Source: Pseudomonadota bacterium (GTDB lineage: Bacteria > UBA10199 > 2-02-FULL-44-16 > JAAZCA01). From it: a DNA stretch of 64,000 nucleotides. The stretch spans positions 1,456 through 65,455 of the forward strand of contig JAFGMW010000116.1 of NCBI GenBank assembly GCA_016927275.1, given 5' to 3'. The notes under the pieces were generated by a model, which saw only the letters and a list, made by a program, of their open reading frames with translations, did no database searches and was not told the origin of the DNA. Numbering within the stretch: position 1 is the stretch's first letter; the number at the start of each line of letters is the position of its first letter. The position numbers and the translations under genes were made by a program. Of the stretch, positions 1 through 64,000 are shown one piece after another.

Positions 1-30
1 GTGTGCAGCGATACGAGCATTGAAATCCCC

Positions 31-543
31 CTACAGCAGAATCAGGGCCGTGATGGTCCCGCTCACGAAGAAGCACAGCACCGCGATCCAGCTCGAGACC
101 GCGAGCTGGAAGAAGCCGCTTATCCCGTGGCCGCTGGTGCACCCCCCTGCCCAGCGGGCGCCTATCCCCATGATCGTCCCGCCCACCAGCGCCCAGAAGA
201 GGCGGACCGCCGGGGCGGCGCCGAACTTGAGCGCCCAGCGCTGAGGGACCCACGTGATGCCATAGTCCCCTGAGATGAGGGCCGCGATTGCCGCGCCGAT
301 GACGATGCCGAGCACCAGCATCCACTGCCAGTCGACCTGCGGCTCCACCTCCCGGAAGAAGCGGTTTCTCTCGACCTTCTCCGCGTGGAACACCTTGAGT
401 ATCATCCCCGTGGTGCGCGCGAAGGAGGTGGAGGCGCCGAGCGGCTTGTCCGATATCAGAAACGATATCCAGGAGAGCACGCCGATCCCTGCGCCCACCG
501 CGTACGGCGACCACCTGTGCATCGAGAGCCACTCCACCCTCAA
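31..543 (-). CDS. YeeE/YedE-family membrane protein (putative sulfur-compound transporter), half-size 170 aa form
   Basis: Translation contains the GCTSGHG motif typical of YeeE/YedE repeats and is hydrophobic throughout. Full-length proteins are ~350 aa, so this may be one half of a split pair. Confidence 0.6.
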   Translation of the reverse strand: MRVEWLSMHRWSPYAVGAGIGVLSWISFLISDKPLGASTSFARTTGMILKVFHAEKVERNRFFREVEPQVDWQWMLVLGIVIGAAIAALISGDYGITWVPQRWALKFGAAPAVRLFWALVGGTIMGIGARWAGGCTSGHGISGFFQLAVSSWIAVLCFFVSGTITALILL

Positions 544-888
544 CCTCCGCTCAAATCTTGCCTAAGATAAATGATCCGTTGATATGACACAAGGTTATCA
601 AGATGCTTGAACCTGCTTCGGGTGGCGCCGGGTCGGGGGCCCCCATTTGACGCCAGCAGCCGCTTTCGATATTTGCCGATATTAGGTGATTGATGCGGCG
701 ATGCCGCAAATGGGGTTGACCCGGCGACAGGACCCGAAGCCACAAAAGCCATTGATATCATTAGGTTATTTATTGAGTCCGCATTGTTAATAAAAAAATG
801 AGGTTTCACGCAACCTCTCCCTTTTTCAGCCGATAACTATGGAGAAAGGGGAGGCCGGCGCACGGGAGTCCGCGCGCCGCCTATAGGG

Positions 889-3111
889 GTGATGAAAATA
901 GGTGTTCAGACAACTCTTCTTTCCTCCGTCTTTTCCTCCACTTCGATGGTGGGCGCGTCGCTCGCCGGCTCGCAGCTGGCCCTCGGTTCAGCGGGCATCT
1001 TCCTTGGGCCGAGCAGGAACCTGGCAGCGATCACCGCCTCACAGAGAGATCCAGGCCGCTGCCCTGCTGCTGTCTTTGCCAGGGCCAGCGCCACTGAGAC
1101 GCCGGCGTTCGGATATTCACAGGTCGCGCCCAGGGCAGCCATTGTGTCAAAGGCCGGGGCGGTCGCCTCAAAAAAGAATCCAGTCCAGACCGCGGCGGTC
1201 GGGGCCGCATCGAAGACGGAGGTGGCCGGCGAGAGGGGTTCGCCTCTTCTCCATGCGCCCTCTGAGGAGCGCGTTTCCGAGACGGGCGGTTCGGCCGATG
1301 CGCCGGATGAATCGGGCGTCATGGGCTGCTCGTCAGAGGGGTGCGCCGAGCGGTTCGAGTGTCCGGCGGAGTCGGTTGCCTTGTTCGCCCAGGCAGCTGT
1401 GATCGGCTTTGTTATCGGCGTGGAGTTCGCGATATCGGGCGGAGACGATGATGGGCTTTCGGTGTCCGGCGGCAGCGGAAAGGGCGCCGTCACTCCCTCC
1501 CAGCGCTTGACGCCGGAGCAGGGGGGCGCCATTCGCGGCCTTTCGGCCCGGCCCGCACTTGCGCAGGAGGAGACTTTGCGCCCTGTCTCCGATCTCGAGC
1601 CGTCGGCGCAGATGCGGTTCCCCGGTGCTGACGCTTCCTCCATAAGGTATATCGCGAAAGAAGCGGCCGAGGCCGATCGCGCGATCGACGCTTTTGCGAA
1701 GGGGCTGGCCGGCTCGGTCGCGGTCCTAACTGCCGCGGGACGTGGCGACAGGCCCAGGCTGATCTCGAATAAAATATTCCAGGAGCTCGCCAGGATGGGT
1801 TCCTTCAAGGGCGGGCCGTCGATCGCCGATTCGGAGGCGTTTACAGAGACGCTTGACGGCGCAGCGCTCGATCTCGAGATGGGCGGCCGCAGGATCGAGG
1901 CGATCTTCGCCAGGCACGACGGCAGGCTCGTATTCGCCGGATGGCGTGAGGCGGGGGACAGGGCCTTCGTGGCGCAGCCGGATGTCGCCCGCGAAGAGGC
2001 AGGCAGGATAGAGGCGCGCTTCGACGGGATGAGGGTCATGGGCCTCGGCCAGGCCGGCGGCGAGTCCTCTTTCGGCAAGGAACCGCTCGAGATAGACGAC
2101 CCCGAAGTCGTCGAGAGGCTCCTGGGCCTCATCCTCGCGCAGCTTGCGGCGGGGCCCGGGTCCCTTGCGCAGGGCGACATGCTCAGGCAGTTCAACGCCT
2201 TTGTCCGCGCCAGGCTCTCCAACGGATCGAGCGCGCCGCACACCCCGGAGCAGTGGGAGGCGTATCTCAAGGAGGCGCTGGTCTCGGCGGTCAGGCTCTC
2301 CATGCCATTCGACGAGAGGGGCGCTCGCTCCATAGAGCAGATCGAGTCGGACGCGGCGCGCATCCTGGGAATCGATCTCGTCAGGGTCTCGGAGTGGGAG
2401 GAGCACCTGGGCGCCGAGTTCATATCGGAGCAGCTCTTCGAGACCGCCGGGAGCCTGTCCATGGAGTTCGACCGGTCGTCGCCCAAGGCCAGGCTGGCCG
2501 CTGAATTCACAGGCTCGATAGAGTCCATGGCGAAGAGGGCCACGGGCGCGTCGCCCGATCCCGCGGTCCCGTTCGCCGACGAGGCCTCGGTCCAGTGGGG
2601 CGTGGCCCGCGCCGGCATGATGGAAGGGATCACCGCGAAGGCCGATCAGGCGGCAGGGCTCATGAGGGAGCTTCGCCTCTCCGGCAAAAGGGGCATGGCG
2701 TCGAGGGCGCTCGCCATAATCTTCAGGTCCTCCGATGCGAGCGAGGCGGGTGCGCGCGAGGACGGGATAGTCCCGCGCTGGTCCGAGGCCGAGGTCGCGG
2801 CGGTGGTCAAGAGGCTCATGACCGACGAGACCTGGGACGTGGCGAGCCACCGGTCGTTCCGCATGCACCTCACGCCGGCCGAGAACGCGTTCGCCAACCG
2901 CCTGGTGGAGATGGCCAACCTGCACAACGTCGTGGACGTGGTGCGCTCCTTAGACCTCGCCTCTGAGCGCGACATCGACGAGGTCTGGGAAGCGATCGAC
3001 TCTTCGGGGCAGGGCGAGGCCATCATGTCGATGGTCGTCGGGAAGATGACCGACATCCTGAGGCTGAGCCCCGGGATAATAGACGCTTCGATGAGCGAAG
3101 AGTTGAACTGA
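889..3111 (+). CDS. hypothetical protein, 740 aa
   Basis: Longest ORF in the region with balanced D/E/K/R composition. Overlapping minus-strand ORFs are S/P/R-rich, typical of antisense artefacts. No recognisable motif. Confidence 0.45.
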   Translation: MMKIGVQTTLLSSVFSSTSMVGASLAGSQLALGSAGIFLGPSRNLAAITASQRDPGRCPAAVFARASATETPAFGYSQVAPRAAIVSKAGAVASKKNPVQTAAVGAASKTEVAGERGSPLLHAPSEERVSETGGSADAPDESGVMGCSSEGCAERFECPAESVALFAQAAVIGFVIGVEFAISGGDDDGLSVSGGSGKGAVTPSQRLTPEQGGAIRGLSARPALAQEETLRPVSDLEPSAQMRFPGADASSIRYIAKEAAEADRAIDAFAKGLAGSVAVLTAAGRGDRPRLISNKIFQELARMGSFKGGPSIADSEAFTETLDGAALDLEMGGRRIEAIFARHDGRLVFAGWREAGDRAFVAQPDVAREEAGRIEARFDGMRVMGLGQAGGESSFGKEPLEIDDPEVVERLLGLILAQLAAGPGSLAQGDMLRQFNAFVRARLSNGSSAPHTPEQWEAYLKEALVSAVRLSMPFDERGARSIEQIESDAARILGIDLVRVSEWEEHLGAEFISEQLFETAGSLSMEFDRSSPKARLAAEFTGSIESMAKRATGASPDPAVPFADEASVQWGVARAGMMEGITAKADQAAGLMRELRLSGKRGMASRALAIIFRSSDASEAGAREDGIVPRWSEAEVAAVVKRLMTDETWDVASHRSFRMHLTPAENAFANRLVEMANLHNVVDVVRSLDLASERDIDEVWEAIDSSGQGEAIMSMVVGKMTDILRLSPGIIDASMSEELN

Positions 3112-3119
3112 TCGCCTCT

Positions 3120-4499
3120 TCAGTATCCCTTTGCGATCTCCCTTATCTTCATGATGCAATCCAGCACGTTTTCCGTCTTCGTGCCGCCGGGCTGCGACCT
3201 TCGCTCGACCGCGCTCTCGAAAGATATGCGTTCGGCGAGCTCCGTGTTCGGGACGGGGAGCGCCTCCCTGGACCCTTTGCGCGTGACCTCGTGGACCTGC
3301 ACGCCCATGCGCTCCGCCCGCTCCACCATGCTCGCGGTGGCCGCGTAGGCCTCCCTGAACGGCATGCCCTGCGAGGCGAGAGCGTCCGCCATCTCGGTCG
3401 CCAGTATGTGGCCGCGGCCGAGGAGCTCCCTCGCGCGTTCCCTGTTAAGCGCCAGCCCCCTGATCAGCGGTGTCAGCGCCGACAGGACCTCCCTCGTCTC
3501 GTCGAACGCCCTGATGAAGGTCTTCTTGAGCTCGTGAAGATCGCTCGCGTAGCTGGTTGGCAGAGACTTGGCGATCGAGTGCGCCTCGTTGGAGAGGGAG
3601 ACGATCCTGGCAGCCCTCGCCCTTGCGCACTCGGCGACGTCGGGGTTCCGCTTGTTCGGCATGATGGAGCTTCCGGTGGAGTGCTCCGCGGGCAGATCGA
3701 TAAGCCCAACGGCTGTCGAGGACCAGATGACGATGTCCTCGCTGAGCCTGCCTGTGTGGACAGCGACCGAGGCGAAGGCGTCCATGAGCTCGATCATGAA
3801 GTCGCGGTCCCCGACCGCGTCGTAGCTATTCATGGGGGGTGAGCAAAAGCCCAGCTCCTCGGCGCAGGCAACAAGATCAACTCTAAGCGGGGTGCCAGAA
3901 AGCGCAGCCGAGCCGAGAGGCATACGATCGAGGCATGCATCCCTCGCCGAGCGAAGTCTCCTCAAATCCCGCACGAAGGCCAGCGCGTGAGCAGAGGCGA
4001 TATGGCCGAACGAGACCGGCTGCGCGTGCTGCAGGTGCGTGGTGCCGGGTACGATCGCGTCCGCGCAACGCTCACCCAGGTCGCAGAGCGCCGCCGAGAG
4101 CGACGAGGCGCGTGATGCCGTATCTTCGGCGCATTTCGCCGCGAAGAGCCTGAGGGTCGTCGCCACGAGATCGTTCCTGGAGCGGCCCATGTGCATCTTC
4201 CTGCCGAGATCGCCCGCCTCCCCGGTCACGAACCGCTCCAGGTTCATGTGTATGTCCTCGTCCTCCACCCTCCAGTCAAAGGTGTTGTCCGATATCTTCC
4301 CGAGCGCTCGCTCGAGCAGCCCCAGGACCGCTTCGGTCTCCTCCGGGTCGAGATATCCGCCCCCGCCCAGGGCCCGAGCCCACGCCCTCTGCACGCGGAT
4401 CTCGTGCTGGGCGAGCCTGAGGTCGAACTCGATGCCTCCGGTGAACTCGTACAGCGCCCGCTCGCCGCCCCTGTTGCGATCCGTAATCAGTACGCCCAT
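3120..4499 (-). CDS. argH: argininosuccinate lyase
   Basis: Fumarate-lyase signature GSSIMPNKRNPD. Length (459 aa) and N-terminal layout match ArgH. Confidence 0.95.
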   Translation of the reverse strand: MGVLITDRNRGGERALYEFTGGIEFDLRLAQHEIRVQRAWARALGGGGYLDPEETEAVLGLLERALGKISDNTFDWRVEDEDIHMNLERFVTGEAGDLGRKMHMGRSRNDLVATTLRLFAAKCAEDTASRASSLSAALCDLGERCADAIVPGTTHLQHAQPVSFGHIASAHALAFVRDLRRLRSARDACLDRMPLGSAALSGTPLRVDLVACAEELGFCSPPMNSYDAVGDRDFMIELMDAFASVAVHTGRLSEDIVIWSSTAVGLIDLPAEHSTGSSIMPNKRNPDVAECARARAARIVSLSNEAHSIAKSLPTSYASDLHELKKTFIRAFDETREVLSALTPLIRGLALNRERARELLGRGHILATEMADALASQGMPFREAYAATASMVERAERMGVQVHEVTRKGSREALPVPNTELAERISFESAVERRSQPGGTKTENVLDCIMKIREIAKGY

Positions 4500-4520
4500 C
4501 TTGCCTCCGTATTCTGATTT

Positions 4521-5732
4521 CTAGCCCAGAGCCTCAGGCTTTCTCCTCCCCGCCTGCCACTGCCTGTAGGAGAGGGTGCGGCAGAACCCGTGCGAGGCCT
4601 TGTTGAGCCCGAACTCATCGTGTTCAAAGCTCACCAGGGCCTTCCCGTAAAGGGAAAAAGGCGATGTCCTACCGGTTATGAACATGTGGCCGTTCTGGAT
4701 CTTGAGGCTGATCGTCCCGGTGAGCACACGGCTCGCCTCGGCGAAGTAGGCTTCTATCGCCTTCCTGGCGTCCGAGTGCCACAGCCCGTCGTAGACCAGC
4801 TCGGCATACCTCCTGCCCAGCTGGGATGATATTCCAAGGACGTTGCGGTCCCAGCACATGTGTTTGAGCACCTTGCAGGCGTAGTGGAGGATCGTTCCCC
4901 CGGGCGTCTCGTAGATGCCGCGGCACTTGATCCCGTTGGTCCGTTCCTCCACCATGTCCGCCACACCTATCCCGTGCTCTCCGCCGATCCCGTTGAGCGC
5001 CTGGAGCAGTCGCGCCGCCGACAGCCTTTCACCGTCGAGGCCGACTGGGATCCCCTCCTTGAACTCGATCGCAACCTCGGTCGGCATGTTTACGCAATGT
5101 GTGTGCGGCCTCGTCCACTCGTATATCCTCCCGGGGTCGAACTCCTTTTCCACCTCCTCGAGTATCTCTCCCTCGCACGATCTGTGGAGGAGGTTCACGT
5201 CGACGCTGTAGACGCTCGAGGCGCCGCCGGCGTCGAAGCCCCTGGACTCGAGGAAGCCGACCAGGTCGCTGCGGCCCTTGTAGTCCCAGATCTTCCACGG
5301 GGCGATGATCTCCATCTCCGGGACGAGATAGGCCCACGCCAGCTCGAAGCGGATCTGATCGTTGCCCTTTCCCGTGCATCCGTGCGCGATTGCGCGGGCG
5401 CCCTTCGCCTTTGCAATCTTCGCCACCCTCTCGGCTATCAATGGCCTGCCGAGCGCCGTGCCCAGCAGGTAGTCGTCCTGGTAGATCGCGCCGGCCCTCA
5501 CCGCCGGGAAGACGTAGTCGCGCGTGAGCTCCTCCTTGAGGTCCTCGAAGATGAACTCCGCTGCGCCGAGCTCCTTCGCCCTGCGCGCGAGCCAACCCTC
5601 GTCGGGCGCGTTGCCGAGGTCGGAGCAGTACGCGATCACCTCCGCGTCGTATTTCTCTACGAGCCACGGGATTATTGCCGATGTGTCCAGTCCGCCCGAA
5701 TATGCCAGCACGATCAGTTTTTTCTCCATCAC
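4521..5732 (-). CDS. argG: argininosuccinate synthase
   Basis: N-terminal AYSGGLDTS PP-loop motif. 403 aa, colinear with ArgG. Located upstream of argH. Confidence 0.95.
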   Translation of the reverse strand: MMEKKLIVLAYSGGLDTSAIIPWLVEKYDAEVIAYCSDLGNAPDEGWLARRAKELGAAEFIFEDLKEELTRDYVFPAVRAGAIYQDDYLLGTALGRPLIAERVAKIAKAKGARAIAHGCTGKGNDQIRFELAWAYLVPEMEIIAPWKIWDYKGRSDLVGFLESRGFDAGGASSVYSVDVNLLHRSCEGEILEEVEKEFDPGRIYEWTRPHTHCVNMPTEVAIEFKEGIPVGLDGERLSAARLLQALNGIGGEHGIGVADMVEERTNGIKCRGIYETPGGTILHYACKVLKHMCWDRNVLGISSQLGRRYAELVYDGLWHSDARKAIEAYFAEASRVLTGTISLKIQNGHMFITGRTSPFSLYGKALVSFEHDEFGLNKASHGFCRTLSYRQWQAGRRKPEALG

Positions 5733-5813
5733 CCCTCCTTTACATTAATATGCGCGACTAAGCATAAATAGTCACATTATACAAGTAAAAATGGGTTAAT
5801 TTATGATTTCATC

Positions 5814-5825
5814 GCATAATTATGC
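5814..5825. promoter_or_regulatory. perfect 12-bp palindrome GCATAATTATGC (ARG-box-like) in the argG upstream region
   Basis: tcGCATAATTATGCac lies in the AT-rich region 5733-5890, immediately upstream of the argG start. It resembles ArgR/AhrC operators (TGnAT-wwww-ATnCA). A related GCATAAATAG lies at ~5762. Confidence 0.4.
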
Positions 5826-5890
5826 ACTAATTGAACAGGGGAGTTCCGGCAGGGAACGGGGTGGATCCGCGTCCGGATGGATCATCCGGC

Positions 5891-8800
5891 CTATGAGCGC
5901 ATCGCTATCACCTGCAGCGCGGCATCGGTGCGGTATTTTTCAAGGGCCGCGACGGCGGCATTGCGGACGACCTCGTCCGGGTCGCGGGTGAGCTCTACCG
6001 CGCGCCTGGCCGATTCGGCGCAGTCGAAATGGGGGAGGGCCTGCGCCATCCGCAGCCGCACGACGGGATTCTCGTCGGTGCTCCTGGCTATGATCCAGGG
6101 CAGGATGCGCTCGTCCTCCGTGATGCTGAGCGCAGTGGCGACGACTGACCGCACCTCGTCATCGTTCGTGTGCAGGTAATGAGCCAGCCTGGGCACGTAT
6201 GGCGCCGTGTCCAGGCCGGTCCTCTTTAAAGCCGCGACAGCGCTTGCCGCTATTATAATGAGCTTCTGCGGCGCTTTCTCGGTCTCCAGCATGTCGAATA
6301 TGCTGTTCAGCCCATCTGCGGGCTTCAGCGCAAGGAGCGACTGCGCGGTGAACAATATCACCGTCGAGTCCTTTTCGGTCCTCAGCATCTCCTCCAGCAT
6401 CGGTGCGGCGCTCATAGGCTGGCGGAACATGCTTATCGCCTGCAGGGCGAGGAGCTTCAGGGTTGGAGAGTTCTCCGCCGAGCCCTCCTTGCCTGCGACG
6501 AGCGGCATGTCCATCATCGCCATGTGAAGGAGATCGCTGTCCGTGCAGTTATCAGGCATCTCCAGCGGATTCAGGATGGGCTTGCCGGTTGACTCCAGCG
6601 GGCTCTGCGTGATCCTGTCCATCATGGCGATCCAGTCCCTTTGATTGCGCCTCGGCGGTTCAAAGACCATGTCCCTCTTTCCGCGAGGCGAATTCGAGGC
6701 GCGCCCGACCCTCTTCGCTGTATTGTGGTAGCGCTCCAGGTCCCTGGCCAGCAGAGCGGCCACGTCCGGCGCATTCCACTTCATGAGAGCGTGCACTGCC
6801 AGGTATTTCACGCGAAGGTCCCTGTCGCCGGCCAAGTTTACGATCGATCTGATGAGCTCGATGCTCGGCCTCTCGATCTCCCTGTGGGAGGGGGTGCCCT
6901 TCCTCGGATCCGGCGGACCCTCGATCTCCGCCTCCGGCTGAGCGCCGCTCGCTTCCGGCTGCATATCCGTGATCATGGCCCTCAACGCCGCGATCCTCAC
7001 GTCGGGGTTTTCGTGATTCGAGAGGTTCTTCAGGTGACTCATCTTCTCCGCATCGTCCAGCAGTACGGCAGCCATTGCGGAGGCGATTTTGAAATGCGGT
7101 GAGCTGCGCTCCATGCCCAGCGTCTTCTTGACCCATGCGATCGCCTCATCCGACCTGTCCCCTTTCTTGAAGCAGGCGACAAGCAGCGCAGGGTGAGCCG
7201 CCGGATATCTCTCGAGGCTCTCTATGAGCATCGGGATGTCCGGTATCTGCGACGATCCCGTCGCCTTTTGAACCAGGCGGGTGATGATCGGGATGTACAC
7301 TTCGAAGCGGAGGTCCATGCCCGCAGGGGTTCTGCCGTTGGCTGCGGCGGCCTTGCCCGCAAGGTGGGCGATGATCCCGGCGGTGTGAACGGGATCGTCC
7401 AGCAGATCGTCAAATCTCTGGAATATCGCCTTGTAGCTTGCGGCGTCGAGCCCCCTGCCGTTCAATGATTTTTTATTGTTGAGCTTCTCCTGCAGATCTA
7501 TCGCCCAATCGACAAACGAGAGGGGGGAGATCGTTGCGTAGCGTCTGGCCAGGATCCTGGCCTTGATCCCCTGGAGCCTCAGCCTGTTGGCTTCCGCCCT
7601 CTTCCATTGGTTGCCCACGTGGTCCCCGGGAGCCCCTGTGTTCAGCGGATTGTTTCTCGTGAGAGTCATTATCGGGCTGACGACCGTTTGTTCGAGCATC
7701 AGGCCCACGGTTTCAGGATCGTAGAGCATGTCCGGATGGCTTTCGGTGTCAAAGTGACCGCCGTTCATGATCCTGGCCAGGAAGGCGTCGTCGCTTTCGG
7801 CCCACTTCTCTATGAGGGGGATGGAGTCTATGGACCTCAGTTTCTTAAGATGCTCGAGGGTGCTGCCGAATCTTAGGGCCGCCTCGGCTTCGAAGCCGTC
7901 CTCCGGGATCGTTGCGCGCGCCCTAGCGAGGGCGGCTCTGGATTCGGGAAAGTCGTCCACGAGCGGGTTGGCTTTGAAGTGGGCGGCCAGCTCCCTGCCC
8001 AGACCGGGTATTGCGCTGAGGATGTCGGGGTTGCGCATTATCTCCGAGTGGATGCGGTCTTCGCCCGACCGCTCGGTTCGGCCGCCCGCGCTCCATCTCG
8101 GTTCTTCCGGCTCTTCCCGGCCCGGGCCGAAGTCGTCTATGAAGATGTCATCTCCAGCCTTGTCGCGCGTCAGGTGCTCGAACAGCGGGGCGTTTTGTGA
8201 TATGAGCTTCGTCGCTATCTCGATCAGGAAGGGATGTTCGTCGAGAGACTCCGGCCGCCCCTTTATCCTCTTAACCGCCGCAGAGACCATCTTGGGATAC
8301 GCCTCGCTCTCGGCCCTCTCCTCCGCCTTCTTGGCCTCACGCTTCAAGATAATTTCTGTTGGAAGTGAAAGAAGCCCGTCGGATGGATCATCGATATCAA
8401 GCCTTTCCAGCAGGGCTGAGCCGCTCACCATCCTGTCGATGTTCATTTCAAGGCTGGACACGTCCATCGCGGACCAGAGCCTCAAGAAGGCCTCCTTAAG
8501 CTCCGACTCCTTGATCTCCCCGAGAGCGTAGGCGTAGAGATACTCCCCGATGTTCTCGCTGCTTCCGCGTTTGACGTCCATGATCACGTTGGCCCTGAGC
8601 TTGAGCCTCTCTTCGTCCGGGTCGCTTTCGTCGACGCTGAATGGCGCGTATATCTCGTGAAAGGGGACGGCCAGCACAGACCCGCCGAAAACATGGCCGG
8701 CCTTGAGCCATCGCATGCGCTCCCCTGAGTCGCTCCTGTCTCCGAAGAACCAGTCGTCGCTACCTTCCAGCACCATGACCATGTCCTCGTTCATCTGATT

Positions 8801-9433
8801 CTTTTTCGGCTCATGGTGCAGGGTCTGAAAGATGTGGTTCGAAGGGTCGGATTCGGCGTAGTCGATGCATTTTTCGGCCATGGCCATGGCGGATTGCATG
8901 CAGGTCGTCGAATGATCCTGCGAGCCATAGAGACGCTCGCATTGCTGCGCTTCCTTCGCGAAGTTGACGGCGCAAATATTAATCAGATCGTAACGGCTCA
9001 GAGGTTTCGAGGAGAGTGTGAACCGGGCACCTGCTGATCTGCCGGGCATTGCCGTCCCGTCAGGCCTATTTCTCTTTCCGGTCGTCGCCATGTGCAGAAA
9101 GAACTGGGGAGAATAATACAGGGCGTCGGAGTCAGATATGTAAGAGGCCGTGTCCGTTGAGAAAATTGAGATGAAAGAGCCGTCCGAGAGCCCCATCTCC
9201 ACCTGTTCGGCAAGGCATGTCTCGTCGGAGGGAGGCCCGTCGCCGCGGCACTCCATCCTGATCCTGTCGGCGAGACCGTCGCCGTTGAGATCGGCCTCGA
9301 TGGTGCGCCTTATCGCCTTGCCCTGGCTGTCGTTTTTCACCACGCCCATATCGAATCCCCTTCCGGGAGGCTCGTCGTCGGCCGTCACCGTTCGAGATTG
9401 GAACCCGCGACCCCGTTCTTCAGCCTGTTGCAC
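5891..9433 (-). CDS. large hypothetical protein (1180 aa) with C-terminal HEAT/PBS-lyase-type repeats
   Basis: C-terminal repeats of the form ENPDVRIAALRAM, DRDLRVKYLAVHAL, DENPVVRLRMAQAL and DPDEVVRNAAVAAL. The N-terminal region has a DLNGDGLAD motif and no other recognisable domain. GC content is lower than the flanking genes. Confidence 0.6.
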   Translation of the reverse strand: MQQAEERGRGFQSRTVTADDEPPGRGFDMGVVKNDSQGKAIRRTIEADLNGDGLADRIRMECRGDGPPSDETCLAEQVEMGLSDGSFISIFSTDTASYISDSDALYYSPQFFLHMATTGKRNRPDGTAMPGRSAGARFTLSSKPLSRYDLINICAVNFAKEAQQCERLYGSQDHSTTCMQSAMAMAEKCIDYAESDPSNHIFQTLHHEPKKNQMNEDMVMVLEGSDDWFFGDRSDSGERMRWLKAGHVFGGSVLAVPFHEIYAPFSVDESDPDEERLKLRANVIMDVKRGSSENIGEYLYAYALGEIKESELKEAFLRLWSAMDVSSLEMNIDRMVSGSALLERLDIDDPSDGLLSLPTEIILKREAKKAEERAESEAYPKMVSAAVKRIKGRPESLDEHPFLIEIATKLISQNAPLFEHLTRDKAGDDIFIDDFGPGREEPEEPRWSAGGRTERSGEDRIHSEIMRNPDILSAIPGLGRELAAHFKANPLVDDFPESRAALARARATIPEDGFEAEAALRFGSTLEHLKKLRSIDSIPLIEKWAESDDAFLARIMNGGHFDTESHPDMLYDPETVGLMLEQTVVSPIMTLTRNNPLNTGAPGDHVGNQWKRAEANRLRLQGIKARILARRYATISPLSFVDWAIDLQEKLNNKKSLNGRGLDAASYKAIFQRFDDLLDDPVHTAGIIAHLAGKAAAANGRTPAGMDLRFEVYIPIITRLVQKATGSSQIPDIPMLIESLERYPAAHPALLVACFKKGDRSDEAIAWVKKTLGMERSSPHFKIASAMAAVLLDDAEKMSHLKNLSNHENPDVRIAALRAMITDMQPEASGAQPEAEIEGPPDPRKGTPSHREIERPSIELIRSIVNLAGDRDLRVKYLAVHALMKWNAPDVAALLARDLERYHNTAKRVGRASNSPRGKRDMVFEPPRRNQRDWIAMMDRITQSPLESTGKPILNPLEMPDNCTDSDLLHMAMMDMPLVAGKEGSAENSPTLKLLALQAISMFRQPMSAAPMLEEMLRTEKDSTVILFTAQSLLALKPADGLNSIFDMLETEKAPQKLIIIAASAVAALKRTGLDTAPYVPRLAHYLHTNDDEVRSVVATALSITEDERILPWIIARSTDENPVVRLRMAQALPHFDCAESARRAVELTRDPDEVVRNAAVAALEKYRTDAALQVIAMRS

Positions 9434-10863
9434 CTGTCGTCCACCGTCCCGTCGTACCCGTCGCAGTTGAGCTGATCCAGCTCCTGCCTCCAGTTCCTGA
9501 AGTGCCCCTTGGGGTCCAGGATCATGCTTATCAGCGTGCCGACGCCAGGGAAGTGGCGCATGAATCCGGCGACATCCTGCTTCGTGACATCATTTCCGCC
9601 CGCGCCCCTGGAGTCGTTGCGATAACTGGTGCTGTCCGGCTGACTCGAGCGGCTGTGCGTTTCTTCGCCGCTATCGTCCAGCATCGCACTCCTGATGAGG
9701 ACCACGCTCTTGTCCTCCATTATCCTGAAGAACAGCTTGGTGATCGAAAATTCATGGGTGACGGAGTCTATTCCGAACGCGCTCACGGTGTCGCCTATAG
9801 CCGCGGGTATCCTGACCCTCACCGTCCCGTCGGGGCCGGCGGCGTTGCTGCTGCCCGCTCTCGATCTCAGATTCTCGAGGCTGGCTATGAAATAGGGCCA
9901 GTCCGCCACGCATCGAAGATCAGCCCTCGACCTCACGTAGCATCCGTAGAGGTCGAAGATGAAGTGCTTGCCGTCAAAAGACGCCCTGTAATTGACGCGG
10001 TCTTTTCTCAGAGGGCCGGGGAGGTCTATCTGCGGAGACGCCCCTGCGTTGCCCACGTATTTTTCCAGGAGATCGTCAAACGAGGGTATGCTGGCGTATC
10101 TTGATGAGCCGTCATTTTTGAACCGAGGGTCCTCCTCGTACGGCACCGGATCGTCCAGCCACTTCGGGTAATCGGGGCTGAAGGCGGAGAGGTCGGGCGC
10201 CTTTTTGGGGGCCTTTGCGGTCCTGCCGGGCCTTGTTTTCTTTGGCGCAGGGATGTCCGGCAGCGACGGCTCGTCCGGCGCGACGCATACGCCCCCTGCC
10301 TCAGGGTCGCTTTTCAGGTTGCGCGCGTCGAGGCACAGCTCGGTGCACCTCTGGCTGTCTATGTACTGCCTTATGTAACTCTTGAACTGCTTGAAGTCCT
10401 TGAACCGCATGAGGTCGGCTTCGACCCTCTTCACGTCGTTGAACTCCTTTTCGGAAAGCTGCCCGTCCGTCTTGCCCTCATTCGCCACGGCGTCGATCTT
10501 CGTGAGGATCGAATAGAGAGAGATGCCGCCGAGCATCACGCACCTGGGGACGCTCCTGATGTCGAGCGGGGACTCGTTCACCGCTATGCCCGACTCCTCC
10601 TGACAGATGGGGTTGAAGCGGTTGTTCTCGATGTAACTTTCGACATAATCCCTGAACCGAAAGAAGCCTTCGAACGCTGAGAGGTCCCTCCAGCCGACGA
10701 GCCTCAGGCGCAGGGCATCGTCGTAGTTCGCGCGGGTGAACTTGCCGTCAGGGGCATTTCCCCTCGCCTTGTCCGCTTCGCGGTCCAGCCCCCTCACGAA
10801 GTCCTTGAGGTCCGCAAGGCAATTCGGGATGCTGCCCACCGATATGTGATCAAAAGCGCTCAT
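9385..10863 (-). CDS. hypothetical protein, 492 aa
   Basis: Long ORF with balanced composition, same strand as its neighbours, and stop 10 nt after the upstream gene. No recognisable motif. Confidence 0.55.
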   Translation of the reverse strand: MSAFDHISVGSIPNCLADLKDFVRGLDREADKARGNAPDGKFTRANYDDALRLRLVGWRDLSAFEGFFRFRDYVESYIENNRFNPICQEESGIAVNESPLDIRSVPRCVMLGGISLYSILTKIDAVANEGKTDGQLSEKEFNDVKRVEADLMRFKDFKQFKSYIRQYIDSQRCTELCLDARNLKSDPEAGGVCVAPDEPSLPDIPAPKKTRPGRTAKAPKKAPDLSAFSPDYPKWLDDPVPYEEDPRFKNDGSSRYASIPSFDDLLEKYVGNAGASPQIDLPGPLRKDRVNYRASFDGKHFIFDLYGCYVRSRADLRCVADWPYFIASLENLRSRAGSSNAAGPDGTVRVRIPAAIGDTVSAFGIDSVTHEFSITKLFFRIMEDKSVVLIRSAMLDDSGEETHSRSSQPDSTSYRNDSRGAGGNDVTKQDVAGFMRHFPGVGTLISMILDPKGHFRNWRQELDQLNCDGYDGTVDDRCNRLKNGVAGSNLER

Positions 10864-10872
10864 TTATCGCGT

Positions 10873-11535
10873 TCACTCCGCTTTTTTTGGCGGCGCATAG
10901 ATCTCGGGAAACGCGCTTCGGTCTTCGACCGACTTGATGTCGGCCATGCGGATTACTTTTGTGTCATCCTGGGACAGCTCCTTGCCGTTGCGCGCCTGGA
11001 CGAGTTTCGCCTTGGATATGACCTGGAGCTTGATCCCGTCGTAGTTCACGGTCATGTTCCTGCCGTCCCAGCGGACCGCGTCGGTTATCACGATGCGGAC
11101 CACAAAGTAGGTCCCCTTGGATCCCTTGATAGTCACCGGGTCATCCTCCTGCACGCTCTTCTTGAGGTGTTTGATCGGAAAAGGGGTCTGGTTCTTCAAC
11201 GGGAAGATGGGCATGGCGAGGTGGGTCTTCACCTTCGTCATGTTATCCGAGACCGAGTACTCCGCATTCCAGAAGGGCCCGGTCAATTTGCCGCCTTCGG
11301 CCGTATCTGTGTGCGAATCCTGTTTCCCGAAAAGGGCTGTGACCTGATTGAAGAGCGCCTCCTTCGGCATCTCCCCGCAGAGCGTCAGGATCTTTCTGGT
11401 GACGGTGAAGTACTCCTCCTTTTTCCCGTCCAGATTCAGGTCCGCGGGCACCATATCCACTATCGATTCCTGCTTCGCGACCGTGATGCCCTTCATCTGC
11501 GGCATGCTGCATACTTTGGGCGTCTTCTCGCTCAT
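10873..11535 (-). CDS. hypothetical protein, 220 aa, Lys-rich
   Basis: First gene of the three-gene minus-strand operon. No recognisable motif. GC ~55%. Confidence 0.55.
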   Translation of the reverse strand: MSEKTPKVCSMPQMKGITVAKQESIVDMVPADLNLDGKKEEYFTVTRKILTLCGEMPKEALFNQVTALFGKQDSHTDTAEGGKLTGPFWNAEYSVSDNMTKVKTHLAMPIFPLKNQTPFPIKHLKKSVQEDDPVTIKGSKGTYFVVRIVITDAVRWDGRNMTVNYDGIKLQVISKAKLVQARNGKELSQDDTKVIRMADIKSVEDRSAFPEIYAPPKKAE

Positions 11536-11661
11536 AAAATCTCCTTTAATTTCAACATATTGAATTAATGTCCTATATAGATTATCGGTTGAGAAGGGCG
11601 CTGAGTTGCTTCATCTTTTCAATTTATGAAAAGAAAAAAGATTGATAACGGGCCCGCATCT

Positions 11662-11673
11662 GCATATTTATGC
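11662..11673. promoter_or_regulatory. ARG-box-like near-palindrome GCATATTTATGC upstream of argR
   Basis: Closely resembles the argG-upstream palindrome. It lies 16 nt upstream of the argR ATG at 11689. Confidence 0.3.
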
Positions 11674-11688
11674 TTATCAGGAGGGCAC

Positions 11689-12141
11689 ATGGACCATCTG
11701 AGGAGGCAGGAGATGATAGAGGCCTTGAGAAAGCTCCTCTCCGAGGGGTTTGAGGGGACGCAGGAGGAGATCTGCGAGGAGCTGGCAGGACAGGGGTTCG
11801 AGGTCAACCAGTCCACAGTCTCCCGGGCCCTGAGGAGGGTGGGCGCCGTCAAGTCCATGGCGGCCGGCAGGATCGCCTATCGGCTTGGCGAGGCCCGCTC
11901 GGCAGGGTTCACAGGGTCGGTCAGCGACCTGGTACAGACCATTGACGCAAACGACACGATGATCGCCATCAGGACGGTCGCCGGCTCCGCCTCGTTCGTG
12001 GCAGAGTTCCTGGACAGGGCGGGGCTCAGGAATGTGCTCGGGATAGTCGCGGGAGACGACACGATATTCGTTGCCCCGAGGCATACCGGGGAAATCGCCA
12101 CGACGCTGGAGGAGCTCCGCCAGGCGGTCAGGGGCGCTTAG
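11689..12141 (+). CDS. argR: arginine repressor
   Basis: N-terminal winged-helix with QSTVSRALRR and C-terminal GIVAGDDTIFV (ArgR GTIAGDDT motif). Start chosen at MDHLRRQE, which is preceded by AGGAGGG. Confidence 0.85.
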   Translation: MDHLRRQEMIEALRKLLSEGFEGTQEEICEELAGQGFEVNQSTVSRALRRVGAVKSMAAGRIAYRLGEARSAGFTGSVSDLVQTIDANDTMIAIRTVAGSASFVAEFLDRAGLRNVLGIVAGDDTIFVAPRHTGEIATTLEELRQAVRGA

Positions 12142-12249
12142 TCCTCCTCATCCGTCCGCCGGGCCGTTTTCGATCAAATTCAAAAAAACCAGGCAACTTT
12201 GGGCGGCATCCGGCGATAAAACTCCCTGAAGGAGGGGTCCCACATTACC

Positions 12250-13800
12250 ATGACCATGGCATCGACCAGCCCTGTTAGGTGGCCTTTCCCAAACGGGATG
12301 AGCGCGTTCTCCCCGGCCTTTTCAGGGGTGAGGCCTGAGATGCTCTCGAACATAAGGCCAGTTTCCGCGGAGCGGCCGTCGCCCGCGGGCGGAGTTTTCG
12401 AAGGGGCCGCCGGCCTCACCGAGGCGCGCGCGCGCGTCATGCTGTGCGGCGGATTTCCGTTGAGGGACGGCCGCGGCTGGACCTTCAGCGAGGCGGGCCA
12501 CCGCGAGATAGCGAGGGACTACTACAGGCGGTCGCGCGGGATGATCTTCGAGGGGAGCCGCTTCGACCAGAGGAGCGACTACCTCTTCACGAACGAAATC
12601 GACTACCACTCAGCGTTGTCGGCGATCAGCGGCAGGGGGGGTGCCTACGCCGGCGTGGGCCACATGCTCTCGTTCACCTATCCCGCATGGCAGGGCGCTG
12701 CTGACGCATACGCAGTGGACGCGAACGCGAGGGTCCCTTTCATCACCATCCCGCTGTACGGGCTCATGCTCGCAATGGCTGCCGACCGGATCGATCTCAT
12801 CTCGCTGCTCACCGGCAAGCTCGTCCCGAGATCGGCGAAATGGCGAGATCTCGTCGACGGGCCTCCGTGGCTGCTCATCGAGAACCTGATCGCGCTCCCG
12901 GGCAACCCTTCGTTCGCTGCGGCGGTGAAGCGGGAGCTGACCGAGACCCTGGTCGGCGCCGCGCCTTACCTCGACGCCGGATCGCTCGAGCACGAGGCCT
13001 CAGGCCTCGTCGACCGCATCAGGAATTCGATCCTCCGATCCAACGCCTCGTTTTACAGCCTGTTCAACCCGGTGGCGCTCATGAAGGCGAAGGACTCGGC
13101 CGGCCGCGGAGGGCCGCTGACTAGCGAGGAGCAGCTCCGGAGGGAGAGGTCGCTCTTCATAGAGGGCAGGATCACGGGGGTCGCCTCCCCGATACAGGCC
13201 GCGGGGCTCGATGCGGTGATGTCCCGCGTCTCGGAGTCCGGCGACCGCCTTGGCGTGATGTATCTGTCCAACCTCGAGGACTGGCTCTTCGACGACGTGG
13301 AGGAGGACGAGGAGGGCAGGCGCGACGGCGCGAAGGCCCAGAGGTTCGCAGAGGGGGTGGCCGCTCTTTACGGCAGGCTGCGCGGCTTCGACTATCCCGA
13401 GGAGTCGCTGCTCGTATCCGCGAAGGGCTGTTACCCCACCTCGGTCCACGGCCTCGTCGGATATCTCGGCGACTCAATGCCTCCCGACATGCCGCCCGCC
13501 GATGCCGGGCGTTCCGCGCGCCTGGTCTACAGGCTGCGCAGGGAGGCGGCCAGGGCGGGCCGCGAGCCGATCCGCCAGAGGCTCAAGTTCCTCGAGGGGC
13601 ATCTTGCAAAGAGGCCCGATCTGGCCGAGATCCCGGCCGCGCTGAGGAGGGGATGGAGGGGGAGCCCCTACGGGCAGAAAGAGGCGTGCCGTGCGCTGCT
13701 TGACAGGTCAGGGTATTTCAGGGGACTTACGGATTGGGAGCGTTCATCCGTGATCAGGATACTCATCGGGATGGGAGTCGTAAAAGGGGCGGGCGAATGA
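12250..13800 (+). CDS. hypothetical protein, 516 aa, paralog 1 of a tandem pair
   Basis: Shares long conserved blocks with the next gene, e.g. LFTNEIDYHSA..GGAYAGVGH..TYPAWQGAADAYAVD and ERSLFIEGRITGV..GERLG.MYLSNLEDWLF. No known family recognised. Confidence 0.6.
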   Translation: MTMASTSPVRWPFPNGMSAFSPAFSGVRPEMLSNIRPVSAERPSPAGGVFEGAAGLTEARARVMLCGGFPLRDGRGWTFSEAGHREIARDYYRRSRGMIFEGSRFDQRSDYLFTNEIDYHSALSAISGRGGAYAGVGHMLSFTYPAWQGAADAYAVDANARVPFITIPLYGLMLAMAADRIDLISLLTGKLVPRSAKWRDLVDGPPWLLIENLIALPGNPSFAAAVKRELTETLVGAAPYLDAGSLEHEASGLVDRIRNSILRSNASFYSLFNPVALMKAKDSAGRGGPLTSEEQLRRERSLFIEGRITGVASPIQAAGLDAVMSRVSESGDRLGVMYLSNLEDWLFDDVEEDEEGRRDGAKAQRFAEGVAALYGRLRGFDYPEESLLVSAKGCYPTSVHGLVGYLGDSMPPDMPPADAGRSARLVYRLRREAARAGREPIRQRLKFLEGHLAKRPDLAEIPAALRRGWRGSPYGQKEACRALLDRSGYFRGLTDWERSSVIRILIGMGVVKGAGE

Positions 13801-15290
13801 ACAGGTTCAACCCTCAGATCCCGGCTGCCGCGCCTTTGTCACAGCCGACCCTCGGCTTCGGGCCCATTCCCTCCATGCCGTTACTCAGGTCTCCGCACAT
13901 CCTGGATTCGACTGCGCATGCGGAAAGGCTGCGCGAGCAGGGGGCGTATCCCGAGCGCGCGTTCGGACGGTGGCGCGCGGACGCGCAGTCTCTGAAACAC
14001 GTGATGGAGGGGTATTTCGACAGGTCGAAACCGATGATCTCCGCGGGCAGCGACTCCAGCTCAAAGGTCGATTTTTTCCTCACCAACGAGCGGGGTTACA
14101 CTTCGGCCATAGGCAGCATCAAAGACAATGGAGGCGCTTTCGTGGGTGTGGGCAGGTGCGTGCCGGTCACCTATGCGGCATGGCAGAACGCGTCGCATGC
14201 CTATGTCGTGGACAGGAAGGCGGCCATACCGCTGGGCTTCACCCCCATCTACGGCGCATGGCTCTGCATGGCAGGGTCCCGCATCGAGTTTCTGTCGCTC
14301 ATACTGGGCAGGCCGCTGCAGAGGACGATCAACGCGGAGGGCTTTTCCGCAGAGGACATAGTCGACATAGTGCAGTCGATGCCCTTCGACGCATCGTTTG
14401 CGCGCTCCGTCGTGTCCGCCATAGCGTCCACCTTCACGATAAGCGCCAGGACCTCGGGCGTCCATTCCCTCAAGGGCGTGCTCATGGAATGGATGGCGAA
14501 GCTGGACAAGGCCTTTTATCGGCATCGCAGGTCAACGGGCGAGGAGATGAATCCGGCCGCAGCCCTCATGAGGCACGACCCGCAGGGACGCGGAGGCGCG
14601 CTGTCCAGCGATGCATCGTTCATGAGGCAGAGGGATGTCTTTCTGGAGGGGAGGATCACGGGCGTGTCCGGCGACATGATCGAAGGGGGCCTCGATATCG
14701 TGGAAGCGGATATGAGGAGAAGGGGGGAGAGGCTGGGGGCGCTGTACATCTCGAACATCGAAGACCTGCTTCTCTTCAACTACCTGTTCGACGAGAGGAA
14801 GCCCGATGTCTACACGAGGGTCCTCAGGGTGCAGAGGTACTACGACTTTTACCGCAGGATTGCGGCCGTGCCCGATGCGGAGGACGCCTTCGTGATATCC
14901 GCCAAGAAGAGGCGCGTGACGAGCGTGGACAGGGTGGCAAGATATGTCCGACGCAGCATCCCGCTCGAGCTGGGCGTCGATCAGGCCACCAACGCGGCCA
15001 AGGACTTCTATCGTCTTCGCGTGGACGTTGAGTTTCTAAAGGGCTTTCCTCTCATGGAGCGGCTCGAGCGGATTTCGAAGAGCTGCAGGAGCAGGCATCG
15101 GTTCAACATCGCGCTGTCTGTCCTCAGGTCGATCTTCCGCGGGAGCGCGGTGAACCGGGAGGCGTTCGAGGCGAGGCTGGCGAAAGAGTTCGATCGCAAA
15201 GGATTGGAGAGGAGCGGGTGGTGGGAGCGGATGTTCGTTGAAAATCTCGAGGAGCTGGGCCTTGTGACGAGGAGGCTCAGTCCTTCCTGA
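13797..15290 (+). CDS. hypothetical protein, ~497 aa, paralog 2 of a tandem pair
   Basis: Its ATG at 13797 overlaps the TGA of paralog 1 (ATGA), indicating translational coupling. Conserved blocks include FFLTNERGYTSA..GGAFVGVGR..TYAAWQNASHAYVVD and QRDVFLEGRITGV..GERLGALYISNIEDLLLF. Confidence 0.6.
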   Translation: MNRFNPQIPAAAPLSQPTLGFGPIPSMPLLRSPHILDSTAHAERLREQGAYPERAFGRWRADAQSLKHVMEGYFDRSKPMISAGSDSSSKVDFFLTNERGYTSAIGSIKDNGGAFVGVGRCVPVTYAAWQNASHAYVVDRKAAIPLGFTPIYGAWLCMAGSRIEFLSLILGRPLQRTINAEGFSAEDIVDIVQSMPFDASFARSVVSAIASTFTISARTSGVHSLKGVLMEWMAKLDKAFYRHRRSTGEEMNPAAALMRHDPQGRGGALSSDASFMRQRDVFLEGRITGVSGDMIEGGLDIVEADMRRRGERLGALYISNIEDLLLFNYLFDERKPDVYTRVLRVQRYYDFYRRIAAVPDAEDAFVISAKKRRVTSVDRVARYVRRSIPLELGVDQATNAAKDFYRLRVDVEFLKGFPLMERLERISKSCRSRHRFNIALSVLRSIFRGSAVNREAFEARLAKEFDRKGLERSGWWERMFVENLEELGLVTRRLSPS

Positions 15291-15474
15291 ACAGTATGGA
15301 AGCCAGGTAGAACATGCCGCCGCGCGACACCTTGGCGCCCGGCATCTGGGTCACCTCGGTCTTGACGTCCTGCACCGCGAACCCCCGCACGTCCGGCGAG
15401 TTGATAGCGTCGTTTATGCGCTCCTCGAGGTCGTACGGGCTCGTCGCCTCGACTATCTTCACTGTGAATTTCAT
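15277..15474 (-). CDS. small protein, 65 aa, possibly dodecin-like
   Basis: Size and sequence pattern (KIVEATSP..., beta-rich) resemble dodecin flavin-binding proteins. Located downstream of serS on the same strand. Weak call. Confidence 0.4.
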   Translation of the reverse strand: MKFTVKIVEATSPYDLEERINDAINSPDVRGFAVQDVKTEVTQMPGAKVSRGGMFYLASILFRKD

Positions 15475-15568
15475 CTGAGAACCCCTTGAGAAGCTAGAAG
15501 CCAGACGCTAGAAGCCAGATAAAAACAGGTGTCTTAGGCTCTGGCATCTCAATTCTAGCATCTAGCCT

Positions 15569-16852
15569 CTAGCTTCTGCATATCTTCTTCACACCCGCCA
15601 TATGCGGCACAAGCGCCTCGGGCACGGTCACCGAGCCGTCGGCCTCCTGATAGTTCTCGAGTATGGCGATGAGGGCGCGGCTTATCGCGACCGCGGTGCC
15701 GTTGACCATGTGCACGTGAATCGGCCTCTTCTCCCCCTCTCGCCTGAAGCGGATGCCGAGCCTGCGGGCCTGGTAGTCGGTGCAGTTGGAGGTGGATGTC
15801 ACCTCGCCGAACTCCCCGCCCTCGCCGCGTCCGGGCATCCACGCCTCCAGGTCGTATTTGCGGTACGCCGGCCCGCCGAGGTCGCCGGTGCAGATGTCCA
15901 TGACGCGGTAGGGGATGCCCATCGCCTGGAAGAGGTCCTCCTCCATCCGCACGAACTCCTCGTGCGTGCGTTCCGATTCCTCCGGTGTCGTGAAGGCGAA
16001 CATCTCGACCTTGGAGAACTGGTGCACGCGGTAGAGCCCCTTGGACTCGCGGCCCGCGGCGCCGGCCTCGGTGCGGAAGCAGTGCGAGACCCCCGCGTAG
16101 CGGAGCGGGAGATTCGCCTCGTCGAGCACCGTGTCGGAGAGCATCCCGCCGAGGGTGATCTCCGCGGTGGCGATGAGGCAGAGGTCGGTGTTCGCCACCG
16201 AGTAGATCTGGGTCTCCTCGCCGCGCGGGTTGAAGCCTATGCCGTCGAGGATCGACTCGCGCGCCATGTCCGGCGTCGCCACCGGCACGAAGCCGGCCTT
16301 GACAAGCCTCTGGAGCGAGAAGTTGATGAGCGCCTGCTCCAGCAGCACCGCCTCGTTCTTCAGGTAGTAGAACTTCTGGCCCGCGACCTTGGCGCCGGTC
16401 TCGAAGTCGATGAGATCCAGCCTTGCGCCGAGCTCGAGGTGGTCGAGAGGCCTGAAGCCGAACTTTCGGGGCTCCCCGTGCCTGCGGATCTCGCGGTTGC
16501 CCTCTTCGGTTGCGGCCACAGGCGCGTCCGGGTGCGTCATGTTGGGGATCGATCGCATGAGCGAGTCGAACTCCGCTTCGATCTGCGCGACCTGCGCCTC
16601 CGCGTCCTGGATCTCGGCCTTCTGCGATTTGCCCTCCGCGATGAGCCTCTCGCGCTCGGGCTTCTCCATCCCGCCCTTCATTCTGGACGAGAGGTCGTTG
16701 AGCGCTCGACGCATCTCCTCGAGGCGCGTGATCGCCTGCCTGCGCCCCTCGTCGAGCGAGGTGAAGCGGTCCAGATCGACCCTCGCGTTTCTCGCCAGGC
16801 AGTTGGCCCTGACGGCGTCGAGGTTCTCGCGTATGAATTTGGGATCGAGCAT
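15569..16852 (-). CDS. serS: seryl-tRNA synthetase
   Basis: N-terminal coiled coil followed by class II aaRS core motifs (FRTEAG..., GIPYRVMDICTGDLG, NGTAVAISRALIAILENYQ). 427 aa. Confidence 0.95.
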   Translation of the reverse strand: MLDPKFIRENLDAVRANCLARNARVDLDRFTSLDEGRRQAITRLEEMRRALNDLSSRMKGGMEKPERERLIAEGKSQKAEIQDAEAQVAQIEAEFDSLMRSIPNMTHPDAPVAATEEGNREIRRHGEPRKFGFRPLDHLELGARLDLIDFETGAKVAGQKFYYLKNEAVLLEQALINFSLQRLVKAGFVPVATPDMARESILDGIGFNPRGEETQIYSVANTDLCLIATAEITLGGMLSDTVLDEANLPLRYAGVSHCFRTEAGAAGRESKGLYRVHQFSKVEMFAFTTPEESERTHEEFVRMEEDLFQAMGIPYRVMDICTGDLGGPAYRKYDLEAWMPGRGEGGEFGEVTSTSNCTDYQARRLGIRFRREGEKRPIHVHMVNGTAVAISRALIAILENYQEADGSVTVPEALVPHMAGVKKICRS

Positions 16853-16864
16853 AAAATAAAACCA

Positions 16865-16937
16865 GGCTGAGGCTGAGGTTTAGGTTGAGTGACCTTATAA
16901 CTTAACCTAAACCTTAACCTAAACCTAAACCTAAACC
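16865..16937. repeat. hexanucleotide tandem-repeat hairpin element, (GGCTGA/GGTTTA)n facing (TAAACC/TTAACC)n
   Basis: Left arm ggctgaggctgaggtttaggttgag and right arm cttaacctaaaccttaacctaaacctaaacctaaacc are mutually near-complementary hexamer arrays. Located between the DsbA-like gene and serS. Confidence 0.7.
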
Positions 16938-16942
16938 TTCAA

Positions 16943-17941
16943 TTATCGACTCAACTCTGTTTCAATTATCTCCTTGAACGATCCGTAGGGCTGGGCTCCG
17001 GACAGAAGTATACCGTTGATGAAGAAGGTCGGCGTCCCGTTCACTCCGGCCTGCATGCCCTGCGCGACCGATTTCTCCACCTCGGCCGCGTGCGCTCCGC
17101 TTTCGAGGCACTCGCCGAAGGCGCCGGCGTCGAGCCCGAGGTCCTTCGCGAGGCTCTTCATGTCCGCCACGGACATCCTGCTCTGGTTGTCGAATATCTT
17201 TTTGTTGAAGTCGAAGTATTTGCCCTGATCCCCCGCGCAGCGGGCGGCCTCGTGGGCCTTCTTCGCGTCCTTGTGAAATGAGAGAGGGAAGTCCATGAAG
17301 ACGTACCTGATCTTGCCGTCGTACTCCTCGAGCAGTTTCCAGACGGTGGGCCTCACCCTCTGCGAGAACGGGCACTGGTAGTCGGAGAACTCCACGATGG
17401 TGATCTTGCCGCTGCCCGTCTCGGGGGCGCCGGCGAACTCCACCTCCACCCTGGGCGGGCTGAGCAGCACCTTCACGTTCGCGTCGGAGCGCAGCCTCGC
17501 GAGAAGCTCCGCGCGGGCGCGCGCCATTCGGTTGCCTACGAGGTAGTCGCGTATCTGGTCCTTCACCTCGTCGAACGGCTGTTTCATGGCGCCCTTGCGG
17601 GCGTCGTAGAGGGCCTTCACCTCCTCGTCGGTCGGGCGGTTCACCTTGGCCTCTATCTCCTGCCTTATGAACTCGTCGGCTGAAAGCCCCTTCTTCTTGG
17701 CCTCCAGGGCGATGATCTTCTCCTCGATCAGGCTGTCGAGCACCGTCTTCTTGATCTGGAATATCTGCGTCTCGACCCTCATGAGCTGGTCCTTCGAGGC
17801 GGTGTTCAGCTCTCCCATGGTGATGGTCTCGCCGTTTATCGTCGCTGCGGGCGACCTGTCGCTCTGAGGCTGCGGGCCGGTACCGGAGCAAGCGGAAAGC
17901 GCTAGGCATGCCGCCAACGCAAACAACAGAAATCTCTTCAT
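16943..17941 (-). CDS. DsbA-family thioredoxin-fold lipoprotein with SurA-like N-terminal domain and CxxS (CPFS) active site
   Basis: Signal peptide with lipobox LALSAC. The thioredoxin domain (FSDYQCPFSQ, with CPFS checked against the DNA) precedes a GTPTFFING tail. The N-terminal region resembles a SurA/PpiD chaperone domain. Confidence 0.7.
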   Translation of the reverse strand: MKRFLLFALAACLALSACSGTGPQPQSDRSPAATINGETITMGELNTASKDQLMRVETQIFQIKKTVLDSLIEEKIIALEAKKKGLSADEFIRQEIEAKVNRPTDEEVKALYDARKGAMKQPFDEVKDQIRDYLVGNRMARARAELLARLRSDANVKVLLSPPRVEVEFAGAPETGSGKITIVEFSDYQCPFSQRVRPTVWKLLEEYDGKIRYVFMDFPLSFHKDAKKAHEAARCAGDQGKYFDFNKKIFDNQSRMSVADMKSLAKDLGLDAGAFGECLESGAHAAEVEKSVAQGMQAGVNGTPTFFINGILLSGAQPYGSFKEIIETELSR

Positions 17942-18117
17942 GATTTTCCTCCCCAGCGTTTCGGGCGAATGATTTGTTCAAAGATCGCGGAAGGTTAGAC
18001 CATGCCGGCGCCGCTTGCAACGGAAATTGAGCGATTCCCCGGGCGAGGCTATTGACACGAAACCCGGCGAAATATAACAGTTGCCGCCCAAATCCGGACC
18101 CCTACGCTGAAAGGAGC

Positions 18118-19449
18118 ATGCAGATGGAAAAGAGGAGATGGCTCGTGGTGGTCGGCGCCATGCTGGTGCAGCTGTGCCTGGGAGCGATCTACGCGTGGTC
18201 GGCATTTACCAAGCACCTGACGCTTCCGCCTTACGATTTCAACAGGACCCAGACGCAGGCGATCTTCTCGCTGGGGCTGCTCTCGTTCGCGGTCGTCATG
18301 GCCCTGATCGCCGGGAAGTGGCAGGCGAAGGTAGGCCCCCGCAGGGTGGCGCTGGTCGGAGGCCTCGTCCTGGGCGCAGGCTACGTCATGGCCGGGCTTT
18401 CGGGGGCAAGCTTCTACGGGATGCTCATTGGGATCGGCCTCCTCGGCGGCGCCGGAATAGGCCTGGGCTATGTCTGCCCGATCGCCGCGCTCGTGAAGTG
18501 GTTCCCTGACAAGAAGGGGCTCATCACCGGGCTTGCGGTCGCGGGTTTCGGGTTCGGCGCCCTGATCTGGATCAAGCTCACGAGCGGTTTCGAGTTCGGG
18601 CCGCTGAACCTCACGCCCGGATGGGCGGGGCTGTTCGGTGACGGCCTTTCGGTCAATCAGATATTCATCCTCTACGGCATACTCTTTGCGGCGATCGTGG
18701 CGCTCGGATCGACGATGCTCGTCAATCCCCCCGATGGGTTCAGGCCCGAAGGCTGGACGCCGCCGACCGATTCAAGGGCCGCGCTGACCGGCGGGATAGA
18801 CTTCACCGTCTCCGAGATGGTCCGCACCTCGCAGTTCTGGGGTCTGTTCTTCATCTTTGCGGTGGGTGCCACTGCAGGCCTCATGGTGATAGGGGTGATC
18901 AAGCTATTCGGAATGGAAGCGCTCGCAGCGAGAGGGGTGGACGATCTCCGCGCCGGTGTGATCACCGGCACGGCGATGGGCCTGTTCTACGCCCTGATGA
19001 ACGGCCTCGGCCGTGTGGCATGGGGCTTCATCTCAGACAAGATCGGGCGCAGGGCGTCTATCGCGGCCATGAGCCTTTTGCAGGGCGTCACGATGATCGC
19101 TTTCTATTACACCGGCGGCACGGAGACGGGGCTCTACATAGGCTCTGCGATCGTCGGCTTCAACTTCGGCGGCAACTTCGCACTCTTCCCTGCGGCGACC
19201 GCCGACTTCTTCGGCAACAGGAGCGTGGGCACGAACTACCCTTGGATATTCATGTCCTACGGCCTTGGGGGGCTTGTCGGGCCGCTGCTCGGCGGCGCGA
19301 TGGGCGACGCCAGGGTCTGGATGTGGGCGTTCATACCTGCTGGGGTAGCGTGCCTGGCCGCCGGCGTGGTCGCGCTGAGGCTGCGCTCGCCCCATCACAA
19401 GGCCGTGATGGCAAAGGGCGGCGCGGCTTTGTCGGCACAGCCCTCCTGA
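18118..19449 (+). CDS. MFS transporter, oxalate/formate antiporter (OFA) family-like
   Basis: ~12 predicted TM segments and the OFA-type N-terminal motif LGAIYAWSAF. Start taken at MQMEKRRW. Confidence 0.8.
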   Translation: MQMEKRRWLVVVGAMLVQLCLGAIYAWSAFTKHLTLPPYDFNRTQTQAIFSLGLLSFAVVMALIAGKWQAKVGPRRVALVGGLVLGAGYVMAGLSGASFYGMLIGIGLLGGAGIGLGYVCPIAALVKWFPDKKGLITGLAVAGFGFGALIWIKLTSGFEFGPLNLTPGWAGLFGDGLSVNQIFILYGILFAAIVALGSTMLVNPPDGFRPEGWTPPTDSRAALTGGIDFTVSEMVRTSQFWGLFFIFAVGATAGLMVIGVIKLFGMEALAARGVDDLRAGVITGTAMGLFYALMNGLGRVAWGFISDKIGRRASIAAMSLLQGVTMIAFYYTGGTETGLYIGSAIVGFNFGGNFALFPAATADFFGNRSVGTNYPWIFMSYGLGGLVGPLLGGAMGDARVWMWAFIPAGVACLAAGVVALRLRSPHHKAVMAKGGAALSAQPS

Positions 19450-19571
19450 AAGGTGTCTTTGGCGCCTGAGAGGCCCCCAGGAACCATGTGTATTTACGGG
19501 CGTTTTTTATTTTTTTAGAAAACAGAATTTTCAGGGCAACAAATCCCTGCGCCTGCCGATAAAGAAATTGA

Positions 19572-21731
19572 GTGGGGGAGAGAATCGGGGTCCTGGTGAT
19601 AAGGCGTGCTTTTTCAGCCGCAGCGCTTCTGTTCGTGGTCCTCTCGGCATCGGCGCTCCACGCAAACCCCAAGATAGACCCCTATCTGGACAGCTCGTCC
19701 GCCGATCCCGATTTCAAGGCGCTTTCCATAAGCGCCCCCCTTCCGAAGCCCGCCGATGATCCGCCGGTGGAGGTCTTTGTAAAGGCCTCCGATGTCGGCG
19801 CGGCGGCGGATCTGATATCTTCGCTCGGCGGCAGCGTCCGCGTGACCTCCGGTTCCGTGATCACCGCTTCCATTCAGGCGTCGGGCCTTGAGGACCTCGC
19901 AGGATCGGAAGACGTGGTCTTCATCGAGGCGGCCAAGCCGGTCGGTTTATCGAGCGACCTCGCGGGCGCCGAGATAGGCCTGCCGGAGGTGAGCGCCGGC
20001 ATGGGGCTGCCGGCCGGATACACCGGCGAAGGGATCGTCATCGGCATCGTGGACACGGGCGTCGATTATTCTCACCCGGATTTTCTGGATTCCGAGGGGC
20101 GCAGCCGCGTGCTCGCCATATGGGACCAGGGCCGCAGCGGCGGCCCCCCGCCGGCGGAGATAGCGAACAGCTACGGCAGCGAGTGCGAGCATGAGAAGAT
20201 TTCCAGCGGCACCTGCGCCCTCACCGACGCGGACGGCCACGGCACGCACGTGGCGGGGATCGCGGCGGGCAGGCACGGCCAGTATCGGGGCGTGGCCCCC
20301 GACGCCAACATCGTCGTGGTGAAGTACGACGCGAAGCTCGACCTCGAGTCGGGCTACGCCGACACCCTGTTCTCCACCAAGATCTGCGAGGCGGCATACT
20401 ACGTCTTCGCCAAGGCGGCGAAGTACGGCGTTCCGGCGGTCGTCAACATGAGCCTCGGCACGCACCTGGGCGCGCACGACGGGACGTCGCTCTTCGAGCA
20501 GTGCCTCGCAGGCCTTGCACAGGGCCAGGCTGGCCGCGCCCTCGTGGCGGCCGCCGGCAACGAGCACAACTCGGACCGCAGCTACACCGGGATACACGCC
20601 GGGTTCGACCCTGCCGGCAGGGAACTCGCGTCGAATTTCGTGATAAGGCAGAAGACCGGCGACCGCCTCTACTACATCGACCTGTGGGGTGCCAAGGGCT
20701 CCGACATTGCGGTGGGGCTCGCGATACACAACGGCACCCCTTCCAGAGACCCGGCGCAGCGCTCCTATATGGCGAGACCGGGCGACAAGATCTCCGGCTC
20801 GTTCTACAGCGGGAAGATAAAGTATCTCATCAACGCGACGGAGAAGAGCTCGCCGCTAAACGGCAAGCCGCACGTGGGGATAAGGATTCAGCTGTCCACT
20901 GAGGTGGAGAACCCGCTGGCATACTCGTTCGACCTGGTGGTCAAGGGAACAGGCGGATTCGACGCCTGGCTCTTCCCCGACAAGCCGGCGCGGACGATGG
21001 AGTTCACCGCGATCGAGGGGAACAAGGGCGGCGCCTACGACTACGTCCCCGGCGACCGCATCAAGAGCATCGCGATACCTGCCACATCCCCTGAGGTCAT
21101 AGCGGTCGCGGCGTACGCCACCCGGACGCGCTGGGAGGCGGACTCCCTGACATGGGTATTCAACGGCCAGGAGCTCGGCGACATACTCAACTTCTCTAGC
21201 TCGGGCCCCACCGCGGACCCGGCGTTCACGGGGCAGAAGCCCGAGCTGGCCGCCCCGGGCGGCATGGTGGCGTCCGCGCTCTCCGCGAGCGCCGGCGTCT
21301 CGAGCCAGGTCATCACCGCGGACGGGAAACATTATATGCAGGCCGGGACCTCCATGGCCGCGCCGTTCGTGAGCGGCGCCGTCGCGCTCATGTTCCAGCA
21401 CAACCCGAACTTCACGCAAACGGACGTGGAGGCGTTCCTCACGCAGGGAGCGTACGCCGACTCATTCACCGGGGGCGTGCCCAACGACAGGTGGGGGGCC
21501 GGCAAGCTCGACCTGCTCAAGTCCATGGAGCTTGCGGTCAACGGGACCGCCTCGGGCAGCTTCGCGGCGCAGGGATCGGTCTCCATCCCCTCCGGAGACG
21601 GGGGAAGCGGCGGATGCGAGATGATCGCCTCGGCCTCGGGCGCGGGAAGCCCTGCGGCATTGGTTATCGCAGCGGCGCTTGCGCTGTGCGCCATGGCTTG
21701 GAGGAAAAGGACCGAGACATCGATTCGGTGA
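19572..21731 (+). CDS. secreted subtilisin-like serine peptidase (S8) with a C-terminal GG-Cys-TM-RKR sorting-signal-like tail
   Basis: Signal peptide plus the S8 catalytic triad: GIVDTGVD (Asp), HGTHVAGIAAG (His), GTSMAAPFVSGAVAL (Ser). C-terminus is GGSGGCEMIASASGAGSPAALVIAAALALCAMAWRKR. Confidence 0.9.
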   Translation: MGERIGVLVIRRAFSAAALLFVVLSASALHANPKIDPYLDSSSADPDFKALSISAPLPKPADDPPVEVFVKASDVGAAADLISSLGGSVRVTSGSVITASIQASGLEDLAGSEDVVFIEAAKPVGLSSDLAGAEIGLPEVSAGMGLPAGYTGEGIVIGIVDTGVDYSHPDFLDSEGRSRVLAIWDQGRSGGPPPAEIANSYGSECEHEKISSGTCALTDADGHGTHVAGIAAGRHGQYRGVAPDANIVVVKYDAKLDLESGYADTLFSTKICEAAYYVFAKAAKYGVPAVVNMSLGTHLGAHDGTSLFEQCLAGLAQGQAGRALVAAAGNEHNSDRSYTGIHAGFDPAGRELASNFVIRQKTGDRLYYIDLWGAKGSDIAVGLAIHNGTPSRDPAQRSYMARPGDKISGSFYSGKIKYLINATEKSSPLNGKPHVGIRIQLSTEVENPLAYSFDLVVKGTGGFDAWLFPDKPARTMEFTAIEGNKGGAYDYVPGDRIKSIAIPATSPEVIAVAAYATRTRWEADSLTWVFNGQELGDILNFSSSGPTADPAFTGQKPELAAPGGMVASALSASAGVSSQVITADGKHYMQAGTSMAAPFVSGAVALMFQHNPNFTQTDVEAFLTQGAYADSFTGGVPNDRWGAGKLDLLKSMELAVNGTASGSFAAQGSVSIPSGDGGSGGCEMIASASGAGSPAALVIAAALALCAMAWRKRTETSIR

Positions 21732-21793
21732 AGCCTTATTTCACCGACCCCGAAAAAGGGCCCCGGCTCCTTGCGGAACCGGGGCCCGATTCT

Positions 21794-21846
21794 ATGTACA
21801 ACAAGGCTGAGGTTAAGGCTTAGGCTAAGTGGTGCTCAACCTCAAC
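21794..21846. repeat. hexamer tandem-repeat hairpin, (GGCTGA/GGTTAA/GGCTAA)n facing (CAACCT)3, between convergent genes
   Basis: ggctgaggttaaggcttaggctaag ... ctcaacctcaacctcaacctg. Sits between the protease stop (21731) and the glnA stop (21858) and likely acts as a bidirectional terminator. Confidence 0.65.
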
Positions 21847-21857
21847 CTCAACCTGAT

Positions 21858-23270
21858 TTATATATCGTAATACAGACTGAACTCCATGGGCACGGGCCGA
21901 AGCCTCATCTGGTTCACCTCGTGCTCGCGCTTGTAGGAGATCCAGGTGTCGATGGCGTCCTGCGTGAACACGTCGCCCGCGAGCAGGAACGCGTGGTCCT
22001 GTTCCAGCGCGTCCAGCGCCTCCTCGAGCGAGGCCGGCGCGCGGCCCACGTCCTTGAGCTCCTCTGGGGAGAGCTTGTAGATGTTCTTGTCGAGCGGCTT
22101 TCCCGGGTCCACGCGGTTCTGTATCCCGTCCAGCCCCGCCATGAGGATGGCGGCGAACGCGAGGTAGCCGTTGCACGACGGATCGGGGGTTCGGTACTCG
22201 ATCCGCTTGGCCTTGGGGCTGGAGGAGTACATGGGGATCCTGAACGAGGCGGAGCGGTTGCGGCTCGAATAGGCCAGGTTGATCGGCGCCTCGAAGCCGG
22301 GGACCAGGCGGCGGTAGGAGTTGGTCGTCGGGTTGCAGATCGCCGAGAGCGCCCTGGCGTGCTTCAGCATCCCGCCCATGAAGTGCATTGCGGTCTCGGA
22401 GAGCCCGCCGTAGCGGTCGCCGGCGAACAGCGGCTTGCCCCCCTTCCAGAGGGATACGTGGATGTGCATGCCGCTGCCGTTGTCCTCGAAGAGCGGCTTG
22501 GGCATGAATGTCACTGTCTTCTGGTTCCTGCGGGCCACGTTTTTCACGATGTACTTGAACCACAGCAGCTTGTCGCCCATCTCCACCAGCGGGGCGAACC
22601 GCATATCGATCTCGGCCTGGCCCGCGGTGGCCACCTCGTGGTGCTGGCATTCGACCTGGATCCCCACCTTCTCCATCTCCAGCACCATCTCGGTGCGCAG
22701 GTCGTGCTGGCTGTCGGTGGGGGAAACAGGGAAGTAGCCCTCCTTGTAGCGGGGCTTGTAGCCCAGGTTTTTCTCGTGGTCGGTCCCGCTGTTCCAGCGC
22801 CCCTCCTCCGAGTCGATGCGGTAGAAGCCCTCGTTGGTGGTCTGGTCGAACGCTATGTGGTCGAAGATGAAGAACTCGGCCTCGGGCCCGAAGAACGATG
22901 TGTCCGCGATGCCCGTGGAGCGGAGGTACGCCTCTGCCTTCCGGGCTATGTGCCTCGGATCGCGGGTGTACGGCTCCTTTGTTATGGGGTCCACGATGTT
23001 GCAGATCATCGACAGGGTGGAGTGGTTCATGAACGGGTCCATGACAGCGGTCGCAGGGTCCGGGATGATGAGCATGTCCGAGGCGTGGATCGGCTGCCAG
23101 CCCCTCATCGAGGAGCCGTCGAAGCCGAAGCCGTCATCGAACGAGTTCTCGTCCAGCTCGGTGACCGGCACCGAGAAGTGCTGCCAGACCCCCGGGAAGT
23201 CCACGAACTTGAAGTCCACCATCTTCGCCCTGTTCTCCTCGATCATCTTCAGCGTCCTGGATATAGGCAT
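21858..23270 (-). CDS. glnA: glutamine synthetase type I
   Basis: GS signature regions ([35 protein letters not shown], adenylylation-region NIYKLSPEE). 470 aa. Confidence 0.95.
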
Positions 23271-23326
23271 CTGCCCTCCTGAGAAAGGTTATAAAGAACG
23301 TCCGGTTTTTTAGAAAAAAAAAAGGA

Positions 23327-23677
<351 letters not shown>

Positions 23678-23726
23678 CTATCATGCGGAAAAATCACTGT
23701 CCATGAAAAATAAAAACATCTCCCCT

Positions 23727-23805
23727 TGGTCGGGGTGAGAGGATTTGAACCTCCGACCTCACGGTCCCGAACCGTGCGCTCTAAACCAAGCTGAGCTACA
23801 CCCCG
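23727..23805 (-). tRNA. tRNA-Pro (anticodon CGG)
   Basis: The reverse complement cggggtgtagctcagcttggtttagagcgcacggttcgggaccgtgaggtcggaggttcaaatcctctcaccccgacca folds as a cloverleaf. Acceptor stem CGGGGUG/CACCCCG, anticodon loop UUCGGGA, 3' CCA encoded. Confidence 0.85.
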
Positions 23806-23930
23806 ACAAAAGAGAGACGCATCTTTTCAAGTGCGTGAGGTCTAGTTTAAACGGCAGGTACTGTCAACGGCGCTTTGCCCTGCCCGATCGTCTTGTATTT
23901 ATAAGAATATTATAATAGAAGGACTATTCA

Positions 23931-24947
23931 ATGGCCATGGGGGGTAAAAAAATCAAGGTTAAGGTTAAGGCTAAGGCTAAGGCTAAGGCTAAGGTTAAGC
24001 CTAAGCCTAAGCCTAAGCCTAAACTTAAGCCTAAACCTAAGCCTAAACCTAAGCCTAAACCTAAACCTCAAGTTAAGGCCAAATTGCCTGAGTGGCCGCC
24101 CCCCCTTGAGATCTACTCTTCAACGGATCCGCTCTCTCTGATGCGCAAGGTGCTGGCCCGCTGCGACCAGGCTTTTCTATCGCGCCAGGTCTCATATTCG
24201 CTCTCCACCTCAGAGGGGCTGGGGGAGGTGTGGGTGGACGAGGAGGGGATATCCTCTGCGATGGACACCCTTCTCATGCACCTTGTTTCGCGTTCCCCTC
24301 GCAAATCGGTGATCTCCGTGCAGCTTTGCCCGTTCGCCATGCACAGCGGCTCAGGCGTTCAGATCGCCTTTGAGGCCATCGACAGGTTGATCAGGGACGT
24401 GGACCACAAGGCGTTCATGGCCTCGATCTTCGACGGGGGGGCGGACCAGGAGACCGGCGTCTCGCTCGCCGCCCTGAGGGAGAGGGTGATGGCGCAGCAC
24501 GGAAGGCTCTGGGCGGAGCTGCCGGGCGGGAACAGGACCCTGTTCAAGATAGTGCTCCCCTCGACGAGGGACGTGGCCAGGCAGGCCCTTCTCGGCCAGC
24601 GCACCTTCAGGTGCGACATCGCCATCACCAACTACCCGCTCGTGAGAAAGCGCTTCGGCCTGATGAAGGGCAGGCACCTAGTGGAGCAGGTGGAGCGCTA
24701 CGTGAAATCGCTGGTGAGGTTCCCTATCGACATGGTGACCGCGGACCTCGACGCAGGCAGCATCACCGCGATCTACGAGGCCCAGCCGGGGGCCGCGGAG
24801 TCGGTCTACTCCCGCATATCCAAGAGGCTGGGGCAGGAGACCTTCCACATCGGCAAAAGACCGGTGGAGCTCCTCTTCAGGTACGAGCTCAAGGGCGGCG
24901 CCGGCCATTCTGCGCCATCGGCCGGCCGAAACCGGGGGAAAGGCTAG
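23931..24947 (+). CDS. hypothetical protein with Lys-rich (KV/KA/KP)n N-terminal tail and a degenerate histidine-kinase-like ATPase (HATPase_c-like) domain
   Basis: Residues 7-50 (KIKVKVKAKAKAKAKVKPKPKPKPKLKPKPKPKPKPKPKP) are encoded by GGTTAA/GGCTAA/GCCTAA hexamer repeats. Downstream, ETGVSLAALRERVMAQHGRLWAELPGGNRTLFKIVLP resembles the HATPase G2 box. Confidence 0.5.
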   Translation: MAMGGKKIKVKVKAKAKAKAKVKPKPKPKPKLKPKPKPKPKPKPKPQVKAKLPEWPPPLEIYSSTDPLSLMRKVLARCDQAFLSRQVSYSLSTSEGLGEVWVDEEGISSAMDTLLMHLVSRSPRKSVISVQLCPFAMHSGSGVQIAFEAIDRLIRDVDHKAFMASIFDGGADQETGVSLAALRERVMAQHGRLWAELPGGNRTLFKIVLPSTRDVARQALLGQRTFRCDIAITNYPLVRKRFGLMKGRHLVEQVERYVKSLVRFPIDMVTADLDAGSITAIYEAQPGAAESVYSRISKRLGQETFHIGKRPVELLFRYELKGGAGHSAPSAGRNRGKG

Positions 24948-24950
24948 GGC

Positions 24951-26660
24951 ATGGACTGGCAGGGTGCGGCAGAGGCGTTGTGGCGCGTGCGATGGTGGTT
25001 CGTGCCGGTGTTTGCGGCGCTCTATCTCGTGCCGCTTTTTCGTGTGGCGGGAATGGCCTTCGAGGGCGGCGGCAGCGCCCTCATGCGCGTCAACCGCCTC
25101 TTCGGCCTGTGGGAGCACGCGGTCTTCATCCCGAGGGACACGTTGGCGACCGCGTATCTCGCGGGCGGGTTCCTCTGGCACCTGTTCCTGGCGCTGGAGC
25201 TGGCGAGCCCGGAGCACGCCGCTGTCGCGGCCGCGGCCCTGGCGCTCATGTCGGCGGGCTGGGCCCAGCGCCACTTCCGCAGGCAGGGGCACATGGCCCT
25301 GGCCGAGTTCGCGAGCCGAAACCCGACGGTCCACCCGCAGGAGTTCTTCGACCACCTCTTTTGCGTGTCGGGCGCGATCAGGCACAGGCTGCCCCAATCC
25401 CCGGCCAGGGTGATAGACCCCGCGCACCTCGATTTCCGAAACCACGGAAAGGGAGCGAGGCTCCGGTGGCCGACGCTCGCGTGCGGCGCGTGGAGCACCG
25501 CGTGGCTGGCGAAACTCCTCGTGTCGTGCGGCGACATGAAGAACCAAAGGTGGCTCGCCAGGTTCGCGGACGCGATGGCGCTCGTCTGGGCCTCGAGGCT
25601 CGCACAGCTCATGCGCGCCGAGGTCTCGGTCGAGGGCGCGGACAGGCTCGCCGCGCACGCCGGGCCGCAGATGCTTCTCTACACACACGCGAGCTTCGTG
25701 GATTTCGCGCTGGCCCCGCTGGTGCCGGCGTCCATGGCCGCTCAGCCCGGCGGCCCAAGAAAGGGCTGTGTCCCGTCGTTTCTCATTGCGAAGGACCACT
25801 TCCGCGACAACCCCCTCTACTACCGGCTACTTGGCATCGGCAGGGCCGCGGAGGCGCTCGGCATGATCTTCGTTGAGCGGAGAGGGCGTTCATCGCCCGC
25901 AAGGGCCAGGGGCGTGGTGTGGCAGGCGACCGGGAAGATGGTGGACGAGGGGGCGATGCTCGGCATCTATCCCCAGGGCACGCGCGCAACGCCTTGCACG
26001 GGGGTCGAGGGCGAGAGGCTCGACTCCGCGTATTACACCGTGGGCGAGCCGGAGAGGATAAAGCGCGACGGGGCGCACCTGAAAAGGGGCGCGGCATTCA
26101 TCGCGGTCGAGGCGGCGATGGGGCTTGCTGCCGCAGGGGAGCGGGAGGGGGTCCGCATCGTCCCGGTCGCCATAAAGGGGAGCGGGATCGCCTGCCCGAG
26201 GGGGAGCGCCAGGATCATGTCTGACGTCCGCATGAGGCTCGTCATCGGCGAGCCGATCCGCATCCTGGCCAGTGATGTCGCGGGGCTCAAGTCGCCCGAT
26301 GAGGGCGGCCCGCATAACAAGGGCGAGGAGCGCTACTTCGAGTTCGCGGACCATCTGCACCGGAGGATAGACGTCTCGCTAAAGGAGGCGTACGGGGTGC
26401 ACGCGGTTCTGGAGAGGCGGTTCTTCGAGGACGTAAGGGGCCTGCTGGACCACAACGAGATCGAGGAGGTGGCGCTCGCGGTCAAGCCGTGGCGCGGTGA
26501 CGACTTCCTCTTCCACGCGGTGCTCGACGCGATCTACTGTGCGCCCCCTTCCAAGTGGCGCAGGTTTCTTGGGGAGCTGGTGCACCTCATGCTCAACTTC
26601 GCCACGCGCGAGGAGATGCTCGCATTCAAGGGGCGCGTGGTGGACGGGATGTCGATGTGA
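24951..26660 (+). CDS. membrane acyltransferase, lysophospholipid acyltransferase (PlsC-like) family, with long N-terminal membrane domain
   Basis: HX4D motif (YTHASFVDF) and an FPEGTR-like motif (IYPQGTR). Hydrophobic N-terminal ~200 aa. Starts 4 nt after the previous gene. Confidence 0.65.
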   Translation: MDWQGAAEALWRVRWWFVPVFAALYLVPLFRVAGMAFEGGGSALMRVNRLFGLWEHAVFIPRDTLATAYLAGGFLWHLFLALELASPEHAAVAAAALALMSAGWAQRHFRRQGHMALAEFASRNPTVHPQEFFDHLFCVSGAIRHRLPQSPARVIDPAHLDFRNHGKGARLRWPTLACGAWSTAWLAKLLVSCGDMKNQRWLARFADAMALVWASRLAQLMRAEVSVEGADRLAAHAGPQMLLYTHASFVDFALAPLVPASMAAQPGGPRKGCVPSFLIAKDHFRDNPLYYRLLGIGRAAEALGMIFVERRGRSSPARARGVVWQATGKMVDEGAMLGIYPQGTRATPCTGVEGERLDSAYYTVGEPERIKRDGAHLKRGAAFIAVEAAMGLAAAGEREGVRIVPVAIKGSGIACPRGSARIMSDVRMRLVIGEPIRILASDVAGLKSPDEGGPHNKGEERYFEFADHLHRRIDVSLKEAYGVHAVLERRFFEDVRGLLDHNEIEEVALAVKPWRGDDFLFHAVLDAIYCAPPSKWRRFLGELVHLMLNFATREEMLAFKGRVVDGMSM

Positions 26661-26675
26661 GGAACCTTTCCTGAC

Positions 26676-28250
26676 CTATCTCAGCGGTCCCCGCAGGCCC
26701 ATCATCAACGAGGCCCCTCCGTTGAGCGGGGGGATGAACGGACCCCGGTTTGCGACTGCGCCGAGAGGGCTCAATGCGGGCGCGAAGGGCAGGTTCGACG
26801 GGCGGACCGGCGGTGCGGCATCCCGTCCTTCGGGGTCGCGGTTGTCGTCGCCCGACGGGATCTCGATCACCATCGACCCGTGACGATACTCTATCTTTCC
26901 GCCGACCCTCGCAGCGAGCGTGTCCAGCTCCGCCCTGCCGTGGCTGGCCGGTCCCAGCGCCGCAAAGGCGCTGCGGCCTTCGGTCAGATCGGTCACCACG
27001 AGAGTCCTCCGGTCAGGCCTCCAGTCCACGTCCACGCGGGCAGGCGTCACGGGCCGCAACGACGAGGCAGGCGCGGACCCGTCGTACGCATACGATGCAC
27101 CCATGAGGAAGACGAGCCTGGCGGCCAGCCGCTTAAGATGCCTGTTGTTCCTCGCGGTTATCAGGGCGTCATGGGGGGCGCTCACCCTGACGTCGAGCCA
27201 TGGCCGCGCCTCGCGTTCCGCGCCGAAGCTCCTCATGAGCGAGAGCGGGCAGAATATCCCGCGGCAGCTGTCTGCCGTCTCGGCGTTCCTGAAGATGTTG
27301 ACCAGCGCAGTCAAGGCGGACGGATTCCCGGCGAGGTCAATCCAGGGGAGCCTGTCCAGGAAGTGGTCCATGAGCCCGGCGACGAATGCGCTCTCCCACC
27401 TGCCGCCGAGCGCCTCGTTTTTTCGAAATCCCTTGAATGCGCCGAAGAGCGCTTTCAGCGGCATGGCGTCCAAGCCCACTGACCTCGCCGTCGAGGCATT
27501 GTCGATCCCCTCCGGCCTCAGGAATGCGCGCTCCAGCCTGAACAACAGTTTCTCCGCCATGAGATATAGGTCGGAGGAGAGGCTCTCCCATGCCTGGAGG
27601 TAGTCCGCCGCGTTTGTGGTGGCCGCCACCCTCCTGCTGAACTGCTCGATCAGCGAAACGGACCACAGCTTGCTGCCATAGCCCTCGATCATCACCTCGT
27701 AGTTGTTGACGCGCTCCACCCTCAACGCGCCGTCGGCGGTGGTCGCCTCGTCGTCGAAGGGGAACTCATCGCCTTCGACGACGGCCTTGAAGTCGAGATG
27801 GGCGAGCAGCGGCGCATTGGTGCGCATGGCCGATGAAACTGTGAACACCGCGAGCGCGGCGGAGTCGATCTCGTCCTCTTCGAGCTGGTGCCTGTCGGCG
27901 CCGATGATCATGCGGCCGTGCGGGGTGTGGGCCACGAATCCGCCGGTCGGGAGGTCCTCGAGCCACAGGAGGTCGCGGTCTGCCCTGAGGATGTCTTCAA
28001 ACGATCTGGTTATCGCCTCGGCGGATATGCCGTCTGAAAACAGCAGCGGGAAGATCGAGCGCCCGGCGCCCGCCCCGCTGGGGAAGATGTCATTGAAGAG
28101 GGCGCTCACGGCGTTGTCGTAGGAATCCTCGTTCCCGCGCGCGAGGGCGACCACATTGCGCCACTTGTCCTCGAGCGGCTCTATCTCCCTGAGCAGGTCG
28201 AGCACCGTCGCTTTTCTCATTTCCACCGGGTGCGCCAATTTTCCCTCCAT
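26676..28250 (-). CDS. hypothetical protein, 524 aa
   Basis: Long ORF with balanced composition, downstream of the PilZ gene on the same strand. No recognisable motif. Confidence 0.5.
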   Translation of the reverse strand: MEGKLAHPVEMRKATVLDLLREIEPLEDKWRNVVALARGNEDSYDNAVSALFNDIFPSGAGAGRSIFPLLFSDGISAEAITRSFEDILRADRDLLWLEDLPTGGFVAHTPHGRMIIGADRHQLEEDEIDSAALAVFTVSSAMRTNAPLLAHLDFKAVVEGDEFPFDDEATTADGALRVERVNNYEVMIEGYGSKLWSVSLIEQFSRRVAATTNAADYLQAWESLSSDLYLMAEKLLFRLERAFLRPEGIDNASTARSVGLDAMPLKALFGAFKGFRKNEALGGRWESAFVAGLMDHFLDRLPWIDLAGNPSALTALVNIFRNAETADSCRGIFCPLSLMRSFGAEREARPWLDVRVSAPHDALITARNNRHLKRLAARLVFLMGASYAYDGSAPASSLRPVTPARVDVDWRPDRRTLVVTDLTEGRSAFAALGPASHGRAELDTLAARVGGKIEYRHGSMVIEIPSGDDNRDPEGRDAAPPVRPSNLPFAPALSPLGAVANRGPFIPPLNGGASLMMGLRGPLR

Positions 28251-28376
28251 CCATCAGAAAGCGCCGACAAGCTTTTATCGGCAGGAGGGGAAATTAGTTG
28301 CTATATATTATGCTTTTTACCGGGCTGATGGATAAGGGGCGGTCTGATGTCTAACAGTTTGTAATAAAAGGACAAA

Positions 28377-28763
28377 TCAATTGGAACGGGTCTTGAGGAA
28401 TCGCTCGATCGCCTTGTGCGAGAGGGAGAAGAGGTTCGTGAACCGGATCCCGATGCCGGTCTCGGTTCCGCTCTCCTCCACGCGGGTTATGTTGCCGCGC
28501 ATGGCGACGTCGCGGTCCTTGTCTGAGAGGTCGAAGATCACCTCGATCGGCCTGTTGTTGGAGATGCACTGCTGATCCGCCCTGATGTACATGCCGCCGC
28601 AGCTTATGTTGAGGGCCGTGGCAGGGATGATCCGGCCCCTGTGCCTGAGTATCACCGGGAGCTCGATCCCCAATCTCTGATGGCGGCGTCTCTCTTCCAT
28701 TTGGCCCTCATTATCGGCGAAGGTATTTTTGGGTGCAACCGTTTTCACCCCATGTATCGGCAT
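28377..28763 (-). CDS. PilZ-domain (c-di-GMP-binding) protein
   Basis: RRxxxR motif (ERRRHQRL) and D/NxSxxG motif (NISCGGMYI) at the spacing characteristic of PilZ. 128 aa. Confidence 0.7.
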   Translation of the reverse strand: MPIHGVKTVAPKNTFADNEGQMEERRRHQRLGIELPVILRHRGRIIPATALNISCGGMYIRADQQCISNNRPIEVIFDLSDKDRDVAMRGNITRVEESGTETGIGIRFTNLFSLSHKAIERFLKTRSN

Positions 28764-28799
28764 GCCTCCAAATAAGTTGCGTGACTTCTTCGACCAGAA

Positions 28800-28857
28800 A
28801 CTATCAGCTTGTTACTGGTATTCTTTTACCAGAAACTATCAGCTTGTTTCTGGTAAT
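28800..28857. repeat. 27-nt palindromic element ACCAGAAACTATCAGCTTGTTTCTGGT with an adjacent degenerate copy, each followed by a T-rich tract
   Basis: The same 27-mer recurs at 35484-35510. 9-bp arms ACCAGAAAC/GTTTCTGGT with a 9-nt loop. On the plus strand it looks like an intrinsic terminator, though no plus-strand gene lies upstream. Confidence 0.6.
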
Positions 28858-28898
28858 TTGCGGTTGCAAAGGCTGTAAAAACCGATATTTACGGCACC

Positions 28899-29918
28899 AT
28901 GGGTGAAAGGGTAACGGTCATCGGCGCAGGCTCCTGGGGGACGGCCCTGGCGAAGTTGCTCGCTGAGAAGGGCCTCGATGTCGCGCTCTGGGCGCACGAG
29001 CCCGAGGTCGCGGAGGGGATAAACCGAAAGCGCCGAAACCCCCTCTATCTCGCAGAGGTGACGCTGCCCGAGGGCATCGCAGCCACCGACCGACTGGAGG
29101 GCGCTGTGGCAGGCGCCTCTGTGGTCGTCTCGGCGGTGCCCTCGCACGCGCTGCGCAGGATCTGGCAGGCCCTTGCCTCCGAGCTGCCGGATGACGCCCT
29201 GGTGGTAAGCTGCACCAAGGGCATCGAGGCGGAGGGACTGAAGCTCATGAGCCAGGTGCTCGCCGACTGCCTTCCGTCGCATCCGGCGAAAAACCGCGTG
29301 GTGCTCTCGGGCCCGTCGTTCGCCGCCGAGGTCGCGAGGGGCCTTCCCACCTCGGTGGTCGTCGCGGGGACCGACGCGGGCGTCACGGCGCGCGTCCAGG
29401 AGATCTTCCGCACGCACGCGTTCCTCACATTCACCGGCGACGACGTGATAGGCGTGGAGGTGGGCGGCGCGGTCAAGAACGTCATCGCCATCGCGGCCGG
29501 GGTCTCAGACGGACTCGCCCTCGGCCACAACACTCGCGCCGCGATCATCACGCGCGGCCTCTACGAGATGATAAAGATCGGGCAAGCGCTCGGCGCCAAT
29601 CCCATCACCTTCGCGGGGCTCTCCGGCATCGGAGACCTCGTGCTCACCTGCACCGCGAACCTCTCGCGCAACCACACCCTCGGCTTCGACCTCGGCCGGG
29701 GCAGGGCGCTTTCCGACCTCAGGCGCGGCATGCGCATGGCCGTGGAGGGGCTGCCCACCGCTGAGGCGGTCCACAGGCTCGCCGCGAAGCACGGCCTCAA
29801 CATCCCCATCTGCGACGCGATGTATCGAATCCTCTACGAGGGGCTGGAGCCGAGGATGGCGGTCGAGGAGCTCTGCAGCATGCCGCTCGCCCTCGAACTC
29901 GGCGCACTTTTACACTGA
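28899..29918 (+). CDS. gpsA: NAD(P)H-dependent glycerol-3-phosphate dehydrogenase
   Basis: N-terminal GAGSWGTALA Rossmann motif. Colinear with GpsA over 339 aa. Confidence 0.95.
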   Translation: MGERVTVIGAGSWGTALAKLLAEKGLDVALWAHEPEVAEGINRKRRNPLYLAEVTLPEGIAATDRLEGAVAGASVVVSAVPSHALRRIWQALASELPDDALVVSCTKGIEAEGLKLMSQVLADCLPSHPAKNRVVLSGPSFAAEVARGLPTSVVVAGTDAGVTARVQEIFRTHAFLTFTGDDVIGVEVGGAVKNVIAIAAGVSDGLALGHNTRAAIITRGLYEMIKIGQALGANPITFAGLSGIGDLVLTCTANLSRNHTLGFDLGRGRALSDLRRGMRMAVEGLPTAEAVHRLAAKHGLNIPICDAMYRILYEGLEPRMAVEELCSMPLALELGALLH

Positions 29919-29939
29919 GTGAGGCAGACGGAGCGGGAC

Positions 29940-30360
29940 GGGGTGCAGCGCTTCCGGCCCTTTCCTCGTCGACTGGCGCGCTCGCCTCGCTACTCGTCGC
30001 GAAAAGATCGCTGGTTTCCTGGCATTTTAGCCCATGCTGTCGGTACGAGTTAGGTGTCTTCCCCTGTCAGCCTCTAACTCGTGAAACCAGCGATCTTTTC
30101 GCATCCTCATACGCTCGGTCTCGCATCCCGAGCACTCAATGCCTTGAGTGCTCGGGAGGAGCGCCTTGATGTCTCCTCCGGAAAGGGCCGGAATCGCTGC
30201 CGAACGCATGAGAGGCTGAATAGTGCCGATTTGACGGAGCGGATCGGTGCGCTCTTCGCAGCGGGGCTCACGGAGGCCGGGTGCCGTAGCCTGTTATGAT
30301 CCGGCCGACGTGGCCCAGCGAGGAGCCGGCGCTTGAGGCGACGAGCGTAGCGAGAAGAGC
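29940..30360. repeat. ~420-nt non-coding region made of nested and serial perfect palindromes (structured RNA or MITE-like element)
   Basis: 20-bp perfect inverted repeat cgcgaaaagatcgctggtttc / gaaaccagcgatcttttcgc enclosing an inner cgagttag/ctaactcg hairpin. 13-bp hairpin cccgagcactcaa-tgcc-ttgagtgctcggg. Outer imperfect IR ctcgcctcgctactcgtcgc / gcgacgagcgtagcgag. IR gcgctcttcgc / gcgagaagagcgc. Confidence 0.55.
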
Positions 30361-30418
30361 GCACCGATCCGCTCTGTCTGCAGAGCTCTTTATGGCAAAT
30401 CGGCGCAGGGGATAAGAC

Positions 30419-30724
30419 GTGTTGACCGGGGGGCGGATTGGTTATAAAGGCGGGGGCATGGCGAAGAAGAAGGCCAGGGGGCGCAGGAAACCGGCGGGCG
30501 GTTTCGATCTCGAGTTCTCGATCGAGGAGGACGGCCTGCTCCGCGGGCTCATGGACTCCAAGGGCAAGAAGGTCGAGGTCATAGCCTTCGGCATCGTCTA
30601 CTCGGGGGTCTTGGAGAGCGTGGACCTCGACGGCGGCCAGATCGTGATCGCCGACGGAGAGGACCGCGCGATGATCGAGATCGAGCGCATAGAGTCGCTC
30701 ACCCCCCTCGAAAACTACCTATGA
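30419..30724 (+). CDS. small hypothetical protein (101 aa, or 88 aa from MAKKKARG)
   Basis: ORF with basic N-terminus. Its stop overlaps the next start (ATGA at 30721-30724). Confidence 0.35.
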   Translation: MLTGGRIGYKGGGMAKKKARGRRKPAGGFDLEFSIEEDGLLRGLMDSKGKKVEVIAFGIVYSGVLESVDLDGGQIVIADGEDRAMIEIERIESLTPLENYL

Positions 30725-31092
30725 AGCGGGCCGCGGCGGTCTCACTTGCACTGTTTGTCATCGCATCCTCTCTCTGCGCGCTGGCGGGGGAGCAAGGAGG
30801 GGCCGCATCCGCGCGGGCGGAGGAGTCGGGGTTCGCGATCATTATCCTCGGCACGCGCAGCGCGGCCGACGTGAGGGTCATCGAGAAGAACCTGCGCTCG
30901 CTCCCGTACGTATCGCTCATGGTGCCCACGGTCATGAGCCAGCAGCACCTCGAGTTCCAGGGCAGGATGAGCGCCTCCGACGAGGCCATGGTCGCGGACG
31001 TGGCAGGGCTTGCGCAGGACCGCTACGAAGTGAAGGCCCGCCGCGAGCACAGGCGGGGGCTGGTGATAACGCTGAGAAAAATCAAGGGATGA
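30721..31092 (+). CDS. small secreted hypothetical protein, 123 aa
   Basis: N-terminal signal peptide MKRAAAVSLALFVIASSLCALA. Translationally coupled to the preceding ORF. Confidence 0.4.
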   Translation: MKRAAAVSLALFVIASSLCALAGEQGGAASARAEESGFAIIILGTRSAADVRVIEKNLRSLPYVSLMVPTVMSQQHLEFQGRMSASDEAMVADVAGLAQDRYEVKARREHRRGLVITLRKIKG

Positions 31093-31160
31093 GAGGCTGA
31101 GAGGCTGAGAAGCTGAGAGGCTGAGAAGCTGAGAGGCTGAGAAGCTGAGAAGCTGAGAAG
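31088..31160. repeat. (GAGARGCT)9 octamer tandem repeat
   Basis: gagaggctgagaggctgagaagctgag... begins at the stop codon of the upstream small gene. Every unit contains TGA, so stops occur in all three frames. Confidence 0.7.
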
Positions 31161-31172
31161 CAAAGAAAAGGC

Positions 31173-31200
31173 CCTGCTGAGCAGGGCCTTGTTTTTTGCT
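31173..31200. terminator. bidirectional Rho-independent terminator between convergent genes
   Basis: aaaaggccctgc-tgag-cagggcctt-gttttttg: GC-rich 9-bp stem with an A-tract upstream and a T-tract downstream. Confidence 0.7.
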
Positions 31201-31210
31201 CCTCATCGGC

Positions 31211-33433
31211 TCACCATACTCCGCCCATGGTTAAAGTGAGCGCGGAGAAGGCGTCTCCAGGGCCGTATGCCCGCAGCAGCTCGTCGCCGATGTCGAAGAC
31301 GTATATCGCGGCGCCCATTTCGAGCAGACGGCTGCCGCTTCGGACAGCTGCGATGAGCAGTTCAGGCTGTCCGTCGTTGAACATGTCCCCTGGCGTGAAC
31401 ATGAGGGCGCCCAGCATCTGGTCGTTTTCGAACAGCTTTGGCGATGCGGCGCCTGTGAAGATCGCGTTGGCCTGTTCCGCGCCCCTGTCGTCCCATAATT
31501 TGCTCGATCCCATCCCTTCCTCGCCCAGGTAGAGGTAGACCTTTCCGCGGTAGATTCTGTAGATGTCGTCCCCGACCTCCACCGTAGCCGGGAGCATCAT
31601 CGGGGCGCCCACGACGAGATCTGCGCGGCCGTCGTTGTTGTAGTCGTCGGCGATGATGTTGAACATGTTGAATATTGCGTATCCGTCCCCGGTCCTCTCG
31701 GCTGAAATCTTCGCGTGCAGGTCCTCCTCCGCTTCGCTGAGCGGCACTAGCGAGAGGCTGGCCGGCCAGGGGCTGCGGCCTGACAATATGTGCACCTCGG
31801 CCGGGTCGTACTCCGGGAGTATCGCCTTTACAGGCACCGAGGGGTTGACCTCGTTGGTAATGCCCACGATCAGGTCGTCGAGCGCCATGGCCGTGTCCTC
31901 GCGGGCGTCGCCGTCGAGGTTCGCGATGAAGACGGTCTGGATCATGTCTGGATAGAGCCCGCTGCTGCCCACGGCGGTGATAACCGAATCGGGATTGTCG
32001 ATCACGCCGCCCTCGACGGTGCCCTTGAATATCTTCACCACGTTCTTCTCGAGCGAGCTGTCGTAGATGACGACCGCTATGTCGTTCAGCGGCTTGCCTG
32101 TCTCAGGGTTCATGTCGCCGTCGAGGTTGCCCCACCCGATCGACGGGTAGTAGGGGAATTGCATCAGTCCCAGGGGCAGGTCGAGGCCCTCGGTCCACTG
32201 CCGGTAAATCGCCTGCGACATGGGGAATCCCTGGATCGGTATCACCACGTCCGCGTCCGCCGTGGAGATCCTGCCGGCGAATTTGCCCGGCCCGCCGAAG
32301 AATATCGTTATGTAGGTGTAGTAAGAGAAAATCAGAGAGGAGCCGGCCTCAATCTTGCCGGCATCGAGGTCGGGCTGCTCCATGGTGGTCATGACAAACG
32401 GGAGATCGGCCTCGCCGTCGCCGTTGAAGTCGAAGACCCTGCCCTCGGGGCGGATGAGCGGGAACGCGATCACGAGGCTTGAGTCCAGCTCGCCGTCGTC
32501 GTCGTCATCTGCCACGAATTCAGCCACAGGGCCGGCGGCCGGGTCCTCGAAGTATAGATAGCTCCAGCGCGTGTCCTTGATCTCCGACCCGCCGGGATCC
32601 GGGACTGGAACCGGAACCCCACCCCCGCCTCCGGAAGTTTTCCCGACCGAGACCGCTTCCGCAGGGGGAGGTTTTACAGGTTTCGCGGTGAAGATGTCCT
32701 GGCAGGCGTCCGGAGTTCCCACGCGGCCAACCAGGTATTTCTGATAATCCACCTGCTGGAACTGAGGGATGGTGATGCTGAAGGCAGGGGAGCCGACTTT
32801 GCATCCCTCAGCGTCAAAGGGGTCCATGTAGAACCGCCCGGACTCCGCTCCAGTGAGCGCGATCTGCTCCAGCATGCCCATCAGGTCGATGATGTTGTCC
32901 TCTTCGGAAGGCGGTATGAGCGATTCTTCGCCTATTATGAAGCTCATTCCCATAAGGGCCAGGAGGAAGTCGGCGTTTTTGCCGTCCACGAGCGACATCG
33001 GATTGGGCGGAGAATCCACTGCATACTCGCCGTCCGGGACTGCGGCGCCGTCCGCGAACGCAAGCCCGCTCCAGGCCACCCTGTATCTTATGCTGTGCCT
33101 GGTCCTGCCGAAGAACTTCGCCCAGGTGCCGTCGCTTGCCATTATCATGCGGTTTATGGCGACCGGGATTCCGGTCAGATCCTCCGCGATGGAGAAATTG
33201 GAGGCGTCAACGGCCCTGGATGGCGAGGTCGTCAGCGATACAGGGGCGTCGAAGCGGAGTATGACGGCCTTTCCGTCGAACTCGGCGTACGTGCCGGCCG
33301 GGGTCGTGTCGTCGCCTCCGTCTCCGCCGCCGTTATCGGTATCGACCGAACCCAGCTCGCCGCCGCCGCAGGCAGCGAACAGCGTCAGGGCGAATGCCGC
33401 TCCGACCACGCAAGCGAGTCTTGATATCTTCAT
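31211..33433 (-). CDS. FG-GAP/integrin-alpha-like repeat lipoprotein
   Basis: Lipoprotein signal MKISRLACVVGAAFALTLFAAC. Repeated Ca-binding DxDxDG-type motifs (FNGDGEADL, NLDGDARED, NNDGRADLVVGAP). Confidence 0.7.
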   Translation of the reverse strand: MKISRLACVVGAAFALTLFAACGGGELGSVDTDNGGGDGGDDTTPAGTYAEFDGKAVILRFDAPVSLTTSPSRAVDASNFSIAEDLTGIPVAINRMIMASDGTWAKFFGRTRHSIRYRVAWSGLAFADGAAVPDGEYAVDSPPNPMSLVDGKNADFLLALMGMSFIIGEESLIPPSEEDNIIDLMGMLEQIALTGAESGRFYMDPFDAEGCKVGSPAFSITIPQFQQVDYQKYLVGRVGTPDACQDIFTAKPVKPPPAEAVSVGKTSGGGGGVPVPVPDPGGSEIKDTRWSYLYFEDPAAGPVAEFVADDDDDGELDSSLVIAFPLIRPEGRVFDFNGDGEADLPFVMTTMEQPDLDAGKIEAGSSLIFSYYTYITIFFGGPGKFAGRISTADADVVIPIQGFPMSQAIYRQWTEGLDLPLGLMQFPYYPSIGWGNLDGDMNPETGKPLNDIAVVIYDSSLEKNVVKIFKGTVEGGVIDNPDSVITAVGSSGLYPDMIQTVFIANLDGDAREDTAMALDDLIVGITNEVNPSVPVKAILPEYDPAEVHILSGRSPWPASLSLVPLSEAEEDLHAKISAERTGDGYAIFNMFNIIADDYNNDGRADLVVGAPMMLPATVEVGDDIYRIYRGKVYLYLGEEGMGSSKLWDDRGAEQANAIFTGAASPKLFENDQMLGALMFTPGDMFNDGQPELLIAAVRSGSRLLEMGAAIYVFDIGDELLRAYGPGDAFSALTLTMGGVW

Positions 33434-33478
33434 GACCGCCTCCTGTCCTCTCATCCAACCGTTCCGATTTCAAAAATC

Positions 33479-35305
33479 CTACTTCGTAGCGTCATAGACG
33501 ATATTGCCGAGCATCTTGAAGCCGCCCGTGCTCCCGGCTGATATCTCATCCACACTTGCTCCCGGGCCGCCGCCCAGTATTGCGAGGTAATATACGGTAC
33601 CCAAATCAGTTACGCTCAGCCAGACGCCTGTGTCGTCATATCCGTCGTTGTCGACGTCTCCCAATGAGGTTATATCTTCGCATGAGGCGCCGGTCAGCGC
33701 CTCGGCACAATCGACGGCCAGGCCCTGCGCATCGATCGCAGCGTCCCACTGCGCCCTGCCGCTGATGCCGACGATCCTGCTCGTCTGCTTACCGACGATC
33801 GGGTCATAATCCTGGATTAAAAGGATCACGTCCTCGAATCCGTCTTCGTCGATATAGCCGAGGTTTTCCGCCTTCAGTTCCGTTGCAGTGCCGAGCTTGA
33901 TATCCACGTCCACGTCGGCGGGCACTGCCATATCGGAGCGGACGCCCTTCTTGCCGAAGAATATGAGCGCCCCGCTTTCAGTGCTTGCCGGCGCCTTCGA
34001 GCTGCCTGCAACCTCGAGATAAGGGGTGATCAGATCATCTATCGTGTCTCCGTTGAGGTCCGCTGCGATCACGCCGGTCAGGGATAGACCGGTCTTAGCC
34101 GGGACATTGGTGATGGCAGGACCTGCGAGCGGATCGCCGGGAAGAGAGGCCGCGTCTGCGCCGAAATATCTGATCACGGTCTGAGTTATCTCATTCTCGA
34201 CTCCCATTTGATAGCAGGCGGACACGTCGCCAAACCCGTCTCCGTCAAGATCGCCCACCCCTATGGTCACAGATTTTGAGCAATTTCCGACAGCACCCGC
34301 CTCCATCCGGGCAGATACGGCATAGAGATTTTCATCGGTCGCCGGCTTTTCGCCCAGATCGGAGAAGAACGTGGCGTTCCCCAGGATAAGAGCGGAGACG
34401 GCGGTCGTGTCATCGATGGCAGCCTGGATGGCCAAGTCCTGATAGCCGTCGGCATTGAGATCGCCGGCTGTCTGGAACCCGATCACTTTGGGCAGGTCGC
34501 TGCCGATTATCGTCAGAGGGTCTGAGGCATCGTGTGAGAAGAGGTTGAGATAGCCGTCTACTCTGGCCCCCACTATGGCGCTGCCGTCATCCAGCCTGCC
34601 CAGCATCCTGAATATCTTTTGTATATCCAGAAGTTCGCTGGAATAATGCCAGAGGCCTTCCTCTTTGAGATTTATTTCTCTCAGGTTGACCATCATGTTC
34701 GCCGGGTTCGTAATAAGCCGCAGTATCTCCTGCTGGCTCAGCACGAGAAGAGTGGGCAGCGGGTTTCCCATCCCGTCCGTTACGAAACCGTCGTAGACAT
34801 GGATATCGGCCGTGTCGCCTTCGTCGCCGTCGAAGTTGAGCTGATTGAGGCCCACTCGGGCGACAGCCACGATTCTCTCAGCGATGTTTGTCCCGGCCTC
34901 CGATTTGGCGCCGGCGTCGAGTATGAGCGTGTATGCGTGGGAGTAGCGCGCAGGCCATTTCACGCTCACGCTCTTGTGATCAGGGGCCCATATATAGGAT
35001 TTGACGTCGATCTCATCCCCGTCATCCACCGCCTTGGAGATGCCGGCGCTCGCGGAGAAGTCCCCCTGCACGATGTACAGGTTGCCCTCCACGGACGCAG
35101 CATCCATGGGTTCTGAGAACTCCAGGGTCACGCCGTTGCGTGCGCTGGCAGAAGTCGCAAATTCGGCCGCAAGCGTGATCTCGGTGCCATCGCCCCCGCC
35201 TTCGTCTTCGGAGACCACCTCTCCGCTGTGGCATCCGGCCATCGGTATGATCAGCGCAAGGACGAGGCCGATCAGCCAAACACTGCTCAAGTATCTGGGA
35301 AACAT
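33479..35305 (-). CDS. FG-GAP repeat lipoprotein, paralogous to the preceding gene
   Basis: Signal peptide with lipobox (LALIIPMAGC) at the start chosen at MFPRYL, which has a GGAGGTG SD. Motifs DLNADGYQDL, GDLDGDGFGDV, DLNGDTIDDL, GDVDNDGYDDT. Confidence 0.7.
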   Translation of the reverse strand: MFPRYLSSVWLIGLVLALIIPMAGCHSGEVVSEDEGGGDGTEITLAAEFATSASARNGVTLEFSEPMDAASVEGNLYIVQGDFSASAGISKAVDDGDEIDVKSYIWAPDHKSVSVKWPARYSHAYTLILDAGAKSEAGTNIAERIVAVARVGLNQLNFDGDEGDTADIHVYDGFVTDGMGNPLPTLLVLSQQEILRLITNPANMMVNLREINLKEEGLWHYSSELLDIQKIFRMLGRLDDGSAIVGARVDGYLNLFSHDASDPLTIIGSDLPKVIGFQTAGDLNADGYQDLAIQAAIDDTTAVSALILGNATFFSDLGEKPATDENLYAVSARMEAGAVGNCSKSVTIGVGDLDGDGFGDVSACYQMGVENEITQTVIRYFGADAASLPGDPLAGPAITNVPAKTGLSLTGVIAADLNGDTIDDLITPYLEVAGSSKAPASTESGALIFFGKKGVRSDMAVPADVDVDIKLGTATELKAENLGYIDEDGFEDVILLIQDYDPIVGKQTSRIVGISGRAQWDAAIDAQGLAVDCAEALTGASCEDITSLGDVDNDGYDDTGVWLSVTDLGTVYYLAILGGGPGASVDEISAGSTGGFKMLGNIVYDATK

Positions 35306-35483
35306 ATCCACCTCCCTGTGCCAGGGGCAGTTTCCATCAATATTGATTAACAGCATAAAGCGTGCCATCCCCTGTATCGGGAGCTGCCTTTCAAGTTATT
35401 GTAAATAATATGGTTTAAAGCTCAGGCAATAAGGGGCATGGATCAAAAGGGTAAAAACATACCGGCTTGTGTCAGGAATCCGA

Positions 35484-35510
35484 CATGCAGTCGACTACCA
35501 GAAACTATCA
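35484..35510. repeat. second copy of the 27-nt palindrome ACCAGAAACTATCAGCTTGTTTCTGGT
   Basis: Identical to the copy at 28831-28857. Followed by ttattggtttgtatttg (T-rich). Lies between the cstA stop and the start of FG-GAP lipoprotein 2. Confidence 0.6.
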
Positions 35511-35522
35511 GCTTGTTTCTGG

Positions 35523-37136
35523 TTATTGGTTTGTATTTGCGCGTCGGACGGAGCGGATCGATTCCCACACCAGCGTGACAGCGAGCGCGAGCAGCGCTGC
35601 GCTGATTGAGGCCAGCGCGAAGTTGCCGGCAGAGAGGTCCTTGTGGATGATCACACCGAGCGCCGAGAGGGTGATGGCGAACATCGCGAACATGGGGATC
35701 CTGAGGAACGCGCTCTTTCCGCCCGCCCTCTTGAGCCAGATGGAGACGGCGAGGAGGGCGATGGCGGCGAGCAGCTGGTTCGCCGCCCCGAAGATGGGCC
35801 AAATCATCTTCCACTTGCCCGAATAAGCCAGGGCGCCCGCTGCGGCCACGGTGAGGATGGTGGCCACGTAGCGGTTGCCCGAGACGATGTTGTGCGCAGC
35901 GCCCTTGCGCGGGGCGAAGAGCTCCTGCAGGGCGAAGCGGCCGAGCCTCGTGGCGGTGTCTAGCGTGGTGAGCACGAACGCGGAGACCGCCAGCGCTGCG
36001 AACTCCGCGCCGCGCGCCTGCGGCACGCCCAGCGCCCCAAGCATCGCGCCGATGCCGTCGGAGAAGATCGCGACCGGGCCCGCGGCGGAGATCCGATCGA
36101 GATAGTCCGCCCGTCCCATGCGCATCACCACGATCAGCGCGATCAAGGCGAGCAGCGACTCCAGGAGCATGGCGCCGTATCCTACGGGCCTCGCCTCCGA
36201 TTCGCGGTCGAGCTGCTTTGCGGTGGTGCCCGACGCCACTATCGAGTGGAAGCCCGATATCGCGCCGCAGGCGACGGTGACGAAGAGTATGGGGAAGAGG
36301 GCGCCGAGCTTCGGGTCGAACCACGCGACGTACGCCGGATAGCTCGCCACGCCCCCTGCCGCAAGGACCCCGACCGCTCCGGCGGCGATCAGCGCGTACA
36401 GGAGGAACGAGTTGAGGAAGTCGCGGGGCTGCAAAAGGAGCCACACGGGCAGCACTGCGGCCAGCACAATGTAGGCGATGAGCAGCGATATCCACGTGCG
36501 CTCCGCGAGCGCGAGCGGCCAGGCCCAGCCGGCGGCCATGCACGCGGCGAGCACCGCGACTCCGGCGACCGTGGCGACGCCGAGCGGCAGGCGGAACCTG
36601 TAGATCGCCAGCCCGAAGGCGCAGGCGAGTCCGATGAAGAGAGTCGACGCCGTGGAGGCGGACGGGGCAGACTCGAAGGTCTTGGAGACCACGACGAGGA
36701 AGACCGCCATGAGCAGCACGAGCGTCGCCCACAGGAAGAAGAGGAAGATCCTGCTGCCGAAGCGGCCCACGTAGCGACCGATGATCTCGCCTATGGAGAG
36801 CCCCCTGTGGTGCACGCTCGCCACGAGCGCCGCGAAGTCGTGGACCGATCCCAGGAATATACCGCCGAGGACTATCCAGAGGAGCACCGGCAGCCAGCCG
36901 TAGGTTGCCGCCACTATTGGGCCGACTATGGGAGCGGCGCCGGCGATGGATGCGAAGTGGTGGCCGAAGAGGACCGGCGCCTTCGCCGGGCAGTAATCCA
37001 CGTCGTCGCGCATGGTGTGCGCGGGGGTCGGCCGGTGCGGCTGCACTCCAAGTCGGCGCGAGATCCACGGGCTGTGGTATCTATAGGCGAGCGCGAAGAG
37101 GGCGACGCTCGCGCCGAGTATGATCGCGGTGTTCAT
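35523..37136 (-). CDS. cstA: carbon starvation protein A
   Basis: Colinear with CstA (peptide/pyruvate transporter family) over 537 aa. Many TM segments and conserved N-terminal blocks (VLFGHHFASIAGAAPIVGP). Confidence 0.9.
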   Translation of the reverse strand: MNTAIILGASVALFALAYRYHSPWISRRLGVQPHRPTPAHTMRDDVDYCPAKAPVLFGHHFASIAGAAPIVGPIVAATYGWLPVLLWIVLGGIFLGSVHDFAALVASVHHRGLSIGEIIGRYVGRFGSRIFLFFLWATLVLLMAVFLVVVSKTFESAPSASTASTLFIGLACAFGLAIYRFRLPLGVATVAGVAVLAACMAAGWAWPLALAERTWISLLIAYIVLAAVLPVWLLLQPRDFLNSFLLYALIAAGAVGVLAAGGVASYPAYVAWFDPKLGALFPILFVTVACGAISGFHSIVASGTTAKQLDRESEARPVGYGAMLLESLLALIALIVVMRMGRADYLDRISAAGPVAIFSDGIGAMLGALGVPQARGAEFAALAVSAFVLTTLDTATRLGRFALQELFAPRKGAAHNIVSGNRYVATILTVAAAGALAYSGKWKMIWPIFGAANQLLAAIALLAVSIWLKRAGGKSAFLRIPMFAMFAITLSALGVIIHKDLSAGNFALASISAALLALAVTLVWESIRSVRRANTNQ

Positions 37137-37140
37137 AATG

Positions 37141-37617
37141 CTATTCGTTCACGTTCACGATCTTCTCGCCGCGGGTCATGGCGTCCAGCGTGCTGTACGG
37201 GTACGCGGTGAGCTGCGTCTCCTTCCCGTCGTTCGTGACGAGGTAGAATGCCACCCCGCCCTCGAAGCTCTGGTTGAGCTGCATGGCCCGGTTGAACGCC
37301 TCGGTGTTGATCGCCACCCAGTGGTACTTGGCTTGGTCCTTGTTCGGCTCGTAGATCGCGCACCAGAGGTAGGCATGCCGGCCGTCCAGGAGGTAGGTGC
37401 CGTTGGTCGCGTGCCAGTATGCGGTGTCGTTCCTGCCCAGCTTCCTGATCTTTATGGCCCGGTCGTATGACTTCACCACCTCCACGTCCGCCGGCTGCGT
37501 CGCGACGATCGTGTGCACCGCCGCCCCCTTGCCCACCGGGACGTCCTTGGCCGATGCAGCTGATGCGAAGAGCGCCAGCGCCGCGACTGCCGTTGCGATT
37601 GCTTTGACCTTCTTCAT
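37141..37617 (-). CDS. secreted hypothetical protein (~158 aa from MKKVKAIA)
   Basis: Signal peptide MKKVKAIATAVAALALFASAASA. Lies immediately upstream of cstA on the same strand. Confidence 0.5.
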   Translation of the reverse strand: MKKVKAIATAVAALALFASAASAKDVPVGKGAAVHTIVATQPADVEVVKSYDRAIKIRKLGRNDTAYWHATNGTYLLDGRHAYLWCAIYEPNKDQAKYHWVAINTEAFNRAMQLNQSFEGGVAFYLVTNDGKETQLTAYPYSTLDAMTRGEKIVNVNE

Positions 37618-37670
37618 GAAACCCTCCTTTTGGGATGTGGGACTTATATCACACGCGGAGGCGATGGCAA

Positions 37671-39521
37671 TCATATCCCCATGCCTTCCATGGCATCGTC
37701 TCTCGCTTTGCCGATCCGGCTGCGGTAGGCACGGATAATGTCGCCGTGGGTGATGAGGCCGATGATCCTGCCCGGGTCGTCGGGGTCCACGACCGGCAGC
37801 CTGTCCACGTCGCTTATCTCCAGCCTCTCGGCTATCTGCGCGATGCTCTCGTCCGGAAAGGCCACCGGCGGAGGGGCGAGCATCAGCTCCCCTGCGACCA
37901 CCATCTCCCCGAGCTCGCCTATCAGCGACAGCGCCGCCCTGACCTGCGCGAAGGTGATAAGCCCCGCGAGCTTTCCCTGGCCGTCCACGACCGGGAAGCC
38001 GTGCTGGGCCCCGCGCTGGATCCTGTCGATGAGATCCACCAGCTTCGTGTCCTCGCCTATGCTCTCAAATTTTTCGCGCATGACGTCGCGCACCGCCATC
38101 ATCGCCAGTGCGTCCTCCTTTGGGGCTCCGAGCCTTATGCCGCGCCTGATGAGTTTAAGCGTGTATATGGTCTCCTCGCTGAGCAGGCGCGAGACGAGCG
38201 TGGCGATGACGACGGCGGTCATCACAGGGAGGATGATCTCGTAGTCGTTGGTCATCTCGAATACGATGATGATCGCGGTGATGGGGGCGCGGGTGGCGCC
38301 TGCGAAGAGGGCGCCCATGCCCACCAGCGCGTAGGCACCGGGTGAGCCGACTATCCCTGGCAGCACGACCGAGAAGGCCCGCCCCGTGAAGCCGCCGAGC
38401 ATTGCGCCGATGAAGAGCGATGGCGAGAATACCCCGCCGGAGCCACCGGAGCCGAGGGTGAGAGACGTCGCCAATATCTTCGCTGCGGACAGCACTATGA
38501 GGGAAAGTGCGCCCAGATGGCCGAGCATCGCAGCCTCCGTGGCCTCGTGGCCCGTGCCCAGGACCTGCGGCATGGCGATCCCCATGGCCCCGAGGAGGAG
38601 GCCGCCGAGCGCGGGTTTGAGCCACTCGGGCATGCGGATTCCGTCGAACACATCCTCGATCTTGTAGAGAATCTTCACGAAGGCGCGGGCGTAGAGCGCT
38701 GCGATCGCTCCCAGGGCCGCGAACAGGAAGAGCTCCCAGTGGCTCACCAGGTCGTACACGGGCACGTGGAAGAAGAAACCCTCGCCTAGTATGAGCCTGG
38801 AGACGGCGGATGCGGTGACCGATGAGATGACGACCATGGAGAACGCGCTGGCTGCGAACTCCTGGAGTATCACCTCCATGGCGAAGAGCACGCCGGCGAT
38901 CGGCGTGGCGAATGTGGCGGAGATGCCGCCGGCTGCGCCGCATGCGACGAGCATCTTGGTCATGCCGCCGGGCATGCGGAAGAGCTGGCCGACCGACGAA
39001 CCGAACGCGGAGCCGATCTGCACGATCGGCCCCTCCTTCCCGGCGGAGCCGCCGCTGCCTATGCAGATCGCGCTGGCCAGCGCCTTGACGACGCCGACTA
39101 CAGGCCTGATCTTCCCCCCCCTTCGCGCCACGGCCAGCATCACCTCGGGCACGCCGTGTCCCCTCGCTTCACGCGCGAAACGCGTGACAAGCAGGCCCAC
39201 GAGCAGACCTCCAAGCGCCGGTATGAACAGGACAGCCCAGCGCCACGGCCCTGTGAATATGGAGCCCTGTGCGCCGTATGCTATGCCGGCGATGGCGTCG
39301 ATGAGCCACTGGAAGACGCAGGAGACGAGCCCGGTGATGAGGCCGACCAGGAGGGCGAGCGCCAGCAGCTTGCGGGTGGCACCGGGCATCGAGAGCGCCC
39401 AGAAGATCCTGCCCGGATATGCCTTGATCCTTGCGAGGAGGGATCTTCTTTTGTCTGTTTGTTCGGTTTCGTCCATCTGTAGTCCGGGTCGGGTTCGCAG
39501 GTATGATGAAAGGCGGCTCAA
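37671..39521 (-). CDS. ClC-family chloride channel / H+-Cl- antiporter with C-terminal CBS pair
   Basis: Selectivity-filter motifs GSGGSAGKEGP and GGVFSPSLFIGA. C-terminal CBS domains (VRDVM..., ERLEISDVDRLPVV). Confidence 0.9.
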   Translation of the reverse strand: MSRLSSYLRTRPGLQMDETEQTDKRRSLLARIKAYPGRIFWALSMPGATRKLLALALLVGLITGLVSCVFQWLIDAIAGIAYGAQGSIFTGPWRWAVLFIPALGGLLVGLLVTRFAREARGHGVPEVMLAVARRGGKIRPVVGVVKALASAICIGSGGSAGKEGPIVQIGSAFGSSVGQLFRMPGGMTKMLVACGAAGGISATFATPIAGVLFAMEVILQEFAASAFSMVVISSVTASAVSRLILGEGFFFHVPVYDLVSHWELFLFAALGAIAALYARAFVKILYKIEDVFDGIRMPEWLKPALGGLLLGAMGIAMPQVLGTGHEATEAAMLGHLGALSLIVLSAAKILATSLTLGSGGSGGVFSPSLFIGAMLGGFTGRAFSVVLPGIVGSPGAYALVGMGALFAGATRAPITAIIIVFEMTNDYEIILPVMTAVVIATLVSRLLSEETIYTLKLIRRGIRLGAPKEDALAMMAVRDVMREKFESIGEDTKLVDLIDRIQRGAQHGFPVVDGQGKLAGLITFAQVRAALSLIGELGEMVVAGELMLAPPPVAFPDESIAQIAERLEISDVDRLPVVDPDDPGRIIGLITHGDIIRAYRSRIGKARDDAMEGMGI

Positions 39522-39554
39522 ATGTCAACATTGTGACATGATGCGCAGGCGGGT

Positions 39555-40199
39555 TCAGATCTTTCCCTCGATTTCACGGTTGAACCTCGCGAAGAACTCC
39601 AGCATGAACGCGTGCCGCTCCCCGGCGAGGCGCCTGCCCTCTTTGGTCAGCATCCTCTCGCGGACGTGGCGGAGCTTGTGCAGGAACTCGCGAAATGCGG
39701 TGTCCTCGGGGCCGTACGCGGGCGCCTTGAGCGGATCGGTGCCGGGCGGGTTGTGGAGCCTGGCCCCGTTCTCGCCGGCGAAGAGGAATGCGCGGCCTAT
39801 GCCGACCGCGCCGATGGAGTCGAGTTTGTCCGCGTCGAAGAGGGACCGCGCCTCAAGCGTGTCGGGCCGGGATTCGCCGCGGAAGCGGTGGTGCTCGATG
39901 CAGTGCACGACGGCGTCCGCTATGCGGGCCTCCACTTCGTGCCTTTCTAAGATGGACCGGGCGAGCCTCGCCCCCTCCTTCGCGTGGCACACCTCGCCGA
40001 GCGACTCGTCCTCCCTGTGCCTGCCGATGTCGTGCAGGAGTGCCGCCATCTCCAGTATTTCAAGGTCCGCACCCTCTCTTCTGCCTATGTGCAGGGCGAG
40101 CGAGCGGACCCTCTCGGTGTGGTCCCAGCCGTGGCTGCCCCTGGAGCGGGTGAAATGGGCCCTGGCCTCCTCCGTTACGGCCTCAATCGCCTTTCGCAT
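39555..40199 (-). CDS. HD-domain phosphohydrolase
   Basis: H...HD motif (GWDHTERV...LLHDIGR) and downstream conserved His/Asp residues. Confidence 0.75.
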   Translation of the reverse strand: MRKAIEAVTEEARAHFTRSRGSHGWDHTERVRSLALHIGRREGADLEILEMAALLHDIGRHREDESLGEVCHAKEGARLARSILERHEVEARIADAVVHCIEHHRFRGESRPDTLEARSLFDADKLDSIGAVGIGRAFLFAGENGARLHNPPGTDPLKAPAYGPEDTAFREFLHKLRHVRERMLTKEGRRLAGERHAFMLEFFARFNREIEGKI

Positions 40200-40291
40200 G
40201 ACTGATATCTCCCTTTTGCGCCCCTGGCCGCTAGGCGGTTGTCATTTGCGGCGAAAATGCTAAACTGCCGCACAAAGTCAAGGGGGCCGAT

Positions 40292-41269
40292 ATGCGCATG
40301 TTCATCGCCGTGTCTTTTGCCGCAGCCGCAGTGCTCGTCTGTGCGCCCCTGTGGGCGCAGACCCAGGTCACGGGCCAGGGGGGCCAGACCATAACCGAGA
40401 GCACCGAGCCGCCGCCGCGCACGATAATACCCGAGAAGAAGGCGCCCTCGGCGCAGCCCAGGCCCTATCAGGAGAGGAGCTACTCCGGGCCCTCGTATCA
40501 GCCGCAGTACCAGCCGATGCCCTACGGACATGGCTACCACGGCGCCGGCTCGACCAAGTGCGACCTCCCCGGCGGGTGCGATACTGCGGTGCCCGAGGGC
40601 GCGGTGACGCTCGAGCAGCTGGATGCGCGCAGGTCCGGCGCCGCTGCCCCCGCGCCGGTCCCGGCGCAGCGATACACCCCTCCGCCCCCGGCGCCGATGC
40701 CGCCGCCGCAGTACTCGACTCCGGCCCCTGCGCCTGCCCCTGCGCAGAGGTATGTCGCTCCGGCTCCGCAGAAAACGCCTGCCCCGGCTTATGAGGAGCC
40801 GATCTACGAGTCGTCGAAAGACAAGCCGGTGGTGCTCAGGCACTACATACCAGGGGTCTCCGATACGATGCCTGTCTATCCCGGAGCAGCCCCTTCGCCT
40901 GCACAGCGATACGCCCCACCGCCCCCTGCGCCGGCCCCGATGCCGTCACCGGCCCCGAAATATGCGGCGCCTGCCCCTGCGCCGGCCCCGATGCCGGCAC
41001 CGGCGCCCTCCTACGGGCCGGTGAAGAGCGATCTGCCGGGGTATTCGCCCGAGCCGCTCCCGCCGGGCACGATCCGGCTGGAGGACGTGAAGTCGCCGCA
41101 GTCCGGCTATGTGCCGCCGCCAAAGGGGGCAGGGCCTGCGCCCGCACCGGCTTACGACACAGCCCCTGCAAGGCAGATGGACCAGTACGAGGAGATACCC
41201 GCCCGGGCCGCACCTGACAGCGATCTCGAGGTGCAGAGGCCGGCCTCCCGCTGGAAGCAGGGGAAGTGA
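40292..41269 (+). CDS. secreted Pro/Ala-rich low-complexity protein
   Basis: Signal peptide MRMFIAVSFAAAAVLVCAPLWAQ followed by repeated PAPAPAQRY(A/V)PP motifs. Confidence 0.5.
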   Translation: MRMFIAVSFAAAAVLVCAPLWAQTQVTGQGGQTITESTEPPPRTIIPEKKAPSAQPRPYQERSYSGPSYQPQYQPMPYGHGYHGAGSTKCDLPGGCDTAVPEGAVTLEQLDARRSGAAAPAPVPAQRYTPPPPAPMPPPQYSTPAPAPAPAQRYVAPAPQKTPAPAYEEPIYESSKDKPVVLRHYIPGVSDTMPVYPGAAPSPAQRYAPPPPAPAPMPSPAPKYAAPAPAPAPMPAPAPSYGPVKSDLPGYSPEPLPPGTIRLEDVKSPQSGYVPPPKGAGPAPAPAYDTAPARQMDQYEEIPARAAPDSDLEVQRPASRWKQGK

Positions 41270-41297
41270 GGGTTGCAGCGAAGGCTGCGATGTGAAT

Positions 41298-41330
41298 AAA
41301 AGGCCCGCTCGAGCGGGCCTTTTGGTCTGG
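41298..41330 (+). terminator. Rho-independent terminator after the Pro/Ala-rich gene
   Basis: aaaaggcccgc-tcga-gcgggcc-ttttggtc. Confidence 0.6.
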
Positions 41331-41355
41331 ATCGATCGTTTGAGTTCTCTGGAAT

Positions 41356-41442
41356 GGAGGGGTGCGTGAGTGGCCGAAACGGGCGGTCTTGAAAACCGCT
41401 GTGGCTGAAAAGCCACCGTGGGTTCGAATCCCACCCCCTCCG
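41356..41442 (+). tRNA. tRNA-Ser (anticodon UGA)
   Basis: ggaggggtgcgtgagtggccgaaacgggcggtcttgaaaaccgctgtggctgaaaagccaccgtgggttcgaatcccaccccctccg. Acceptor GGAGGGG/CCCCUCC, anticodon stem GCGGU/ACCGC with loop CUUGAAA, long variable arm, T-loop GGUUCGAAUCC. CCA not encoded. Confidence 0.85.
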
Positions 41443-41462
41443 CATTTTTTACGGGAAGCGCG

Positions 41463-43877
41463 ATGTCGCCATACTACAGACGAGACAGGAGCCAGGCCAA
41501 CCGCCAGCGCCAGATGCAGGAGCGCAAGCGCGCGCTCGCCAGGCGCGGCGGGGGCAGGTCAAAAGGGCCGGGCGTGCTGCGCAGGGCGGCGAGGCTCTTC
41601 AAGGTCCTCGTGGTGCTCGCGATCGTGGGCGGCGTGGCGCTCTTGTACCACTTCCATCACCTCGACGGGATGATCGAGGAGAAGTTCGACAGGCCGCGCA
41701 AATGGGACCTCCCCTCGCGAGTCTTCTCGGACGCCGAATACCTCTATCCGGGGCTGGACATAAAGGCGCGCAGCATCGCCTCCAAGCTCGACCGGCTCGA
41801 CTACCGCAACACCGGCCAGGAGATAAAGGGACCGGGCGAGTACTCGCTCACCGACTCGCGCCTGCTCATCCACCTGCACGACTTCGACTACCCGGACGAT
41901 CCGTTCAAGGGGTTCCCGCTAGAGGTCGGCATAGAGGGCGGCACCATCAGGCAGATGAAGAGGATGGACACCGGCGAGGCGCTGGAGATCGCGAGGCTGG
42001 AGCCGGAGCAGGTCGCCTCGATATTCAACGAGAAGATGGAGGACCGCACCCCCGTGGCCCTCTCCGACGTGCCGGAGAATCTCGTCCGGGCGATAATCCT
42101 GATCGAGGACGAGCGGTTCTTCGAGCATGGCGGCGTGGACCCGGTCGGCATCGCGCGCGCCGCGCTCGCGAACCTCAAGGCCCTGCGCATAGTGCAGGGC
42201 GGCTCCACTCTCACCCAGCAGCTCGTGAAGAACTTCTTCCTCTATCCGAAGAGGTCTTTCGCGCGAAAGCTCAACGAGATGCTCATAGCCTGGCGGATCG
42301 AGAAGAAGCACTCCAAGGGCGAGATACTCGAGGCGTATCTCAACGAGATATATCTCGGCCAGCGCGGCTCCGCCTCGGTCTCCGGCGTGGAGGAGGCCAG
42401 CCGCCTCTACTTCGGCAAGGCCGCGAGCCAGCTCACCGCAGGCGAGTGCGCGATGATAGCGGGCATGATCAAGTCGCCGAGCCTGTACAACCCGATCGCC
42501 AACCCCGAGAAGGCGAGGGAGCGGCGGGACTTCGTGCTGGCGGGCATGCGCGACAAGGGCTTCATCACCGCCGAGGAGCAGGGGAAGGCGAAGAAGGAGA
42601 AGATCGTGACCCCCAGGGTCAGGACGCGCACGGTCGTGGCGCCTTACTTCATAGACTTTTTGAAGCGGCAGCTCGCGGACCTGTACCCGCCCGACGTTCT
42701 CAAGACCGAGGGGCTGCGCATCTTCACCACGCTGGACATGTTCATGCAGCTGGCGGCCGAGCGGGCGGTTTCGCAGGGGATCGCCTCGCTGGAGAGGGAC
42801 TACGCGACGAGGCTGCCCAGGGAGCACGAGGGAGGGCTGCAGGCGTGTCTGGTTGCGGTCCAGCCGTCCACCGGCTACCTTCGCGCGCTCGTCGGCGGGC
42901 GCGACTACGCCGACACCCAGTTCGACCGGTGCACCCAGGCCATGCGCCAGCCGGGCTCGGTCTTCAAGCCGTTCGTGTACCTCACGGCCATGGACCCCGC
43001 GCGCAGCAGGGCGCTGTTCACACCGGCGTCGCTCGTGGACGACACCTCGTTCAGCGTGAGATCAGGCGGCAAGGATTGGAGCCCGGCCAACTACGACAAG
43101 AAGGAGCACGGTCCGGTGACTCTGAGAAGGGCGCTCGAGCAGAGCTACAACATAGCCAGCGCGAAGCTGGCGATCGAGGCGGGGCTCGAAAACGTCGTGA
43201 AGACCGCCAGGGACGCGGGCATCGAGAGCGAGCTGATGGCGGTCCCGTCCATGGCGCTCGGCGCCTTCGAGGTCACCCCCATGGAGATGGCCAGCGCATA
43301 CACGATCTTCCCCAACGGCGGCATCAGGGCGGACCCGGTCTCGATCATCAACGTGGTCACCAAGGAGGGTGAGGTCCTCGAGAAGAAGTCGCTCGTGATG
43401 AAGCGCGAGTTCGAGGCGGGGCCGGTCTTCCTCACCACGAGCGTCATGAAGGGCGTGCTCGACAGCGGGACGGGTGCCGGCGCGCGCAGCAGGGGCTTCA
43501 CCGCGATCGCGGCCGGCAAGACCGGCACGACCTCGAGCTACCGCGACGCATGGTTCGTCGGGTTCACTCCCAAGCTGCTGGCGCTTTCGTGGGTGGGCTA
43601 CGACGACAACGCCACGATGAACCTGAGCGGAGCCTCGGGCGCGCTGCCGATCTGGACGAAATTCATGAACGAGGTGCGGCCCAACGGCGACGGCGATTTC
43701 TCTGGTCCGTCCGGCGTCATTCTGGTAAAGATCGACCCTGTGACCGGCGGGCTTTCAGATTCCTCCTGTCCGGGCGGGAGATTCGAGGTCTTCATCAAGG
43801 GAACGGAGCCCGAAAAGACATGCAGCGAGATAGGGACCGACGCATCGGCACGGGAGACCGCTCCCATGGAGTTCTAG
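41463..43877 (+). CDS. class A penicillin-binding protein (PBP1A family; bifunctional glycosyltransferase/transpeptidase)
   Basis: GT51 motifs (RAIILIEDERFFEHGGVD, GGSTLTQQLVKN) and transpeptidase SxxK (SVFKPF), SxN, KTGTT. The N-terminal TM anchor starts after the tRNA-Ser. Confidence 0.9.
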   Translation: MSPYYRRDRSQANRQRQMQERKRALARRGGGRSKGPGVLRRAARLFKVLVVLAIVGGVALLYHFHHLDGMIEEKFDRPRKWDLPSRVFSDAEYLYPGLDIKARSIASKLDRLDYRNTGQEIKGPGEYSLTDSRLLIHLHDFDYPDDPFKGFPLEVGIEGGTIRQMKRMDTGEALEIARLEPEQVASIFNEKMEDRTPVALSDVPENLVRAIILIEDERFFEHGGVDPVGIARAALANLKALRIVQGGSTLTQQLVKNFFLYPKRSFARKLNEMLIAWRIEKKHSKGEILEAYLNEIYLGQRGSASVSGVEEASRLYFGKAASQLTAGECAMIAGMIKSPSLYNPIANPEKARERRDFVLAGMRDKGFITAEEQGKAKKEKIVTPRVRTRTVVAPYFIDFLKRQLADLYPPDVLKTEGLRIFTTLDMFMQLAAERAVSQGIASLERDYATRLPREHEGGLQACLVAVQPSTGYLRALVGGRDYADTQFDRCTQAMRQPGSVFKPFVYLTAMDPARSRALFTPASLVDDTSFSVRSGGKDWSPANYDKKEHGPVTLRRALEQSYNIASAKLAIEAGLENVVKTARDAGIESELMAVPSMALGAFEVTPMEMASAYTIFPNGGIRADPVSIINVVTKEGEVLEKKSLVMKREFEAGPVFLTTSVMKGVLDSGTGAGARSRGFTAIAAGKTGTTSSYRDAWFVGFTPKLLALSWVGYDDNATMNLSGASGALPIWTKFMNEVRPNGDGDFSGPSGVILVKIDPVTGGLSDSSCPGGRFEVFIKGTEPEKTCSEIGTDASARETAPMEF

Positions 43878-44332
43878 GGATCGCACTGGCCCTGATCGCC
43901 GCGCTCTCGCTGACCGCTTGCCCCAGAAAACCCCCTCACAAGAAACTCCCGCCCGGCGCGCGCGTTCCGCCGAGGGAGGTCCGCGAGCCGGCGACCGCAC
44001 CTCAGATGGAGGTGGGGCCCGAGCGCCAGGCCTCGGAGAGGCTGGTCGAGAAGGGCAGGGCGCTCATGGAGAACGGGCAGTGCGAGCGCGCAGCGGCGTT
44101 GTTCAGGGACGCGGTGGGCGTGGACACGACCAACGGGCACGCCTACTACTACCTCGCCGTGGCTCAGGCGGAGCTGGGCCACCCCGACGTAGCCCTTGGG
44201 TTGCTCGACAAGGCGGAGGCGCTGCTGGCGCACGAAGAGCTCTGGGCGGAAAAAATCGACGAGTTGCGCCGGGAGCTGGGTTCGCGCGGGCCGGGCGAGA
44301 TCGTCCCGTCGCCGATAGATCAGGCTTTTTAA
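43820..44332 (+). CDS. small TPR-like lipoprotein (170 aa) overlapping the 3' end of the PBP1A gene
   Basis: ATG at 43820, 58 nt before the PBP stop, in another frame. Signal peptide with lipobox: MQRDRDRRIGTGDRSHGVLGIALALIAALSLTAC. TPR-like helices (GHAYYYLAVAQAELGHPDVALGLLDKAEALL). Confidence 0.5.
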   Translation: MQRDRDRRIGTGDRSHGVLGIALALIAALSLTACPRKPPHKKLPPGARVPPREVREPATAPQMEVGPERQASERLVEKGRALMENGQCERAAALFRDAVGVDTTNGHAYYYLAVAQAELGHPDVALGLLDKAEALLAHEELWAEKIDELRRELGSRGPGEIVPSPIDQAF

Positions 44333-44401
44333 ATCCGTGACTCGTGACTGGCGCAAGCACGCTAGTCACTAGTCACTAGTCACGAGTTGCCAGTCACGGC
44401 T
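44333..44401. repeat. inverted tandem-repeat hairpin built from GTGACT units between convergent genes
   Basis: cgtgactcgtgactggcgcaagcacgctagtcactagtcactagtcacgagttgccagtcacgg. Left GTGACTCGTGACTGG is complementary to right CCAGTCACG. Central (TAGTCAC)3. Confidence 0.6.
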
Positions 44402-44890
44402 TTATCCTTTGTATCGTTTGAACTGCGGAAACCAGCGTGGGACCGCCTTGCGGTATCTCTCGTATTCGTGGCCCAATCCATCCTTCAGCGCGGGCTCCTC
44501 GTAGAAGAGGACCCAGAAGTGTATGGCCCACGTGATTATCAGCGCGTAGGCCAACATGGCTATCCGGGACATGATGAGCGCCTCGCCCCACATGGTGAGC
44601 AGCACGCCGAGCATGAACGGATTGCGCACGTACCTGTACGGGCCGGCCACGGTGAAGACGCCGCCAGCGTCGTAGGGCGCGGGCCTGGAGGCGCCGGGCA
44701 GCAGCAGGACCGCCCCGCAGTAGAGGGTCAGCGGAGCGCCGACGGCGATGAGCGCGACGCCCGCGTAGCGGAACATGCCGATGTCCAGCATCGGGAAACT
44801 TGCGTCGAAGCGGGTCGCGAGCCACGGCCCCACGAAGAGCGACAGCACCATGAAGACCATGCCCCAGATGATCGTGCGGAATACGAACAT
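44402..44890 (-). CDS. isoprenylcysteine carboxyl methyltransferase (ICMT)/phospholipid methyltransferase-family membrane protein
   Basis: C-terminal VRNPFMLG....YEEPAL..GHEYERYRKAVPRW matches the ICMT-family RHPxY...EE motif. Start chosen at MFVFRTIIW (AAGGGG SD). The upstream part of the long ORF overlaps the convergent PduO gene and was discarded. Confidence 0.65.
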   Translation of the reverse strand: MFVFRTIIWGMVFMVLSLFVGPWLATRFDASFPMLDIGMFRYAGVALIAVGAPLTLYCGAVLLLPGASRPAPYDAGGVFTVAGPYRYVRNPFMLGVLLTMWGEALIMSRIAMLAYALIITWAIHFWVLFYEEPALKDGLGHEYERYRKAVPRWFPQFKRYKG

Positions 44891-44992
44891 GGAAAACCCC
44901 TTGATTTCCGGATGATATTTGCACGGGAGGGACATGTCAACCAGGGCTTTTAGCAGGTTTACAAAATCGCGCGCATTACTTAGATTGACGGC

Positions 44993-45556
44993 ATGGGCAT
45001 AGTGACGGGGGCAGGCGATCGGCGCAGGACGAGGCTCATATCGGGCGAGGAGGTAGCAAAGTCGGATCCCCGCATCGAGGCGGTGGGCGCCATCGACGAG
45101 CTCAACTCCCACATGGGGCTCGCGCGCGCCATGGCCGAAAAATACGGCGGACGATTGAGCGGACAGGCCCGGGAGATGCGCGAGCTGCAGCTGGAGCTCT
45201 TCCGCATGGCGGGCGAGCTTTGCTGCGCCGACATCTCGAAGCAGGGCTGGGTCGAGCCCACCTCGGTGCGCCATGTCGAGAGCATCGAGGCAAGGATCGC
45301 GGCGCTCGAGCGCTCGATCGAGCTCCCCCGCTCATTCATCGTCCCGGGCGCGTGCGATGCCTCGGCGGCCCTGGACATGGCGCGCGCCGTGGCGCGTAGG
45401 CTGGAGAGGCACGCGGTGAGGATGTCCGAGGACGGCCTGTACGACAACGAGCAGGGGCTGGTCTACCTCAACAGGCTCTCCGACTACCTCTTTCTTCTCG
45501 CGCGCGCGATCGAGAAGGCGGCGGGCGTCCCCTTCTCCACGAAGGAGGGCCAGTGA
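44993..45556 (+). CDS. PduO-type ATP:cob(I)alamin adenosyltransferase
   Basis: N-terminal GDRRRTRLISGEEVAKSDPRIEAVGAIDELNS matches the PduO/MMAB family. 187 aa. Confidence 0.8.
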   Translation: MGIVTGAGDRRRTRLISGEEVAKSDPRIEAVGAIDELNSHMGLARAMAEKYGGRLSGQAREMRELQLELFRMAGELCCADISKQGWVEPTSVRHVESIEARIAALERSIELPRSFIVPGACDASAALDMARAVARRLERHAVRMSEDGLYDNEQGLVYLNRLSDYLFLLARAIEKAAGVPFSTKEGQ

Positions 45557-45870
45557 GGGAGCCGGTCTTCGCAATGACCACCACGAACAGGGCGGACGAG
45601 GCGCGCTCCATCGCCGAGCTCGTCGTCAAGGAGGGGCTCGCCGCCTGCGTGCAGATAGTGCCGAAGATCGAGTCGATCTACGAGTGGGATGGGAAGATTC
45701 ACGCGGACCAGGAGCACCTGCTGCTCATCAAGACGTTCGAGGACCGGATCGGCGCGATCAAGAAGATGATCGAGGAGAAGCACAGCTACGAGGTCCCGGA
45801 GTTCCTCGTGGTCCCTGTGATCGACGGCGCTAAGGATTACCTCAAGTGGATGGAAGAGGGCACCAAATAA
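45553..45870 (+). CDS. cutA: divalent-cation tolerance protein CutA
   Basis: 105 aa. Conserved CutA1 blocks (ACVQIVPKIESIYEWDGKI...EHLLLIKT). ATGA overlap with the upstream gene. Confidence 0.85.
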   Translation: MREPVFAMTTTNRADEARSIAELVVKEGLAACVQIVPKIESIYEWDGKIHADQEHLLLIKTFEDRIGAIKKMIEEKHSYEVPEFLVVPVIDGAKDYLKWMEEGTK

Positions 45871-45876
45871 GCACCA

Positions 45877-45925
45877 ATGACCAAATTCCGAACTGAGCCT
45901 TTGTTCGGTCATTGGTTATTTGGAA
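45877..45925. terminator. hairpin plus T-rich tract after cutA (likely bidirectional with the convergent peptidase gene)
   Basis: ccaatgacc-aaat-tccgaac...gttcgg-tcattgg followed by ttatttggaatttgttatttgg. Confidence 0.55.
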
Positions 45926-45953
45926 TTTGTTATTTGGTGCTTGGAGTTTGCGG

Positions 45954-46676
45954 TTATCCGGCGCCGATTATTCTCCCCACCTTGGGGCCAGTCCCGTCCC
46001 TGGAAGCGAATATCCTCTTCGCTGTCTTCATGGCGCGCTTCTCCGCCTCGAAGGCCTCCCGGAGTATCGCTGCGCGCGTGGCGAAGTTGTGGTACTTGTG
46101 GCAGGGGAGCCTCTTCTCCTTCTTGCGCCTGTCGATCTTCTCCAGGAAGCCGATCATCGGCTCCACCGAATAGCCCATGAGGAACATGACGCGCCCGGAG
46201 AAGGCATCCGCGTCCCCCTCCTCCTCGCGCCTGATCGCGTGCAGCCGGTCCCAGGAGAGGTGCGACCAGTCGACCCCCTTCGGCAGATCGCTCATCATGT
46301 GGCCCCACTCGTGGGCCACTATCCCGGCGATCAGCTCCTCGTCCCCGCCGTGCTGGGCGAGGAAGTCCACGCCCACGTAGAGGTTGTCGTCCTCGTCGAC
46401 CGAGGCGATCGTGTTCCTCGCCGGTATGATCTTCCCGCCCTTCTTGCGGGAGAAGAGGGAGAGCTTCTTGCGGAGACGCTCGAGCAGCCCCTTGGGCGCG
46501 AAAAACGCCGCCACCTCGGGGGGGAGGGTCTCCGGGTCCACGATCTCGGGTATGGGCTCGCCGAGCAGCTTCTTTATCTCGGTGGCGTTGGCGATCGTGC
46601 CGCCGCGCGACACGGCGCGGCTGATCCACGCGGGCGGCATCTCCGCGAGCTTTGCATGTATCTTCTCTATGCCCAT
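45954..46676 (-). CDS. putative zinc metallopeptidase (HExxH motif)
   Basis: IAGIVAHEWGHMMSD contains the HEWGH zincin motif. Start chosen at MGIEKIHAKL (GAGGGACAGGA upstream). Family not assigned. Confidence 0.55.
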   Translation of the reverse strand: MGIEKIHAKLAEMPPAWISRAVSRGGTIANATEIKKLLGEPIPEIVDPETLPPEVAAFFAPKGLLERLRKKLSLFSRKKGGKIIPARNTIASVDEDDNLYVGVDFLAQHGGDEELIAGIVAHEWGHMMSDLPKGVDWSHLSWDRLHAIRREEEGDADAFSGRVMFLMGYSVEPMIGFLEKIDRRKKEKRLPCHKYHNFATRAAILREAFEAEKRAMKTAKRIFASRDGTGPKVGRIIGAG

Positions 46677-46794
46677 GGGGTATCCTGTCCCTCTATTGTA
46701 CATTATCGGCATGAAAATCAAAATGTTTCGCGATATTAATGATTAGCAGCATTGACATTGATAATTGTTGCCTGTTCCTTTTCAAAAGGGCCTT

Positions 46795-46978
46795 ATAACT
46801 CGTGGCTTCGGGGCCTGTCAGCGGGTCGGGGGACACTGTCTCGCTACGGCTCGTTCGCTCAGGCGCCGCTCACTCGCCTGCGTCTCTTCGCCGCGGTCAT
46901 CGCAGGGCTCTTGATTCGCGGCGAATTCACACGCCGCTCAACAGGGTCCCCCGACCCGCTGACACCCGAAGCCTCCAA
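46795..46978. repeat. MITE-like element upstream of queG: ~33-nt near-identical terminal inverted repeats flanking ~95 nt
   Basis: Left arm ggcttcggggcctgtcagcgggtcgggggacactgtc. Right arm acagggtcccccgacccgctgacacccgaagcc. The interior contains ctcgctac/ctcgttcgc motifs resembling the 29940-30360 element. Confidence 0.55.
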
Positions 46979-46990
46979 GGTAATAGAGTG

Positions 46991-47830
46991 ATGAAGGAGC
47001 TGATAAAGAAGAGGGCGATCGAGGTCGGTTTTGCGCTGTGCGGGGTGACCACGGCCGAGCCGGTCGATGAGCTTGCGCATCTGCAGGGGGCGATTGCAAA
47101 CGGCAGGGTCGCCTCGATGAACTATCTGGCGCGCGACCCTGCGGCGCGCTGCGACCCGCGTTCGCTCCTCGCCGGCGCGCGCTCGGTGATATGCTGTGCG
47201 CTTGCGTACGGCGAATCGGGGATCGGCGACCGGGGATCGGGGACCATGGATCGGGAAAGCTCTTTCAGGTCCCGGGTCCCGGGTCCCGGGTCCCGAGTTT
47301 TGAGGGCCAGGTTCGCGCGCGGGGCCGAGTATCACGCGGAGGTGGGGCGGAGGCTTACGCTACTGTGGGATGCGATTCGAGAGCGGGCGCCCGGCGCCAG
47401 CGCGAAGGCCTGCTGCGACACGAGCCCGATTCTCGAGAAGGCCCTGGCACAGCGCGCTGGGCTGGGCTGGATCGGCAGGCACACGGTGCTGGTGAACCGC
47501 GAGCTGGGCTCGTGGTTCGTGCTGGGCGAGATCGTGACCGATCTCGAGCTCGAGCCGGACTCCCCGCACGATGATCTCTGCGGCGACTGCACAAAGTGCC
47601 TGGACGCCTGCCCTGCGCGCGCGATCCTCTCGCCGCGCACGCTCGACGCCCAGAAGTGCATCTCCTATCTCACCATAGAAGCCCCGCGCCTTGAGATTGG
47701 GATCGGGGATCAGGGATCAGGAACCGGGAGAACCCTTCCATGTCCCGGGTCCCGGGTCCCGGGTCCCGGGTACGGCTGCGACCTCTGCCAGGAGGCATGC
47801 CCTTATAACAATAGAGGATGCGCCCAATAG
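46991..47830 (+). CDS. queG: epoxyqueuosine reductase (QueG)-like, carrying two in-frame repeat insertions and an apparently short C-terminus
   Basis: DUF1730-like N-terminal region, then two 4Fe-4S motifs CGDCTKCLDACP and CDLCQEACPYN. Insertions at 47213-47300 and 47700-47785 are both in frame. The ORF stops 6 codons after the second cluster, whereas QueG proteins are usually ~100 aa longer. Confidence 0.7.
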   Translation: MKELIKKRAIEVGFALCGVTTAEPVDELAHLQGAIANGRVASMNYLARDPAARCDPRSLLAGARSVICCALAYGESGIGDRGSGTMDRESSFRSRVPGPGSRVLRARFARGAEYHAEVGRRLTLLWDAIRERAPGASAKACCDTSPILEKALAQRAGLGWIGRHTVLVNRELGSWFVLGEIVTDLELEPDSPHDDLCGDCTKCLDACPARAILSPRTLDAQKCISYLTIEAPRLEIGIGDQGSGTGRTLPCPGSRVPGPGYGCDLCQEACPYNNRGCAQ

Positions 47831-48136
47831 CGCCCACTCTGCCGCTTTGATGAAACGGTTCAGGGTGCTTTTCGCAGCGTGGCTCGAGCCTGCCTGCCGG
47901 CAGGCAGGGAGGCCGGATTCAGCAGCCTATAAGTACCGGCCGACGAAAGCCCCCGATGACCTTCAGACAGTCTGGTTCATCTAATGATGAAATGCCGGGG
48001 CGTGGGGACTGCGCCCCGGCCGAGACGGCGTTTGAGGCGAGGAGGGATAGCGAGAAAAGCACCTTGAACCGTTTCGTCTGCTGAGTCAGCCTTCCCAGGT
48101 TGACATGTGAACGGGGAAGGGCCTAGCGCGTGGGAC

Positions 48137-49447
48137 ATGGCCTCGCCCATCACGCTCCACAGTTGGCCGCGCGGCATCGCGCACATCGACGCGGACGCGT
48201 TCTTCGCGTCGGTCGAGCAGGCTATCCACCCTGAGCTGCGCGGCAGGCCCGTCATCACCGGCGCGGAGCGCGGGATCGTGGCCGCGGCCTCCTACGAGGC
48301 AAAAGCGCGCGGGGTGAAGCGCGGCGTGCCGCTGTGGGAGGTGAAAAAGGTCTGCCCCGACTGCGTGATCCTGCCGTCCGACTACGAGACCTATTCGATC
48401 TTCTCGAAGCGAATGTTCTCGATCATGCGCCGCTTCACCCCTACGGTGGAGGAGTACTCGATCGACGAGGGGTTCCTCGATCTCACCGGGCTGCGCCGCC
48501 TCCATCGCACCGGGTACGCCGGCATCGCCGCTAAGATACAGGACGCGATCCACAGAGAGCTCGGCATCACCGTCTCGGCCGGCGTGTCGCTCTCGAAATC
48601 TCTCTGCAAACTGTGCTCCAGGCTCCGAAAGCCCGCCGGGCTTGTGGAATGCGGCGGCAGGAGGATACACCTGCTGCTCGCGCGCACCGGGCTTGCGCAG
48701 GTCTGGGGCTTCGGGCCCTCCACCGTTGCGCTGCTTCAGAAGCACGGCATAAAGAGCGCGCTGGACTTTGTGCAGAGGCCGGAGGCTTTTGCGTCGAAGC
48801 TGCTGGGCAAGGTCGGCCGCGAGCTGTGGGCGGAGCTGCGGGGTGAGTGCGTCTACGAGGTCTCGGCGGAGGGGCCTGCGCCGCGTGCCTCCATCTCGAA
48901 GACAAAGACCTTCACCCCTCCATCCTCCGACCGCGCGCACGTCTGGGCGCGCGGACTCAGGAACCTCGAGTCAGCGTGCATTAAGGCGCGCCGCCACCGC
49001 CTCGCGGCCCGCGGGCTCGCGCTCTTTCTGCGCACGCAGGGGTACGACGGAGAGGGCGCAGAGGCGAAGGTGGAGCGGCCCACCGCATCCACAGGCGAGC
49101 TGGTGCCGCTGCTGCGCGGGCTCTTCGACGGGATATACAGAGAGGGTGTTCTGTATCGCGCCACAGGCGTTGTGCTCATGGACCTGACCGCAGATATGCC
49201 CTCCCAGTTTGTCCTGTTCGATGAGCCGGCGCATGTCCTCGCCGGGGAGCGTGCATTCGCGGCGGTGGACGAGGCGGCCGCCAGATTCGGCAAGCACGCC
49301 GTATTCTTCGCAGACTGTGCGGCGCTCGGCGGGCAGCACGGGGGTGCGCGCGGCCTCGTTGCCGAGCGCAAGTCATTGAAATTGAAGGGTGAAACTGAGA
49401 GACAGAGGCTTGCGATCCCGCTGCTCAGAAACAAGGCAACATCTTGA
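48137..49447 (+). CDS. dinB: Y-family DNA polymerase IV
   Basis: N-terminal IAHIDADAFFASVE with catalytic Asp/Glu and SIDEGFLD. Colinear with DinB/UmuC family. Confidence 0.85.
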   Translation: MASPITLHSWPRGIAHIDADAFFASVEQAIHPELRGRPVITGAERGIVAAASYEAKARGVKRGVPLWEVKKVCPDCVILPSDYETYSIFSKRMFSIMRRFTPTVEEYSIDEGFLDLTGLRRLHRTGYAGIAAKIQDAIHRELGITVSAGVSLSKSLCKLCSRLRKPAGLVECGGRRIHLLLARTGLAQVWGFGPSTVALLQKHGIKSALDFVQRPEAFASKLLGKVGRELWAELRGECVYEVSAEGPAPRASISKTKTFTPPSSDRAHVWARGLRNLESACIKARRHRLAARGLALFLRTQGYDGEGAEAKVERPTASTGELVPLLRGLFDGIYREGVLYRATGVVLMDLTADMPSQFVLFDEPAHVLAGERAFAAVDEAAARFGKHAVFFADCAALGGQHGGARGLVAERKSLKLKGETERQRLAIPLLRNKATS

Positions 49448-49517
49448 GCCAAAGCGCGATAAGGTCCCTGCAGGAGGTAGGGTGTCGAAAAAGGTTCCCA
49501 CATGGCTGGGGTGGAGG

Positions 49518-50483
49518 ATGCCTGAGCGGTCGTTCTGCTACAGCCTGAAGGCAGAGGACGCGCATGCGGCAAAGCTGTGCGAGCTGATGCAGGGGCGCGG
49601 CGTTGCCAGGGAGCTCATAGACACCGGGCTCTCCGCCAGGATCTTCCGGCCGCCCGCGGATTCCCTCGTGCCGGACGGGACGATCGAGCCGGCAGAGGTC
49701 TACGCGCTGGCGATAGAGATCATCGAGGACGAGTACTTCCGCTCGGGCGAGACGACATTCGAAGAGGAGCAGGGTTCGTTCGCAATTAAGGCGTGGGAGG
49801 CCGGCTTCAGGCTCCCGTGGATCGTGTACGACGGGAACCCCTACACGAAAAGCGATGTTGAGACGAGAGATGAGCTGAGCCGGATGGCGCGCTCGGTCCG
49901 CGGCGAGAGCGAGCTGGAGCTCGCGCGCGCGATCTACGACACGGCCTTCTCCAAGGAGGGGCTAGGCATGGAAGTGTGGAATTCGTTCCCCGTGGAATAC
50001 AATGCCGAGTACGCACTGAAGTTCCGCTGGGGCGACTGCACCGAGATAAGCTGGGTGCTCTATTCGCTGTACAAGTATGCAGGCTTCGATCCCAGGTTCG
50101 TGTGGGTCAGGGAGGAGTTCGACGGCAGCCCCCTCCTGCACATGGCGGTCGCGGTCTGGGCCGACGGCCGGGAGGTGATCGCGGACAGCCACTTCGGCTT
50201 CGATGCGGACCATCGAGTCGTCGTTGACCTGCCGCCGCTGGCCGCGCTCGCGTCGTACGTCAACAACGTGGCGGTCGGGCAGCAGGACAAGGTCGACGCT
50301 GCAGGCATGCTGGGGAGATCGCTCGGGTACGACCCCACATATTCCCTCACATACCTCTATATGGCCGGAGACAGGATGTCGGACATGTTTCAGATGGACC
50401 GCGACGAGTGCGTAGAAAAGGCGGCCGGATTGGATCCGGCCGCGCGGGAATACATGGATTTGCTCCTCAAATCCGGCGACTAG
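49518..50483 (+). CDS. transglutaminase-like cysteine peptidase superfamily protein
   Basis: Core motif RWGDCTEISWVLYSLYKYAGFDPRFVWV with downstream His (HMAVAVW) and Asp, arranged like the transglutaminase Cys-His-Asp triad. The start is uncertain: ATG 49518 has an abutting GGAGG; an alternative at 49389 overlaps dinB. Confidence 0.6.
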   Translation: MPERSFCYSLKAEDAHAAKLCELMQGRGVARELIDTGLSARIFRPPADSLVPDGTIEPAEVYALAIEIIEDEYFRSGETTFEEEQGSFAIKAWEAGFRLPWIVYDGNPYTKSDVETRDELSRMARSVRGESELELARAIYDTAFSKEGLGMEVWNSFPVEYNAEYALKFRWGDCTEISWVLYSLYKYAGFDPRFVWVREEFDGSPLLHMAVAVWADGREVIADSHFGFDADHRVVVDLPPLAALASYVNNVAVGQQDKVDAAGMLGRSLGYDPTYSLTYLYMAGDRMSDMFQMDRDECVEKAAGLDPAAREYMDLLLKSGD

Positions 50484-51511
50484 TCGCTCGGAAACCCCTC
50501 GAGATATTCAAGCGGGATGAATATGTCGCCCTCCGCCTTGAGGGCGGCACGGGGGAGCTTCACACCCCGGTACAGCTTTCCGTCGTGATCTATGTCGAAG
50601 ACGTTCTCGCCGCTCGGCTCCCGTCTCTTCTCCGCGATGGAGGCCCTGACGAGCCCGAGCGCCTTTGCAGCAAGGATGTCCGCTGCGTCGTCCTTGACCG
50701 ACTCGAAGCCGGTGCCCACGAACGACTCCTCGATCACCTCGGCAAGCATCACCGGGCTCCGGCTCCCGTCTTCGAGCACGACCGAACCGATCTTCATGTC
50801 CTCGCCTTCATGCTCAGCGCGCGCCTTTTCCACGAAGTAGGCCGCCTGCTCGGAGGTGAGCCTGCCGACCGCCGACAGGGCAGCCGCGTCGCGCGCGATA
50901 TGCGGGGCGTTTTCGGCGAACCGGCCGGCGCCGCTTATCCTCGTCTCCTCGGCAGGCGCGCCCGTCATTATGGTCTCGAACGCGTCGAGATTCGCGACCT
51001 CCGTCTCTATGCGCGCCTTCTCCAGGGACTTCGCGTAGTTCGGATGCTCCTCGGGCATCCTGTATATGCGTATGGAGCCGTCGGGAGCCCTGTCGTACAT
51101 GAGAAGATAGTGCACGGCCCCGCCGCTGTCGGTCACCCTGTAGAGGTTTTCGATGTGGACCCCGTAACTCTGCAAACCGTCATATCCTGGATCGCCCCTC
51201 GACCCTTTGTGCCTGACCTGCTCCGGCGTGAAATCGATGTAATCGGATTCGAATCGGATGTCCTGTCCCCGGCCCCCTTCGTCCCTCGCCGTGTGCGACA
51301 GGGCGAGGTTCGAGCCCGTGGTGCCGGAGAGCTTGCCGATTTCCGTGAGATGATCCCAGTTATGTACGATCAGGTTTTTCAACCCCTCCCATTTTTCCTC
51401 TTCCATCTTCTTTACGAGCGCCAGATCCTTGGCCCCCTGGACCCTGTCGATCACCATATGACCCTCCTTGCCCTGATAGCAGCGGTGAAACACCACAGAC
51501 AGAGTGAGCAA
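50480..51511 (-). CDS. hypothetical protein, 343 aa
   Basis: Balanced composition, whereas the overlapping plus-strand ORF is Arg-rich antisense junk. Convergent with the transglutaminase-like gene, with a 4-nt stop overlap. No motif recognised. Confidence 0.5.
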   Translation of the reverse strand: MLTLSVVFHRCYQGKEGHMVIDRVQGAKDLALVKKMEEEKWEGLKNLIVHNWDHLTEIGKLSGTTGSNLALSHTARDEGGRGQDIRFESDYIDFTPEQVRHKGSRGDPGYDGLQSYGVHIENLYRVTDSGGAVHYLLMYDRAPDGSIRIYRMPEEHPNYAKSLEKARIETEVANLDAFETIMTGAPAEETRISGAGRFAENAPHIARDAAALSAVGRLTSEQAAYFVEKARAEHEGEDMKIGSVVLEDGSRSPVMLAEVIEESFVGTGFESVKDDAADILAAKALGLVRASIAEKRREPSGENVFDIDHDGKLYRGVKLPRAALKAEGDIFIPLEYLEGFPSD

Positions 51512-51681
51512 GAATCGTGCCCGGAAAAGGGTGTCAGATATTTTATCGAGTTATATTGATATTTTGGGATTTTTTGAGAAGGCGAGGATTCAAAAATGCT
51601 TATCCGACATGAAGAACTATCAATATGACCATCCTATGACGTGCGCAGCGTCAAAAATTTGGCGCCACTTCGACAGGCGGC

Positions 51682-52338
51682 TCATCGCTGCTTTCCGCGG
51701 AGGCCCTTTATCGCGGCTGCGTAGTCCTTTGTCCCGAACACCGCCGAGCCGGCGACTATGATCTGGGCGCCGGCATTCAGCGCCTGCCCCACGGTCTCGG
51801 CGTTGATCCCGCCGTCGACCTCTATCAGAGTGGGCAATCCCTTCCTGTCGATGTGCCTTCTTATGACCGCGATCTTGTCGATGCACTCGGGGATCATCTT
51901 CTGGCCGCCGAATCCGGGGTTGACGGTCATCACCAGCACGAAGTCCGCGAGCTCCACGAATGGCAGGACCCTCTCGACCGGCGTGGGCGGATTTATGACC
52001 GCGCCGGCCTTGCAGCCGAGCTTTCGTATCGCCGGCAGGAGTTCGGAGAGGTCGCCCGTCTCCACGTGCACCGATATCCAGTCCGCGCCCGCCTTCGCGA
52101 AGTCGGCGACGTATCTCTTTGGGTTCTCGATCATGAGGTGGCAGTCGAGCGGCAGCTTCGTGACCGGCCTGATCTTCCGCACGACCGGCGCGCCGATGGT
52201 GATGTTGGGCACGAAGTGGCCGTCCATCACGTCCACGTGAATCACGTCCGCGCCCGCGGCCTCGACCTCGCGTATCTGATCGCCCAGCCTCGAGAAGTCG
52301 GCCGAGAGTATTGAAGGAGCGATGAGAGTCCTTGTCAT
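51682..52338 (-). CDS. rpe: ribulose-phosphate 3-epimerase
   Basis: MTRTLIAPSILSADF...HVDVMDGHFVPN...VNPGFGGQ. ATG overlaps the fmt stop (ATGA). The N-terminal extension of the long ORF was rejected. Confidence 0.9.
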   Translation of the reverse strand: MTRTLIAPSILSADFSRLGDQIREVEAAGADVIHVDVMDGHFVPNITIGAPVVRKIRPVTKLPLDCHLMIENPKRYVADFAKAGADWISVHVETGDLSELLPAIRKLGCKAGAVINPPTPVERVLPFVELADFVLVMTVNPGFGGQKMIPECIDKIAVIRRHIDRKGLPTLIEVDGGINAETVGQALNAGAQIIVAGSAVFGTKDYAAAIKGLRGKQR

Positions 52339-53255
52339 CCCAGTTTCTCCCCTCTTTCTATGGCGTGTCCGCGCATGAACTCCACCGCGGTCATCCTTTT
52401 GCCGCCCTCCATCTGTATCTCCACGAGCTTGAGCGCGCCCTCGCCGCACGCCACGCAGAGCCGGTCGCCGGCCTCTATCACCTCGCCGGGCCTGCCGCTC
52501 CCCTCGTAGAGCTCGGCGATGTGGATCCTCAATCCCCTGCCGCGCAGCGCGGTGAATGCGCCGGGCCACGGCGCAAATCCCCTGACGCGGTTGCGGATCG
52601 CGCGCGCCCCCATCGTCCAGTCTATGCGGCCGTCCTCCTTCTCGATCATCGGCGCGTATGTCGCCTTCGCGTGGTCCTGAGGGATGGGACGGAGCTTGCC
52701 GTCAGCCAGCTCCGACAGGGTCGCCTTGAGGAGGTCGGCCCCCATCGCGGCCAGCCGGTCGTGCAGCTCCGGCGCGGTCTCGCTCTCGCCGATGGGGGTC
52801 TTGGCCGCGAGCAGGACGTCGCCCGAGTCGAGCTCCTCGTTTATGAACATCGTGGTCACGCCGGTCTCCCTCTCGCCGTTGACTATCGCCCAGTTTATCG
52901 GCGCGGCGCCCCTGTACTTCGGGAGCAGCGATGCGTGCACGTTGATGCATCCGTGCGCGGGGATGTCGATGAGCTCGCGCGGCAGGATCTTGCCGTAGGC
53001 GATGACGACGATGAGGTCCGGCGCGAGGTTTCGGAAATGCTCGATCTCCTCCGGGTTCCGCACGCTCGCCGGGTGATTGAGCGGGATGCCGCGCTCGCCT
53101 GCGAAGGCGGCGGTAGGGCATGCCCGCACCTTCATGCCTCGTCCTGCCGGTTTGTCGGGCTGCGCGACCATCTCGAGGATGTTGTGATGAGAGTCGGCAA
53201 GCGCCCTGAGCGCTGGCAGTGCGAACGCAGCCGATCCCATGAAGACGATGTCCAT
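52335..53255 (-). CDS. fmt: methionyl-tRNA formyltransferase
   Basis: MDIVFMGSAAFALP...HASLLPKYRGAAPINWAI. 306 aa. Confidence 0.95.
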   Translation of the reverse strand: MDIVFMGSAAFALPALRALADSHHNILEMVAQPDKPAGRGMKVRACPTAAFAGERGIPLNHPASVRNPEEIEHFRNLAPDLIVVIAYGKILPRELIDIPAHGCINVHASLLPKYRGAAPINWAIVNGERETGVTTMFINEELDSGDVLLAAKTPIGESETAPELHDRLAAMGADLLKATLSELADGKLRPIPQDHAKATYAPMIEKEDGRIDWTMGARAIRNRVRGFAPWPGAFTALRGRGLRIHIAELYEGSGRPGEVIEAGDRLCVACGEGALKLVEIQMEGGKRMTAVEFMRGHAIERGEKLG

Positions 53256-53258
53256 TGG

Positions 53259-53777
53259 CTATAGGGCTGTGGGGTGGCCTTCTTCCTTCTTGCGCTTCTT
53301 GAGGTAGATGTCCCTCTTGAGCCTGCTCACCCTGTCGATGATGAGGACGCCGTCGAGGTGGTCGATCTCGTGCTGCACCGCGATCGCGAGCAGCCCGTCG
53401 GCGTCCATCTCCTCGCGGATACCGTTCTCGTCGAGGTAGCTGACCTTGACGCGGGCCGCGCGCTTTATCTTGACCAGCATGCCGGGCACGGAGAGGCATC
53501 CCTCCTCGTATTCGACCTCGCCCTCCCGCCCGACTATCTCGGGGTTGACCATCTTGATGAGCGCCTCGGACTCGGTCTTGCCGCCTCCGCTCACGTCCAT
53601 GACTATCGCGCGGACCGACTCGCCGATCTGGGGGGCGGCGAGCCCCACGCCGTCGGCCGCATACATGGTCTCCGCCATGTCGTCGAGCAGCACCCGCACC
53701 TCGTCGGTCACCTCTTGTATCGGCTCCGCGACCTTGAGCAGGACCGGGCTGGGGTATTTAACGATCTTCCGTATCAT
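53259..53777 (-). CDS. def: peptide deformylase
   Basis: Motifs GLAAPQIG, EGCLSVPG, QHEIDHLDG. Start at MIRKIVKYP. Confidence 0.95.
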   Translation of the reverse strand: MIRKIVKYPSPVLLKVAEPIQEVTDEVRVLLDDMAETMYAADGVGLAAPQIGESVRAIVMDVSGGGKTESEALIKMVNPEIVGREGEVEYEEGCLSVPGMLVKIKRAARVKVSYLDENGIREEMDADGLLAIAVQHEIDHLDGVLIIDRVSRLKRDIYLKKRKKEEGHPTAL

Positions 53778-54214
53778 GGCGCCACTATAGGCAAGCAGGG
53801 ACCTCAAGGCAAGCCCGGCCTTATCAATCCGGAACGCATGTTTGCTTGGTTCGGCGACGGATCGGGAAAGACTGCCGAGCGGCGTCAGGAGGCGTCGCTT
53901 TCAAAGCCTATGGTGCTGCGGCGCCGAGTGCGCAGGCGAGCGAACGGCGTATGAGTGAGCGAGCCGTAGCGAGGAGGCTTTCCCGATCCGTCGCCGTGCC
54001 CGAAGCAAAAAAAGGACCCTCCAACACTATCGCTGAAGGGCCCAAAGGGGGGGGTCGAACTTTGTGACTCCCGATTTCTCTCTTCGCTTCCACAGTAGTT
54101 ATCGGCAGGGAGGGGTACCCAAGTTGCGTGGGCCGCAAAAAATTCCCACAAAGAGGTAACCATTTGTTTTAATTAAGTTTTACTGCGAAAATGGGTTTTT
54201 TTCGGCAAAAAATT

Positions 54215-56242
54215 CTACATCAGGGTGGCCGGATCCACATCGAGGGAGACCCTGGCGGCCCTCGGCACCTCGGATTCGATCCTCGCCTGGGCCCTCGAGA
54301 GCACGAGCGCAAGCTCCCTTTGGTTTGCGGCCTTGACGAGCAGATGCCAGCGCCAGCGGTTCCTCTGCTTCTCCACGGGCGCAGGCGCAGGGCCGAGAAT
54401 GCTGATCCCCGGGCAGCCGGCCGCCTCCGCCCTGAGGATCGAGCCCACCTGCCCCGCGGCGTCGCGCGCCGCGTCCTGCCTTACGGCCGAGACCCTTGCG
54501 CAGGCGATCTTCGAAAACGGCGGGTATCCGGCCCTCTTCCTGTAGGCGAGCTCCGCGTCGAGGAACCCCTCGAAGTCGTTTTTCGCCGCCGCGGCGATGG
54601 ACGGGTGCTCGGGCTGCCACGTCTGGATTATCACCCGGCCCGGCTTTTTGCCCCGTCCCGCGCGTCCGGCGACCTGCGTGATCAGCTGGAGGGTGCGCTC
54701 GGCGGAGCGGAAGTCGGGCATGTGCAGCGAGTGATCGGCGCTCACCACGCCCACGAGCGTTATCCCCGGGAAGTCGTGTCCCTTCGTCACCATCTGTGTG
54801 CCCACGAGGATGTCGATCTCGCCCCTGCGCATGCCCCTGAATATGCGGTTGCGCTCCTTCTGGCCCCCGGCCATGTCGCTGTCTAGGCGCGCGACGCTCG
54901 CGCCCGGGAAGAAGTCCGCTATCTCCGCCTCGAGCCTCTGCGTCCCGTGGCCGGCCGGCACGAGCTCCAAGGAGCCGCACGAGGGGCACGATTCGGGATA
55001 CGGGGCGCGGAAGTCGCAGCAGTGGCAGGAGAGAAAATCGCCCCTTCGGTCCGAGTGGGCGCACAGCGATATGTCGCAGTTGGGACATCCGATCCTCTCG
55101 CCGCACGACTCGCAGATGAGCGCGCTGGCGAATCCGCGCCTGCCCACGAAGAGCAGCGCCTGCTCCCCTCGCTCGATCGTCTCGGAGATCGCGCGGTGGA
55201 GCGCAGGCGAGAGCGAGGAGAACCCCATCCCGTCGCCCGAGCGCCTCGCCGCGCGCATGTCGACGATCTCGACCGAGGGCATCGAGGCGTTGCCCGTGCG
55301 CGAGCCGAGGGAGAGCAGCCCGTACTTGCCCGACCTGGCGTTGGCAGCGCTCTCGAGGGACGGGGTTGCGCTGCCGAGCACGCAGAGCACCTTCTCGAGG
55401 TGCGCGCGCATCACCGCGCAGTCGCGGCCGTTGTAGGTGAACCCCTCGTCCTGCTTGTATGACCCGTCGTGCTCCTCGTCCACGACTATGGCGCCCAGCG
55501 AGGGGAGCGGCGCGAAGAGCGCGGAACGCGTTCCGATGACCACGTCGACCTCGCCCGACCTCATGCGCCGCCACTGGGCGTGGCGCTGGGCGTCGGTGAG
55601 CGCCGAGTGATAGACGGCAACGCGCTCGCCGAAGCGGGCCGCGGCGCGGCCCGCGAGCTGCGGGGTGAGGCCGATCTCCGGCACGAGAAGCAGCCCCTGC
55701 CTCCCCTCCGCAGCGAGCCTCTCGAAGAGCCTGAGATACACCTCGGTCTTGCCGCTGCCTGTCACGCCGTGGATGAGGCAGGTCGAGTGCGCGTTCGATC
55801 GGGCCCGGCCCGCGATCTCCTCTATGGCAAAGGACTGCTCCGCGGTGAGCAGAAAAGCGTCCTCGTGGAGGGCGGCGATCTCCGCGGGCGCAGAGGGCCT
55901 TGTGGTCCTGGGGGGGGCGGGGTCGAGCATCCTGGCCGGCAGCGCCGCGCGCACCGCCTCGCCTATCGGGGCGAAGTAGTACGATGACATCCACTGCATG
56001 AGCTCGAGCAGGGGGGCCGAGAGCGACGGCGACTCGTCCAGGACCTCCACGATCGGCTTGATTCGCCCGGGCGCCACGCCCTCCGGGAGGTTTTCCCGGA
56101 GCGACAGGACCACTCCGATCGCGGACTTCTTCCTGAACTCGACCAGCACGCGCATGCCCGGCTCGAGGGATGCCCCCTCGGGCACCGAGTAGGTGAAGGC
56201 GCTGCGGATCGGAGAGGGGATGGCGAGGTCGGCAAAGGACAT
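54215..56242 (-). CDS. priA: primosomal protein N' (replication restart helicase)
   Basis: Start at MSFADLAIPSPI within the longer ORF. Walker A GVTGSGKTEVY, DEEHD box, and Cys-rich zinc region CPNCDISLCAHS...CHCCDF. 675 aa. priA-def-fmt is a conserved arrangement. Confidence 0.9.
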   Translation of the reverse strand: MSFADLAIPSPIRSAFTYSVPEGASLEPGMRVLVEFRKKSAIGVVLSLRENLPEGVAPGRIKPIVEVLDESPSLSAPLLELMQWMSSYYFAPIGEAVRAALPARMLDPAPPRTTRPSAPAEIAALHEDAFLLTAEQSFAIEEIAGRARSNAHSTCLIHGVTGSGKTEVYLRLFERLAAEGRQGLLLVPEIGLTPQLAGRAAARFGERVAVYHSALTDAQRHAQWRRMRSGEVDVVIGTRSALFAPLPSLGAIVVDEEHDGSYKQDEGFTYNGRDCAVMRAHLEKVLCVLGSATPSLESAANARSGKYGLLSLGSRTGNASMPSVEIVDMRAARRSGDGMGFSSLSPALHRAISETIERGEQALLFVGRRGFASALICESCGERIGCPNCDISLCAHSDRRGDFLSCHCCDFRAPYPESCPSCGSLELVPAGHGTQRLEAEIADFFPGASVARLDSDMAGGQKERNRIFRGMRRGEIDILVGTQMVTKGHDFPGITLVGVVSADHSLHMPDFRSAERTLQLITQVAGRAGRGKKPGRVIIQTWQPEHPSIAAAAKNDFEGFLDAELAYRKRAGYPPFSKIACARVSAVRQDAARDAAGQVGSILRAEAAGCPGISILGPAPAPVEKQRNRWRWHLLVKAANQRELALVLSRAQARIESEVPRAARVSLDVDPATLM

Positions 56243-56282
56243 GGGAAGGGCTCTAGAACAGAAAGCGGACTTCCGCAAGGGA

Positions 56283-56330
56283 CTTGCGCAGCGGTTGAGG
56301 CTGAGGTTAAGGTTGAGGCTGAGGCTGAGG
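56283..56330. repeat. (GGTTGA/GGCTGA/GGTTAA)8 hexamer tandem repeat in the divergent priA/elbB promoter region
   Basis: ggttgaggctgaggttaaggttgaggctgaggctgaggctgaggcttg. Confidence 0.7.
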
Positions 56331-56354
56331 CTGAGGCTTGAAGGGGGGATGGGA

Positions 56355-57020
56355 ATGGGGAAGAAGAGAATAGGCGTGATATTGTGCGGGTGCGGCCACC
56401 GCGACGGCTCCGAGGTGCACGAGGCCACGCTCACGCTGCTGGCGATCGATCTGGCCGGGGCCGAGGCGCTCTGCTTCGCACCCGCGGGGGAGGCCAGATT
56501 CGTGCGGGACCACCTCAGCGGGGACGAGCTGCCCGAGCGGCGCAGCATGATCGTGGAGTCGGCCCGCATAGCGAGGGGGCGGATCGATCCCCTGGCGGAG
56601 GCAAGAGCGGCCGATCTCGACGCGCTCATAATACCCGGCGGCCAGGGCGCGGCGCTGAACCTCTCCTCGTATCTGGCCGACGGCGCCCGCTGCAGCGTGG
56701 AGCCGGAGACCGCGCGCCTGATCAGGGAGATGGCGGCGGCCGGCAAGCCCGTCGGCGCAATCTGCATCGCGCCTGCGACGCTCGCGAGGGCGCTTGAGGA
56801 GGCCGGGATCTCGGCGGTCCTCACCGCAGGGGACGACGAGGATGTGGCTCGCGACGTTGAGGCCATGGGGCATCGCCATGAGCGCTCGCTGCCCACCGAG
56901 TGCGTGATCGACAGGAAAAACAGGGTAGTGACGACCCCGGCCTACATGAACGCCCGATCGATCGGCGAGGTGTGGAAGGGCGTGGGCAAGCTCGTCGATG
57001 CGGTCATCGAAATGGCGTAG
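56355..57020 (+). CDS. elbB: ElbB-like DJ-1/PfpI-family (class I glutamine amidotransferase-like) protein
   Basis: MGKKRIGVILCGCGHRDGSEVHEATLTLLAIDLAGAEALCFAP... is colinear with E. coli ElbB (MKKIGVILSGCGVYDGSEIHEAVLTLLA...). Start 56355, preceded by AAGGGGGG. Confidence 0.8.
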   Translation: MGKKRIGVILCGCGHRDGSEVHEATLTLLAIDLAGAEALCFAPAGEARFVRDHLSGDELPERRSMIVESARIARGRIDPLAEARAADLDALIIPGGQGAALNLSSYLADGARCSVEPETARLIREMAAAGKPVGAICIAPATLARALEEAGISAVLTAGDDEDVARDVEAMGHRHERSLPTECVIDRKNRVVTTPAYMNARSIGEVWKGVGKLVDAVIEMA

Positions 57021-57033
57021 GAGCAAAGAAGCC

Positions 57034-57456
57034 ATGAAGATTCTCATATTGCCGATAGGCAGGATACGCGCGAGGCCGATCGCCGAGATCGCGGCCGACT
57101 ACGCGAAACGGATTTCCCACTACGCCCCCTTGCAGGTGTTGCCGTGCCGCGACGAGCCGGAGGCGATATCGAACCTCAAGCCCGGCGATCACATGGTCCT
57201 GCTCGACGCCGGGGGCAGGCAGCAGAGCTCCGAGGGGCTCTCCCGGATGATCTCCGGTCACCAGATGCGCGGGACCAGGAGGATGGTCTTCCTCATAGGG
57301 GGCCCCGGTGGGGCCGGCGAGCTGGCGAAAGACAGGGCGAGCTCGGTGCTCAGCCTGTCGCCCATGACATTCCCGCACGAGCTCGCGCAGGCGATCCTGC
57401 TCGAGCAGCTCTACCGCGCCTTCACCATCCTCAGGGGCGAGCCGTATCACAAGTGA
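57034..57456 (+). CDS. rlmH: 23S rRNA (pseudouridine1915-N3)-methyltransferase RlmH
   Basis: SPOUT-family C-terminal LSLSPMTFPHELAQAILLEQLYRAFTILRGEPYHK matches RlmH/YbeA. 140 aa. Confidence 0.85.
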   Translation: MKILILPIGRIRARPIAEIAADYAKRISHYAPLQVLPCRDEPEAISNLKPGDHMVLLDAGGRQQSSEGLSRMISGHQMRGTRRMVFLIGGPGGAGELAKDRASSVLSLSPMTFPHELAQAILLEQLYRAFTILRGEPYHK

Positions 57457-57570
57457 GACAGGCATGATCGGACATATGTATGATTTTGAGACGATTCCCT
57501 TGTTTCAGCGGCGCCTCATAAGTTATACTGTATGATAACAGGACAGAAGATGGGGCAGCAAAGGGGGGAT

Positions 57571-58938
57571 ATGAAGAAAAGGGGAGTGCTCCTATTAATC
57601 GATGATGATCGTGATTTTGCCTCCACCTTTGCCGATAGGCTGGGATCGCTGGGGTTTGAGGTGTCCGTCGCCGGCACCGCCTCAGAGGCCCTGGGTGCGC
57701 TCGATGAGGTTTCCGCCGATTGCGTGCTCGTCGACATAGGACTCCCGGACATGTCCGGAATGGAGCTCATCGGCAGGATCGCGGAGAGGGACGCGAAGCT
57801 CCCGATAGTCATGGTCACCGGCACGACGAAGATCGACACCGCGATCGAGGCGATCAAGAAGGGCGCGTACGACTACGTGGTAAAGCCCATCGATTTCGAC
57901 TCCCTGCTCATCAAGCTCGGAAACGCCGTGGAGTCGCGCCACGCGTTTCGAACCATAGCTCACTTCGAGCAGGAGGTTGCGAAGGAGCACGGCTTCGGCC
58001 GGTTCGTGTTCCGAAGCGAGCTCATGAATGGGACGGTGGAGCATCTGAAGCAGCTTGCCGAGACGGACGCCACTGTCCTCATCACGGGCGAGAGCGGAGT
58101 GGGCAAGGAGCTGGCGGCGAGGACGATACACTACAACGGTCCGCGCAGGCTCCGGCCGTTCGTGCCTGTGAGCTGCGCCGCGGTGCCCGAGACCCTCATC
58201 GAGAACGAGCTCTTCGGGCACGAGAAGGGCTCGTTCACCGACGCGTTCGAGAGGCAGCCGGGCAAGTTCGAGCACGCGGCCGGCGGCACCATATTCCTCG
58301 ACGAGATCGGGGACCTCTCCCCCGGCATACAGACCAAGCTTTTGCGGGTGCTCCAGGAGAAGAAATTCCACAGGATCGGCGGGGTCAACGAGGTGAGCGT
58401 CGACGTCCGGGTGATCGCAGCCACCAACAGGGACCTGGACGAGGCGGTGAGGAAGAACGAGTTCAGGTCGGACCTCTTCTACAGGCTCTCGGTGCTTCCC
58501 GTGCGCATGCCCTCTCTCAAGGAGAGGGGGGAGGACATCATCCCTCTCGCGCGCCACTTCCTGGGTATATTCTCCAGGAAAGTCGGCAAGCGCTTTGAGC
58601 GTTTCTCCAAAGAGGCGGAGGAGAGGCTCGCCGCATACCCCTGGCCGGGCAACGTGAGGGAGCTTCAGAACGCCATAGAGCGGGCCGCCGTCTTCGGCCG
58701 GCCGCCGGAGATCAGAGACGACGACCTCGCGCTGGGCAGGATCAACGGGATCGTCACGGCACCCGCCCCGGTCGAGGAGCCGCTGCCCGATTCGCTCGAT
58801 GAGCTGGAGGCGCTTCACATAGGGAGGACGCTGGGCAGATTCCAGGGCAACATATCCAAGGCCGCCGCGGCGCTCGGCATCGGTCGCGACACACTGTACC
58901 GGAAGATAAGGCAGTACGGAATCAAGCAAAACACGTGA
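57571..58938 (+). CDS. sigma-54-dependent response regulator (NtrC family)
   Basis: Receiver domain (LLIDDD...VLVDIGLPDMSG). AAA+ sigma-54 activator core (GESGVGKELAARTIH, GHEKGSFTDA resembling GAFTGA, ESELFGH-like). C-terminal Fis-type HTH. Confidence 0.9.
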   Translation: MKKRGVLLLIDDDRDFASTFADRLGSLGFEVSVAGTASEALGALDEVSADCVLVDIGLPDMSGMELIGRIAERDAKLPIVMVTGTTKIDTAIEAIKKGAYDYVVKPIDFDSLLIKLGNAVESRHAFRTIAHFEQEVAKEHGFGRFVFRSELMNGTVEHLKQLAETDATVLITGESGVGKELAARTIHYNGPRRLRPFVPVSCAAVPETLIENELFGHEKGSFTDAFERQPGKFEHAAGGTIFLDEIGDLSPGIQTKLLRVLQEKKFHRIGGVNEVSVDVRVIAATNRDLDEAVRKNEFRSDLFYRLSVLPVRMPSLKERGEDIIPLARHFLGIFSRKVGKRFERFSKEAEERLAAYPWPGNVRELQNAIERAAVFGRPPEIRDDDLALGRINGIVTAPAPVEEPLPDSLDELEALHIGRTLGRFQGNISKAAAALGIGRDTLYRKIRQYGIKQNT

Positions 58939-59015
58939 CACGTAACCTGTGACCTGTAACCGGTGGTAAATGACAGGATGTTAGACCGGTCACGGGTCAC
59001 GTGTTACGTGTAACG
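58930..59015. repeat. inverted tandem-repeat hairpin built from GTGAC/GTAAC units
   Basis: cacgtgacacgtaacctgtgacctgtaaccgg ... ccggtcacgggtcacgtgttacgtgtaacgg. Located between the sigma-54 regulator stop and the polX start. Confidence 0.6.
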
Positions 59016-59022
59016 GTTGCCA

Positions 59023-60747
59023 ATGGACAAATCCCAGATAGCCAACGCCCTCCACGAGATCGGCGTGCTCCTCGAGCTCACCGCGGCCAACCCCTTCAAG
59101 GTGCGCGCCTACCTCAACGCCTCCCGCACAGTCGACGGCCTCACCGACGACATAGGGGCCCTCATCGAGGGCGACCGCCTCGTGGAGATCAGGGGCATAG
59201 GCCGCCACCTCGCGGATCACATCGCCGAGCTCTACGAATGCGGCGAGGTCGCAGAGTACGCTGAGCTCAAAAAGTCGGTCCCGGAGGGGGTCCTCCAGAT
59301 GCTGTCCATCCCGGGGCTGGGCGCGAAGAAGGTCTCCCATCTCTGGCGGGACAGGGGGATAAAGAGCGTGGGGGAACTCGAGCTGCTCTGCCGCAGGCAC
59401 CTGCTCGCAGGGTCGCCCGGGTTCGGCGAGCGGACCGAGGAGAAGATCCTCGAGGGCATAGGGATGCTCAAGCGCTTCGCGGGCAAGCGCAGGCTCGACG
59501 AGGCGCTGGCGGAGGCGGAGGCGGTCGCGGCCGTCGTGCGCTCATGGCCCGGGGTCGAGCGCTGCGAGGTCGCCGGCTCTGTGCGGCGCAGGCGGGAGGT
59601 CGTGAAGGACATCGACGTCATAGCGGTCTCGGGGAGGCCGGCCGAGGTCATGCGGAGGTTCGTGTCGATGCCGGGCGTAGCCCGCGTGTTGCAGCACGGC
59701 GAGAAGAAGTCTGAGGTGGTCCTCGAGTCGGGGATCCAGTGCGACCTGAGGGTGGTGGCGGCCGCGCAGTTCGCCTTCGCCCTCCACTACTTCACCGGAT
59801 CGAAGGAGCACAACGTCCACATGCGCAGGGTGGCCAGGGAGAGGGGGCAGAAACTCAGCGAGTACGGCCTCTTCAGCGCAGGCTCCGCCAGGTCGGCCCG
59901 GTGCGCCGACGAGGCGGGCCTCTTCGCGAGGTTCGGCATGGACTACGTCGAGCCGGAGCTCCGCGAGGACACGGGCGAGATAGAGGCCGCATCGAGGCAC
60001 GAGCTCCCGAGGCTCCTCGAGGGGAAGGACGTGAGAGGCGTGCTCCACGCCCACTCAACCTATTCTGACGGGGAGGCCGGGATAGGGGAGATGGCGCGTG
60101 CCGCCCGGGGGCGAGGGTTCGAGTACATAGCCATCTGCGACCACAGCCGGTCGGTCACGGTCGCTGGGGGTATGGAGCCGGCCGACGTGAGGCGCCAGCA
60201 CAGGGAGATCGACGCGATAAACCGCAGGCTCAGGGGCTTTCGCGTGCTCAGGGGGATAGAGGTCGACATCCTCGCCGACGGCTCGCTCGACTTCGACGAC
60301 GGGCTGCTGGCGACCTTCGACCTGGTCATCGCGGCCATACACTCCCGCTTCAGCATGTCCGAGGGCGAGATGACGGAGCGGATCGTGAAGGGGATGAGCA
60401 ACCGCTTCGTGCACGCCCTGGCGCATCCGACCGGGAGGCTCCTCCTCGCGCGCGACCCGTACGCGGTGGACATGCGGCGCGTGATCGACGCCGCGGCAAA
60501 GCTCCGCGTAGCGATGGAGATCAACTCGCATCCGCAGAGGCTGGACCTCGACTGGCGCTGGTGCAGGTACGCGAAGGAGAAGGGCGTGAAATTCATCATC
60601 TGCCCCGACGCCCACTCGCCCCGGGAGATCGACGTCCTCCAGTACGGGGTCGCGGTCGCGCGCAAGGGGTGGCTCGAGAGGGCCGACGTGCTCAACTGCC
60701 TGTCGGCATCGGGGCTCCTCAAGGCGCTGGGCGGCATGCGCCGCTGA
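59023..60747 (+). CDS. polX: family X DNA polymerase with C-terminal PHP domain
   Basis: N-terminal helix-hairpin-helix and polymerase-beta-like fingers/palm (GSVRRRREVVKDIDVI). C-terminal PHP motifs GVLHAHSTYSDG and ICDHS. Confidence 0.85.
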   Translation: MDKSQIANALHEIGVLLELTAANPFKVRAYLNASRTVDGLTDDIGALIEGDRLVEIRGIGRHLADHIAELYECGEVAEYAELKKSVPEGVLQMLSIPGLGAKKVSHLWRDRGIKSVGELELLCRRHLLAGSPGFGERTEEKILEGIGMLKRFAGKRRLDEALAEAEAVAAVVRSWPGVERCEVAGSVRRRREVVKDIDVIAVSGRPAEVMRRFVSMPGVARVLQHGEKKSEVVLESGIQCDLRVVAAAQFAFALHYFTGSKEHNVHMRRVARERGQKLSEYGLFSAGSARSARCADEAGLFARFGMDYVEPELREDTGEIEAASRHELPRLLEGKDVRGVLHAHSTYSDGEAGIGEMARAARGRGFEYIAICDHSRSVTVAGGMEPADVRRQHREIDAINRRLRGFRVLRGIEVDILADGSLDFDDGLLATFDLVIAAIHSRFSMSEGEMTERIVKGMSNRFVHALAHPTGRLLLARDPYAVDMRRVIDAAAKLRVAMEINSHPQRLDLDWRWCRYAKEKGVKFIICPDAHSPREIDVLQYGVAVARKGWLERADVLNCLSASGLLKALGGMRR

Positions 60748-60837
60748 TCGCAGAAAGGCGCGCCGAGGAGCGCCCGAGCATGCCGCTTTACTTAATCCTG
60801 CGGCGGATGTAGTGAGGGCCACATCAAGGAGGCGAAG

Positions 60838-62985
60838 GTGCTATCAAAACTCTTCACACCACGATCGGTGGCGGTGGTGGGGGCGTCCCGCGAGGAGGGC
60901 AAGGTCGGGCATTCCATCATGAAGAACCTGGTCGGCCACGGATTCGCCGGCCCCATCTATCCGGTCAACCCCAAGGCGAAGGACGTGATGGGGCATCCCT
61001 GCTTCAAGGACCTGAGGGACGTGCCCGACGGCTGCGACCTGGCGGTGATCGCGGTGCCAGCGAGGCTCGTGCCGGGCATCGTAGAGGAGTGCGGGCGCAA
61101 GGGGATCGGCGCCGCGATAGTCATATCGGCGGGGTTCAAGGAGGTGGGCGGGGAGGGGGCGGATCTCGAGAAGAGGCTCTTCAACGCGGCCATGACCAGC
61201 GGCGTGAGGGTGCTGGGCCCCAACTGCCTCGGCCTCATCAACACCAGGCACCGCCTCGACGTCTCGTTCGCCGCCAGCCACCCCGAGGAGGGGGACATAG
61301 CGGTGATCTCCCAGTCCGGCGCGCTGTGCACCGCGATAATAGACTGGTCGGTCAGAAACCACATAGGATTTTCAAAGCTCATAAGCATCGGCAACAAGGT
61401 GGACATAGACGAGGAGGTGCTGATCGAGGAGCTGGGCGAGGACGACGACACGAAGGTGATCGTGGGTTACCTGGAGAACATAGTCAACGGACCGCACTTC
61501 ATGCGCTCGGCAGAGCGCGTGACCAAGCGCAAGCCGATCATACTCATCAAGGCCGGCAACACGGCGGCCGGCGCCGCGGCTGCGTCGTCCCACACCGGGA
61601 GCCTCGCCGGGGCGCGCATGGCCTACGAGTGCGCGTTCCGAACCAGCGGGATATTGCAGGCGTCCTCCCTCGAGTCGCTCTTCGACTACGCCCAGGCGTT
61701 CTCCTACCAGCCGCTGCCGCGCGGCAGGAGGGTCGCGGTGGTGACCAACGCCGGCGGGCCGGGGATCATGGCCGCAGACGCGGTCGAGAACTCCGGGCTG
61801 GCGTTCGCGAAACTCGGCGACGAGACCACGAAAGCCCTCTCCTCGTTTTTGCCGGCCGCGGCCAACATCCACAATCCGGTCGACATACTCGGCGACGCTC
61901 TGGCCGAGACCTACGGCAGGGCGCTCGAGGCGTTGCTGGCCGACGACGGCGTGGACGCCGCGGTCGTGCTGCTGACGCCCCAGGCGATGACCGACGCCGC
62001 CGAGGCCGCGCGCGTTGTGGCCGGGGTCTCGGGAAGACACGGGAAACCCGTGGTCGCCTCTTTCATCGGCGCGGACCGCGTCTCCCTGGGCATAGAGATA
62101 CTGCAGAGGAGCAGGGTGCCGCACTATCCGACCCCCGAGCGCGCGGTCGAGGCGCTGCAGGTCATGGCCGAGTTCGCGAAGTGGAAGGAGAGGCCTCCGA
62201 GGGTTATCCAGCGCTTCTCGGTCAACACCACTAAGGTGGACAGGGTGCTCAACCTCTGTCGCAAGCGTGGCCAGTTCAACGTGGGTGAGCAGGACTCGAA
62301 GGCGATACTCGCCGCCTACGGTTTCACGGTGCCGAAGGCCTCTCTCGCCAGGAGCGCCGACGAGGCGGCCTCCGCCTCGGCAGCGATAGGATTCCCCGTG
62401 GTCATGAAGATCGTCTCTCCAGACATAATCCACAAGTCGGACGTGGGAGGGGTGAAGGTCGGGCTGGCCGGATCCTCGGAGGTGAGGGACGCGTACGATC
62501 TCATGATTGCCAGGATACGCCTCCGAGAGCCCCGTGCGAGGCTCCAGGGCGTTCTCGTGCAGGAGATGGTGGGCGGGGGCCGCGAGATAATCGTCGGCAT
62601 GACGCGCGACCCCCAGTTCGGCCCCATGCTCATGTTCGGGCTGGGCGGGGTCTACGTGGAGGTCCTGCGCGACGTGTCGTTCCAGCTCGCACCCATCACC
62701 CGCGACGAGGCGTTCGAGATGCTCATCGGAACCAAGACATACAAGTTGCTCAAGGGCGTGCGCGGCGAGAAGTCCGTGGACATGGAGCTGGTCGCGGAGT
62801 GCATAAGGAGGATATCGCAGCTCTCGATGGACTTCCCCGCGATCGAGGAGCTGGACATAAACCCGCTCAACGTCTCGAGCGACAGGGCCGGCGCGGTCGC
62901 GGTGGATGCGCGCATTAAAATCCGGGACTCGGGACCCGGGATTCGGAACTCGAAACTTCAGGGGTGTGACCATGGCTCAGAATGA
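60838..62985 (+). CDS. acetyl-CoA synthetase (ADP-forming) / NDP-forming acyl-CoA synthetase, fused alpha+beta
   Basis: N-terminal CoA-binding domain (SVAVVGASREEGKVG), succinyl-CoA-synthetase-like ligase domain, and C-terminal ATP-grasp domain. 715 aa. Confidence 0.8.
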   Translation: MLSKLFTPRSVAVVGASREEGKVGHSIMKNLVGHGFAGPIYPVNPKAKDVMGHPCFKDLRDVPDGCDLAVIAVPARLVPGIVEECGRKGIGAAIVISAGFKEVGGEGADLEKRLFNAAMTSGVRVLGPNCLGLINTRHRLDVSFAASHPEEGDIAVISQSGALCTAIIDWSVRNHIGFSKLISIGNKVDIDEEVLIEELGEDDDTKVIVGYLENIVNGPHFMRSAERVTKRKPIILIKAGNTAAGAAAASSHTGSLAGARMAYECAFRTSGILQASSLESLFDYAQAFSYQPLPRGRRVAVVTNAGGPGIMAADAVENSGLAFAKLGDETTKALSSFLPAAANIHNPVDILGDALAETYGRALEALLADDGVDAAVVLLTPQAMTDAAEAARVVAGVSGRHGKPVVASFIGADRVSLGIEILQRSRVPHYPTPERAVEALQVMAEFAKWKERPPRVIQRFSVNTTKVDRVLNLCRKRGQFNVGEQDSKAILAAYGFTVPKASLARSADEAASASAAIGFPVVMKIVSPDIIHKSDVGGVKVGLAGSSEVRDAYDLMIARIRLREPRARLQGVLVQEMVGGGREIIVGMTRDPQFGPMLMFGLGGVYVEVLRDVSFQLAPITRDEAFEMLIGTKTYKLLKGVRGEKSVDMELVAECIRRISQLSMDFPAIEELDINPLNVSSDRAGAVAVDARIKIRDSGPGIRNSKLQGCDHGSE

Positions 62986-64000
62986 CTGGAAACAGACATA
63001 CTCGGGCAAGGTCGTCTCGGCCGCGGAGGCCATCTCGCACATTAAGCCCGGCAACAAGATCTTCATAGGCACAGGTTGCGCGGCGCCGCAGATGCTGATC
63101 GAGGCGCTCGCCGGGGACCGGCACGACGTCTCCGACGCGGAGATATACCACCTGCTGACCATGGGCGTCGCGCCGTACGCTCGGGAGCGCTTCTCGGAGA
63201 GATACCGCTTTAACAGCTTCTTCATCAGCGAGAACGTCCGAGATGCGGTGCAGCAGGGGTCCGGCGACTACACGCCGATATTCCTCTCCGAGCTGCCGAT
63301 GCTATTCGAGTCGGGCCGAATACCGCTGGACGTGGCCCTCATACAGGTTACGCCCCCCTCCCCCGACGGCATGGTGAGCCTCGGGGTCTCCGTGGACATC
63401 GTGAAGAGCGCCACCGAGAACGCGAGCCTGGTGATCGCCGAGATAAACGAGAACATGCCGTGGACCTGCGGCAACTCGCAGATACCGGCGGACTACATCG
63501 ACTTTATGGTCCCGTCCGATCGGCCGCTGCTCGAGTATCATCCGGTGGAGATCGACGAGACGATAGTCAAGATAGGCAGGCACGTTGCGTCGCTCATCGA
63601 GGACGGCTCGACCATCGAGCTCGGGATCGGCGCCATACCTCAGTGCATAATCGAGTTCCTCAAGGAGAAGAAGGATCTCGGCATACACACGGAGATGTTC
63701 ACCGACCAGCTGGTGGACCTCATAGAGGCCGGCGTGGTCACCGGATCCAAGAAGAACCTCGATCGCGGCAAGGTGGTGGCCTCTTTCCTCATGGGCACGG
63801 AGAAGCTCTACCGCTTTGTGCACAACAATCCGGTCGTCGAGATGCACCCGTCCCAGTACGTCAACGACCCGTTCGTGATAGCCAGGCAGCCCAGGATGGT
63901 CGCGATCAACATAGCCCTGGAGGTGGACCTCACCGGACAGGTCTGCGCCGATTCCCTCGGCACGAAGTTTTACAGCGGCATAGGGGGCCAGCTCGATTTC
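62972..64000 (+). CDS. acetyl-CoA hydrolase/transferase-family CoA-transferase (partial, runs off the window end)
   Basis: ATG at 62972 overlaps the upstream gene by 14 nt. MAQNDWKQTYSGKVVSAAEAISHIKPGNKIFIGTGCAAPQ... is colinear with 4-hydroxybutyrate/acetate CoA-transferases. No stop before position 64000. Confidence 0.75.
   Translation, partial: MAQNDWKQTYSGKVVSAAEAISHIKPGNKIFIGTGCAAPQMLIEALAGDRHDVSDAEIYHLLTMGVAPYARERFSERYRFNSFFISENVRDAVQQGSGDYTPIFLSELPMLFESGRIPLDVALIQVTPPSPDGMVSLGVSVDIVKSATENASLVIAEINENMPWTCGNSQIPADYIDFMVPSDRPLLEYHPVEIDETIVKIGRHVASLIEDGSTIELGIGAIPQCIIEFLKEKKDLGIHTEMFTDQLVDLIEAGVVTGSKKNLDRGKVVASFLMGTEKLYRFVHNNPVVEMHPSQYVNDPFVIARQPRMVAINIALEVDLTGQVCADSLGTKFYSGIGGQLDF

Follow-up and report, generated by a model that had tools for sequence, protein, structure and literature searches.

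Lysine-rich tails resembling histone H1 are found on several bacterial proteins and provide the closest described comparison for the gene analysed here. The KPAA repeats of AlgP, Hc2 of Chlamydia, mycobacterial HupB and Ku (with its PAKKA repeats), and TopA and DdbA of Streptomyces all have tails that are rich in Lys, Ala and Pro, disordered, and encoded as a tandem tract by repeats in the DNA. AlgP associates with polyphosphate (polyP) granules (PMC9239181), the size of Hc2 varies through its lysine-rich repeats (PMC2848022), DdbA carries an N-terminal H1-like domain (PMC3643593), and the Ku PAKKA repeats (PMC3553676) and the lysine repeats of TopA (PMC5714199) are bacterial tails that have been tested. 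FrzCD of Myxococcus xanthus binds the nucleoid through a basic tail at its N-terminus (PMC5716589).

The window studied here, a stretch of 64,000 nucleotides, contains at 23931–24947 (+ strand) an ATG-initiated gene for a 338-aa protein with a tail of the same general type. As in DdbA, the tail is N-terminal on a regulatory domain (PMC3643593), and as reported for Hc2 (PMC2848022) its size follows the repeat number, seen here in the orthologue pair P0005/P0157. It differs from the H1-like tails in being attached to a putative pseudo-kinase/pseudo-cyclase with a lipid acyltransferase partner rather than to a DNA-transaction protein, in its strict K-x dipeptide derived from a hexamer, and in an inverted DNA array that is present also as intergenic hairpins. 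FrzCD, from a related group of bacteria, is likewise a cytoplasmic protein of signalling type whose N-terminus bears a basic tail, and this tail tethers it in a sequence-independent way to the nucleoid, a cellular polyanion (PMC5716589); for the protein described below we infer a tether of the same sequence-independent kind. FrzCD is, however, a chemoreceptor and belongs to an active signalling pathway. Its tail does not consist of tandem repeats, and the two proteins are not homologous. A Lys-Pro dipeptide run, probably extended and polyproline-II-like, also occurs in the (EP)n(KP)n spacer of TonB, a resemblance raised in the earlier note on this DNA. Here the KP run stands by itself: the protein lacks a membrane anchor at its N-terminus, an (EP)n block, a TonB C-terminal domain and an export signal and is predicted to be cytoplasmic, and a TonB-like periplasmic spacer was rejected.

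The gene and its polybasic tail

The product of the 338-aa open reading frame begins MAMGGKKIKVKVKAKAKAKAKVKPKPKPKPKLKPKPKPKPKPKPKPQVKAKLPEWPPP... and runs from a polybasic tail through a histidine-kinase CA domain to a GGDEF-like domain, both of these domains being degenerate. A Shine-Dalgarno-like AGAAGGA (23917–23923, + strand) lies 7 nt 5' of the ATG, and the block TTATAATAGAAGGA...ATGGC is kept in four orthologous loci; the open reading frame is a genuine gene. A scan for sigma-70 promoters found no convincing candidate on the + strand, TTGTAT and TATAAT being merely 12 nt apart. An independent Logan assembly (L001) matches the window over 23970–29492 with 0 mismatches, and an assembly artefact was rejected on the identity of this shared part; because the L001 contig starts inside the hexamer array, the copy number of the array's first third rests on one assembly. 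An exact match to the 338-aa protein is absent from a collection of 15 billion proteins, a look-up through the identical acyltransferase returned the Logan contig alone, a 22-mer flanking the array had zero exact matches among the JGI metagenome contigs scanned, and a protein-pattern scan of metagenomes found 5 loci only.

The disordered polybasic tail spans residues K6–K51 (23946–24083, + strand) and contains 23 Lys and no Asp or Glu; the 65 residues ahead of the first helix comprise 23 K, 15 P, 6 A, 0 D and 2 E. In the AF2 model of the whole protein (pLDDT 75) the value stays under 50–53 across residues 1–57, giving a disordered segment followed by two folded domains. The tract is thus a disordered, K/A/P-rich tandem repeat, and the earlier description of it as H1- or AlgP-like is borne out in composition. 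Between the tail and the first domain lies a W55-P-P-P linker motif, WPP (24093–24104, + strand), which is conserved in P0005, P0006, P0007, P0009, P0010 and L011.

All 14 of the closest orthologue clusters carry a polybasic N-tail, with a net charge ahead of the first conserved helix of +7 to +32, and these tails are mostly encoded by ordinary, non-repetitive DNA; in L005 and L013 the tail is ordinary coding DNA of high GC3, read from the same conserved SD-ATGGC. For this reason we consider it very probable, from comparison of the sequences, that the tail is translated and selected for its charge, and its sequence appears free to vary while the charge is conserved. More distant members of the family are without the tail; it is therefore an addition that the core function does not require.

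The hexamer array in the gene and elsewhere in the window

A period-6 array of about 17 copies (87% matches, Tandem Repeats Finder) occupies 23955–24068 and is read in frame as (KV/KA/KP)n, as the earlier note had proposed. It consists of two arms. The + arm, (AAGGYT)n at 23955–24002, is read K-V/K-A; the − arm, (AGGYTT)n at 23998–24068 on the − strand, gives AAG/AAA-CCT on the + strand and is read K-P. That one arm encodes Lys-Ala/Val and the other Lys-Pro follows from AGGCT being the reverse complement of AGCCT, and the change from (KA)n to (KP)n falls exactly at the strand switch of the DNA palindrome. Over the array, frame 1 gives K-x, frame 2 is also open and gives RL/SL, and frame 3 has a TAA in each unit. 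The hexamer's variable N position holds A in 6/6 units of the + arm versus 2/12 in the intergenic arrays described below (Fisher p=0.0015), and T in 9/9 units of the − arm; therefore a Lys codon opens every unit, and TAG, TAA and GAG occur in none.

The two arms also pair as a long imperfect hairpin. The RNA fold of 23950–24075 has an energy of −47.6 kcal/mol (z = −3.65), matched by 0 of 200 shuffles, and an Rfam search returned tRNA-Pro and, owing to the hairpin, sub-threshold miRNA-precursor matches only. In the orthologue L002 the array has the + arm alone (z = −1.27), and the mRNA hairpin is probably no conserved feature of the gene.

The hexamer array is not confined to this gene and belongs to a dispersed family found also in intergenic regions of the same genome. 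The pattern (AGGYTN)n occurs at 4 loci in the window, where 31 matches compare with an expectation of 0.01. Three of the four, the tail included, have a + strand array with a − strand array after it, and hairpin z values across the arrays range from −3.65 to −7.7. One inverted intergenic array lies between a dsbA-like gene and serS (16864–16938), where the hairpin on the transcribed (−) strand (z = −4.6) is followed by GGUUUUAUUUU, and L002 has an array at the same position. A second inverted array lies between the convergent genes for an S8 peptidase and glnA (21804–21854; z = −6.5, − strand), and a one-armed intergenic array, (GAGGYT)n at 56292–56338 (+ strand), directly precedes the SD and start codon of a DJ-1/PfpI-family gene. 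In L002 a second gene (18116–18460) has an AAGGCT array that follows its start codon and precedes its conserved body; a scan of its ATG codons found no later in-frame ATG ahead of that body.

The (AGGYTN)n element is thus a lineage-specific dispersed array that forms hairpins between genes and is in frame within the tail gene. It resembles repetitive extragenic palindromes in being a short, dispersed, hairpin-forming intergenic element, terminator-like positions included, and differs from them in that its arms are hexamer microsatellites and that one copy falls in frame within coding sequence, where its translation is very probable. We tentatively suggest that the palindromic array has two roles, forming terminator-like hairpins between genes and expanding in frame within Lys-rich N-termini. 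Both arms would be translated there (AAG-GCT as K-A, AAG-CCT as K-P), which may have made, and would rapidly resize, the polycationic tails of at least two proteins, including one from a previously undescribed pseudo-kinase/pseudo-cyclase family obligately partnered with a membrane lipid acyltransferase. On this view the mRNA hairpin could in addition link structure to translation of the operon.

The intergenic copies also lend themselves to a non-coding reading of the tract, in which the hexamer hairpin is a regulatory or terminator-like element of the 5' UTR, translation starts at TTG 24084 or ATG 24141, and no Lys tail is made. The same array family is indeed intergenic at the three other loci, with strong hairpins, and at 56292–56338 it stands in a 5' UTR just ahead of a gene start; the in-frame TTG at 24084 has TAAGG upstream, with AAGG 5 nt 5' of it; and a gene caller put the start of the identical Logan copy at M71, though on a contig that begins inside the array. 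Codon usage in the tract is likewise highly atypical, with a GC3 of 0.41 versus 0.87 in the other genes of the window, and all 20 of the Ala, Pro, Val and Leu codons of the repeat ending in T, a form that accounts for 4–10% of the same codons elsewhere. Against this, ATG 23931 and its SD are common to orthologues whose tails are ordinary coding DNA, the 14 close clusters all have basic tails, and the array sits in the Lys frame with a Lys-giving base in each unit, unlike the intergenic copies. A start at M71 would moreover cost the protein its conserved WPP motif together with some of the first conserved helix, and the equivalent array of the second L002 gene is placed between start codon and conserved body with no ATG between them. 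We therefore consider the untranslated reading improbable. Callers shortened the gene to a downstream Met in P0001 and P0161, and annotations of such genes should be read with this tendency in mind.

The proposal that the length of the tail alters by slippage of the DNA repeat found a natural example in the orthologue pair P0005/P0157, whose DNA is 100% identical apart from an in-frame difference of exactly 48 bp (16 aa). Both length forms are present on several contigs each; these come from metagenome assemblies, in which repeat collapse is conceivable, but the k of 141 used exceeds the 96-bp duplicated stretch. The further suggestion of phase variation did not hold up. On such a reading, slippage at a contingency locus would toggle the gene and, by polarity, the acyltransferase. 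It draws on the length polymorphism of an orthologue and on the simple-sequence repeat with which the gene begins, which is long and fairly homogeneous. The unit is 6 nt, however, so that gain or loss of units leaves the frame intact, and the lone natural variant, at 48 bp, is in frame. The G6 and A7 runs at 23939–23952 are short, the G run is missing in both orthologues read there, and the repeat is not one that shifts frame or promoter spacing. We regard phase variation as extremely improbable: the tail may resize, and the array cannot switch the gene on and off.

Two degenerate signalling domains

The tail is in frame with a histidine-kinase-type ATPase-like domain, as first read from the translation and now supported by structural matches. 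By sequence this resemblance is weak, the Pfam HATPase_c profile matching with E=0.15 at 12.9 bits, below its cut-off of 26.4, over positions 3–110 of 111. By fold it is strong: a Foldseek search of the PDB assigns residues 63–212 (24117–24566, + strand) to a degenerate CA (HATPase_c-like) domain with the Bergerat fold, with E~1e-10 to the CA domains of HK853, CusS, ZraS and others, among them 4u7n and 5uht (HK853; E 3.5e-10, about 155 columns, rmsd ~3 Å). Alignment to canonical members places TLLMHLVSR opposite the N-box NLLSNAIKF, with Asn replaced by H117, D151-R-L-I opposite the DxGxG of the G1 box, whose glycines are lost, and ETGVSL opposite the GxGLGL of the G2 box; the ATP-binding boxes are consequently not preserved as such, D151, G191 and a partial G2 box being retained. 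Profile searches gave no match to a HisKA domain or H-box, there are zero His in residues 50–100, and the absence of an H-box remarked on earlier, and with it of a phospho-acceptor His, is confirmed.

What had been described as a single C-terminal domain is two, the one missed being a truncated, degenerate GGDEF-like (cyclase-fold) domain at residues 224–322 (24600–24896, + strand). A profile of the C-terminal region matches solved diguanylate cyclases in the PDB (DosC, E=2.6e-4), and with the AF2 model of the domain (pLDDT 91) the top 12 Foldseek matches are all GGDEF domains (TMq 0.67–0.78, rmsd ~2 Å, E 1e-5 to 2e-4). The fold is thus that of a GGDEF domain, with a length of about 100 of the usual 160 or so residues. 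Pfam GGDEF gives no match in the window protein, and 9 of 29 family members match it at E<=10 (best 4.9e-5). In the HMM alignment to DosC the GGDEF motif becomes L273-D-A-G-S277 and the metal-binding Asp of DxD becomes A231, and neither the GG(D/E)EF motif nor that Asp is present. R263-x-P-x-D267, an RxxxD compared with the canonical RxxD of the c-di-GMP-binding inhibitory (I) site, and R295 are invariant across the family; R263 lies one residue before the canonical Arg in the alignment to 5euh, and the alignment to DosC requires a 1-residue gap. A canonical I site is not clearly recognisable. The invariance of R263, D267 and R295 is a hint of a retained ligand site.

The distant profile matches of the protein are HisKA-HATPase_c-GGDEF sensors, with both domains covered. 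These sensors (for example P0056, P0066, P0121 and P0132) have the same direct fusion of CA to GGDEF-like domain, are homologous over both (profile positions 59–321), and their GGDEF motifs are degenerate too. They nevertheless retain sensor domains, the HisKA H-box and canonical N, G1 and G2 boxes, all of which the window protein has lost, while it has gained the polybasic tail and the acyltransferase partner; in the canonical distant relatives P0045 and P0056 the H-boxes read HELKNPL and HELRTPL.

Both domain folds are intact, and together with D151, G191, the partial G2 box and the family-invariant R263, D267 and R295 this leaves some room for an active GHKL ATPase or kinase, or a diguanylate cyclase, with unusual motifs. 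We consider such activity very improbable, as the phospho-acceptor His and HisKA are absent, neither the N-box Asn that binds Mg nor the G1 glycines survive, GGDEF has become LDAGS, the metal-binding Asp is Ala and the GGDEF-like domain is cut to about 100 residues. Judged by its motifs, the protein is predicted to be catalytically dead.

The acyltransferase partner and a possible role for the tail

The family is rare and unannotated, with 8 homologues of the 338-aa protein in 5.8e9 proteins and about 39 representative clusters at E<1e-10, and is known solely from uncultured delta-proteobacterial or myxococcal MAGs; no description of it or of its acyltransferase pairing was found in the literature. 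The large membrane acyltransferase reported to follow the gene is confirmed as a 569-aa protein of the LPLAT/GPAT family (24951–26660, + strand; PF01553 E=3.6e-9) with an N-terminal hydrophobic anchor (segment 15–38), which starts 3 nt past the stop codon of the 338-aa frame. A PilZ gene is also a neighbour. It has the HX4D motif and blocks II–IV of the family (HASFVD at 246, FVER at 306, QGTR at 342 and VPVAI at 404), and a search of the PDB by sequence gave nothing useful for it. An acyltransferase of ~570 aa lies directly downstream of the family member in 13/13 loci examined, and the pairing holds for L019 (28% identity) and L020 (43%), whose neighbourhoods are otherwise different; a 25%-identical acyltransferase occurs without the pseudoenzyme partner. 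The pair is an obligate two-gene module, probably with translational coupling.

We propose that the protein is a cytoplasmic and catalytically dead derivative of signalling proteins, its CA domain fused directly to its GGDEF-like domain, which would act as a regulatory or scaffolding subunit of the membrane-anchored acyltransferase. The tail would tether the protein electrostatically, and independently of sequence, to a polyanionic surface, most likely the anionic inner leaflet beside the acyltransferase. Slippage or recombination of repeat units would then resize the tail in steps of at least 2 residues with the frame kept, tuning its reach and charge and providing no on/off switch. This explanation as a whole, of a real pseudoenzyme gene, an acyltransferase subunit and a translated tether of tunable length, we hold with moderate confidence.

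The main alternative differs in the target alone, the tail being by analogy an H1/AlgP-like binder of nucleic acid or polyP that would hold the protein at the nucleoid or at polyP granules instead of the membrane. A K/A/P composition without aromatics fits the bacterial tails that have been tested (AlgP, Ku PAKKA, TopA, DdbA and FrzCD), orthologue tails such as MPKKAKTKRAKPRKAAGK... appear H1-like, and the tail is without the aromatic or hydrophobic residues typical of membrane-binding polybasic motifs. The sole invariant genomic partner is, on the other hand, a membrane-anchored lipid acyltransferase, and there is no conserved DNA-related domain or neighbour, and we regard the nucleoid or polyP target as possible but rather doubtful. 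The composition is nearer that of DNA- or polyP-binding tails, so that the membrane is no more than the likelier of two candidate targets.

With either target, these data define an unannotated family that combines a degenerate CA and a degenerate GGDEF-like domain and that, in uncultured delta-proteobacterial or myxococcal lineages, occurs strictly together with a distinct acyltransferase of ~570 aa. The tail, whose length is visibly polymorphic in nature, is a clear example of how a simple-sequence or hairpin-forming genomic element can be recruited to code a disordered polycationic tail, and the module is a candidate for the reuse of signalling domains as a regulatory subunit of lipid synthesis.

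The tail and the arrays related to it

The gene at 23931..24947 (+) is an ATG-initiated open reading frame of 338 residues, the first 58 of which translate from the window as MAMGGKKIKVKVKAKAKAKAKVKPKPKPKPKLKPKPKPKPKPKPKPQVKAKLPEWPPP. At 23955-24068, Tandem Repeats Finder detects an array of period 6 (~17 copies, 87% matches), which, together with the translation, confirms that the open reading frame carries an in-frame hexamer-encoded (K-x)n tail, as an earlier note on this DNA had read it. Frame 1 of the array gives the Lys-x dipeptides and frame 2, as RL/SL, is likewise open, while frame 3 meets TAA once per unit. The composition of the tract is foreign to the neighbouring genes: GC3 is 0.41 versus 0.87 in the surrounding genes, and T is the third base of all 20 Ala, Pro, Val and Leu codons in the repeat, the same codons being used at 4-10% elsewhere in the window. 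Contig L001, from an independent Logan assembly, matches window 23970-29492 exactly; because L001 starts inside the array, the exact copy number of the + arm (23955..24002) comes from a single assembly.

The motif AGGYTNAGGYTNAGGYT, allowing at most one mismatch, has 31 matches in the window where 0.01 would be expected. They occupy four loci: the space separating a dsbA-like gene from serS (16864-16938), the interval where the S8 peptidase and glnA genes converge (21804-21854), the tail (23956-24068) and a one-armed array immediately upstream of the start of a DJ-1/PfpI-family gene (56292-56338). The first three consist of a + strand array followed by a - strand array, giving a long imperfect hairpin. 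RNA folding of the transcribed strand yields z = -4.6 at 16864-16938 and -6.5 at 21804-21854, and the tail tract yields -3.65, with none of 200 shuffles folding as well. At the positional equivalent of a window intergenic array in L002 (2071-2145), a contig of the P0005 lineage, z is -7.7. The serS-proximal array is followed by GGUUUUAUUUU, a U-rich run just before serS. Besides L002 2071-2145, a further (AGGYTN)n array was seen at L007 3384-3406, and these arrays look like a lineage-specific family of REP- or terminator-like elements. At 31090-31161, open reading frames 30721-31092 (+) and 31211-33454 (-) flank a tandem repeat of another kind with an 8-nt unit, TGAGAAGC x9 (period 16 x4.5).

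AGCCT is AGGCT read on the opposite strand. The + arm accordingly gives AAG-GCT/GTT (K-A, K-V) and the - arm (23998..24068) AAG/AAA-CCT (K-P), and the protein passes from (KA)n to (KP)n where the DNA palindrome switches strand. The orthologous array in L002 has the + arm only and its hairpin is non-significant (z = -1.27), so the hairpin is probably incidental to the function of the protein here; it could still influence translation or DNA stability.

Upstream of the gene, conservation across four orthologous loci marks the intergenic element GGTCTAGTTTAAACGGCAGGTACTGTCAACGG at 23840-23872. Read as its reverse complement, the element holds TTGACA-17 nt-TAGACC, ~35 nt ahead of the minus-strand tRNA-Pro(CGG) (23727-23805), and is probably the promoter of this tRNA. 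The palindromic ATTATAAT at 23909-23937, just upstream of the SD and conserved across orthologues, resembles, by its score, a sigma-70 site on the minus strand (TGGCCA-17-TATAAT). On the + strand only 12 nt separate TATAAT from the closest -35-like hexamer, TTGTAT, which leaves the operon without a convincing promoter there. The spacer from glnB to the gene in L002 (9480-9990) contains tRNA-Pro alongside several degenerate, incomplete copies of pieces of it, in blocks repeating 'gacctcacggac...' and 'gccccgaccaaaacagacgcc', which suggests local duplication or insertion at tRNA-Pro in the P0005 lineage.

Translation and length of the tail

Comparative evidence is consistent with translation of the tail. 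A basic segment with a net charge of +7 to +32 precedes the first conserved helix in 14/14 of the closest clusters, the trait fading among distant family members. In the lineage of the family member P0003 (L005, L013) the tail DNA is ordinary, non-repetitive and high in GC3, and the SD and 'ATGGC' of its start align with window 23917-23935. Downstream of the array, the WPP motif and first helix come before the next ATG (M71), so that a start at M71 would remove conserved residues. A tail-less protein beginning PEWPPP could instead arise from the in-frame TTG at 24084, which has TAAGG upstream; we regard this start as unlikely. For translation through the tail, the comparison extends to the units themselves: at the variable position of the hexamer all 6 + arm units have A and all 9 - arm units have T, so that every tail unit opens with AAG or AAA, whereas the intergenic arrays mostly have G there, A being present in 2/12 of their + arm units (Fisher p=0.0015 versus the tail + arm).

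At L002 18116-18460, downstream of gpsA, an AAGGCT/GAGGTT array encodes MARKVKKAKAKAKAKAKAKAEVKAEVKAEVKK..., the 30-residue (KA)n(EVKA)n tail of a small conserved protein of unknown function. The array follows the start codon and precedes the conserved body, and a scan for ATG codons found none between these two; the window orthologue (~30458-30724) has a short basic N-terminus with only MAKKKARGRRKPAGG at the place of the array. This is a second case of an array expanding in frame within a Lys-rich N-terminus, and our reading is that such N-termini are permissive sites for array expansion in this lineage. Automatic calls shorten the gene to a downstream Met in the family members P0001 (L001 172-978), where the Logan contig breaks within the array, and P0161, a strain variant called from an internal Met; given these truncated calls, the tail is systematically under-annotated.

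Since the unit has six bases, gain or loss of units cannot shift the frame. Tail length is polymorphic in nature: the orthologues P0157 and P0005, the one natural variant pair found, differ by exactly 48 bp (16 residues), equal to a single unit of a 48-bp higher-order repeat, with the rest of their DNA 100% identical (P0005 form on five contigs, P0157 form on two). This variant bears out the change of tail length predicted in the earlier note; the phase variation suggested alongside it is unsupported, as the unit keeps frame and the only variant is itself in frame. Length polymorphism in lysine-rich repeats is also reported for Chlamydia Hc2 (PMC2848022).

Two folded domains and an acyltransferase partner

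The only Pfam match, to HATPase_c, is full-length but sub-threshold (E=0.15). An AlphaFold model (8 homologues, mean pLDDT 75) shows residues 1-57 disordered, followed by two folded domains. Domain 1 (~63-212) matches the histidine-kinase CA domains of HK853, CusS, ZraS, VanS and CckA in the PDB (E~1e-10), and the tail protein has no HisKA domain or H-box; the HATPase-like domain had thus been recognized correctly, and what had been overlooked is a GGDEF-like second domain. A profile search of 1.84 billion representatives returned ~39 clusters with the same 300-390-aa architecture and, beyond these, ordinary sensor kinases, several aligning across both domains, in which the Pfam label of the second domain is GGDEF. 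A profile of the C-terminal domain only matches solved diguanylate cyclases (DosC, E=2.6e-4), and a fold search with its own AlphaFold model (pLDDT 91) returns GGDEF domains for the top 12/12 (TMq 0.67-0.78, rmsd ~2 Å).

Judged by their motifs, both domains are catalytically degenerate. The Mg-binding Asn of the N-box is replaced by His117, the G1 glycines are absent and G2 is reduced to ETGVSL; in the alignment, LDAGS stands at the GGDEF position and Ala231 at that of the metal-binding Asp. Residues G191, P210, R263, D267 and R295 are invariant across the family, which suggests a conserved interaction or ligand site. The motif present, R-x-P-x-D, differs from the canonical RxxD of an I-site.

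The family is rare (8 matches in 5.8 billion clustered proteins) and carries no functional annotation, its single named record being 'hypothetical protein'. Relatives in reference genomes are MAGs labelled Myxococcales, Deltaproteobacteria or plain 'bacterium', with the sole exception of a marginal 45-residue match in a Sphingomonas isolate.

The strongest clue to function is the gene pairing. The acyltransferase noticed earlier right after the gene is indeed there, a 569-aa PF01553 protein (24951..26660, +) starting 3 nt past the stop codon, and an acyltransferase of ~550-577 aa lies directly downstream of a family member in 13/13 loci examined (window, L001, L002, L005, L007, L009, L010, L011, L013, L015, L018, L019 and L020). 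The two genes are mostly 0-6 nt apart, with wider spacings in L007 (18 nt) and L010 (260 nt); in L019 their reading frames share one base. The paired set reaches down to 28% identity (L019, in a very different neighbourhood) and 43% (L020); one acyltransferase at 25% identity is without the partner gene. The enzyme keeps HX4D and blocks II-IV and has a hydrophobic anchor at its N-terminus. The close clade also keeps the neighbourhood glnA-glnB-tRNA-Pro, gene-acyltransferase, unknown 520 aa-PilZ, gpsA. Because of the pairing, we infer a regulatory or scaffolding role for the pseudoenzyme, as a subunit of this membrane lipid acyltransferase.

Adjoining the acyltransferase throughout the close clade is a 524-aa protein (26676-28250, -) with no Pfam or NCBIfam match, whose relatives in L002 are two tandem paralogues; next comes a PilZ-domain gene (28377-28763) of the TIGR02266 type, a Myxococcus paralogue family.

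A proposed role for the tail

Lysine-rich repeat tails are well known, as are degenerate GGDEF or HK domains. Their combination here, a pseudo-CA/pseudo-GGDEF protein obligately paired with a distinct acyltransferase and bearing a tail for which one copy of a dispersed palindromic hexamer array codes in frame, appears undescribed, and no description of it was found in the literature searched. The analysis demonstrates the anatomy, the loss of catalytic motifs, the obligate pairing of the two genes, a tail of conserved charge whose length varies in frame, and the family of dispersed repeats. We hold the structural and genomic description with considerable confidence, and the description together with the tether and regulator mechanism proposed below with confidence somewhat better than even.

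A TonB-like role, one of the likenesses first raised, is excluded because the tail protein has no anchor, (EP)n block or TonB domain. The likeness to H1 and AlgP holds for the K/A/P composition, which resembles that of the tested DNA- or polyP-binding tails of AlgP (PMC9239181), Ku (PAKKA repeats; PMC3553676), TopA (lysine repeats; PMC5714199), DdbA (PMC3643593) and Myxococcus FrzCD, whose basic N-terminal tail attaches to the nucleoid in a sequence-independent way (PMC5716589). This composition, and a tail without aromatic residues, speak for nucleoid DNA or polyphosphate, the main alternative target, which we consider possible but less likely than not. Our own proposal is that the tail would serve as a sequence-independent electrostatic tether of a regulatory pseudoenzyme, its KP half probably forming an extended, rigid spacer, and that its target, as we tentatively favour, may be the anionic inner leaflet next to the membrane-anchored acyltransferase.

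Follow-up and report, generated by a model that had tools for sequence, protein, structure and literature searches.

The window, by which we mean the whole 64-kb stretch of DNA analysed here, is occupied throughout by housekeeping genes, among them argG/H/R, serS, gpsA, queG, dinB, def, fmt and priA. The stop codon of gpsA lies at 29916-29918, and a small ORF follows downstream. Alignment with its orthologues showed that this ORF most likely starts at the ATG at 30458, not at the GTG at 30419. A preliminary description of this DNA had drawn attention to a 500-nt non-coding gap between the two genes; the structured non-coding gap is real, but with the ATG start it measures 539 nt (29919-30457).

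Structure of the gap and comparison with relatives

All the inverted repeats listed in the preliminary description are present in the gap. The perfect repeat with an inner hairpin is confirmed: the arms at 29999-30018 and 30083-30102 are 20 nt long, not 21, and 100% complementary, and they enclose an inner hairpin of approximately 9-10 bp at approximately 30044-30082. The hairpin reported with a 13-bp stem and a 4-nt loop has that loop, but its stem is 14 bp long (30126-30139 / 30144-30157). Another repeat has arms of 25 nt at 96% (30233-30257 / 30354-30378). We also identified one that had escaped the earlier description, with arms of 21 nt at 95% (29945-29965 / 30180-30200), and a long-range pairing inside the gap between 29975-30000 and 30337-30365. 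When inverted repeats were counted across the whole 64-kb window (seed of 12, arms at most 400 nt apart), six of at least 16 nt were obtained; three are in the gpsA gap, and the other three are in further copies of the repeat family described below.

Folding 500 nt of the gap gave −258 kcal/mol for the plus strand (shuffle mean −211.5, z −7.66) and −248 kcal/mol for the minus strand (z −8.13), and on either strand 0 of 100 shuffles folded as well. A chance origin of the inverted repeats and of the folding is excluded. The terminator scan returned a single weak terminator-like site in the gap (30371-30386; 0.7 expected by chance) and no T-run after the long stems, so the stems do not qualify as intrinsic terminators. 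The earlier observation that no U-tract follows them holds.

The gpsA genes of the relatives used here are 77% (L001 and L028), 70% (L002) and 68% (L006) identical to that of the window. L001, L002 and L006 share with the window the gene order PilZ–gpsA–two small ORFs–FG-GAP genes, and the small ORFs of these three syntenic relatives show 59-80% identity. L028 is collinear with the window by blastn from 19.1 to 43.4 kb, except for an approximately 2.7-kb difference in gene content at 37.6-40.2 kb. Between the gpsA stop codon and the small ORF there are 42 nt in L001, 12 nt in L002 and 45 nt in L006, compared with 539 nt in the window. Because the three syntenic relatives have only 12-45 nt at this place, approximately 500 nt of the gap (roughly 29922-30421) are a lineage-specific insertion between the gpsA stop codon and a native promoter-like box.

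This box, TTGACC-N15-TATAAA, lies on the plus strand at 30422-30448, directly before the ribosome-binding site and the ATG of the small ORF. The promoter consensus scan missed it on account of its short spacer of 15 nt. In L001 and L006, the short spacer after the gpsA stop codon consists almost entirely of such a box (TTGACC/G, approximately 15 nt, TATACA/TAATAG), which follows the stop codon directly.

Make-up of the insertion

Two neighbouring members of one repeat family, lying in opposite orientations, and a solo arm fragment make up the insertion. The two members represent two forms, called D-type and C-type here, and covariance models were built for the D-type (R1) and from the three C-type elements C1, C2 and C3 of the window (R2). 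The solo arm fragment, GGCAGACGGAGCGGGACGGGGTGC (29922-29946, no strand assigned), matches the 5′ arm of C1 (30233-30252) as a diverged direct repeat (80%) and is complementary to the 3′ arm of C1 (78% as an inverted repeat).

The D-type element spans 256 nt (29945-30200). Its sense is on the minus strand, which carries the purine-rich core, and it scored 290.8 bits with R1. Blastn aligned it with positions 5903-6157 of the metagenome contig L015 at 86.7% identity over 256 nt. The same contig holds another D-type copy, which is inverted and only 203 nt long (7307-7509); the two are called L015a and L015b. The segment 29945-30200, bounded by its 21-nt inverted repeat, is a discrete unit. The arms of this repeat (29945-29965 / 30180-30200) form the closing stem, the pairing of which covaries in both L015a and L015b. 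Inside the stem, there are two conserved blocks, both read on the minus strand. The block at 29966-29998 (sense CGACGAGTAGCGAGGCGAGCGCGCCAG) is homologous to the core of the C-type, and the block at 30103-30125 reads …GAGACCGAGCGTATGAGGAT in the sense direction. The stretch CGACGAGTAGCGAG is invariant in three of three D-type copies. CGTATGAG is likewise invariant in the D-type copies and also occurs in C3, and the motif GTAGCGAG is common to the D-type and the C-type. The D-type elements are C-type-like cores that carry additional hairpins in the stretch from CGTATGAG to GTAGCGAG.

Hairpin A (29999-30102) comprises the 20-bp perfect stem and the inner hairpin. The stem of the inner hairpin covaries and has been replaced almost completely among the D-type copies, with the loop (sense GGCUGACAGGGGAAGACA) being kept; in helices 6 and 7 of hairpin A, 7 + 7 pairs are doubly changed. 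Hairpin A is absent from the C-type copies. We considered whether it could be a separate MITE nested in the element, and rejected this, as L015b has a hairpin at the same position and with the same loop on a different, covarying stem. Hairpin B (30126-30157), with the 14-bp perfect stem and the 4-nt loop, is an optional module: it is present in L015a with one compensatory pair and missing in L015b, which also lacks one small hairpin. The absence of both from the 203-nt copy identifies the nested palindromes as optional modules of one element; they are not separate elements.

A spacer of 31 nt (30201-30231) separates the D-type element from C1, and the two sit head to head. C1 is a C-type element of 148 nt on the plus strand (30232-30379) that is closed by the 25-nt stem (30233-30257 / 30354-30378). 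It scored 128.8 bits with R2 (E 2.5e-20) and aligns with C2 and C3. Its conserved asymmetric core, GCGAGGAGCCGGCGCTTGAGGCGACGAGCGTAGCGAG, occupies 30318-30354 on the plus strand and corresponds to conserved alignment columns. The extra approximately 40 nt between C1 and the promoter-like box (30380-30421) are also missing in the relatives; they begin with GCAGAG, which is similar to the right flank of C4.

Dispersed copies and covarying stems

At least five copies of the family (D, C1, C2, C3 and C4) lie in intergenic positions among the housekeeping genes of the 64-kb window. C2 (46814-46966, minus strand; R2 157 bits) is directly upstream of queG. C3 (53850-53998, plus strand; R2 153.8 bits) is between priA and def; it was first picked up as a weak R1 match at 53854-53994 and carries both CGTATGAG and GTAGCGAG, which are also found in C1 and C2. 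C4 (47847-48080, plus strand) lies between queG and dinB. It measures 234 nt owing to an internal insertion of 104 nt and scored 46.1 bits with R2 (E 5.9e-06). With respect to transcription, the orientation is mixed: C1 and C4 are co-directional, and D, C2 and C3 are opposite.

The position of C4 provides a second empty site, as queG and dinB are 276 nt apart in the window, with C4 inserted, and 51 nt apart in the relative L029. C4 sits between the queG stop codon and a conserved GGTTGACATGTGAACGG box. L029 also has a copy of its own (94 bits with R2) directly upstream of queG, matching C2 in both site and orientation. This copy is 88% identical to C3, but only 77% identical to C2 at the same site. 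The QueG proteins of the two genomes are approximately 67-74% identical. The shared site reflects either old orthology or repeated insertion at a preferred site, and it could also reflect selection for a host function and not selfish spread. A composite transposon with C2 and C4 as its ends and queG as its cargo was considered and rejected, because the neighbours of queG are the same in L029, which makes its position ancestral.

Beyond the window, the 20-nt arm of hairpin A, which the preliminary description had named for a genome-wide search, was used to scan the JGI metagenomes, and 14 loci were recovered. One real copy was obtained, that on L015; in 12 loci the 20-mer lies within two conserved coding sequences. 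The locus L022 was rejected because it has only a 23-nt match and was detected by neither R1 nor R2. Two weak model matches, at 4972-5072 of L028 and at 23954-24070 of the window, proved to come from a tRNA and from a Lys/Ala/Pro-rich coding repeat. The family is therefore present in related uncultured genomes too, and its sample consists of eight copies from approximately three genomes. The two D-type copies on L015 flank, with their 5′ ends inward, a 1.1-kb AT-rich two-gene cassette with a GC content of 32-38%, against approximately 58% for the contig. A head-to-head arrangement like that on L015 was also seen in the window, for D and C1 and for C2 and C4.

A conserved, asymmetric, purine-rich core of approximately 40 nt lies beside the 3′ arm in every copy (…CGGCG..TGAG…GAGCCGTAGCGAG…), and each copy is closed by a long stem that is variable in sequence and in which the pairing is kept. 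The C-type elements C1, C2 and C3 measure approximately 148-153 nt, and their closing stems of 22-25 nt differ in sequence. Their common core reads …GCAGGCGAG…CGGCG..TGAG…CGAGCCGTAGCGAG…, and a GTAG motif lies within the core. A short arm motif, CGGNTCGG / CCGANCCG, is conserved in the C-type copies of the window, being only partly kept in C4, and partly kept in the L029 copy.

In the C-type alignment (A8, five copies), 91% of the cells are paired and 25 of the 45 pairs are doubly changed. None of 500 shuffles reached the observed values, and slid controls had 33-47% of the cells paired. The D-type alignment (A4, three copies, RNAalifold) has 84 pairs with 96.7% paired, and 22 of the 84 are doubly changed. 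The sense strand, which is the strand with the purine-rich core, folds better than the antisense strand by 9-25 kcal/mol in all eight copies. In a manual count on this strand, approximately 13 G·U pairs stood against six A·C mismatches, an excess that is only suggestive of a bias towards one strand. With just eight copies, the family displays covariation of a degree that is normally seen only in functional RNAs. Caution is needed here, as covariation alone cannot tell a structured RNA from a palindromic mobile element. The signature of the family is nevertheless unusually clear, with its asymmetric core, stems that change freely and stay paired, and hairpin modules that are gained and lost.

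Searches against known sequences gave no counterpart. Rfam 15 at gathering thresholds identified only two tRNAs in the whole window, and at a permissive E-value the gap matched only chance miRNA-like hairpins (best 25 bits against a threshold of 75). The six-frame translation of the gap, compared with 5.8 billion proteins, returned nothing at E ≤ 10. Neither the gap nor C3 had a blastn match in plasmids, phages or 5,426 complete E. coli genomes, viral contigs scanned with the arm and core patterns contained zero matches, and a literature search on 14-mers of the core was also negative. A 21-mer arm of C1 had four single matches in a genome collection without the source MAG. These come from unrelated phyla and have no wider similarity, and we regard them as chance. 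The repeat family is previously undescribed, is of a well-known kind and comes from an uncultured lineage of proteobacterial type.

Likely origin of the family and alternative readings

We consider it probable that the gap holds an approximately 500-nt lineage-specific insertion of non-autonomous palindromic repeats of the MITE/REPIN type. The preliminary description had offered stacked insertions of a palindromic mobile element, or a composite MITE, as one of its readings, and this is supported by the absence of the insertion at the site in three relatives and by its make-up from two members of a dispersed family.

The resemblance to MITEs such as Correia, RUP and Nezha is close in several respects. 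The elements are small (145-257 nt) and without coding capacity, they end in inverted repeats of 21-25 nt at 95-96%, five of them are dispersed between genes in 64 kb, and copies may adjoin one another. Presence and absence at orthologous sites are documented at gpsA and at queG–dinB. They differ from MITEs in that the terminal repeats are not conserved in sequence between copies; the closing stems diverge far more than typical MITE terminal repeats do. A parent insertion sequence with the same ends was not found among the ORFs of the window. Target-site duplications are not recognisable either: the flanks of the eight copies show no obvious direct repeats, the ends are imprecise and the empty sites are too diverged.

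REPINs, the closest parallel to the present family, are extragenic doublets that form hairpins, with a spacer that is not conserved except for the hairpin pairing (PMC3337134). A preprint reports that REPIN–RAYT systems persist in bacterial lineages for millions of years. Like them, the present elements are extragenic and non-coding, occur in many copies per genome, form one long hairpin per copy and show long persistence in the lineage. The interior varies in sequence and length with the pairing kept, as the counts of doubly changed pairs given above show. Short complementary arm motifs (CGGNTCGG / CCGANCCG) occur in the C-type copies of the window, and the core has a GTAG. REPINs have two identical inverted REP units, whereas here the arms share only these short motifs, and conservation is concentrated in one asymmetric core of approximately 40 nt beside the 3′ arm. 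The elements are larger than REPINs (145-256 nt versus approximately 90 nt), the arms diverge strongly between copies, and the GTAG is found 5′ of the 3′ arm, whereas a REP has it at its outer head. The 64 kb contain no gene for a RAYT, the tyrosine transposase (Y1/HUH) that mobilises REPINs.

Size variants of ERIC arise by insertion at internal sites. The ERIC/IRU sequences are comparable to our family in being imperfect palindromes of approximately 130-150 nt in intergenic regions of operons, in having size variants through internal insertions (here C4 with its additional 104 nt and the extra hairpins of the D-type) and in the RNA hairpins that would be expected in either orientation if transcribed. 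ERIC copies are, however, much more uniform in sequence, and blastn against the 5,426 E. coli genomes revealed no sequence similarity. The subterminal hairpins of IS200/IS605 and its derivatives offer another parallel. If a folded single strand were recognised, as in those elements, this would account for stems that covary, for a conserved asymmetric motif adjoining a hairpin, for the higher stability of one strand and for target duplications that are apparently missing. IS200/IS605 elements have distinct left and right ends, whereas the present family has one closing stem, and genes for the Y1 transposase and for TnpB are absent from the 64-kb window.

We infer both the mobile-DNA nature of the family and a mode of movement for it. 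An enzyme encoded at another place in the genome may copy the elements in trans. This partner is hypothetical, because no transposase, reverse transcriptase or integrase domain was found in the approximately 37 ORFs of the window that were scanned; the other ORFs are in a block syntenic with a relative in which no mobility gene is seen. Such an enzyme might recognise the conserved core on a folded single strand, which would explain the covarying stems, the favoured strand and the missing target duplications. At gpsA, the stretch from the stop codon to the promoter-like box of the small ORF may have been the only one in which an insertion was tolerated. In transcripts reading through from gpsA, the long hairpins would probably act as a 3′ stabiliser or as a barrier, and could uncouple gpsA from the downstream pair.

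A different view of the same observations is that the family is a mobile structured nucleic acid in its own right and not a decayed transposon, which we think doubtful. In one version, an RNA or single-stranded DNA comprising the core and the hairpin loop would be recognised by, or would guide, a recombinase or nuclease encoded elsewhere; in another, the copies would derive from an RNA by retro-copying. Selection would then act on the folded molecule and show up as covarying stems, and the head-to-head pairs (D with C1, and the D-type pair on L015) might mark the ends of a unit that carries cargo. It is also unlikely, in our estimate, that the copies are genes for a multi-copy structured ncRNA, acting as a guide or scaffold for a recombinase or nuclease or as a regulatory sRNA, and that they arose as gene duplicates or retro-copies whose stems are maintained because the RNA needs them for its function. 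The strong covariation, together with conserved unpaired blocks and a hairpin loop that stand beside fully replaced stems, is what such an RNA would show. The higher stability of one strand in eight of eight copies, the G·U pairs on the modelled strand (approximately 13 to six) and the persistence of the queG-upstream copy in two divergent genomes point the same way. However, a search of the flanks of all eight copies found no shared promoter or terminator, upstream or downstream of the sense strand, and C2 and the L029 copy would require a promoter inside the coding start of queG. Perfect or nearly perfect stems of 20-25 bp are atypical of functional RNAs, modules are freely gained and lost, presence varies between relatives at two sites, and there is no Rfam match. 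The sRNA proposed in the preliminary description accordingly keeps a small chance, given also that the copies lie in either orientation to their neighbours.

Roles in stabilising mRNA, in insulation or in protein binding have been proposed for REP/BIME and ERIC in enterobacteria. By analogy, the elements might be structural elements domesticated by the host as mRNA 3′-end stabilisers or insulators, or through binding of a nucleoid or topology protein to the core. We rate this as somewhat unlikely. The two insertions that can be dated each fall precisely in the interval from a stop codon to the promoter-like box of the next gene, the core is conserved between genomes, with the L029 copy being 88% identical to C3, and the position upstream of queG is common to two genomes. 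The placement may simply mark where insertions are tolerated, though, the orientation to transcription is mixed, and no protein partner is known. Domestication is in any case compatible with a mobile origin and concerns the present role, so that it is not a strict rival. A cis-regulatory leader or riboswitch of the small-ORF pair, which was another suggestion of the preliminary description, is refuted by the comparisons made here. The gap is highly structured, and it lies 5′ of the small ORFs on the same strand. Yet the three syntenic relatives, in which the small ORFs are retained, have no counterpart of it at the orthologous position, and the same sequences adjoin unrelated genes (queG, dinB, priA/def and xseA). 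The structured DNA also lies 5′ of the likely promoter of the small ORFs, a box shared with L001 and L006, and hence is not their leader. Annotation is thereby spared a false lead, as the gap contains neither a leader nor a riboswitch and the small ORFs have retained a promoter-like box of their own. Fold-back chimeras occur in metagenome-assembled data, and the source is a MAG contig, but an assembly or amplification artefact of this sort has a negligible chance of being correct, as diverged copies lie at five places of the contig, far from its ends, and others with compensatory differences come from independent assemblies of other samples.

On the preferred reading of palindromic mobile repeats, the family is a convenient case in which a mobilisation enzyme that recognises a single strand can be weighed against host function as the force that shaped the elements. 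The outer flanks differ between the sub-groups, which makes the exact ends of the elements uncertain. In C2, an outer hairpin, GGCTTCGGG / CCCGAAGCC, surrounds the element. This hairpin, GGCTTYGGG / CCCRAAGCC, also flanks the L029 copy and L015b, and between C2 and the L029 copy it has undergone a compensatory change from C·G to T·A.

The cassette between two D-type elements

Contig L015 (JGI Ga0265297_10002837) carries two copies of the D-type element, the longer form of the dispersed non-coding palindromic repeat family. The copies, at 5902–6158 on the minus strand and 7307–7509 on the plus strand, lie head to head and enclose a 1.1-kb cassette (6159–7306). The GC content of the cassette is 32–38%, compared with approximately 58% for the contig. 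It encodes two proteins, one of approximately 62 aa and one of approximately 217–224 aa with a hydrophobic C-terminus; the larger protein had no match in Pfam. Genes for a YhcG/PDDEXK nuclease, an ORF6N protein and a PadR regulator adjoin the cassette. It looks like acquired cargo, with the repeats as its borders. A 28-nt unit, CAGTCCGCGTCCGCAGTTCAAAAGGGGA, is present in tandem at 5719–5811 (3.3 copies, 95% matches), directly after xseA and approximately 90 nt ahead of the D-type element.

Insertions in queG and the region upstream of dinB

The queG gene of the window contains two in-frame, GC-rich, palindrome-like insertions (47217–47300 and 47698–47770), which code for the Gly/Pro-rich stretches GIGDRGSGTMDRESSFRSRVPGPGSRV and GIGDQGSGTGRTLPCPGSRVPGP. 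Owing to both insertions, QueG measures 279 aa here, and most relatives have about 235–250 aa. The second insertion also occurs in P0122 and P0123, and the first also in P0123 only. Model R2, the covariance model built from three C-type (shorter) copies of the window, matched the queG-internal hairpins weakly in the window, L029 and L030. The insertions may be repeat-derived hairpins that are tolerated within coding sequence. Upstream of dinB, the box GGTTGACATGTGAACGG is kept in both the window (48095–48112) and the relative L029 (5471–5487). It is likely a promoter or operator that was left intact beside the inserted repeat.

Gene content and low-complexity coding repeats

Approximately 2.7 kb of the window (37550–40230) is missing in L028, a relative that is otherwise collinear. 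This is a difference in gene content, not an insertion sequence; as judged from the sequence alone, the segment appears to code for a ClC-type channel that carries CBS domains and for an HD-domain protein. Lys/Ala/Pro-rich low-complexity coding repeats (KAKAK…PKPKPK) were found at 23940–24070 of the window, where they lie at the start of a gene adjoining a tRNA, and at 5042–5130 of L002, another syntenic relative, where they lie within the N-terminus of the orthologue of the small ORF downstream of gpsA. The length of the basic N-terminus of this small ORF differs greatly among relatives.

Other repeats and stable folds of the window

At 31090–31161, TGAGAAGC is tandemly repeated in 9 copies (4.5 copies of a 16-nt super-unit). 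The stop codon of the 123-aa ORF marks the beginning of the array, which occupies part of the convergent spacer before the FG-GAP gene. The 345-nt intergenic gap at 544–888 has an unusually stable fold (z≈−4.9); it is without motifs of the palindromic family and contains an inverted repeat of 12 nt only. A long hairpin at 58934–59015, unrelated to this family, has 31-nt arms with 84% complementarity and is made of short repeats of the GTGAC/GTAAC type. It is located between a sigma-54 activator gene and a PolX/PHP gene, and the fold of this gap has a z of approximately −5.7.

Follow-up and report, generated by a model that had tools for sequence, protein, structure and literature searches.

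A TPR lipoprotein gene that starts inside a PBP1B gene: a candidate LpoP-like partner of the synthase in uncultivated bacteria

Here we describe a small gene, at 43820-44332 of the 64,000-nucleotide stretch of DNA analysed (the window), which encodes a lipoprotein with a TPR domain, begins inside the gene of a class A PBP of PBP1B type, and is paired with it throughout the related loci. By analogy with characterized systems, we propose that its product is an LpoP-like lipoprotein cofactor or activator of the PBP1B encoded just upstream, a reading to which we give a probability of about 0.6.

The lipoprotein activators of class A PBPs (LpoA, LpoB and LpoP) have so far been described in gammaproteobacteria only, and none has been described for these uncultivated bacteria. 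The original prediction, made from the letters of the DNA, had pictured an analogous, undescribed partner. Since LpoP is itself a tethered TPR lipoprotein that is encoded beside PBP1B and activates it, this kind of system is already known; what stands is that the family carries no name in the sources searched and, as far as sequence comparison goes, appears to be new, with no specific similarity to the solved LpoP and with MAG labels outside gammaproteobacteria. If a PBP1B and TPR-lipoprotein module is indeed at work here, this would suggest that tethered-TPR activation is older and wider than known, or has arisen repeatedly, and a compact protein of ~90 structured residues would be at hand to study the activation of UB2H-type synthases.

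The synthase and its docking domain

The upstream gene and its surroundings comprise the following features.

41356-41443, forward strand: tRNA-Ser(TGA), directly 5′ of the PBP gene (ARAGORN; Rfam tRNA, 55 bits)
41463-43877, forward strand: class A PBP of PBP1B type, 804 aa from ATG 41463 (Pfam UB2H, Transgly and Transpeptidase)
41742-41999, forward strand: UB2H domain of the PBP (Pfam PF14814, E=1.9e-16, residues 109-194 counted from 41418)

The start of the PBP is probably ATG 41463, because GTG 41418 falls within the tRNA-Ser gene, which sets the 5′ limit of the ORF. Although the synthase had been named PBP1A in the original prediction, it is of PBP1B type: it contains a UB2H domain, its top NCBIfam match is TIGR02071 PBP_1b (611 bits), and its best solved match is E. 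coli PBP1B (3VMA/5HL9), aligned in one stretch over residues 47-741 (3VMA, E=1.7e-110) that covers the UB2H, GT and TP domains. The UB2H domain is the docking site for Lpo activators in the PBP1B of E. coli and P. aeruginosa (PMC7267771; PMC6220978), and its recognition in the upstream PBP suggests that the domain required by an LpoP-like partner is in place. At its other end, the PBP finishes in a disordered tail, ...ETAPMEF.

A start codon embedded in the synthase gene

The junction between both genes was read directly from the sequence.

43820-44332, forward strand: TPR lipoprotein gene, 170 aa plus stop
43820-43877, forward strand: out-of-frame overlap between the 3′ end of the PBP gene and the start of the lipoprotein gene, 58 nt
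43797-43822, forward strand: translation-initiation region of the lipoprotein, within the PBP GTEPxxxC motif (direct reading of the sequence)

The lipoprotein frame has been open since 43550, and ATG 43820 is the sole ATG, GTG or TTG that keeps a signal peptide ahead of the lipobox, so that the start originally chosen is the right one. The PBP stop, TAG, occupies 43875-43877; the overlap therefore runs from 43820 to 43877 and has the length of 58 nt first assigned to it. The initiation signals are carved out of PBP codons: an SD-like GGAG (43805-43808), 11 nt 5′ of the ATG, derives from the Thr-Glu codons, and the ATG itself (43820-43822) arises from ACA-TGC spanning the Cys codon of the conserved GTEPxxxC motif. 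The ATG is placed on this same Cys codon in ~10 distinct related loci, and GGAG is found at the equivalent place in five of nine. Many relatives show overlaps of 4-130 nt; taken over all loci, the junctions extend from an overlap of 130 nt to a gap of 187 nt. No promoter-like site was found between the PBP and lipoprotein genes. We infer that both genes are probably co-transcribed, and that the lipoprotein would be translated from the SD and ATG buried in the coding motif of the PBP C-terminus.

The signal peptide and the lipobox Cys are kept in every homologue whose aligned sequence covers that region. A longer N-terminus is also excluded, as the frame of three related loci (L003, L005 and L009) closes 21-84 nt 5′ of the equivalent ATG. 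Two other starts were considered and rejected: ATG 43550, which would give a longer ORF whose added part is an out-of-frame read of the PBP and whose frame is closed there in relatives, and the internal Met63 of a public gene call (P0001), which is not conserved and would cost the protein its conserved lipobox. The long form starting at ATG 43820 is the real protein. The point has a practical side: as the true start lies within the PBP gene, ~1/3 of the public gene calls for the family begin at an internal Met and lack the signal peptide, and automated annotation thus conceals their lipoprotein nature.

Architecture and family of the lipoprotein

From its N- to its C-terminus, the protein is built of four segments.

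43820-43921, forward strand: lipoprotein signal peptide, with n-region MQRDRDRRIGTGDRSHG, h-region VLGIALALIAALS and lipobox LTAC with Cys34
43922-44017, forward strand: disordered Pro-/Lys-rich linker, residues 35-66, 32 aa (AF2 pLDDT 53-62, without secondary structure)
44018-44278, forward strand: globular TPR domain, residues 67-153 (AF2 pLDDT 93-98; Pfam TPR_16/TPR_19)
44279-44329, forward strand: disordered, conserved C-terminal tail ending VPSPIDQAF (alignment, AF2)

The N-terminus reads MQRDRDRRIGTGDRSHG-VLGIALALIAALS-LTAC, a basic n-region followed by a hydrophobic h-region, with a signal peptide helix predicted at residues 15-30 (AF2), the Cys34 codon at 43919-43921 and Pro at +2. The lipobox LTAC had been correctly recognized from the outset, and its Cys is invariant in the aligned members of the broad family (27/27). 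The linker carries a conserved basic motif, PRKPPHKKLPP, directly after the lipid anchor (alignments A1 and A3), and its length varies across the family between 17 and 59 aa (median 37).

The TPR nature of the globular domain was likewise borne out, both by Pfam and by the AF2 model, a single-chain prediction that drew on database sequences: two TPR repeats and a capping helix, with helices at residues 67-84, 88-101, 106-118, 122-135 and 140-153. Compared with the PDB by Foldseek, it retrieves, among 1468 matches, generic TPR folds with TM to target of 0.6-0.8. No second domain was found by Pfam in the 170 aa, the matches being TPR variants and the TPR-based ANAPC3 only. The tail ends in F or Y in 85 of 99 family members.

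The gene is not a chance ORF, as seen from Pfam, from AF2, from 99 database clusters at E<=1e-15, and from an exhaustive HMM search that returned 42 representatives at E<=1e-30 and 795 at E<=1e-10. The MAGs concerned are labelled Deltaproteobacteria, Bdellovibrio-like, Myxococcales and Pseudomonadota, their placement being that of the labels themselves.

Conservation of the gene pair

The original prediction had named the keeping of the pair in relatives as a check, and the pair is kept: PBP1B lies directly upstream, on the same strand, in each of the 27 distinct loci that are informative, with lipoprotein identity as low as ~26%. In the closer family this arrangement is found in all 21 distinct loci, with PBP1B homologues of 59-77% identity (tblastn, 18 loci). 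The distant subgroup keeps it in six out of six, where identities fall to 26-36% for the lipoprotein and 44-56% for the PBP; the alignment of this subgroup (A4) served for the pattern scan, the broad alignment (A3) being too diverse.

These data bear on the reading that the protein is one of the generic TPR lipoproteins of the envelope, of PilF/PilW or BamD type, and that its place beside a PBP gene has no functional meaning. The Pfam, NCBIfam and PDB matches are indeed all generic TPR, and one JGI record labels a homologue "PilF". Nevertheless, the NCBIfam matches all lie far under their cut-offs, the pair is retained across the 27 loci while the other neighbours vary, and the start codon is embedded in PBP coding sequence in many lineages, all of which makes this reading extremely unlikely.

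Comparison with known partners of class A PBPs

LpoP, which is encoded beside ponB, is a lipoprotein of the outer membrane that carries a TPR domain at its C-terminus, after a disordered linker; in P. aeruginosa and A. baumannii it docks on UB2H and activates PBP1B (PMC7267771; PMC7943195). The lipoprotein described here resembles it (PA4699, PDB 6W5Q; A. baumannii WP_000913437.1) in having a lipobox, a disordered linker and, at the C-terminus, a small TPR domain, as well as in the direct adjacency of its gene to that of a UB2H-containing PBP1B. This common plan (PMC7267771) argues, by analogy, for an LpoP-like function. Moreover, the A. baumannii LpoP, which activates its PBP1B, was found by the same route, as a lipoprotein gene beside the PBP1B gene, and is described with two TPRs, the same number as here (PMC7943195).

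The differences are also clear. The TPR domain of LpoP has six helices, versus five here, and its linker (residues 20-146) is ~127 aa long, versus 32 aa here and 17-59 aa in the family (PMC7267771). Two more features set the family apart from LpoP: its proteins end in a conserved aromatic tail, and their translation begins within the PBP gene. No counterpart of the conserved tails is described in the LpoP literature examined. LpoP is reported only in gammaproteobacteria (PMC8536351), whereas the family comes from uncultivated MAGs labelled otherwise. Searches of the PDB sequence set, which includes 6W5Q, listed generic and designed TPRs: 6W5Q was absent from all 38 matches of the single lipoprotein sequence at E<=10, and from the best 60 of 92 and the best 60 of 235 matches of two family profiles. 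LpoP was also absent from the best 50 of the 1468 Foldseek matches, a comparison in which the generic TPR fold does not discriminate. The five helices, the short linker, the tails and the lack of specific similarity to 6W5Q speak against the LpoP-like reading.

LpoB is likewise a lipoprotein whose small globular domain follows a disordered tether, and its partner is of the same type, a PBP1B with UB2H; its gene is not known to be located beside mrcB in E. coli. In that bacterium it is an outer-membrane lipoprotein whose globular domain, at the end of a long disordered tether, binds UB2H and activates PBP1B (PMC6220978; PMC7267771). [quoted passage not shown]

LpoA, in turn, shares with our protein the TPR-like repeats; it is an outer-membrane lipoprotein that regulates a class A PBP. 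It is large; besides a TPR part that acts as spacer, it has a distinct domain at the C-terminus for binding to the ODD domain of PBP1A (PMC7267771; PMC4111904), whereas the present protein has 170 aa, a single TPR domain and a partner with UB2H instead of ODD.

CpoB (YbgF) is a soluble periplasmic protein with a small TPR domain that contacts PBP1B. It is no lipoprotein, it is encoded with tol-pal, and it modulates rather than activates (PMC4458516; PMC7267771), whereas a lipobox is present here and the scanned neighbours of the pair included no tol-pal gene.

A negative regulator or protease adaptor could also be considered, that is, a CpoB-like damper of PBP1B, or a TPR lipoprotein of NlpI/LbcA kind that hands PBP1B or a hydrolase over to a protease of the C-terminal processing type; we hold this to be highly unlikely. 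The aromatic C-termini would fit such a role, since proteases with PDZ domains typically rely on hydrophobic or aromatic residues at the C-terminus of their targets. NlpI and LbcA, however, are much larger, multi-TPR proteins, CpoB lacks a lipid anchor, and the scanned neighbours include no protease or tol-pal gene conserved beside the pair, the conserved ones being PEMT, cobalamin adenosyltransferase and CutA1. On the other side, the TPR domain of CpoB is the closest structural relative reported for that of LpoP, and the regulation of class A PBPs makes repeated use of TPR modules (PMC7267771).

Position in the envelope

According to the LpoP-like reading, the protein would be exported, lipidated on Cys34 and, given that +2 is not Asp, sorted to the outer membrane. 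The 32-residue disordered linker would let the TPR domain span the peptidoglycan to reach the PBP, where it would bind at or near UB2H and boost glycosyltransferase and transpeptidase activities, as LpoP does in Pseudomonas and Acinetobacter; for LpoP, the stimulation of GTase was 4.5-fold. Outer-membrane sorting would fit the sequences: Asp at +2 occurs in 0/61 family members, and outer-membrane-dependent genes are present in related loci (OEP/TolC-like in L023, TonB_C in L024). The shortest linkers of the family may be too short to span the distance from the outer membrane to UB2H.

The lipoprotein might instead stay in the inner membrane, as a constitutive cofactor or scaffold for PBP1B close to the membrane, rather than an activator reaching through the peptidoglycan. 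The linkers point in that direction, as even their upper limit of 59 aa is far under the length in LpoP (PMC7267771); the conserved basic motif after the lipid anchor could be a retention or membrane-contact signal, and the +2 sorting rule is enterobacterial and may not hold in this lineage. Nonetheless, the consistent lack of Asp at +2, together with the fact that the known Lpo proteins are all outer-membrane lipoproteins, leads us to regard this topology as unlikely. Furthermore, a mislocalised LpoB is reported to be still able to activate PBP1B (PMC9593243), so topology would not decide function.

The C-terminal tails

In both partners the last residue of the disordered C-terminal tail is F or Y, and the aromatic tails tend to occur together: they are present in both proteins in 15 loci, in neither in eight and mixed in three (Fisher p=2e-4, without phylogenetic correction). 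The TPR groove could recognize the acidic-aromatic tail of PBP1B (...APMEF-COOH), the lipoprotein's own similar tail (...IDQAF-COOH) acting as a cis competitor or second ligand, and docking would take place via the PBP C-terminus rather than, or besides, UB2H. In line with this, peptide-binding TPRs, for instance CHIP in complex with the Hsp70 tail, are among the closest natural structural matches (best 50 of the 1468 Foldseek matches). Yet the association may stem from one or two clade-level events, AF2 gives no confident cis docking of the lipoprotein tail (pLDDT 57-74), and the conserved TPR residues are mostly those of the structural consensus. Moreover, distant subfamilies retain the gene pair without tails, which therefore cannot be the core of the partnership, and we judge such docking to be decidedly improbable.

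A broader proposal is that these PBP1B-coupled TPR lipoproteins evolved independently instead of diverging from LpoP, as a third solution after LpoB and LpoP, with the matched acidic-aromatic tails taking part in the mechanism, for example through a TPR groove clamping the PBP tail while the lipoprotein's own tail competes. We consider it unlikely, and continue to favour an LpoP-like cofactor.

Genomic surroundings of the pair

The neighbours scanned were tRNA-Ser, PBP1B, PEMT, Cob adenosyltransferase, CutA1 and QueG. The Rfam search of the DNA gave two tRNAs and no other matches. The PEMT gene is convergent with the lipoprotein gene, and a strong hairpin lies between both.

44337-44376, strand not assigned: hairpin with AGTCAC(T/G) heptamer repeats, between the lipoprotein and PEMT genes (RNA fold -31.3 kcal/mol, z=-4.9)

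The AGTCAC(T/G) motif is present nowhere else in the window, and the hairpin is likely a transcript end or stabiliser.

The lipoprotein gene and its start

The features concerned are the following:
41463-43877, + strand, class A penicillin-binding protein (PBP)
43820-44332, + strand, 170-aa TPR lipoprotein
44337-44376, hairpin 3' of the lipoprotein gene
44402-45274, - strand, PEMT-domain ORF

The lipoprotein frame runs open from 43550 until its stop codon (44330-44332), and ATG 43820 is the sole canonical start in it that leaves a signal peptide ahead of the lipobox, the next ATG being that of Met63 at 44006. The product begins with MQRDRDRRIGTGDRSHG-VLGIALALIAALS-LTAC, i.e., a basic n-region, a hydrophobic h-region and a lipobox whose cysteine is Cys34 (codon 43919-43921). 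The PBP stop codon (TAG) lies at 43875-43877 and the two genes share 58 nt in different frames; a Shine-Dalgarno-like GGAG is found at 43805-43808, 11 nt 5' of the ATG. The original prediction had proposed this start, with its n-region, h-region and lipobox, and the out-of-frame overlap, and both are borne out. A longer N-terminus is excluded because three related loci (L003, L005 and L009) have this frame closed at 21-84 nt before the corresponding ATG.

The ORF is a real gene and its long form is correct. Pfam TPR_16 and TPR_19 match residues 77-138, and AlphaFold2, run on a family alignment, gives a signal-peptide helix (residues 15-30), a disordered stretch (31-66, pLDDT 53-62), five helices (67-84, 88-101, 106-118, 122-135 and 140-153, pLDDT 93-98) and a tail of lower confidence (154-170), which confirms the TPR-like nature first proposed. 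A word-indexed search started from the single sequence returned 23 homologues, and one started from a family profile returned 99 clusters at E<=1e-15, beyond which the score falls sharply. When 1.84 billion representatives were searched exhaustively with an HMM, 42 proteins reached E<=1e-30 and 795 reached E<=1e-10. Of the top 150 matches, about 110 are small proteins (74-206 aa) aligned in a single stretch over most of the profile, among which P0094, P0170, P0184, P0194, P0200 and P0207 match its C-terminal half only. In a broad alignment of 27 sequences that share 26-45% identity with the window protein, the lipobox cysteine never varies. All homologues come from MAGs labeled "bacterium", "Pseudomonadota bacterium", "Deltaproteobacteria bacterium", Bdellovibrio-like or Myxococcales, and their most specific names are "TPR repeat protein" and "hypothetical protein", apart from one JGI record called "Tfp pilus assembly protein PilF".

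Public gene callers often pick an internal Met as the start in this family, apparently misled by the overlap of the true start with the PBP gene. Homologue P0001, for example, was called at 108 aa and matches window residues 63-170 with 100% identity. Such truncated calls, of 75-140 aa and devoid of signal peptide and lipobox, make up about a third of the family entries (~34 of 99); for P0004, P0013, P0023 and P0098, an in-frame upstream extension carrying both elements was verified in the DNA.

A basic motif is conserved right behind the lipidated Cys (PRKPPHKKLPP, residues 35-45, window 43922-43954), and 32 of 61 members have [KR][KRH][LFIG]P within 30 aa of the lipobox Cys. The motif may act in sorting, or contact the membrane or the peptidoglycan.

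A PBP1B-type synthase upstream

The neighbor had been taken for a PBP1A, an identification that did not hold: by sequence comparison, the synthase is of the PBP1B type. In Pfam, its ORF matches UB2H (E=1.9e-16), Transgly and Transpeptidase; its top NCBIfam model is TIGR02071 PBP_1b, at 611 bits, under the equivalog cut-off of 717.75; and among solved structures it is closest to those of E. coli PBP1B (3VMA, 5HL9 and others). E. coli PBP1B aligns in one stretch (residues 47-741, E=1.7e-110), whereas the alignment to PBP1A structures breaks into two pieces. The longest mechanical ORF, from GTG 41418, begins within tRNA-Ser(TGA) (41356-41443), and the likely start is ATG 41463, 20 nt past the tRNA, giving 804 aa.

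Just upstream of the tRNA and the PBP gene lies an ORF (40292-41269) for a secreted, very proline-rich protein of 325 aa, with a signal peptide and repeated APAPAP / QRY.PPPPAP segments; a Pfam scan of it gave zero matches, and L001 has an unannotated 323-aa ORF at the equivalent position.

Conservation of the pair and its junction

Closer-family loci were gathered through look-ups of encoding contigs and a single pass over GTDB species genomes. After removal of duplicates, 21 distinct loci including the window remained, and in every one a PBP1B homologue stands immediately upstream on the same strand (59-77% tblastn identity to the window PBP in the 18 loci so tested); those with recorded annotation all show UB2H, Transgly and Transpeptidase in Pfam. 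In a distant subgroup from JGI metagenomes, marked by a YGPAYYWLA motif and 26-36% identical to the window lipoprotein, a PBP C-terminus is directly upstream in all seven loci with upstream sequence (six distinct); two further loci lacking such sequence were left out of the count, and L035, a weak match, is probably not a family member. Overall, the pair is kept in 27 of 27 informative distinct loci, the conservation in relatives that the original prediction called for. Other neighbors, namely a PEMT-like gene on the opposite strand, cobalamin adenosyltransferase and CutA1, are less steadily kept.

In one MAG (L002, JAZDOG010000080.1, 3404-5875) two ORFs take the place of a single PBP1B homologue, one with UB2H+Transgly and one with Transpeptidase, owing to a frameshift, an assembly error or pseudogenization; the lipoprotein ORF 3' of it is intact.

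At the junction, the two genes overlap by up to 130 nt in some loci and are separated by up to 187 nt in others. About ten distinct lineages (window, L001, L002, L005, L008, L009, L011, L013, L018 and L019) have a lipoprotein ATG that arises as NNA-TGC across the conserved Cys codon of the PBP C-terminal GTEPxxxC, which accounts for an N-terminus that recurs as M-[RQ]-R-[DN]. In 5 of 9 such loci a GGAG supplied by the Thr-Glu codons stands at equal distance from the ATG. A search between the two genes found no promoter-like site, and a strong hairpin (44337-44376, -31.3 kcal/mol, z=-4.9) follows the lipoprotein stop. We infer co-transcription and some translational coupling.

The hairpin region (44337-44383) consists of AGTCAC(T/G) heptamer repeats, found nowhere else within the window, between the convergent lipoprotein and PEMT genes. 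The mechanical PEMT ORF (290 aa, homologues ~161-166 aa) is probably over-extended; the stretch that encodes its N-terminus runs over the cobalamin adenosyltransferase gene, which lies on the other strand.

Comparison with LpoP

In Pseudomonas aeruginosa, LpoP is an outer-membrane lipoprotein lipidated at Cys19, with disordered residues 20-146 followed by a C-terminal six-helix tandem-TPR domain (154-258); PBP1B function in cells requires it, and it binds UB2H, stimulating GTase 4.5-fold and TPase 2-fold (PMC7267771). In A. baumannii, LpoP was identified from a lipoprotein gene with two TPRs that adjoins the PBP1B gene, and it too activates its own PBP1B (PMC7943195).

The window protein agrees with LpoP in every architectural and contextual respect compared, but not in sequence. 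The LpoP structure (6W5Q) is absent from the 38 PDB matches at E<=10 of a single-sequence query, from the best 60 of either of two family profiles and from the Foldseek top 50, being outscored by designed consensus TPRs, CHIP, MamA and similar; since TPR repeats converge easily, shared ancestry and independent origin both fit these results. By analogy, an LpoP-like cofactor of PBP1B is the best-supported reading. The protein would be exported, lipidated and anchored, probably in the outer membrane because none of 61 members has Asp at +2, and the linker would let it reach PBP1B and act at or near UB2H. However, the linker is short (32 aa, 17-59 aa across the family) and there are five helices rather than six, both of which weaken a simple transfer of the LpoP model; in a less likely rival topology, the lipoprotein would be anchored in the inner membrane.

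The idea of a PBP partner was right in spirit, but the synthase had been misassigned, and the kind of partner, proposed as analogous and undescribed, was already known as LpoP. What is new is an unnamed, fairly large family of LpoP design, with labels that put it beyond gammaproteobacteria, a sequence in which kinship to LpoP is not detected among the best-listed PDB matches, an initiation site embedded within the PBP gene, and C-terminal tails co-occurring in both proteins.

C-terminal tails that tend to co-occur

A terminal F or Y is present in 85 of 99 family members, usually behind a disordered tail such as VPSPIDQAF. When tails (window PBP 43830-43874, lipoprotein 44279-44329) were compared across L001-L031, the PBP of those loci was likewise seen to end in a tail with F or Y (APMEF, PGDF, RDTF, EDIY, GKRF, SGGF, DIEF, PDYF, GEVY, AESY, VETY, YDEF, QDMY, PNEF). 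Where the PBP stops directly after GTEPxxxC (L019, L021, L024, L025, L026, L029, L030 and L031), the lipoprotein usually lacks the aromatic end too. Over 26 distinct loci, 15 have both tails, 8 neither and 3 are mixed (Fisher's test, p=2e-4, which ignores phylogeny, so that few events may account for it). This suggests that both tails serve one receptor, which might be a third protein or the groove of the TPR domain. They cannot be the core of the partnership because distant subfamilies keep the gene pair without them.

Repeat elements in QueG

The ORF of QueG (epoxyqueuosine reductase, 46802-47830) holds two in-frame copies of a self-complementary element of ~70 nt, made of GGGGATC-type repeats and then GGTCCCG heptamer repeats:
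47214-47298, first copy
47701-47771, second copy
They contribute the segments "...GDRGSGT...PGPGSRVPG..." to the protein, and look like small palindromic repeat elements inserted into the coding region.
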